Source of the DNA: Mizuhopecten yessoensis
Taxonomy: Eukaryota
DNA length: 64,000 nt
Reading direction: 5' to 3'
NCBI RefSeq assembly: GCF_002113885.1
Contig: NW_018406931.1
Coordinates: 243,253-307,252 of the forward strand
Shown: piece after piece, positions 1 through 64,000 of the stretch
Layout of the letters: the number at the start of each line of letters is the position of its first letter
Numbering within the stretch: position 1 is the stretch's first letter
Position numbers and translations under genes: made by a program
Notes under the pieces: generated by a model
Told to the model about the DNA's origin: nothing
The model's input: only the letters and a program-made list of their open reading frames with translations
Databases searched by the model: none

Positions 1-3000
1 CTTGACAGAGACTTACATGTACACCTACCACACTGAAGACTTGACAGAGACTTACTGGTACACCTACCACACTGAAGGCTTGACAGAGACTTACTGGTAC
101 ACCTACCACACTGAAGGCTTGACAGAGACTTACATGTACACCTTCCACACTGAAGAACTTGAAAGAGACTTACATGTACACCTACCACACTGAAGAACTT
201 GACAGAGACTTATATGTACACCTACCACACTGAAGACTTGACAGAGACCTACTGGTACACCCACCACACTGAAGAACTTGACAGAGACTTACATGTACAC
301 CTACCAGGTTTGACAGGGACTTACCGGTACACCTACCACACTGAAGGCTTGACTGAGACTTACCAGTACACCTACCACACTGAAGGCTTGGCAGGGACTT
401 ACTGGTACACCTACCACACTGAAGAATTGACAGAGACATACTGGTACACCCACCACACTGAAGAACTTGACAGAGACTTACATGTACACCTACCAGGTTT
501 GACAGGGACTTACCGGTACACCTACCACACTGAAGGCTTGACTGAGACTTACCAGTACGCCTACCACACTGAAGGCTTGACAGAGACTTACATGTACACC
601 TTCCACACTGAAGAACTTGAAAGAGACTTACATGTACCCCTACCACACTGAAGAACTTGACAGAGACTTATATGTACCCCTACCACCCTGAAGACTTGAC
701 AGAGACTTACTGGTACAACTGCCACACTGAAGGCTTGACAGAGACTTACATGTACACATTCCACACTGAAGAACTTGAAAGAGACTTACAGGTACACCTA
801 CCACACTGAGGGTTTGACAGAGACTTACCGGTACCCCTACCTCACTGAAGGCTTGACAGAGACTTACTGGTACACCTCCCACACTGAAGGCTTGACAGAG
901 ACTTACATGTACACCTTCCACACTGAAGAACTTGAAAGAGACTTACATGTACCCCTACCACACTGAGGGTTTGACAGAGACTTACTGGTACACCTACCAC
1001 TCTGAAGGCTTGACAGAGACTTACTGGTACACCTATCACACTGAAAACTTGACAGAGACTTACCAGTACAACTACCACACTGAAGATTTTGACAGAGACT
1101 TATATGTACACCTACCACACTGAAGACTTGACAGAGACTTACCAGTACACCTACCACGCTGAAGGCTTGGCAGGGACTTACTGGTACACCTACCACACTG
1201 AAGAATTGACAGAGACATACTGGTACACCCACCACACTGAAGAACTTGACAGAGACTTACATGTACACCTACCAGGTTTGACAGGGACTTACCGGTACAC
1301 CTACCACACTGAAGGCTTGACTGAGACTTACCAGTACACCTACCACACTGAAGCCTTGAGAGAGACTTACCAGTACACCTACCACACTGAAGGCTTGGCA
1401 GGGACTTACTGGTACACCTACCACACTGAAGAATTGACAGAGACATACTGGTACACCCACCACACTGAAGAACTTGACAGAGACTTACATGTACACCTAC
1501 CACACTGAAGGCTTGCGGTACACCTACCTCACTGAAGGCTTGACAGAGACTTACTGGTACACCTCCCACACTGAAGGCTTGACAGAGACTTACATGTACA
1601 CATTCCACACTGAAGAACTTGAAAGAGACTTACATGTACACCTACCACACTGAGGGTTTGACAGAGACTTACCGGTACACCTACCTCACTGAAGGCTTGA
1701 CAGAGACTTAGTGCTACACCTACCACACTGAAGGCTTGACAGAGACTTACTGGTACACCTACAGTACACCTACCACACTGAAGGCTTGACAGAGACTTAC
1801 CGGTACACCTACCTCACTGAAGGCTTGACAGAGACTTACTGGTACACCTACAGTACACCTACCACACTGAAGGCTTGACAGAGACTTAGTGGTACACCTA
1901 CCACACTGAGGGCTTAACAGAGACTTACTGGTACACCTACCACACTGAAGGCTTGACAGATACTTACCGGTACACCTACCACACTAAAAACTTGACAGAG
2001 ACTTAGTGGTACACCTACCACACTGAAGACTTGACAGAGACTTAGTGGTACACCTACCACACTGAAGGCTTGACAGAGACTTACCGGTACACCTACCACA
2101 CTGAAGGCTTGACAGAGACTTACTGGTACCCCTACCACACTGAAGGCTTGACAGAGACTTACATGTACACCTACCACACTGAGGGTTTGACAGAGACTTA
2201 CCGGCACACCTACCACACTGAAGGCTTGACAGAGACTTACTGGTACCCCTACCACACTGAAGGCTTGACAGAGACTTACATGTACACCTACCACACTGAG
2301 GGTTTGACAGAGACTTACCGGCACACCTACCACACTGAAGGCTTGACAGAGACTTACCAGTACACCTACCACACTGAAGGCTTGACAGAGACTTACTGGT
2401 ACACCTACCACACTGAAGATTTTGACAGATACTTATATGTACACCTACCATACTGAAGATTTTGACAGAGACTTATATGTACACCTACCACACTGAAGCC
2501 TTGTCAGAGACTTACTGGTACACCTACCACACTAAAGGCTACCACACTGAAGGCTTGACAGAGACTTACCATTACACCTACCACACTGAGGGCTTGACAG
2601 AGACTTAGTGGTACATCTACCACACTCAAGAACTTGACAGAGACTTACTGGTACGCCTACCACACTGAAGGCTTGACAGAGACTTACTGTTTCACCTACC
2701 ACACTGAAGGCTTGACAGAAACTTACTGGTACACCTACCACACTGAATGCTTGACAGAGACTTACCAGTACACCTACCACACTGAAGGCTTGACCGAGAC
2801 TTACCAGTACACCTACCACACTGAGGGCTTGACAGAGACTTAGTGGTACATCTACCACACTGAAGAACTTGACAGAGACTTACTGGTACACCTACCACAC
2901 TAAAGGCTTGACAGAGACTTACATGTACACCTACCGCACTGAAGAACTTGACAGAGACTTACATGTACACCTACCACACTGAAGGCTTGACAGAGACTTA

Positions 3001-5706
3001 CTGGTACACCTACCACACTGAAGGCTTGACAGAGACTTACTGGTACACCTACCACACTGAAGGCTTGACAGAGACTTACTGGTACACCTACCACACTGAA
3101 GGCTTGACAGAGACTTACTGGTACACCTACCACACTGAAGGCTTGACAGAGACTTACTGGTACACCTACCACACTGAAGGCTTGACAGAGACTTACTGGT
3201 ACACCTACCACACTGAAGGCTTGACAGAGACTTACTGGTACACCTACCACACTGAAGGCTTGACAGAGACTTACTGGTACACCTACCACACTGAAGGCTT
3301 GACAGAGACTTACTGGTACACCTACCACACTGAAGGCTTGACAGAGACTTACTGGTACACCTACCACACTGAAGGCTTGACAGAGACTTACTGGTACACC
3401 TACCACACTGAAGGCTTGACAGAGACTTACTGGTACACCTACCACACTGAAGGCTTGACAGAGACTTACTGGTACACCTACCACACTGAAGGCTTGACAG
3501 AGACTTACTGGTACACCTACCACACTGAAGGCTTGACAGAGACTTACTGGTACACCTACCACACTGAAGGCTTGACAGAGACTTACTGGTACACCTACCA
3601 CACTGAAGGCTTGACAGAGACTTACTGGTACACCTACCACACTGAAGGCTTGACAGAGACTTACTGGTACACCTACCACACTGAAGGCTTGACAGAGACT
3701 TACTGGTACACCTACCACACTGAAGGCTTGACAGAGACTTACTGGTACACCTACCACACTGAAGGCTTGACAGAGACTTACTGGTACACCTACCACACTG
3801 AAGGCTTGACAGAGACTTACTGGTACACCTACCACACTGAAGGCTTGACAGAGACTTACTGGTACACCTACCACACTGAAGGCTTGACAGAGACTTACTG
3901 GTACACCTACCACACTGAAGGCTTGACAGAGACTTACTGGTACACCTACCACACTGAAGGCTTGACAGAGACTTACTGGTACACCTACCACACTGAAGGC
4001 TTGACAGAGACTTACTGGTACACCTACCACACTGAAGGCTTGACAGAGACTTACTGGTACACCTACCACACTGAAGGCTTGACAGAGACTTACTGGTACA
4101 CCTACCACACTGAAGGCTTGACAGAGACTTACTGGTACACCTACCACACTGAAGGCTTGACAGAGACTTACTGGTACACCTACCACACTGAAGGCTTGAC
4201 AGAGACTTACTGGTACACCTACCACACTGAAGGCTTGACAGAGACTTACTGGTACACCTACCACACTGAAGGCTTGACAGAGACTTACTGGTACACCTAC
4301 CACACTGAAGGCTTGACAGAGACTTACTGGTACACCTACCACACTGAAGGCTTGACAGAGACTTACTGGTACACCTACCACACTGAAGGCTTGACAGAGA
4401 CTTACTGGTACACCTACCACACTGAAGGCTTGACAGAGACTTACTGGTACACCTACCACACTGAAGGCTTGACAGAGACTTACTGGTACACCTACCACAC
4501 TGAAGGCTTGACAGAGACTTACTGGTACACCTACCACACTGAAGGCTTGACAGAGACTTACTGGTACACCTACCACACTGAAGGCTTGACAGAGACTTAC
4601 TGGTACACCTACCACACTGAAGGCTTGACAGAGACTTACTGGTACACCTACCACACTGAAGGCTTGACAGAGACTTACTGGTACACCTACCACACTGAAG
4701 GCTTGACAGAGACTTACTGGTACACCTACCACACTGAAGGCTTGACAGAGACTTACTGGTACACCTACCACACTGAAGGCTTGACAGAGACTTACTGGTA
4801 CACCTACCACACTGAAGGCTTGACAGAGACTTACTGGTACACCTACCACACTGAAGGCTTGACAGAGACTTACTGGTACACCTACCACACTGAAGGCTTG
4901 ACAGAGACTTACTGGTACACCTACCACACTGAAGGCTTGACAGAGACTTACTGGTACACCTACCACACTGAAGGCTTGACAGAGACTTACTGGTACACCT
5001 ACCACACTGAAGGCTTGACAGAGACTTACTGGTACACCTACCACACTGAAGGCTTGACAGAGACTTACTGGTACACCTACCACACTGAAGGCTTGACAGA
5101 GACTTACTGGTACACCTACCACACTGAAGGCTTGACAGAGACTTACTGGTACACCTACCACACTGAAGGCTTGACAGAGACTTACTGGTACACCTACCAC
5201 ACTGAAGGCTTGACAGAGACTTACTGGTACACCTACCACACTGAAGGCTTGACAGAGACTTACTGGTACACCTACCACACTGAAGGCTTGACAGAGACTT
5301 ACTGGTACACCTACCACACTGAAGGCTTGACAGAGACTTACTGGTACACCTACCACACTGAAGGCTTGACAGAGACTTACTGGTACACCTACCACACTGA
5401 AGGCTTGACAGAGACTTACTGGTACACCTACCACACTGAAGGCTTGACAGAGACTTACATGTACACCTACCACACTGAAGAACTTGAAAGAGACTTACAT
5501 GTACACCTACCACACTGAAGAACTTGACAGAGACTTACTGGTACACCTACCACACTGAAGGCTAGACAGAGACTTACTGGTACACCTACCACACTGAAGG
5601 CTTGACAGAGACTTACAGGTACACCTACCACACTGAAGGCTTGACAGAGACTTACAGGTACACCTACCACACTGAAGAACTTAATGGAGACTTACCACAT
5701 TGAAGA
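1..5706. repeat. 39-bp minisatellite array (consensus TTGACAGAGACTTACTGGTACACCTACCACACTGAAGGC) in SLC35C1 intron 4; truncated by window edge
   Basis: About 145 tandem units. 63 identical copies lie at 2987-5443, flanked by degenerate units with 40-bp and 32-bp variants. The last partial unit overlaps the exon end at 5696-5706. Confidence 0.98.
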
Positions 5707-5812
5707 CGGTGCTGAGAGAGCGTCCAACATAGTAGAAAGCCACTCCCACATACTTCAGACATAGATTATTGCATGTAATCATTGACACAAAGATAATGGA
5801 CAATGGTAAAAC
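5696..5812 (-). CDS. SLC35C1: GDP-fucose transporter 1, coding exon 4 (gene continues beyond left edge)
   Basis: ttttgcag|...|gtaagt. 117 bp encoding [39 protein letters not shown], the hallmark SLC35C1 segment ([23 protein letters not shown]). Confidence 0.95.
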
Positions 5813-6509
5813 CTGCAAAAATAAATAGATCAGTTCAGCAACAGATATATAACATAATTACATTATAATTCAGAAAAGATACTAAGATGCTGCATGGTAT
5901 TTAAAACATTATTCCTCATTCAAATACTGTTAATATTACAACCAAAAATATATTTTAAGTGTATATTTGTATAGAACATATCTATCTGCTTGCCAACTTT
6001 TTGAAATTCCATGGGGAAATAGCATGTGCTCAGAATTAAAACTATAAATAAAATGTGGTTACCAGGTATGTACACCTCAGGGGAAAATAATACTTTTGAA
6101 TGGCGATTTTTGAGCTGTTCTTTCATATGAAATCATCAGATCTTTGAAAATAGGAATAGTTTACAAATTCACTTGTTGAAAATGCTCAATTTCAGGGTCC
6201 AAAGTGGGGAGTCTCCCTCGATAATAGGGAGATTTGGCAAGTATGTGCTTGTTCTAAGCCTCAGTACGTTCAATGCAAGTTACTGGAAATAATACTTAAA
6301 ATATTTTCAAAACAATCAAATGAGCTTGAAAAAAAATCCAACAAATGGGAAACACACTGGGCCATCTATTGTAACTTAGAATAAATAAAAATGGGCTGTT
6401 CAACAATAATAGTGGCCAATAGCCTCATAGTCCTCTCTTAAATGACCCATGATAATGTGGAATGGTCATATACTTTAACGTTAAATCCTCTAACAACATC
6501 CTAACTTAC

Positions 6510-6650
6510 TGATCTGCTGAGTTTGAGGTCAATCTCCGTGGATGGGAATGAGATCATGGACGGGAAAAATTTGGCCAACACTCGTAGGATTATACACAGA
6601 AGAACGGTCACCACACACTGGTACCATGTCACAAACAAGGGCGCGTTCAG
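6510..6650 (-). CDS. SLC35C1: GDP-fucose transporter 1, coding exon 3
   Basis: tttgtag|...|gtaagt. 141 bp, phase 0, encoding LNAPLFVTWYQCVVTVLLCIILRVLAKFFPSMISFPSTEIDLKLSRS. Confidence 0.93.
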
Positions 6651-7209
6651 CTACAAACAGCATAAGGTCAACATCATTATATTAATCAATATCCTCATTC
6701 ATATTGTCAGTAAGAGTAAAATACAACATTTCATACATTTTTAACTTTACCCTCCTTGTACAAGGCCCAATGAACCTATCAGGCTGTATGTATGTAATAC
6801 ACAAACTCTTTTACATATGAATGACAGAGTATTATATAATAAATACATGTATATCTATACATATATAATTATTATTATAAATTGTTATATTATTATCTAA
6901 CTATTCTTTTTATTACCCTAAAGTCGTATATAAACAGTAGTTTTCTTTGAAAATATGATGTTATTGTTCTATTTTACTGTTGTAGATAATATAAATCCTT
7001 TGTTGTTATTTATCGCTAGGCAGGGCAGTTTTTTTGTACTTGAGGTATCTTTTGAACATTGTAAAATTTGCCGAGACTCCCCATTGTATGTTGTCTGGTC
7101 ATCTCTTCCTTGAACAGTGGGACTGGGTACGTTTTGTAGGAGATCCATTAGTGTAAGACTTAAATATCTGTGTCCAAAAAACCACATCTATTGACATTAC
7201 GTGTATTAC

Positions 7210-7270
7210 CTTGAGTTCAGGGCTGCTGAGGAGGTACTTGTTGGTGAAAACCATTGTAATGGATATCATC
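7210..7270 (-). CDS. SLC35C1: GDP-fucose transporter 1, coding exon 2
   Basis: ttttcag|...|gtaata. 61 bp. Completes the split Trp codon, then encodes MISITMVFTNKYLLSSPELK. Confidence 0.92.
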
Positions 7271-7426
7271 CTGAAAAGAAGAGCAATCTGTCATTAGATA
7301 CGAAAGATTAGACTTTCAAAAATAATACAAAAAAAAAAAAAATATTACTGATACTAAGTTAACACACAGATGTAATTTGTTTTTAAAAGCAAACTATTAA
7401 GATATTTTCGGGGTCTTATTTCTGTA

Positions 7427-7790
7427 CCAAAAGCTTAAGAAGAATCCTGCACATTTTCTGGCCAAACAAAATAACTAATGTAGACCTACTTAGGCAGTGT
7501 AATCAGGAAAGTATGTCTACAATATTAATTAGAAGGCGTTGGAAATGGATTGGACATGTGATAAGAAGAGATAGGAATTCCTTCACCATAACAGCATTGC
7601 ATTGGACTCCAGAAGGGAAGCGCAAGCGTGAAAGACCAACAAATACATGGAGACGTACTGTAGAAGGAGAGATGAAGACCATGAATAACACCTGGGGAAC
7701 AATAGAAAAGATGGCCAAAGACAGACAGAAATGGAGGACCTTTGTTGCTGCCCTACATATGCCAACGGCATAATGGGCAGTAAGCAAGTA
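7427..7790 (+). mobile_element. 5'-truncated RTE-clade LINE fragment
   Basis: Translates to KSLRRILHIFWPNKITN...RRRWKWIGHVIRR...ALHWTPEGKRKRERPTNTWRRTV...WRTFVAAL, a typical RTE ORF C-terminus. Short TAAG/CAAG tail. 9-bp TSD ATTTCTGTA at 7418-7426 and 7791-7799. Confidence 0.88.
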
Positions 7791-8753
7791 ATTTCTGTAT
7801 GTGTTCACTACTGTCATTGCCCTTTCTGTGTTTTGCCAGATGTCATAAATTTAGGGGTAGCAAATATCAACACTTCCTTTATGTCTGCAAGGAGCTCTCC
7901 GGAAATAAGGCAAAAAAAGTCAGTTCACTGTGCAGGATTTTTACTTAAATGCAGGTAGAAAAACACCTTTTTCACCAAGACCTTTTTAATAAATCGGAAC
8001 TAAAAAGTTTTCAATGTGATTTTTGTATGACAAAATTTCTTGTCAATTAATTCTCAATATTATATGACTAGTCACATTGTTGAGTTCGTCTGGCTTCTAC
8101 AAATACCATCCAAAAGCAATAATGTTCTCATGTTTTTTTAACTTCCTAATTTTTCATTCTCTTTAGTAACTGTATCCGGTATAAGTAACACATTTTGTTG
8201 TCATTCAAAATATTGCCGAAATAATTTTGTATACATTTTTTTATCTGTAACTCTGGACCATAGTGGTATCACAGTATTTTATATGTACTGTGTAAGCTAT
8301 AAATAGATTGACAAAAAGTGGGCACACAGTGGAGGAATTTACTTTGTTGTCTTAGTCGTGAAGTGATTGCATTCGACTGAACAGCCAGTCAGGTTAGATT
8401 GAATACTAGCATTGGTGATAAGGATCTTGAACCACTTTTGCTGTTTAATTTTGCTCTATTTTGTCTGTTCTGAATTTAGCCCAAGGGCTCAGAACCAGGT
8501 CACTCATGCTAGATACTGTTGTCATAGATACTGTATTTTTACCTCGCAAACGTTAGCATACTACTTGATAGCTGAATGGGAATAAAAAAAGACAGTGAAG
8601 TAAGTGTTACTTTTGCTGTTAAACTAGCAACAGAGCAAAGTGGATGCATGAAAGGATAAAAATCCGGCCTAAACATCCTCTAAACACTGACAGTGACACG
8701 CTTAGTTAGTTTCATCCGAGTTATGGTATTTCCACGTGGTAATACGACCTTAC

Positions 8754-8842
8754 CAATATGATGCAACAACGCCCGCAATTTTTGAATACTTTGAAAATAA
8801 CGACTCCATTCTTGGATGTCTGTGATAAATCGTTACAGTCAT
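8754..8842 (-). CDS. SLC35C1: GDP-fucose transporter 1, coding exon 1
   Basis: ATG at 8842, directly after an in-frame TAA (alternative ATG at 8809). Encodes MTVTIYHRHPRMESLFSKYSKIAGVVASY-TG|gtaagg, and the phase matches exon 2. Confidence 0.87.
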
Positions 8843-9200
8843 TTAAAATAACAGTGTTCCCCCTTTGCCTTCCTTGATCTTGCCACGAAGTCGACACAGA
8901 AATCAGGATCAAACATGTGCTTTGTTTACAAGTTGACCTCGTGCCAGATAAGCGCTCTCCTGACGTTGATTCGGGTGTAACTAACTGCACCATATTCACT
9001 TTGGGCATGAGACGGGAAGTGGAGTTATACAGAGATAATAAGCCGATCAACTAATTGGACTCACATCATTTTTCAATCCTCCCTTCTTTTATTGCCTGGT
9101 CTTTTAACGTTAGTAATATTTGAAATCAACATCAAAATATGGAGCACTAAATATCTTAAAATTAACTGGGTAATGAGAGAGAAGGGGGGATGTTCAACAA
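8843..9200. promoter_or_regulatory. Putative shared (bidirectional) promoter of SLC35C1 and TAZ
   Basis: CpG-richer stretch between divergent genes, with an ETS-like CGGGAAGT (~9013) and a CRE half-site TGACGT (8961). The first TAZ coding exon is preceded by a splice acceptor, so an upstream non-coding exon is needed. Confidence 0.4.
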
Positions 9201-9389
9201 CCTTTCTGGTTCAAAAGAACGTATAACCTAGATACATATATATATGATAAGCCATTATGCATATGTGGTTATCTTATGATGTTATCTGGACATTCGTATC
9301 TATATGTGTGACTTTGGTTTATCCACAGGGGCACGCAACTTGCCTATTGGCATTGATCTTGTTAGACTTTCATTTGCTGGGTACGTTAT

Positions 9390-9843
9390 CAGGTCCAGTA
9401 CACTCTGCCGATTGAGCGGCCCCGATTGAGCTATATAGCTGTAAAGACATATAATAGCTCTATTGACCTATCTGAAATAGGTCTTTTGGGCTATTTTCAA
9501 ATGATTTTCTTTTTTAAAGAAAACTTAACAATGTCGCTTTTAAAAGAAGATTGTATCATTAGGTTGATAACAAAAGACATTAAATATAAGTATTCTTTTT
9601 AAAAAATAATGATGTAAAAAAAATCGGAAATTTTACATTTATGAAAAATAGAAATAAACATCTAACTGTATGCTCTTTGTAGTCAACATTACCATAAACC
9701 TTATTGTTTTATGCGACTTTGCTTTAATTTAATGAAATTTGAATTCTGAGAAAATATAGCTCAATACAGCTATAATTTATAGGTGTATATAGCGATAAAG
9801 GTCTTTATAGCTATATAGATCACGGCAGAGTGTCCTGGACCTG
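9390..9843. mobile_element. Non-autonomous DNA transposon (MITE) with 21-bp TIRs and 5-bp TSD
   Basis: TIR CAGGTCCAG(T/G)ACACTCTGCCG with 1 mismatch, subterminal inverted CTATATAGCT motifs, and GTTAT duplicated at 9385-9389 and 9844-9848. Confidence 0.85.
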
Positions 9844-9999
9844 GTTATAACATGCCCAGCGACTGAATAGTCTAACAAGATCAATATTGATACTAGTGGC
9901 GTGGCCTTGAGCCCCATGAAAGACAACGATAACAAATATATAAACAATATATATAAAACATGTAACAAACTCACATTATATACGAACACACATAATACT

Positions 10000-10425
10000 A
10001 TGTGTGCAATGATTACAGCAGATACAGTAGTATATCCAAAATGATGGAGAAACTTAAATGGCAACCGCTATCAGAACGCAGACAAGACCAGCGTTTAGTA
10101 TTACTCCACAAAATAGTTCACGGCCTCATGGCCATACCCGCTGACCCGCTATTCCAGTTAAATACCAGACCATCTAGAACACAGCACAGTAAATCCATCA
10201 AAGTGCTTTAAGTTGTAACACCGACATATATAAGAACTCATTTGTACCATCTACCATAAAAGACTGGAATGTGCTACCATCGCACATAATAATCAACTGT
10301 AAAACAACGGACAATTTAAGGCCACTGTTGTGACCAAAATTGACTAAGATTGATACAGCGCACTCTCTCACCCTGGATAAACTTTGCTCAGTAGTGAGCT
10401 AATTTCCAGTAAATAAACAGATACT
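10000..10425 (+). mobile_element. Degenerate 3' end of a non-LTR retrotransposon (CR1/RTE-X-like)
   Basis: NDYSRYSSISKMMEKLKWQPLSERR...LHKIVHGL, then after a frameshift YKNSFVPSTIKDWNVLP (S-F-x-P-x-T-I-x-D-W-N-x-L-P LINE C-terminal motif). Confidence 0.75.
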
Positions 10426-10502
10426 AGACAAGCATTTCGTATGTTCGTTTATACAGTCTATTTGTATAGCAGAAATGATCGACTGGGTCTATTATTGTCT
10501 GT

Positions 10503-10575
10503 GGTCGGGCAGTTCAATTGGTACAACATCCGTCTAGAGTTTGAGAGGTCCTGAGTTTGAATCCTGGTCTAGCCA
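10503..10575 (+). mobile_element. tRNA-derived SINE head (degenerate)
   Basis: A-box/B-box-like tRNA-shaped sequence, with related diverged copies at ~11940-12003 (-), 21688-21757 (+) and ~39710-39776 (-). Confidence 0.6.
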
Positions 10576-11402
10576 TTAATTGCATTTGTTAGAAGCCCCA
10601 GTGCTGAAAGATGGTATACTATGATGCACCAAGCATGCTGCATTTAAATAAATTGATTTAATCTTTATGTTATTTCTTTACAATTATTTTATTTGTTTAA
10701 ACCCCAAAACAATTAATGAAAATATATTCATTTTTGTATTGCCATTTCAAAATCATATTGCTAGACAAATATTACAACATTCATTGCTTATTAGTACATG
10801 TACTGCAATAATATTACCCACCCCTATGAGATAACCTATTATCTAAAGTGTATATACCTAGGTAATGCAGAGCTCTTTTACTGTAGCTGTTGAGAGGCAT
10901 ATACTGACCTTAAATCAAGAAACATGTTGCGATGCGAAACCACTGAAATTGTATTCAAATTCCATGGTAATATATTTTAGCAGATTATAAATAAGAAAAC
11001 AATGCTTAACCCTAGATTGATAAATGAACTTTAGATGATGTGCCATTTTGAACACATTTTTGATGTTATATATTATATTCTCTAGACATGTTATGAATAT
11101 TGAAACTGAAAAGTGTTATAATGGTATAACCTGTCGTAAGCTTTTTTATAACATTAATGTCACAAAACGACACTTCATATGTATTCATAACAGTCAAAAG
11201 TCCATTTTTCTGGTAAAGTATGTTACACAGGCATTTTATTATGATTTTTGTGCATTGCCATAGCAATCATCTTGCTTTGAGGCAGTATGCCTCTCCACTA
11301 TAGCATCTTTAGTGGCTTGTTGATTAAGCCAGTGTATACCTACCAATAATATAGTGTATTAAAGAAAATATCTTTGACATTTTTAAGGTGACAATTAAAA
11401 AG

Positions 11403-11514
11403 ATGCCCCTGGAACCACATATGTGGCAGTTCCCAAAGAAGCTAGACACAGTTTGGAGAATCAAGAGCCGAGTGACAATATCATCTGTTGGTCTTATTAG
11501 CAAGCTTGTCGTCG
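11403..11514 (+). CDS. TAZ: Tafazzin, coding exon 1 (complete CDS 789 bp, 262 aa over 8 exons)
   Basis: MPLEPHMWQFPKKLDTVWRIKSRVTISSVGLISKLVV-G|gtaagt resembles the TAZ N-terminus MPLHVKWPFP. Acceptor ttttaag| at 11387. Confidence 0.9.
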
Positions 11515-11939
11515 GTAAGTATTGCTTTCCTTGATGTTTCAAAGATCACCTATCTACATGATTATTTGAAACACAGACTGAGCTCATTAAGTAAACTCAG
11601 ATTCAGGAAGTTTGGTTGCTGAAAGACAGTTTAATATGGAACCTTGCTCATTTGGATATGCACAGTATTTCATTATAAACATATGTTTTTTAATGACTAT
11701 CTCTGTAACAAGAAAGTGAAAATACATTGGGGCCAGACCCTGCAACCTCTTGATAGACAATTTAATCAATTGAGCTACCTGGTATACGTAGCGAACATCA
11801 CCTGGCCCAGTCCAATAACACACCTCTCTCCTTTTTCTTCTCCCTTTTTTCTTACAAACCAAGTGTGGGTACCCTCTTACCAAGGGTACCCTCAAAACTT
11901 GAAACAAGGCTTGGTCATAGGTACCACAATAATGGAGAG

Positions 11940-12003
11940 TATTCAAACACGGTACCTCCGAACGCTAGATGGACATGCACTCTAACCAATTGAGCTACCT
12001 GGC
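11940..12003 (-). mobile_element. tRNA-derived SINE head (degenerate; partial second copy ~11730-11783)
   Basis: Reverse complement begins CCAGGTAGCTCAATTGG, the same as the copy at 21688. Confidence 0.55.
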
Positions 12004-12532
12004 AGTCAGCCTGCTCTGTCCTGCTACATCTAAGTACATACCCAATCCATGAACATTTATTGAGGAGGAAAAGTGATTGTGTGCACACTGCAAAGGTGCT
12101 ATGTCAGCCAGGGACACAAATCACAAAGGGACATGCACCTTATTGGTGATTTTAGTACCTTTTGAAAAAGGACCTTTGCCACAGACCATAGTTATGGTCA
12201 AAACACAATCAAAGTATTTGTCAATGTATTTAATACAAAACTTTGAAATAATTTGTATGTGGTGAAAATGGGGCATTAATGATGTTTAGAGTTTGTAGTG
12301 TCATTTTGTATTTGTATGTATATTTTTTCAATTTGTGTGATGTATGATAATTTTGGAAAATTGATAACTTATACTATATTCTCTGTTTACTGAGTTTAAT
12401 GACGGTCTTGTTTAGCAAGTTTCAAATTAAGAAATTGGTTCTTTATAGCTAGGGTGAAAATACTATATTCTAGTGTTGTTTGAGATATAACCATTTTATT
12501 GTGGTGTAATGTGTAATTTTCCTTGTTTTCAG

Positions 12533-12658
12533 GATTTAATAATTTTAAGGTTGTGAACAAGCAAACTTTGATAAAGAATATTCAGTCAACTGGAAACGGT
12601 CGTGGACTCATAACAGTAACTAACCACCATAGCTGCCTGGACGACCCAACTTTGTGGG
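12533..12658 (+). CDS. TAZ: Tafazzin, coding exon 2 (catalytic HxxxxD motif)
   Basis: ttttcag|...|gtaaga. Encodes FNNFKVVNKQTLIKNIQSTGNGRGLITVTNHHSCLDDPTLW. Confidence 0.96.
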
Positions 12659-36225: not shown

Positions 36226-38039
36226 ACATGCAGTGCATATGGTACTAGATTGTACTCCACACTTTGTACTCCACACTTTGTATCTCTTTAAATACTTTAT
36301 GCTCCAACTAATGATGCCATTCAAACGTTTGAAACATGAACAAACCTCAATGAAAAAATAATCAAACTAACAACACATTTTGTAATGATTTACCGGTACA
36401 TAAAACTTCAATTAATTTAAAAACCATTTTAAACTTTTCAAAATCTTGTACAAACTCATATGCGAAAAATCCGTTTTCATACAAATTACTGCTAATGACA
36501 TTCTTTAACAAAAAGCTACAAGACATACACTAAGTTGTCAGCACGCAATATAGATACAATACATAGCAGGCACAAAATATCATTTAATGTTAATTGAATT
36601 GTTCTGGTATTAAAAATTTAGTAAAACATGTTAATCATGTTTATACAAACTTTTCTACCTATCATGATTTTCAATATTTCACAACCTCTTGGAATAGAAA
36701 ACTTAAAATTCATCATGGTACTTATGAAACTTATCATATTGTATCAGAATCCTAATGAAGTCTTTATATAAAATATATATATATATACTGTAACCATTTT
36801 TTTATCTTAAAATAATTTGTAGCTTCAATCATATTAGTTCTAGATCTGTTAAACACAAATAATTCTTTTTTATACCAAACAATTTGTTGAATAAATCTAG
36901 TTGCATGATTATAAACTGTGGTTCCGTGGCCATAACTCTACTGCCAGAAAAGGAACAGGTAGAAAAATCTAAACACTCATTGTTTAACCTATTCATGCAA
37001 TTAAATTCATAAAACCATCCGTTTCTCATGATAAAATAACATGATACCATTTCAACAGGTAATGTGTCATGGCCATGAAATCTTAAAGCTATTTTGTTTT
37101 GATTTCAGATAAACACTGGAGCCGGTGATTACAAAAAGTGCACTCTCACTTCACTGTATATATTTCTGGAATAGTCAAGTAGGAATACTCTAACATATTT
37201 CTTTTTCTCTGTTTTCTTTACTATTGTAAAGGCACTAATTAACATCTCACCATTGATATAAAACTGCAAAAAATCAAGAAGTGATATAGATGTGTTGTTT
37301 GTACAATAAAAAAAAATCAATATGTTGAATGGATCATTTTGTTTTTAAAAGCTACTTAGATGAAATCAAAAGCCTAATATATATATTTATATACATTATA
37401 TATGGATATTATCATACCCAATATGAACCCCTACATAATGATAATACACAAACAGTACACAAGACTACAATTGTATAGTAGTGTATCCAAGCTTATAGCC
37501 TATACTCATTGGAATATACATGTACAAGTTAATTGGACAGAGAAATTCCATTTTTTTCTTTCTTTAAACTTTTTTTTATATGGTTAACCTTTTCACCGCT
37601 TGAATCATATTTACCATGATAGAATTATCATTATATTGCACATTATCGTTACTTACACATATATATACACAAATACATACAAGCAAAAATGATTTTGAAA
37701 ACTGACCAAATTCAAACACCTTTGCTGTCAACTTTGCTCAAGTGGTATTTATAAAATACATGCATATGTGAACTTGTCAGGTCTGACAGCATTGTTAATC
37801 CTTGATTACTTTCATTTGCATGAGCTATAGAAAAAGCACCTTATTGTTGTGAAATTATTACAAAATGCTAATTTTTCAAACATGTTTGTTGCATGATTCT
37901 TACACACACATTTCTACAAAGACTTTGATAATCATAAAAATCAACACCTATCACAAGTACATCTTGGTACAAAAAAAAAATGTCTTTTTTAATATAATTA
38001 GAAAGACAAGTATCACAATAAAGACACTTCTGTTAACGT

Positions 38040-39215
38040 CTAATACTTGACATATCGCGCAGTGTTGTGTGAACTTTTCCGTCGTTTTGACTGGCCGCTG
38101 ACAATCTTTTTCCTCCTCTTTGTGGCCTGTTTGAAGCCAGTGAATGGTAAATCACCTTGCCAGTCCTCATCATCATCGTCCTCTTCTGGATTGTACCAGT
38201 CATCCTGGAGTTGACACCCTGACAGTAGCATCCCTGAGGACACGTGCGACTTTCTTTCAGACTTCCGCATAGGTTGTTGATCGTCAGAGGAATCTGGGAT
38301 GGAAGGACGTGATAATGCTTTTGAAAGCTGAGGATATTTATCTGACTTTCCTTTCTGACGTCGATTTGTCTTTGTTGCTGCTGCTGTCTGCTGTAGCTTT
38401 AGCTGAGTCTTATAAGCTGCCTCAGCACTTTCCACTTTCATTACAGCCTTCTTCAAAATGTCTTTAAAATTACTGCGGGCAAATTTCAGTCGCTCCTGTG
38501 ATGGCCACGTGACTGGTTGACTATTTTCATTGGTGGCAGGTGCAAGAGTTGGTAAGGAGTTGGTAAAAGATGGCCTAAGAGGCTGGTTGATCGTACCCAT
38601 ACTTAATTTCCTCTTTGACATCTTGAGTGCCCTCTGAGCATCAGGTTTCATGGGTGTGATTCCAGGCTTGTTGGTATCAGCTGGACTAAGAATACCAAGT
38701 CTGTGATCCACCACTGTTGTAAACTCTTCCTGACCTGGAGCTGTGTCAAATAACCTCATCCTTTCCTTCAGTTTTTTCCCTTTTGGAGAGTTCATGATGG
38801 CTTTCCCTTTGGGTGAGTTCATAATCTCATTTAAAGCCACTTTACCTTTCGGTGATTTCAGAATGTCATCTAACACTTGTTCATCAAGATCTAAGCTGAA
38901 AAGATTTTCTTCAAAATTGGCAAAAAAATCCTTTTCCCACTCCTCAGAGATTCCAACATCTTCGTACACTGGGGGTTTCTGTAGATTGTCAACACTGTAG
39001 TGATCAGCAGAACGCTGTCGAATCATCGGCTTGACTGGACTAGTCTGTGTCTGGGAAAGTAGTGCCATCTGTCCAGAAGGGATCACTGATCTCTGTACCA
39101 GGGGACCGGGTGAGAGATAACCACTGTCATAAGGTGCTTCCTGCTTGATCTGTGTTAGTAACGTTACATTGTCAGAGGACTCTTCCTCTTGCAGAATGGA
39201 CGTCAAGCCCAACAT
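38040..39215 (-). CDS. Uncharacterised, largely disordered nuclear protein (~391 aa, single coding exon)
   Basis: 1.2-kb stop-free ORF, GC-richer than its AT-rich flanks. Splice acceptor tttcag| at 39236, first downstream ATG at 39215. Motifs include DSGYLSP, SPKGK x3 and a C-terminal bipartite NLS. No family recognised. Confidence 0.8.
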   Translation of the reverse strand: MLGLTSILQEEESSDNVTLLTQIKQEAPYDSGYLSPGPLVQRSVIPSGQMALLSQTQTSPVKPMIRQRSADHYSVDNLQKPPVYEDVGISEEWEKDFFANFEENLFSLDLDEQVLDDILKSPKGKVALNEIMNSPKGKAIMNSPKGKKLKERMRLFDTAPGQEEFTTVVDHRLGILSPADTNKPGITPMKPDAQRALKMSKRKLSMGTINQPLRPSFTNSLPTLAPATNENSQPVTWPSQERLKFARSNFKDILKKAVMKVESAEAAYKTQLKLQQTAAATKTNRRQKGKSDKYPQLSKALSRPSIPDSSDDQQPMRKSERKSHVSSGMLLSGCQLQDDWYNPEEDDDDEDWQGDLPFTGFKQATKRRKKIVSGQSKRRKSSHNTARYVKY

Positions 39216-40718
39216 TGTAGTTCCACTGTAGTTATCTGAAAGTACACAAGAATTTAACAAAAATGAAATAATACTACACATTTTTTTCTTAATCTGTAAA
39301 GTTCATCCCTACATTAGTATTGACTTCCATTCAGCTAGCAATCATAGTTAAACATGAATGCCAGCTAGTTGAACAGGACAGATTTTATAAAGTGTTCTAG
39401 TGCTTCATATTGAATTTGTCACATTACAGTTTGTAGCTTTCAAGTGCATTTTCAACAAGACATAGCTTTCAAAATTGAGTATCAAGCTTTTTAATAAAAT
39501 AGTAATATAAGCTCTGTTAAAGTCAGAACTGCTGCTCTATATAAGCATAGTAAAAATATTTTCCCCCCAAAAATGCCTAAATACCAACCCTATTCTATTC
39601 AAAGCAGAAACAGCTACTAAACAAACATTTTTTTGCCTTAATACTATATGCTTTACTTAGAGATTACTACTCAAGATTTATCTGTAACAGATAAAGGTAA
39701 AATGCAACAGCCAGACTGGGATTTGAATCTGGGACCTCCCAAGTCTAGAAAGACACTCTATATCCAACTGAGCTGTATGGTATGTCTAGTCATCAGTAAT
39801 TAGTATGTACTTCTCACCCTATCCAAGTTCTGCTAATTACAATGATAGAACATATATCACAATTGCAAATTGTTACAATTGTAAGAGATGCAAGTTATTC
39901 AATCGATATATTATCACCCCCATAGAAGTAAAAGGTACCTATTAAAATCTGTGGTATAACATGACTATCAAAATAAAATGTAAAACAAAAAGCAAAGATA
40001 TTGTATATGTTTTTATGTCTGCCTTTTTTGTTCCAAAAATTATCTACACTTCACCTTTTTATGTAATATACACTACAAATGTCAGTGGCTCTGATCAAAC
40101 CTGGAGAAAACAAAATTGGTCACATTTTTTTCTGATGATGTACATATGCATGTAACAAGATGTGCCAAGAGAACATACACTATAGTCTATACCTCAAAGA
40201 AAGCTATTTGTTTTATCTTACAAATTTGCCTTCATAAATGCTTGTTCAGCACTTTTTTTTGTCTTAATAAGCAGTCAGTCATCTCAAAAACAGAGACACA
40301 ACGTGGTATACAAACTATTCATGACAAAATATTGAACAAAATCTGTTAAAGGCCTATACTTCGTTACTTTTCACATCACAAAAAATGAGAACAGTTCCGG
40401 TATTGTTATTGTACGGGAACAAACTCAACCCACATTGTTAATCCGTAAGATCATAATCAATACGAGAAAAACATATCATGACAATATAACAAATTACTTG
40501 ATTTATAAAGAAAGTTATTTCTTATTGTGATATGACATAAATCAGGCTCTAAACTCCACTGATGACATTACCCATTACTGCAATAAACAGCTGTTTCCCA
40601 AGCTGACATTGCCCGAAAATCGACCATAATTCAGAAGCGAATATTAACCATATTTGAGCTTGAATATTTGTTATATTACATACATGCAACAATTGTTGAT
40701 AAAGGATCAAATTTATAC

Positions 40719-41184
40719 CTCTTTTTGTAACGGATCGGAGGAATTTTCAGCGTAAAAGGTCTATGAAAAATCGGTATTTTCTTTCCCTTCGCAGGTTGGC
40801 GCCATCAGCCTCGTTCTGCCGTTAGATATTATTGGTGGAATTTTCTCGGATATCAACCAATCAAAACCGATTTCAATCGTTTCCGCTGTCCAGAATCAAT
40901 TTGGCTATATTTAGCTATTTGGAGATGGTATGGATATGATTTCCTGACTAAATGTAAGACCGTTGCTTTCCTTGGATTTTAAGCAGGCCTTAAGCTTAAA
41001 TAGGAAAAGCACCATCATCTACAAACCCTAATGAAACGTATGCATGAGAATGGAGACCAATCCGGGCGGATAAAATGGGTAAATTGACATGCTTTTTCGT
41101 GCTATCAAATGTCACTGGCTTTGGCTTCAATGAATACACAAGCTACTGTGATTTCTAGAGTAAACAACCTCGAATGCTCAGCAG
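40719..41184. promoter_or_regulatory. Putative bidirectional promoter and non-coding first exons of the orphan gene (-) and the zinc-finger gene (+)
   Basis: CpG-enriched. E2F/YY1-like TTGGCGCCATC (40796-40806); CCAAT boxes at 40831 (reverse), 40857 and 41057; GC box at 41064. Outward-facing donors GAG|GTATAA (-, 40718) and CAG|GTACCG (+, 41185). Both genes have an acceptor just before their ATG. Confidence 0.6.
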
Positions 41185-42578
41185 GTACCGTCAATATCAT
41201 AACAGTAGCGTTGTTTTTTCGGTACTTTATAGCCTATTAGCCGTAAAGATAATCCAGGATGTAAGATAGACAGTCCAGCTGAGCGTGTCTACTGGTGCCC
41301 TAGATTTAATTGATTATAGAATGGTGTCAACTGCATGTGTCTAGATTTAAAGAAATTTATAAATATGTATTTAATAATCTGTGTTAGCGATACAGATAAT
41401 TCAGATACAAAGACGCGAAAGGGAGAAGTTTGTTTTAAATACAGATGTTCCTTAATTTTAATGGAAACTTAAGAGTTAATCAAATATTGCAATTGTTTAC
41501 TGGTAATGAATTGCATGAAAAAATATAATGACATCATATAGGATATTTCACTATTAAAGCATACCACATACTACATTACAGTTGTACAAGCAACATTTGT
41601 GAATTGTGTCATTTTACTAATTCACATCATAAAAAACATTAAAAATGGAAACATTGTGTCTGATCTGCAAAGGGTGCAGTTTTATTTGATGATATATTAA
41701 TTATAACCATAAACAAAATGTACAATATTACAAAAGAATGAGAGACAGCCACTGCCTATATCAGTCATATTCATGATGTCCATGATAATAAAAATATCAT
41801 AATTAAGTAACATACACTTTCTTAATTATGTAATCCTATCTTAGATAGTATAAATATAATAGTGTTCAAAACATAAATCTTGGCCATGCTTCCTGTTTTT
41901 CCAAGATTCATAATGGTACAATTCTAAAAGGGAAACTTCATATATTATGAAATGAAATTGGATCAGGTTTCCTGGGTCTAATCCTACTTAAAATATATAT
42001 ATACCCTTCATGTACATGTAAATCATTCTCTTGATCGAGTTAAAAGTCTACTTAAGACAGGCTCCTTGTAAGGAGATACAATTCATTATATGCTTATAAC
42101 ATCCAGGTAGATACCTGACTATTTCAAGTGAAACATCTGCATTTAAAAGTTACAGCAATGAACAGATTTGTCAAACTCCATAATTAAAGAAAGTGTACAA
42201 AGTATCTACCGGGGTATTAACTTTTATTCTTGGTTGTTTGTGTTCAACACTTCATTTTGATAAAGTACAGTTCAGGAAAAGTGTTAACTGCTCTTCAATA
42301 GGCACAAAACCTAACAATTTTATTAGTTTTAGAAAGTATATTTAATGAATATTCCAAGTGTGCATTCTTTCCGGTGTGCATTTGATTTATCATTTATAAA
42401 TAGGTACATGTATACTATTATAATAAATCAAATCCTTACACATCATGATCATTTAACCAAATATTTGAATGTCTTTTTTTTTGGTATATTTTCAGATTGC
42501 CTGATGAAGACTTCTCCAGTTCTGACAAGTCACGGTATGGGATAACACATCTCCTCAAATAAACATGAATTTACAAGA

Positions 42579-45537
42579 ATGAGGACGTACAAGGAGCCCA
42601 AGCGGATTGATAAGCCCCGTGCCCGGGAGCCAGGAATTGTCAATCCTGACTATGTTAACCGCATTGCAGCAAGTTATCACCAGAAAAATAATGTTATTCC
42701 AGATGGAAGCAGCAATAATGAGACGGACCCCTCGGGGACAAATCATCACTGTGACAATATCAACAGTTCAAAGGACAGTGAAGAGGGAACCTCCTGCACT
42801 ATCCAGGAGGAGGAGGAGATAACTCCGGAAAATGAGGCTGAAGATGCAGAGATTGTGCACTGCAATGATGCAGGCAAATTCAAAGATCTCGACAATGGCC
42901 TTGAACAGGAGGTCAATCCCTTGAGTGATGAGGAGGCTTGTCACAACGAAAGGGAGATGGAAAGAGAGGAAAAAGCTGTGCTATCTCCACTATCACCTCC
43001 TGACTGTAGGCCTGACGTAGTGGACCAAGAATTGAACAGTGAAATTATAAGTGAAAAAACTGATATACCAGCTGTTAGCCCTCAGATGAATAGCAATAAT
43101 AGCACTACAAAAAAGAAAAAGGCAACCAAACAAAAACCGAAGCCAAGTGAAAAGTCTGACACAAAGAAGTCTGTGAAGACAAAACCCACAACAAACAAAA
43201 AGAAAACATCAGCAAAACCGTCAAAGTCTAAAGATGCAATTCACAAAGAGTTAAATGGCACCAAAGAACACAAAGATGATACTGATGTAATGGACCCTGT
43301 CTTGTTGAATCAGGATCCTTCCCCACCTAAGAAAAAGAAATCCAATAATAAATCACTGCCTTCCAAAAAATCTCAGAAAAAGTTACTAAAATCAAAGAAA
43401 GAAGTAGCTAATGAAAACGATGTAGAAGAACTGCATAATATCACTGATAAGGATGACCTGGACACTTCTAGTAAGTCTGATGCATCCTCTCCAAGGGTTT
43501 CAAAACGTACACCAAAGAGAAACAGAAAGTATCATAGTGAGGAGGAAACTGAATGGCCAGTAAAGGAGGACTCGGAGCCTGGAAAAAAGAAGGATGCTGT
43601 AGGAAAACCACCAGCCGGGAAAAAGCCTCCCATCAGAAAGAGAAAGCTTCTATTTGAGGATGATGACATTGATGAGGAGGAGGAGGAGGAGGAGGGGGAG
43701 GTTGCTGTGGCAGCACCTAAAGATGTAATAGTTAAAAAACCAGTGAATAAAAAACGTAAAAAAATAGAAGACAAAGCAGCGACAGAAACAAAAGCAGAAA
43801 CAGTTACAGAAACTGCAACTGAAAGTACAGTTGTGGAAGGAACTGGGGAGGCAAAACCAGAAACTGTCCAGAAAAAAGCGAAAAAAGCAAGAAAGAAACC
43901 TGCTGCTAAGAAACCAAAGACAGCAGTTAATGAAAATATTCCTCCAACAGATACTCTTACAGATGGAGGAAAGAATGTAGGTAATGATTTAGGTAGAACA
44001 AGTCAAGAGGACAAAGTTGTTGCCCCCGATCACGACTGTAATGAACTGAAAGGTACAGAGGACAATGAGACCACGGACACTAAATCAAAACCTACTGTCT
44101 GTAAAAAAGTAGAGACATCTGACATCAAAAAGAAAAAGAAAACTGTCAAAAAGCGGAAAGTTACACCACCATCAGAAGAAGTGAATAAGAACACTTCTGC
44201 AACAGAGGAAGTGGGTAGTAGTTCTTTAGTTAACAAGGCAAGTGGGGAAACATGTGATAAACCGTTAGAAGTGAAACCGTTAGAAGTGAAAAAGAAAACA
44301 ACTAAAAAGAAAAAGAGCATAGTTCAAAATAAGGAAAGTACAAATGATGAAAAGAAGGAGCTTGTTGTGAAGGAGGAAACTTCAGAAAAAGAAGGAGATG
44401 CTGCCAAAGAAGTGAAAGAGGAAAACATGGAGTCAAAAGGGACAGAAGGTTCACCTCAAAAACCAATTATTCCAGTTGTAAAGAGGCCTCCAGTGGTGAT
44501 CACCTGTCAGCACTGTGGTCACATATCACACAGCAAGGGGGCCAACACACGGCACCTGCGTAAATGTGTGGTCAGTATTCTCAAGGGGGAGGGGCCTATG
44601 TCCCCTACCCGGGCCAGCTCCAGCGGAATGGAGTCAGAGATTAAAACCGAGGGATCTGCTGAAAATGGGGAGGACACCCAGGATGTGAAAACCACTATTT
44701 TATTACAAAACCAGGAGATAAAAAAGATAGAAACAGGCACGGCCGGGGAGGCCCAGTATAGGTGTCAGCACTGTACGTATGCAACACCAAAACGGGCCAT
44801 GTTAGCTCGCCACATGAGGACTCATGGTATTTATGTGTGTTTGCGATGCACATTCATTTCTGACACTCATGATAGCCTCAAGGACCATTGTCACAGGGAG
44901 CACAAGGACAGAACAGACTTTAAGTTATGTCGAAAGTGTAGTCGTTATGTCAAATGTACTGAAATACCCTTGGAGAAACACATGGAGGAATGCTTAGGGC
45001 CAGTCCCTTTCATTTGTCATCACTGCAGCAAAGAATTCAAATATGAATCATCTCTCAAATCCCATATCATACGCCATAATCCAGATGCACCAAAACGCTT
45101 CCATTGTGAAAAGTGCAGCTACGAATCGAACTACAAAGCCAACCTTAAAAAGCATATGGCTAATATCCATGGGGAAAAGGTGAAGCATGTGCGTTGTGTG
45201 CATCCAGATTGTGAGAAAATGTTTTACACTGAAGACAGTATGCGAAGACATTTAAAATGGCATTCAGAGGAACGACCTTTCAAGTGCCCAAATTGTGACA
45301 AACGATTCAAAACGAACACTGCCCTACGGGGTCATAAGGTGATACATGACCCTTCTCGCCCATTTAAGTGCAATATCAATGATTGTACAAAGGATTTCCG
45401 ATCCAAGAAACATTTAAAAAATCATCAAGAAGAATTCCATCAAATTGCTGACAAGAAATTTCTGTGTAATCAGGAATCATGTACATTTGCATTCTTCAAA
45501 AGAAGCCACTTAGAACGCCATCTCATCACACACACTG
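42579..45537 (+). CDS. Large C2H2 zinc-finger protein, coding exon 1 (total ~2258 aa, 12 fingers)
   Basis: Lys/Glu-rich disordered N-terminus, then 10 fingers (8 C2H2, 2 C2HC). Donor CACACTG|GTTTGT splits the HTGER linker. Acceptor tttcag| at 42496. Confidence 0.92.
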
Positions 45538-46608
45538 GTTTGTATTTATGAAAATGGTTAATGGTGTGAATATTTGCATTATATTTTCCTTTGATAGAGG
45601 TCAGAGAGGATATTGTAATCATGCTCTGACATCCATCTGTGCATCTGTAGTATTTGGGAAAGGTGTGGCTTAACACAATAAAATTCAATGGATTCATTAC
45701 ATAAACTCCTGATACTGTACCATTGCATTTTATAAGGCCAAAACTACCCCGACTGACACTAGTTTTTACCTCTGACCCCAACAGCTTTATCTCACTTGAA
45801 CACTCTCCATATGCATCCAGTGTTGGGATAACTTGTCAACCAGATGCAAATAAATTTATGGACAAACAAACAAGGCAACTATATCCTCTCTGCTTCATAG
45901 GCAGGTATTAAACCAAATTTAAATCCCATATTATTATTCAAGAGACCTAAAAATATGTTTTGTGATTTTTCTTATTTCTTATTACCCAAAAGGATTTAAA
46001 TTTGCGAAAAAGTCGAATGATATACATGTCTAGGTCAATTCAGAATTGGGCAACTTGTTATAGTATATTATTATACCAAATTGTATAGGAAACAATATTA
46101 ATGCAAATAAACAACCAAGTGACATGATTACCCAAATAAATGAGTCCAGACAATATACAAAATAACAATGCTAGTTGGTTGAATTATACAGGGGAAGTGC
46201 ATGTACATCTTTCATGCACAACATGACTTTTACAAAATGTGATATCAGCTGTAATATTAGAAGTTATATGATAGGTTTCAGTGTCTTTGCCTGACATATT
46301 ATATATTATATAAGTGGGAGTAAAATCAAGCATCATTAACCATTTATTCTTACCCCTTTATATGGCTTGCCTTGAGCTCTAACATTTTGAGGGCCAAAAG
46401 CCATTTTAGGAGGTCATATACCCCATATGAGGGTGAAAGGAAATCCCAAGTTCAGCTGGTTGATTAAAATATTTAAACCATGAATAGGAACATGAATGTA
46501 CAAGATATGTACCTATGTGGTATGATGTACTCTACAAGTACATTTGATTTCATATATACATATGTATTGCAATATTTTTAAAGGAACATTGGTATTACAT
46601 ATATACTA

Positions 46609-46794
46609 TTCCGTCTTTGCGTATTGCAGAGTTATCTTCTCTTGGGAGCAGGTATTGATTGTTACGTCATTGGTTTGTGCGAGAAAATGACGTCGTTTTC
46701 TCAAAAAGTGATGACGTTACTCTCACAAACAAGTGACGTAACAATCAATACCTGCTCCCAAGAGAAGATAACTCTGCAATACGCAAAGACGGAA
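46609..46794. mobile_element. Near-perfect 186-bp palindromic MITE in zinc-finger intron
   Basis: About 61-bp perfect arms TTCCGTCTTTGCGTATTGCAGAGTTATC...GTTACGTCA / TGACGTAAC...GCAAAGACGGAA. Confidence 0.88.
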
Positions 46795-47027
46795 CATGCT
46801 TTATAATGGGAATAAAGCACTGTCAACAATGAACCATTAAGCATCCCTCAAATGAAGTCAAAACTAGCTCTCCCTAATCTATTAAGGGACTTTTTTAGAA
46901 ATAGAAATATTGGTATTTCTACCTCTCAAAATTCTTTTCTTTTGCTGGGAAATTTAAAAGTCATCTGAGGCCTAACATTTTATTATGTGACTTATGTTGT
47001 AAGTGGCGAGGCCCCTCCTCCATGATA

Positions 47028-47352
47028 CTCCAGAGGTTATATGCTCACTTTCACTCTGCACCCTGGAATATGTCATAGCAAAATTGAAGGCACGCAGCTA
47101 GCTATTTGATTGGTTCAGGTAAATAAACCTGACCAATCGTTTATATAATGCTGATACCTGTCCTTTGAATATTACAGAGAAGCGAAACCCGACTTCTAAG
47201 CAAGTCATTCTTACTGTTAGTGTTACACGACTGACATCAAATGATCAAACTAGTCTAATCGTCTCACCCACAAGGTGGTTATACTACTGAGCCTTCAATT
47301 TTGCTATGACATATATATTCCAGGGCTGCGAAAGTGAGCGTAACCCCTGGAG
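47028..47352. mobile_element. TIR MITE family, copy 1 (TA-flanked)
   Basis: Long imperfect TIRs CTCCAG.GGTTA..GCTCACTTTC..CCCTGGAATATGTCATAGCAAAATTGAAGGC. Homologous copy at 61341-61676. Confidence 0.78.
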
Positions 47353-47959
47353 TACTGAGGATGCGGGGGCCCTAGCTCTGCTCCATTATATCTTCATATC
47401 TGGGAGATTGAGGATAGTATTACAATACATTATGTATATAATTTAAATACAACAATGATACATGAACCTCCTTTCCTGTTATTCATATATAATTATATAG
47501 CTTTCACACCTGTTACCCTTGTAACACCAAATGATAACCATGTATTTCATTTGTTGCACTTAATTAACACCAATGATAAACTCACCTTTCTTTCTTGAAC
47601 CTTAACCTAAAACCAGTGATTACTCAGCATAAAATTTAAACCAATGATGTCCCAGTCCGTTTGCCCCTCCTCCTCCCCTTCAACACTCATGGTCACTAAA
47701 ATTAAACTGTACACAGCGTACAAATATTATGTAAGAGTGAATGAGTTAACAAGTTGTTATGTAAGGAGAAGAAAATATGATTTAACCCATTCACCCCTAA
47801 AGTACATTCGAACCTTGCCAAATCAAAAACTTAAAGTCTAGTTTAAACATGTAGGGGTGAATGAGATAAGAACCATAAATACTTCTATATATATTTGTTT
47901 ATGGTCTGTGTGTTATTTCATACAGAGATATTTAATAATCTTTTTCTTATACATTTCAG

Positions 47960-50900
47960 GTGAACGGAAGTTTGGTTGTCGTATCTGTGGCAGAGCTTTT
48001 CGACATGCGGACAATTTGAAAATACATATGAGGCAACACACAAATGAGAAACCAGTGAAATGTGACTTATGTGATTTTGCATGTCGGCAGAAAAGCTCAC
48101 TACAGTATCACCTGCGCAAGTTCCACAATATCATCCCTCCCTCCAAGGAAGCCTCCCATCATGTGGTGGCCATTGATGGAGTTCGAAAGCCAGCATCTGC
48201 CTCGGTCGGCAGTGCTAATGGTAAGGACAGCAATGGCACCCTACTACAAGATAAGAAGCCTCTGTCTCCTGTCAATAGATCTCAGAACCCAATGGACTTG
48301 TATGAGTTTAAGTCGGATGATGAAATGGACAGTGATGCATTGTTACCACTGTTCCAGGACAAGTCTCTAAAGTCTTTTAGAGTCAACCATGTTGAAAAGA
48401 TGGAGAATGAGAAACCAGCTGTGATGGAAAATAAAGATCTTGCCCAAGTAAGTGCACTTGACCTGCCTACAGGCCAAGAGGGTGTTGACCTGCCAACAAG
48501 CCAAGAGAGTGTTGACCTACCAACAGGTGAGGAGAGCGTGAAGGACGAACAACCAAAACCTGAGGTAGCAAAGAAAAAAGTTGTTAGAAAGAAAAAGAAA
48601 CCAAAGGTTGTAAAACAGGAGGTGAAGGAAGAGGAGATGAAATCAAATGAAGAAGAACACAATCTAAATGTGAAAGAAGACCATGAGGAAGTTGGGTCTT
48701 CGAATGGTTTAGTTACCAGTCCCTCTAATATCATTGGTGAGGATGTGTCTGAGGTTGTGACTGAGATAGTGAAAGCTAAACCAAAGGGAAAGGGCAAAGG
48801 TAAGGGCAAGAAGAAGGCCACTCCAAAGGGCACATCACCAAAGGCAGCTTCACCTAAAGGCACCTCACCTAAAGGCACCTCACCTAAAGGCGTCTCACCG
48901 AAGGCAGCCTCTCCTAAAGGCAGTTTGCCTAAATCAGCTTCTCCAAAATCAGTAACACCTAAATCTTCAACACCCAAAGCATCAACACCTAAATCAAGTT
49001 CACCCAAATCCAATCTGCCTAAAGCAGCAATATCAAAAGCAGCTGCATCCAAAGCTGCAAAGGAAAAAAAGGCACCAATCAAAAAGGGTCGCAAAGTAAA
49101 GGCAGAAATAGAGGAGGAGCTGCTAGCTAAAACAATAGCAAAACAAGCACCAAAACGATCTCCCAGGACAAAAGCTGTCACATCAAAAAAGAGTCCTGGT
49201 GGCAGGAAAAAGCCAAAGGCCAAGAAAAAGAAAAAGGAGCCTGTTGTGGCAGAGGATCTGGATGAAACTGATGAGTATCGAGAGGATGATGATGATGAAG
49301 AGGTAAAGGAGAAAGTTACTTTGGATCTGCCTAGTAAAGATCAAACTGTAGAAGAAAGTGTGGATGAAGCCAATTTGAAAGCTACAGCTTTTGTTGATGT
49401 GATTAAATATGTGGAGGAACATAGTGCTGGTAACTTGTCAGAGCCCGATAAACCGGAACAACCTCCACAGGAAGTTGTGGAGGATTCACTTCCTGTTGTT
49501 GAGGATTTACTTCCTGTTGTTGAGGATTTCCTTCCTGTTGTTGAGGATTTCCTTCCTGTTGTTGAGGATTCTGCTGAGAAGGATATAGAAGATAATGGTG
49601 ATGAGATGATACCAGAAGAGAAGAAATTAAAGGAGGATGAAGAGACGGTGGTAGCTGAGCCAGTTACAGATCCTGTTGTCACTGTAGCTGAACCTCTCCC
49701 TGAGGTGCCAAGTAAAGTGGATGAGGAGAGTGACAGGATGAGTAGTAGTATAGACACTGACTTTGAGGAGGAGCTAAAACCTCCCCCAGCCCCTCGCCCC
49801 CCTCCTGTGATAGACAGTGATGAGGCGGACATAGAGTCGGGGCCAGAGGACATTGACACACCTGGGAGGGACTTTGAGTCTACACCACCAAAGTCTGTGG
49901 CCAATAGTGAGAACATCCACAGTGTGCAGAGTCATTCCGGGGGAGAGCCACGTCTGGACAGTGACTTGGGAGACAGTATGTCCCAATCTTACAGGCGCTC
50001 AGAGTCACAACCTGACAGTGGGTCAGAAATCAAGCGGGACCAAGATCCTCTTGATGCTTTGGCAGTCAGCATAAACAAGACTGAGGCTAATGATCTCCCC
50101 AAACAGACACCAATTGCAGATGGGGTAGCCACTCCTGTTGTTGCTGGTCCTGCCAATGCAGATTTTGGGGGCTCACAATCTGAGTCTACAATGCCAGAGG
50201 TTGACAAGGAATACCTGGGTCAGTACCTTCAGCAGTTTGACTCCACTGCACGCTCTGAGGACGAAGTATCTCGTCTAGACAGACTTGACACAACAGCTGA
50301 AAGATCCATAGACATTCCCTCTACTCCCCAGGACAAGGAGTTACCTCCCCTTAACCTAAGTGCATCTGCACCTCCTCTAAATCTAACAACAACTCCGGAG
50401 ATTCCACCTGAGGAGATCCAGCCTCAGCCTGTACAGGGCACAGACATGTCCAACAAACGCATGGAGATCCTGGAGTGTGATAGGCAGCACGAGAACCACT
50501 ACCAACCCAGCCGCAGTGTGAGCCCACTGCGCCCTTCAGAAAGGATCCCTGACAATGTGTACGACAGCCTAAATGCTATCACATCGTACATCCCAACCCC
50601 AACCCCCACCCCCACCCCTACTACCAGGGAACCCCCAGTCATTAGACAGACTGAGAATATATTTCCTCCTGTGACTGCTAGCACATCTTCTACCACAACC
50701 TCCTCCTCATCCTTCATGCGCTTCACAGAGAATGATGCTTTACTACAACGTCAGAGGATGACGACTCCTTTCCTTACCCAAAGTGATCCAAACGCATTAC
50801 AAAACCTTCATCGTATGGCTGACTCTGCCCTTGCATCACATTCTAACTCTGCTTCCTCATTGTTGCGACGACCTACGACTGTGCCGCCACGAGAGGACAT

Positions 50901-51777
50901 GTTTCCAGGCCCCACAGCAGTAACGGCCCAGACCATGGCCAGGAATCCATTTAACTCATGGACAGGTGTGACAGGGCAAGAGGTAAGACCTGCTCACTGG
51001 TCCCAAACACCATACCTTCAGCGGGACCGCCCCGCAAACTCCACATCCTCCCCACTATTCTCCAAGGACAACTACCTCAGTGGGCGGGAGTTCATGTTTG
51101 ATCCCTCACGACGAAGTGTTGCAGAGAGAAATATGTTCCCTGGATTAACTCAATCTACAACTCGCCCAGAATTACCGCATGAAACTTTTCCCATGGAGAG
51201 ATTTGATTTCGGTTATTTTGGAAGTCATGGTTACCCAACTGCACCCTCTCTACAAGAATATACAAGAACACAGTGTGGCACATCCCAAAAAACATTAGAG
51301 GAGCGGTATCGTCAGTCGGCCTCAGGAATCACTGACTTTTCACGTGCTTTTCCTCCAACATCAACGTCGGAAATGTTCAGTAGCATGAATATGAACACCT
51401 CATTTAACCTGGACAAGTACATGTACAATCGTGAGCCCATCTATCATCCTCAACATATGGGGGACAGCACCAATAGCCCGTTCCTTCCCCATGGGGTGGC
51501 CCCCCAACATACCATGTTTGACCGTGAATACCCCCCGCGTGGATTCTACCAAAACAGTCCCTATAGCTTTGTGAACTCTATGAACGATAAGCAATATGCT
51601 GCTGCTGCAGCTGCATCAGCGAAACTTACACATCCTACTGGGTCAGGGGTGACACAAGAACGGGACTTTGTGCCTCGTCCGAATACTGGGGCTGCGGCAG
51701 CCCCAGACAACCAGATTCAGGACCCCTATAGGAATCCCCTGCTGTACAATATGATGAATCGCTACACTTTCGAATGA
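47960..51777 (+). CDS. Large C2H2 zinc-finger protein, coding exon 2
   Basis: atttcag|GT completes the Gly of TGER. Two further fingers follow (the last, CDFACRQKSSLQYH, resembles the ZFP91/ZNF653-type CGFTCRQKASLNWH), then (S/T)PK repeats, an acidic region and a Pro/Ser/Phe/Tyr-rich tail. TGA at 51775-51777. Confidence 0.92.
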
Positions 51778-54700
51778 TTTGGTGTGTATGTGTCTGTGAT
51801 GTAGCCAGCTCTGTTCAGGTCCTCAAAACTACTACCCCTGTACACAGGAATCTCAAGCACCTGCTTATAGACTAAGCAGAGCCTGGCTTACAAACTCTAA
51901 CAGCTGTGTTGTTGTCTTTCTGTGCACATCAGAATTTAGAACTATTTGAGATTTACATGGAAACGTCCAGTAACTGTATTAGTGTCCAGAATAAATATTC
52001 TGAGACATGTTTTGTATTATTTGTTGTCATGTTGCATTATATAAACCCATCTGAGGAGGACCATAAAGACATGTCTTGAGGCCAGAGGTCAACAACCTGA
52101 ATCTAGCAGTCAAACGTCTCGTTCAGAGGTTGATCATCTTTTTCTGAGGTCAGAAGTTGATTCATCTCTTGCTGAGGTCAAAGGTTAATCATATCTCTTG
52201 CTGCAGTCAGAGCTTGATCATTTTTCTACCTAAGATTAGAGCTCGATTATCATTAAATCTATTTTATTTCACATTTCACATGGATGTCTCATATTACATG
52301 CTAAAACAAATTACCCAGGTATATAACGGACATGTAGTAACAGATGGTGTTCTGGTAATTTCTCATGGTTACTTATGTACTCTAAAGGTTTATCACCAGA
52401 ACTGACCTGTGAGGGAATACGCTGTATATTTTTCATGTAAAAAAGAACATCAATGTGAAATCTGAAATGTGTTAAGAGGTAAGTCATCCTTGTGAAGATG
52501 AGGTCCAATTTCAAGGGTGAGAGTTTTTTGTTTCATGTGTATGATCGGATGTCAAATTTTATCCATTCTGTTGAGTCTGCGACAGAGGAGTGTGCAATCT
52601 CTGTGTTATTTTTTCTATGGATGTGCATGAATGTTATTAGCTGTGGTTTGGTACGTATCCTCACAAGGATATTTGTGACCGACTAAACGTCCATTATTTC
52701 TGCATTTCTTTATTTGGGTAAACAACATCTTTTACTAAAAATTGATAGGGTAGATGAGAAAGTAAAGTTTTATACACAAAAAAACATTGCTTAAAACAGT
52801 AATCTAGACTTGGACAGAGCTTCCGTAAAATTTCCCATCCAGACTATATTGTATGAAGTGCTGTTAACTAAAATTTTCAATTTTTTCTTCTTTTTATTTT
52901 TTATTATTTTTAATGCTCTGAAAGTGTTGAAGTGTTTTCATATAACCTGTCTTAAGACAGTCATTTAAAATCCTGACTCATGCAGTTTTCACTAAAAAAA
53001 ATACTTATTGTGAGTTGTGTTTGAAAATTTCAGTAAACTTGCCTCAACTGTTAAGCTAATGGTGTTTTGAGCAAGCAGGCCCAGAGTTTACTTAAATGAA
53101 AAAAATAAATTTATTAGGAATATTATGTCTACACAGATTTTAAGGTTAAAGATATGAAGCAAGAAAATATTTTGCCTCCTCCAAATTACTATTGAACTGC
53201 AAGATTAGAAGAAGGGGGTGGACATCCAATGTATGAGTGAGATGACAGTCTTGATTCTTCTTTACACATTATGCTCATCATTTATCAAATGCTTTCAAAT
53301 GTTTTGTTAAAGTATCCCCTTTTTAGCAGTTGTAATAAATACAACATTGTAAGGATATTTTGTATAAAGTTTTGTTTACCAAATTTTCTTTCAATACAAT
53401 TTTTGGTAAGAATTTCATTTTTAAGTGTTTAAAATGTAAAACACTATAGGTTATAGTCAGTGTTTTATTATTTGCTGAAGACAAACATTGAATTTGTTAG
53501 CCACGTTCTATCAAAAACTGACTAGTCGTTTTTATGGACAGGGTTTTCAATACATGTATTCTGAAATATATCTTAAGGATTTTGAAAACATGGATTTGAT
53601 GAAGTATCCTTACCCTCACTCAAACCATAAAAAGGAACACAATGATAATATTTTGTCTTTCAAGATGAAAATTATTATTTAATTCAGTAAAAACTTTTGA
53701 GAACTTTGAAATTATTTTAGATGGATGCTTCGATAGGTTTAGTTAATGACTAAAAAGTAAACTTTTGGAAATGTTTTTTTTTTTATTTGAAAAGCGTTAT
53801 CTTTCTGCATGAGCTATATAAATGTTATGACCATCAAGACATCTTTTTCCTCTTGAGGAAAAATAAAAGCTTCTTACATCTGGTCTGAATTGTAAGGTGC
53901 ATGTTTTGTTAAAATGTTTGTTTTTGTTAAGCCCTGCTGATATAAATTATGTCACATGCAAGATGCAAGGATTGTAACTTTCTTTAGGGAAAATGTAACA
54001 TCCTTTTAGCACCATAAATTTAAGTAAAAATTATTAATGGGAGAATTCTATGTTTTTTATGAAATCAGAATTTTACACGCAGGAAGGTGAAATGTTGTTT
54101 GATAGCAAATGAAACAAACTCTTAAATGCTGGAAAAAGGTTCATCCTCGAAGGAGGTTCTATCTGAAGAAGATAAAGGGACTGGTATCCTGTGACATTAG
54201 TGCCTAGCGTAACCATGAATTGATTCCCCATCACAGGGATGTCATTTAATGCTATTTCAGATACTTAAGTATTAGATTATGGACATCGGAGAACAATATT
54301 TTGTATTGGGTTTTACAATGGCTATGTGTCGCTGTAAAGGTGTTGTGATATCCATTGTCGCATGTTTAACAGTAGATATAGGAATAGGTGAGGTTGCGAC
54401 TGAGGGCGTGTGTGAGTGGAATGTGTCAATTAAGAGCGTAAGTTGCGCATGTTTTAGGTGTGTGTATATCATTTAGGAGTGTGACACAGCATAGTTTATG
54501 ATGTTAGGTCGCTGAAGATTGTGTGTACATATGTGATGAGCATTTCACCATTAACAAAAGTGTGAATGTAGTTTGTGATTTGCTGAGGAGTGTGTGCGCG
54601 TACGGTTGCTGAGGATAGTGTGTGTGTTGTTGCTAAGGATAGTGTGTGTGTGTGGTGTGTGTCACTGTACAGTAACAGCACTGGCCAATCAGGGCGTGTA

Positions 54701-56004
54701 CATACACAAATTATTGTATGTACATTTTGATGCAGCAGATCTACTTTTAAATCAGATTTTTATGACTATTATCTTTAAATGTGTGTATATGATATTGTGC
54801 AAGATATATAAGTTGCATTATGAATTGCCATTAATATGTTACATTGTAAATATATATTTTTTTCTCTTTTAAAATGTCAGTGGTGCCATTGAAAGTTGTA
54901 TTTAAGAAGTGAAAAATCATGTTTTGTGAAATTATAACATTATTTACTGGTTTTATCATGAAATGTAATTTTTCCTTTACAAAAGGCATATATTCATCCA
55001 TCATTTGAAAAAAAAAGATTTGTAGATATATATATATATAATCCACTGATCACCATGACAACAGTTCTCTTATTACTAGATGTCCTGCTGCCATGCTCTC
55101 AATTTCAGCAATTAATTTTGACACACATAGTGAAACATATATTACATGTAATTGTACATAGATATTATACTGCGTAAGGCGTTGGTGATAGATAATCCAG
55201 TCTTGTGTGTTAGAAAGTGCTGAACCAGTTTTTGAACAGTTTTGCAATAGATCATGTTGATGTGCCCTGGTTACAGTGATCAGTAACCAACATTTCCTAC
55301 TTTGTATAGGAAACTGCCTGTTCTGTAGGTTATGACCCAGAACACATGGATTTGAATTTCTGTCAGCCTTAAAACTTCTAAACCCAAATTGAAAACTAAA
55401 CTGCATCATGCCCAATGTCATCTTGTCACTTTCCAGTATAATTTTCATTGGGGGTGAAATGTCGTAAAAATTGACAGAAAATCTATTCCTGTGTTTTTAG
55501 AGTCCAGAAATCTATTTAAACTCTAATCATTTTAATTTTTTAGGTATGGGCCTATCAAATCTTTCACTAGCATTATGTTATAAGACTATTTTATGATGAT
55601 AAATGAAATGTAGAAAAATCATTTGTATGTTTAATTGTTGCCAAGCTTATTTGAAATCCAGAAATGGTATAGTTTTTGTATGAAATACAAAGAGAAGACT
55701 TACAATGTATACAATACCAATAGAAAGGGGTGGGGCTTAATCATGTGTACAGAACTGGGGGGAAAGGGATGGGGCTTCAAAGTGTTTACAACAGAATGGG
55801 GTGGGGCTAATGTTGTTTCCATATAGAGAGAAATAGAGAAATGGATCATCACTTATCAGTGGTGAATGTATTCGTTTAAGGTCCCTGCCTTGTAGGGATG
55901 AACACATTATATGTCTGTTATGGTCTAATGATGAAGATGGTAGGTTGGAGGTTAGGCAAGTCTGAGGGGCAAAATGACAATTCAATGATTGGGGTGGGGG
56001 GGGT

Positions 56005-56216
56005 GGGGGGGCTCAATGGCCAAGTGATTAAGACGTCCGACAGTCTACTACCACTAGCCTTCCACCACTCGGTCGCGGATTCAAGACCTATGTGGGGCAG
56101 TCGCCAGCTACTGGCCGTAGGTCGGTAGTTTTTCTCCAGGAACTCCGGCTTTCCTCCACCACCAAAATAATTCCTTAAATGACCATAGCTGTTAATAGGA
56201 CGTTAAACACAAAAAA
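56005..56216 (+). mobile_element. V-SINE-like element
   Basis: tRNA-like head with a long variable arm, V-domain-like GTTTTTCTCCAGGAACTCCGGCTTTCCTCCACC, and tail GACGTTAAACACAAAAAAC. Confidence 0.72.
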
Positions 56217-59200
56217 CAGTGTAACCAGATTGGATTTAGGCCTTTGCATGCATGTGGAAGTGGTCTAGATACAGTTAGTGCAATTAAAATGTTGTGGAAC
56301 ATGAACCAATATAAAATCATTTAATAGAGAAATAGGGAGCATTTCAAACAAGTGTCAAAACTGCATGAATGCAGAGCTTACCTAATTCAGTGTTTGACAG
56401 AATTGTTTGAATAGAGTTAAAATGAAGAAAAAAAGTAAGAAAATGGACAGAAATGGTAGCATACTGATCAGCTGAATGGTATTTTGGAATTCAGTTATTC
56501 AGTTTAAGCTAAATTCAATGAGTTAGGCTATCAGCAGGCTGTTAATACCCCAGTACATCTGTACTTATGTTGTCACCTCACTTTATGCTTTTTTGATACA
56601 CTATTTTTATCGAAGTTTTGTCCTTTTTTACAAAAATAATTACAAAACTCTTGTTTGGATAATTATTCCTATTTTTAAACCAATTTTTGTAAAACTCCAA
56701 AATTTATGATAACCACACTATTAGGTTGTAGACCTATGCTCATTTTATGGGAGTCGCGCCCATTTTGCAAAATGCCTAGCCAAATCTTGTCTGCACAACT
56801 CCTACAGTATTGATCAAACTTTAAGATGCAATAACACACTAGAAAGATAAACACCTATCCTTGCTGCATTAATTCAGCCATTTTTATGGGAGTTGTCGTA
56901 GTTGCCTGGTATGTTACTTTTCTGATTTCAGCCTCTGAATTGTGTCTAAAGTATTTTTTTCTACCATCTTGGCTGATGTGATTAATTTATTTCAAAGGAA
57001 GTTTTGGCCCTTCAACTAATATTTTAATATACATGGTAGTTGGAATGTTTTACAAGATAGTTTGAGATGGGTTGGTGTATTGTTAGCTATGGGAAAGTTC
57101 TATTTTATTAGTTTGCCAATCAGTTGTCTCCCTGGTAGCATTTATTAACAGCCTGCTGTACCAAACCGTCAGCAATAAAAATCAACACAGACCAATGCAA
57201 ATGGTACATCACTATATCCTTACTGTGCCATTTTGTTATTAGAGCATCAACATTTGGTTTATTAGATACTAGAGACTATTCTGTGAATATCACCAATAAC
57301 AATTTTATGTTTCTATTACAATTTTAAAAGCTACATGCAAGTTTTACAAACATAATGGATGTAAGAGGTTTGAAATGCTTTTATATTGTAGATTTGCCAC
57401 AATTTCAATGTAATTATTTTTTACTTGTTCTTATAAAGTTCTAATACATGTGTACCTTCATTGACATATAGAGAGGCTTCCCTAGATCTTGGGAGGGATA
57501 GCCTAGTCCAAACATTAATGCAATAATTTATTTTTCTCTCAAAATTAATGAGGAAGAAATCAAAACTAATTGCTGATCTAAGTTCAGTGTATTGTTGTGT
57601 GCATGCATGACTTGTGTTATAAATGTTAGCACGGTGTTGTATCTTTTAGATTGTAGATCCCAGTGTGATTGGGCGATCTGTTGACCATTAGTCTTACAGT
57701 CTATAACCTTGCTTGTCTCTCTTCCTGCCTACTCTGATATATCTTGCAGGCTATTTATAACTCAGGTCCTTGTCATCCCTATCTCCTTGCATAATTACTC
57801 ATCTTTGTCACCTCAGTTCTTGATATTGTTTTTCTCTTCCTCATGAAGAACAACGACTAAAGTGTAACACATGTATGTAATGACACGAAAATGCTCAGGT
57901 GATTTTCAGCTTTTCAATGCACAATGAGTTTGAGGACATTTGGTTTACTAGTTGAAGTAAGAATAACTGGTTTAATATTGGGATGAAGGTTAACTGATTT
58001 ACTTGTGGGTTTGAAGACAACTGATTTTTAAGTGGGTTCAAGAATAACTATTTTAAATTAATTGGTAGTGGGTTTGAGGTTAAATGTTTTGTTTTTGAGG
58101 ATAATTGTCAAACTAGTAATTTTGGAATAATTCTGTGCCAGAAATTGGTTGGAGGTAAATGTTAGTGTAAGGGAATAAATGGTTAACTATTGTAGTGGGT
58201 TTCAGGTAAACTGGGTGTTTGAGGATAACTAGTGTACTAGAAGTGGGTTTGAGGGACATTTTAAGCCGTAAGAGTCGCAAGATCAAGGCCATACACACTA
58301 ATATGGAACTGCTTGGTTGTATGTTTGGTTAACATGTTGTGTTCTAGTTTAATCTAGCTTTGGATCAAGACTTCATTGTATGAAATAGAATGCTGTGTTC
58401 TTGTGAATAGATCTGTTATCACTGTACTGGTTTAAGTTGTCTTTCAGGGGCGACAACTTGGTACATTAGATTTATTCTGGTTATTTTTTAGTGTTGTGCA
58501 ACCTGCGTGTCCATTATGGACTCGCACAGTTCCGTTATTTTAATCCATTGCTTCACTCTGGCGTTTTATACAATACCTATTTTTACCACATACCTCTACG
58601 GAGGAATCACTAATTTATTTCAGTAGATATTGTTTTTGCCTGTTGCTACCTGTACATTTTACCTGAAGCATTACCTGTACCTAAATAACTGTGACCACTT
58701 GGGCACTTGTAGGGACCATGGTTCTCACTTCTGTGTTGCTTATACTCAAATTTATTTAGAATTTGATGAGACAATTGTCTTTTTCGGGGAAAATTGAATA
58801 TGAACAACAAGTGTCCTCAAACTATTGAAATGTATGTCTGCCCTATTTGTTGGTGATTGTACCACAGTAAACCACATAAGTATGTGTATACTTTAACTAT
58901 GGTATAGTTGGTAATGTCCATTACACCACTGAAGCCATATCTTAATTGCAATAAAATTATCTTATTCTGTTATCTATAATTTAAACATGATCTACTGTGT
59001 GACACTATTATGAAGTGCAATTCATGTAGAACCATAATTTTACCAGGTATGTGTGCTCTACTGCATAAATGTACAGTAGACAAAAAATGCCAAAGATAGT
59101 GAATCTTTTATACAATTTAGAGTGTCCCAAAACTTACAAGAGAAACATAGGTCCACCTGGTCCAATAGAGGAAAGATTTTGTGAGATTGATGTCGTCATT

Positions 59201-61120
59201 GCTAAATGGGTGCTACAGAGATAGGATAACGGGGAACTTGTGTACATGGCTATACCACTGTAGTAATAACATTGTACAAGTCTGGGATGGCTCATTCTAA
59301 CATCTTGTCAAATCCAACATAATGAGGTTATACAATTTTCTATGGGAACTACCAAATATTACCTGTGTGTTCTGACATCTTGTCTAATCTGACCAATATG
59401 TTGTGTCTCATAGGGTGTCCCATAAGGTATCTGTATTACTGATCGACACACCAGACACTTTAGGTTACCTGGTCTGTCTAACTCGTGATAAGTGGAGTCG
59501 TCAGTCTGTATCCACAAAATACTAGTGATCACTCATCATACCATTGGTCAGTCTGTTCACAAGTCTAGCGGTCACTCATACATTGGTCAGTTTTCTGCAA
59601 AACTCTAGTGGTCAGTTGTCCACAACACTCTTACCATTAGTTTGAAGAAATTTAATTGTGCCCATCAATCTTTGCAGCCAACTGAACAAGACTTGTTACT
59701 GTTCTTTCTCCCTGTAGATTTTTTTCCTCTGCATATTTTTTATGGCAGTTACTGCTGATTGTTGTGAACATTTGTGTTAAATATTTATGACTTTTATGTT
59801 TTTACCAAAATGCTGCAGTTTATATATACATATATATATTATATATTTATCGGAAGGGCCATCAAGGTGTCAATTTGCTTGAAAACAATGAGAAGACAGT
59901 TAACTTTACACCAATTTTTTATACACAATTTCAATAATTCTTGTACTAGAATACACACACATATAGACATATATACTAACAGCATGACTGAGCGATAGTG
60001 GAGTTACTTCCTCTCCCCCCCCCCCCCCCCCCCCCCCCCCGAGTCAGCTTTATCGCAGTAGTTGTTGTGCTTTGTGCATCAGCACATTACAGATAAATTA
60101 GACAAAAAACACGTTGATGATGTCCTAAGGATGAAAGAGTGATTTGTTTTTATGCGTAGCATTGTCTCAGGTACCTAATCCACCCTCGATGTCATGTACA
60201 CCTTAATTGTTTTCATAATGTTTATAAAGAAAAAAGTTAACTAATTTAAAAAAAAAAAGAAAGAAAGATACATGTCTTTTAAAAAGCCATCTCATAATGT
60301 CATTAATTTGAAGGATTCAGAATTCAGGCGAGTCTTAAACAAAGGACTACATTAGTTTGTAAAGCAGATTGTCAACTTGTGCCCAGACGAGTTTGTTGTA
60401 TATGTTAGCGGGCAGTCATTGTAAATAAACATTATCAAGTGTGTGGTACATATATGGACTATTCTATTGCTGTTGTTGTTATCTACATAGAAATACATAT
60501 GTACGTACAGGCATCAAGTTTATAGTGTTTACTTACCTTTTACCAGGCTTGTTGTTCTGTGTACACGTGTCACTGTTATTTGTATTGTATCCTTTAACTT
60601 TTAAATGTTACCAAATAACAAAAACAAAACAAAAAAATATATTATATACAGTGAACAATTTTTATGTTTGTGCAAATACAAGATTTATTTGTATGGATAA
60701 ATATGAGATATCATTTTCATGATTGCCGAAGTATCCAGATAGTTACACACTATATTATTGCATAGATCATCATTTAGACAATAGTTTTAGAGAATAAAAT
60801 TTTATTACATGAGAGCTTGTGGCGTGTTATTTTGGTATTTGCAGACTTCCATCAGATCAGTGGATCATGACAATGACAGAAAAAGTGTCGGGATTGAGAG
60901 ACACATATTCCTTTTAGTGAAAATGTCCTGATAGAGAGATTTGTGTTCCTAACATGGGCCCATGGGCCACAAAAGTCACCCGTGTAAAAATTGGAATGAT
61001 GCTATGTTAAGTAGATCAAACTTCAAAGAATAAAACCGCAGTCGGTTATTAAGGGTCCCCCAAAGCTTGAAAAGTGTGCTAAGAATGATTTTCCAAAAAT
61101 TTGTCGAAGTTTACTGTTAA

Positions 61121-61203
61121 CCCTTTCACCATTGTGTCACTTTAGTAAACTCTTCCATGCATTAATCGGGATGAGTCTATTATGGTCTACAGTGGTGAAA
61201 GGG
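61121..61203. mobile_element. 83-bp piggyBac-type micro-MITE
   Basis: TTAA|CCCTTTCACCA(T/C)TGT ... ACAGTGGTGAAAGGG|TTAA. Confidence 0.8.
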
Positions 61204-61340
61204 TTAAGCTTCAGATGAGACTTCATTAGAAGGCTTTGCACTTATAATAAACAATTTTCCAGCCTCTGTGCCCACGTAGAGGGTCAGTCCCTTCTTAGTG
61301 GATTCTGATCCTTATCATCTTGATTTTTACCACCTCCATA

Positions 61341-61676
61341 CTCGAGGTTTTTTTTTCCTCGCTTTTGTTCTGCCCCACCCCCTGGAATATGTCACGACAA
61401 AATTGAAGGCATGCGATTAGCTATTCGATTGGTTTCAGGTAAAAACCTGACCAATCGCTAGGCCGATACCTGTCCTCTGTAGGGTACAGAGGAGCAATAC
61501 CCCATTTAACAGTAGGTTTATTTTACCATCACACGGCCGAGCGAATCTTTTAATGTACATCAAAGGATCAAACTATTCTATTTGAAAAATCCATGCGGAG
61601 GCGAATGCAGCGCTGTTGAATTTAGCATGACTTGTTCCAGGGGTGCAGAGAATGTGAGTAAGCCTAACCCCTGGAG
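61341..61676. mobile_element. TIR MITE family, copy 2
   Basis: Colinear with 47028-47352 (CCCTGGAATATGTCA...AAATTGAAGGC...GATTGG..CAGGT..ACCTGACCAATC...CCCCTGGAG). Confidence 0.72.
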
Positions 61677-62426
61677 TTCCAAGGATGGGAATGCTAGTGA
61701 AAACCCACAAGTGAATCTCAGTTATGTTATTGAAAGGTTTGAGCTCTTGTTTTCCCATAGGGCCCTACTCCTTAGCCCACGGGAGGCTTAGTCGATCGAG
61801 TATGGATTCTGATTCCCACCACAGGTTTATGATTACCCCTAGGTTAAATCAAAATCTGACAGAGGAATTCTTTAGAGAAGTGCTTACAGATGACAGACAA
61901 AAGGCAATTGCAATAGGTCACCTGAGTGACGGACAAAAGGCAGTTGTAAAGTCACCCGAGTGACTAGGGTGACCTTACAATGTCATGATGAAAAGGCATG
62001 TATTCCTATAGCTATTGTAAGTTTCATGTAGAAGAGATATTCTTCAAAGCCTTGCACTGTGACTTAATTTATCATGCCACCAAGTGTGTTTCTGATTCTA
62101 ATTGAATTGTGTAGGCCCTTTGTTACACTTACAAGAATATATGATACATACAGTGTCATGCATCTCCTTTCAAAACATCATCTGATAATGCAAATTTGCA
62201 TTTAAGTGTCCATAGTAAGAACAACCAGTAGTCAATAGCTTCCCAGTCCAAGGATAACACCCATCAACATATAAAAGATATCCAGGATCACTAATCATGC
62301 TGGAAAGCATATTTTCATGAAAAGGCTCAGTGTTCCCTAACTTAGAATCCATGTGATGTTCTCTGTATCAGGCTGCTTTGTACCTTGCTTCAGAAGGAAA
62401 ACAAATCGCCAATTGGTTTAATCACT

Positions 62427-63885
62427 TTTCAGCTCACCTGCCCAAAGGCAAGTGAGCTTATGCCATGGTGAAGCGTATGTCGTCTGTCGTCAACTTTTCC
62501 TTTAAAATGCTTCTTGTCTTGAACAGCATAGTGGATCTTTAGGCCAAGGGGGCTCAATTTTGTATAAACGGTGGATGTGGCCCCCCTGGGGGGCAGAGAA
62601 ACGGGTCTAAATAGGGGAAATAGAAGTAAAACTTTTAAAATCCTTCTTCTAGTGAAGGGATAAAGGGATTTTATTCTAATTTAGTCTGAAGCATCCTTGG
62701 GCCAAGGGGACTCAAATTTGTACATGTGTTAACGGTTGGTGTTGCCTCCTTAGGGGCAGAAAGGTGGGTCTGAATAGGGGAAATAGAGGTAAACATTTTA
62801 AATCCTTCTACTATAGGGATTAAGAGATTTCATTCCAATTTAGTCTTGAGCATTCTTGTGCCAAGGGAAACAATTTCGTTTAAATGGTGGGTGTACACAT
62901 GTGGCCCCCTAGCGGCAGAGGAGAGGGTCCCAGTTAGGAAATAGGGGTTAACTCTTCTTCTATCATAGGGATTAAGGAATGTTATCCTCATTAGTCCCCC
63001 ACCGGTTCCGGTGGAAGGGGGAACATAGATTTGCACTCCGACCGTCTTTCGGTCTGTCAAAGAAGTTTGTCCGCGATATATCTTCTATACTATTTCACCT
63101 GGAGTAACCAGATTTGGTGTACAAGGACATCTTGGGATGGCGGAGTGCAGAGTGCAAGAATTATGTTACTGTGACCTTTTATACTTTTCTTTTGAAAAAG
63201 TTTGTCTGGGACATATCTTCTATACTATTTCAACTTGAGTAACCAGATTTGGCGTATAAGGACTTTTCGGAATGGGGGCGTGCAGAGTGTAAGACTTGGG
63301 TCACTGTGACTTATGACTTGACCTTAACTTTTGAAAAAGATTGTCCAGGGCATATCTTCTGTTCTTTTTCATCTGGAATAACCAGGTGTACAAGGACATC
63401 TTGGGATGACGGTGTGGAAGAAGTAGGTAATTATATCCTCACTGTGCCCTTAATGCTTCCCGACAAAAGTGTACTGTTTGTTAAATATAAAAATCATTAC
63501 CAGTGGAGGACTATGGATTGCCTTGCAATACTCTGCCTTGTTAAGTCTGAAGCATCATTTGGCTAAAGGGACTCAATTTTTTAATAAACGGTGGTGTGGC
63601 CCCCCCTGGGAGCAGAGGGGCGGGTCCGAATAGGGGGAAATAGAGGTAAACCTTTAAAATCCTTCTTCTACCGTAGGGGTTTAGGTATTTCATCCCAATT
63701 CGGTCTGGAGGATCCTTGGGACAAGGGGACTCATTTTTTTTTATAAACAGTGGGTTTGGCCCCCCCCCCCCCCCCACCACCCCTTGGGGAAAGAGAAAGA
63801 GTGGTCCAAGAGGGGAAATGGAGATAAAACCTTTGAAATCCTTCTTCTATGGTGGATTAAGGGACTTTATCCCAATTTTGTCTCC
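62427..63885 (+). mobile_element. Helentron-type HINE with ~158-bp tandem sub-repeats, interrupted by a nested element
   Basis: 5' TTTCAGCTCACCTG...GTGAGCT hairpin, (CGTC)-type microsatellite, and sub-repeats at ~62543, 62701, 62860, 63562 and 63720. Confidence 0.72.
62991..63542 (+). mobile_element. Nested second HINE-type element
   Basis: Begins TTAGTCCCCCACCGG..CCGGTGG..GGGGGA (hairpin), has ~135-bp internal repeats, and ends ATTGC..GCAAT..CTTGTT. The host sub-repeat resumes directly after it. Confidence 0.62.
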
Positions 63886-64000
63886 ATCAAGTTCTCTAGT
63901 AGTGCCTGCTACTATAAGGGTGTATTCATTAAAACAAACAAACGCCATCTTGGATTTTGACGTTTGAAGTTTGTTTTTGCTATATCTCCAGAAATACTGG

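Follow-up and report, generated by a model that had tools for sequence, protein, structure and literature searches.

A junction-spanning minisatellite of at least 145 copies beside a 5′ splice site in the GDP-fucose transporter gene of a scallop

How is a 5′ splice site chosen when the intron behind it opens with several kilobases of copies of that same exon-intron junction, and how might such an array come about? The locus that raises this question lies in the genome of the scallop Mizuhopecten yessoensis, in a stretch of 64,000 nt (contig NW_018406931.1, positions 243,253 to 307,252) that we call the window. We analyzed the structure of the array, the joins made around it in assembled transcripts, and the occurrence of similar arrays elsewhere in the genome.

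An array built from the exon-4 junction

Alignment to scallop orthologues by tblastn placed four coding exons of the host gene inside the window and two beyond it, six in total (Table 1). The last exon is 83 to 84% identical to GDP-fucose transporter 1 of Ylistrum, Pecten, and Argopecten, and the Pfam families TPT and EamA match it weakly. The exon-4 junction, which is backed by orthologues and by contigs, reads TCTTCAATGTG|GTAAGTCTCCATTAAG on the minus strand, with intron position +1 at 5695. Intron 4 is 14,390 nt long in the assembly, and its array is followed at the far end by ~510 nt of unique intron sequence, after which comes exon 5.

Table 1. Positions of the transporter gene exons and of the array features in the window
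Feature	Position	Strand	Basis or remark
GDP-fucose transporter 1 (SLC35C1-like) coding exon 1	8754..8842	-	tblastn to scallop orthologues; boundary by sequence reading
Coding exon 2	7210..7270	-	tblastn; splice-site scores
Coding exon 3	6510..6650	-	tblastn; boundaries by sequence reading
Coding exon 4 (VLPLSIIF...STVFNV), last 11 nt copied in array	5696..5812	-	translation, tblastn, RNA-like contigs joining its end to exon 5
Authentic exon-4 5′ splice site, GTG|GTAAGT	5690..5698	-	
28-nt junction copy (exon end + intron +1..+17), the array boundary unit; in-frame TAA at 5683-5681	5679..5706	-	
39-nt junction minisatellite	1..5677	-	goes on past the window after the gap
Run of identical units	2986..5442	-	
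Variant-rich distal part, repeated blocks of variant units	1..2985	-	holds the decoy donors outscoring the authentic one

Tandem Repeats Finder called 145.0 copies of a 39-nt period in the array, which adjoins the exon-4 donor and whose boundary unit overlaps the real junction. The consensus unit is identical to the junction at 9 of 11 exon-end bases and 13 of 16 intron-start bases, and its frame (FSVVGVPVSLCQA) is open. Its donor-like sites include 113 of the form GTG|GTAGGT and 85 of the form CCA|GTAAGT, plus variants. These results bear out the first-pass annotation, which had described about 145 units next to the true donor, each made of exon end and intron start, open in frame and carrying two donor-like sites. 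The copy number is a minimum, since a gap of 7,876 N sits at the window start and a further 7.8 units lie beyond it (G000:C3604, about 235,070 to 235,376); the array would have about 350 units if the whole gap is repeat.

Could the size of the array instead be largely a product of assembly, with a shorter array over-extended by gap filling? The assembly is split into 82,659 contigs, a 7.9-kb gap falls within the array, and 63 units in a row (2,457 nt) are identical, a run that may reflect either recent homogenization or assembly fill. However, 60 distinct unit types are present among 144 units, and the variant-rich distal half has structured variant blocks over about 3 kb. Matching units are found on the far side of the gap, and the transcripts agree with the exon order and joins. 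We consider a largely artefactual size very unlikely.

The array appears to have been born locally, by tandem duplication across the junction. This reading is supported because all 67 exact matches to the 39-mer that the 988-Mb genome contains fall here, as do 99 among the 100 matches listed for an 18-mer with one mismatch (150 matches, versus 11 for a reversed control). The first-pass annotation had likewise proposed such a duplication, and origin from a dispersed satellite is ruled out by these single-locus matches.

Part of the unit had previously been read as a 12-nt insert. This segment is present, but it is itself junction-like: 9 of its 12 positions agree with intron +1..+11 when the two are aligned (shuffle P = 0.001), and among 1,358 12-mers from the local introns only one does equally well. 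On the route that we propose, a 28-nt piece across the exon-4 junction would first have been duplicated. The two donors per unit may then have arisen by duplication of intron +1..+11 inside this piece (28 + 11 = 39) or, equally possibly, the first copy may have lost 12 nt later. The 39-nt unit would finally have been amplified and homogenized, with both boundary copies left out.

The array shows the marks of concerted evolution with its boundary units excluded, namely, the 63-unit run and a CTCCAT state at both array ends, restricted to the first (junction) copy and the far terminal copy, which lies outside the window. The string CATTAA, which creates a TAA at +13..+15 of the intron, had been assigned to the exon-proximal copy only. 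It does occur just once in the window's array, but the far terminal copy also carries CTCCAT. A special meaning of the +15 stop is unneeded: the CCAT state also survives at the far array end, and AT-rich introns would commonly hold a stop in their first few codons.

Decoy sites and the joins in assembled transcripts

The array presents about 280 donor-like sites in 5.7 kb, matching the U1 consensus at 6 to 8 of 9 positions. On a donor matrix set by hand from animal splice-site frequencies, the score of the authentic donor is 10.2 and those of the nearest decoys are 8.2 and 7.4, while 19 distal decoys (CCG|GTAAGT and CTG|GTAAGT) score above the authentic donor. Concealment of the decoys by RNA structure was ruled out, the fold over 5480 to 5760 of the minus strand being not unusual (z = +0.91), and the mechanism requires no special fold. 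The same gene carries a mirror-image acceptor array that takes up most of the 1,307-nt intron 5. Its 65-nt unit combines ~43 nt from the end of intron 5 with ~22 nt from the start of exon 6, and its 12 decoy acceptors score 8.5 to 10.8, versus 12.3 for the authentic acceptor. Other arrays in the window, a tafazzin 31-mer (13667-14811), a 49-mer (18142-18306), and a 3′ 30-mer (19294-19933), were rejected as junction copies, as they do not overlap placeable exon ends.

The gene's last exon is present in 20 sequencing runs from 13 studies; 14 of these runs are guessed to be RNA, and none is on record as RNA. We compared four of the 20, from four studies, with the repeat-free stretch around exon 5. 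In all four, a single contig of 1.4 to 2.9 kb lies over exon 5 and runs on to the authentic end of exon 4 in one direction and to the authentic start of exon 6 in the other, and the exon-4 end in the contigs has the AAT codon form rather than the AGT form of the repeat. No array-derived join was present in any of the four contig sets, which report the dominant form only, as contigs drop rare variants. Within the stretch compared, no RNA-like contig covers intron-4 or intron-5 sequence. In its dominant form, normal splicing takes the exon-proximal site. Exon definition would produce this outcome by fixing the end of exon 4 at the first donor and the start of exon 6 at the last acceptor, and rare use of a decoy donor would put the +15 stop in the message, leading to clearance by nonsense-mediated decay (NMD).

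The first-pass annotation had suggested that the array might serve as a U1 snRNP sink, the nascent array binding U1 in amounts that would affect the gene or the whole cell. U1 has a role in long introns, and each pre-mRNA would offer hundreds of donor-like sites. A single-copy gene, however, has few nascent transcripts, whereas the U1 pool is very large, and the introns are not covered by the RNA-like contigs in the stretch compared. Published work on a human gene also argues against a sink: in the 37-bp variable-number tandem repeat (VNTR) of F7 intron 7 (Borensztajn et al.), the pseudo-donors are described as functional yet without competing against the first site, and the most upstream one wins (PMC1557585). 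We regard such a trans-acting role as extremely improbable.

Junction arrays elsewhere in the genome

For an unbiased sample, we took 80 tiles (759 kb without N), picked regardless of repeats, and collected arrays with a period of 15 to 150 and at least 3 copies. The 149 arrays found make up 16.5% of the bases. Five of them lie on a junction as judged by score, unit homology, and inspection (3.4%; 95% interval, 1.1 to 7.7%): two on donors (L137 and L121, the latter with Pfam Pro_dh) and three on acceptors (L103, L117 with Peptidase_M10, and L104 with Hist_deacetyl). A sixth candidate, L139, was excluded because of its retroelement-like frame. Genome-wide, we estimate roughly 2,000 to 14,000 junction arrays. 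Such arrays at other exon-intron boundaries, a prospect raised in the first-pass annotation, are thus plainly numerous in unrelated genes, and nothing marks out the GDP-fucose transporter gene.

At the five sampled junction arrays, the authentic site does not clearly outscore its copies; we therefore dropped the idea that the authentic site is always the strongest, which was true of both focal arrays. The sample gave no excess of arrays at junctions, with 6 of 506 edge tests positive versus 4 to 11 of 464 to 500 shifted tests at score 20, and 8 of 253 edges versus 4 to 7 of 232 to 249 shifted ones at score 18. Windows shifted into the flanks yield equally many exon calls, and there is therefore no excess over chance placement in the sample.

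Donor words were also counted across the genome. Three copies of the strong donor word AGGTAAGT at a spacing of 23 to 52 nt had 5,703 matches, whereas three control words of identical composition had 831, 1,649, and 1,475; per single site, this corresponds to 10.6% for the donor word and to 2.2, 6.0, and 3.3% for the controls (1.8 to 4.7 times), the counts being of units, so that long arrays weigh heavily. The word AGGTGAGT gave 2,428 matches versus 989 for its control (raw counts, not normalized). The acceptor word TTTNCAGG was not enriched in tandem (2.82% versus 2.72%). Among the matches listed, contigs C1 to C170 contain 12 donor arrays, versus 1 and 3 for two controls.

An exon-like segment stands at the start of 24 of 39 evaluable donor-word arrays and of 1 of 15 evaluable control arrays, a comparison that is unmatched for donor strength and that we did not use as an enrichment test. 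(Of 43 donor-word arrays taken, 4 were unevaluable because of a gap or contig end; 5 of the 20 controls were dropped.) Pfam matches at E values up to 0.05 were obtained for 8 of 20 scannable candidates (TMEM164, Lig_chan-Glu_bd, PAN_1, Vps26, AAA_lid_3, WD40, RNA_pol_Rpb2_1, and UreF). Inspection of 18 acceptor-word arrays showed a clear exon at the end of 3 and identified 1 as a donor array; one of these four has a Pfam match (CFAP300).

The fair control for a donor bias is the single AGGTAAGT site outside arrays. Against this control, the exon-like heuristic passes 22 to 23 of 39 arrays versus 9 of 27 single sites, a borderline difference (odds ratio, 2.6 to 2.9; P = 0.05 to 0.08) that gives P values of 0.1 to 0.2 at stricter cutoffs. 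Nondonor words pass the same heuristic at 17 to 20 of 68, and the heuristic is therefore noisy. It is possible, though on these figures doubtful, that real 5′ (not 3′) splice sites are favored places for the birth or retention of minisatellites, giving thousands of donor arrays genome-wide; any such bias could also reflect more arrays in introns generally.

Known junction repeats and the likely nature of the scallop array

The arrangement is of a kind already known from amphioxus and from human VNTRs (F7, CBS, 6-16, and ABCA7), and the scallop array is a very large further case. The amphioxus "mirages" (Ebner et al.), found in Adh3, the globins BflGb6 and BflGb9, and troponin C, are described in the available sections of that paper as tandem repeats of exon boundaries, 5′ or 3′, that leave splicing unaffected and whose boundary units are spared by concerted evolution (PMC3087553); the excerpted account of PGBD5 adds another (PMC3902484). 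As far as these sections go, the two systems share an invertebrate host, minisatellite-like repetition of an exon-intron boundary at 5′ or 3′ ends, unhomogenized boundary units, and undisturbed splicing. They differ in size, with 2 to 7 units in the globins and PGBD5 and at least 145 in the scallop, which in addition is a mollusc and has donor and acceptor arrays in one gene and two donor-like sites per unit.

The human cases, again as given in the available parts of the papers, also resemble the scallop array. In F7, too, the first unit spans the exon-intron boundary and pseudo-donors follow downstream, and only the most upstream site is used; F7 has 5 to 9 units with identical sites, whereas the scallop has hundreds of decoys unlike the authentic site. 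6-16 (IFI6), CBS, LMNB2, and PDGF are cited as further cases (PMC1557585). The 25-bp VNTR of ABCA7 intron 18 (up to ~427 units, 10.7 kb) likewise starts at the donor and is of similar size, but its unit begins at GT and lacks exon bases, unlike the scallop unit. It is associated with length-dependent exon skipping and expression, and a cryptic donor one unit downstream causes a frameshift (PMC5954066). The excerpt of a human catalogue of splicing-linked repeats does not address junction copies (PMC10078293). In the literature searched, which covered few subscription journals and so gives a weak negative, we found no mollusc or genome-wide survey of junction arrays.

The ABCA7 precedent suggests that the scallop array might act in cis on splicing or expression, with longer alleles giving stop-containing decoy joins or exon-5 skipping and hence less transporter. 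All of the ~280 donor-like sites lie behind the +15 TAA, about 2% one-unit retention accompanies the length-linked skipping in ABCA7, and, according to work cited in PMC1557585, 6-16 and CBS make use of the two pseudo-sites that come next. However, the ABCA7 unit-retention isoform is reported, in the portion available, not to track length (PMC5954066). In the scallop, moreover, the four contig sets held no array-derived join among dominant forms, and the gene is not set apart among thousands of such arrays. We consider a cis-acting VNTR unlikely.

In our view, this is a junction-spanning minisatellite, or mirage, of at least 145 tandem copies. Its probable source is local slippage with unequal exchange, and it is probably neutral, the spliceosome taking the site nearest the exon. 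We regard it as a likely by-product that this very repeat-rich genome tolerates. Neutrality had been allowed for in the first-pass annotation, and the authentic joins and the many similar arrays favor it; together with published first-donor use, they give no support to the U1-sink or NMD-tuning role proposed there. Against the neutral reading stand the loss of rare isoforms from contigs whose runs are only guessed to be RNA, the 19 distal decoys that outscore the authentic donor, the length-linked splicing change at the similarly sized ABCA7 VNTR, the absence of a clearly stronger authentic site at the five sampled junction arrays, and the genome-wide enrichment of the donor word, which is not predicted by pure random birth of arrays.

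In this one gene, the dominant form of splicing remains accurate despite the nearby decoys, hundreds of them donors and a dozen acceptors. If a single mollusc genome has a rough total of 2,000 to 14,000 junction arrays, mirages would be an ordinary outcome of minisatellite turnover. Abundant mirages would be a hazard for gene annotation and for assembly, with gaps falling within the arrays, and would supply material for intron gain, which has reportedly been described as occurring by duplication. A donor-only bias would be new if it survives an annotated genome-wide test. If true, it would tie the birth or survival of minisatellites to U1 recognition, for example, if intron expansions that bring their own U1 sites are better tolerated, and it would offer thousands of natural loci at which to study first-site selection and intron gain by duplication.

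A second array in the transporter gene

The GDP-fucose transporter gene carries a second junction array besides the one next to its exon-4 donor. Its 65-nt unit combines a branch-point-like TTTTAAT, a pyrimidine tract and TTACAG with the ~22 nt that open the last exon. The last acceptor is the one used at this array in the dominant form represented by RNA-like contigs. More minisatellites, with units of 51, 65 and 41 nt, lie close 3' of the transporter stop codon (L012:5432-6441 and 8709-8983, in a separately fetched stretch).

Neighboring genes

From its motifs, we take the divergent neighbor to be a tafazzin-like gene; one of its exons matched Pfam Acyltransferase (E 0.003). Coding repeats were seen at window positions 48458-49570, inside the second C2H2 zinc-finger exon.

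Features in the window and elsewhere in the scallop genome (G000; C, its contigs; L, stretches fetched from it)
Feature	Location	Strand
Second transporter junction array	L056:1620-2800 (G000:C3604 about 233,120-234,300)	minus
Presumed tafazzin-like gene, divergent relative to transporter	window 12533-19209	plus
31-nt array, filling one of its introns	window 13667-14811	
30-nt array, 3' of its stop	window 19294-19933	
B-box protein, single exon	window 27859-29625	plus
C2H2 zinc-finger-type very long exon, first of two	window 42546-45548	plus
C2H2 zinc-finger-type very long exon, second of two	window 47842-51774	plus
Junction array found among control arrays	L205:3372-3494	minus
Multi-kilobase donor-word array	L044 (G000:C123 1,617,300-1,621,500)	
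Multi-kilobase donor-word array	L054 (G000:C123 209,500-211,250)	
Multi-kilobase donor-word array, 50-mer matched by donor word	G000:C42 245,900-290,900	
Donor array, 54-nt unit, 39 copies	L070:2993-5099 (G000:C134 about 314,000-316,100)	

Arrays elsewhere in the genome

One "control" array (L205) proved to be a junction array itself, and the exon at it matched Pfam Glyco_hydro_63. About 200 units were present in one of the multi-kilobase donor-word arrays; the C42 50-mer occurred at two sites, 40 kb apart. The L070 unit holds a donor word together with an acceptor-like word, and each unit therefore resembles a tiny exon plus a tiny intron.
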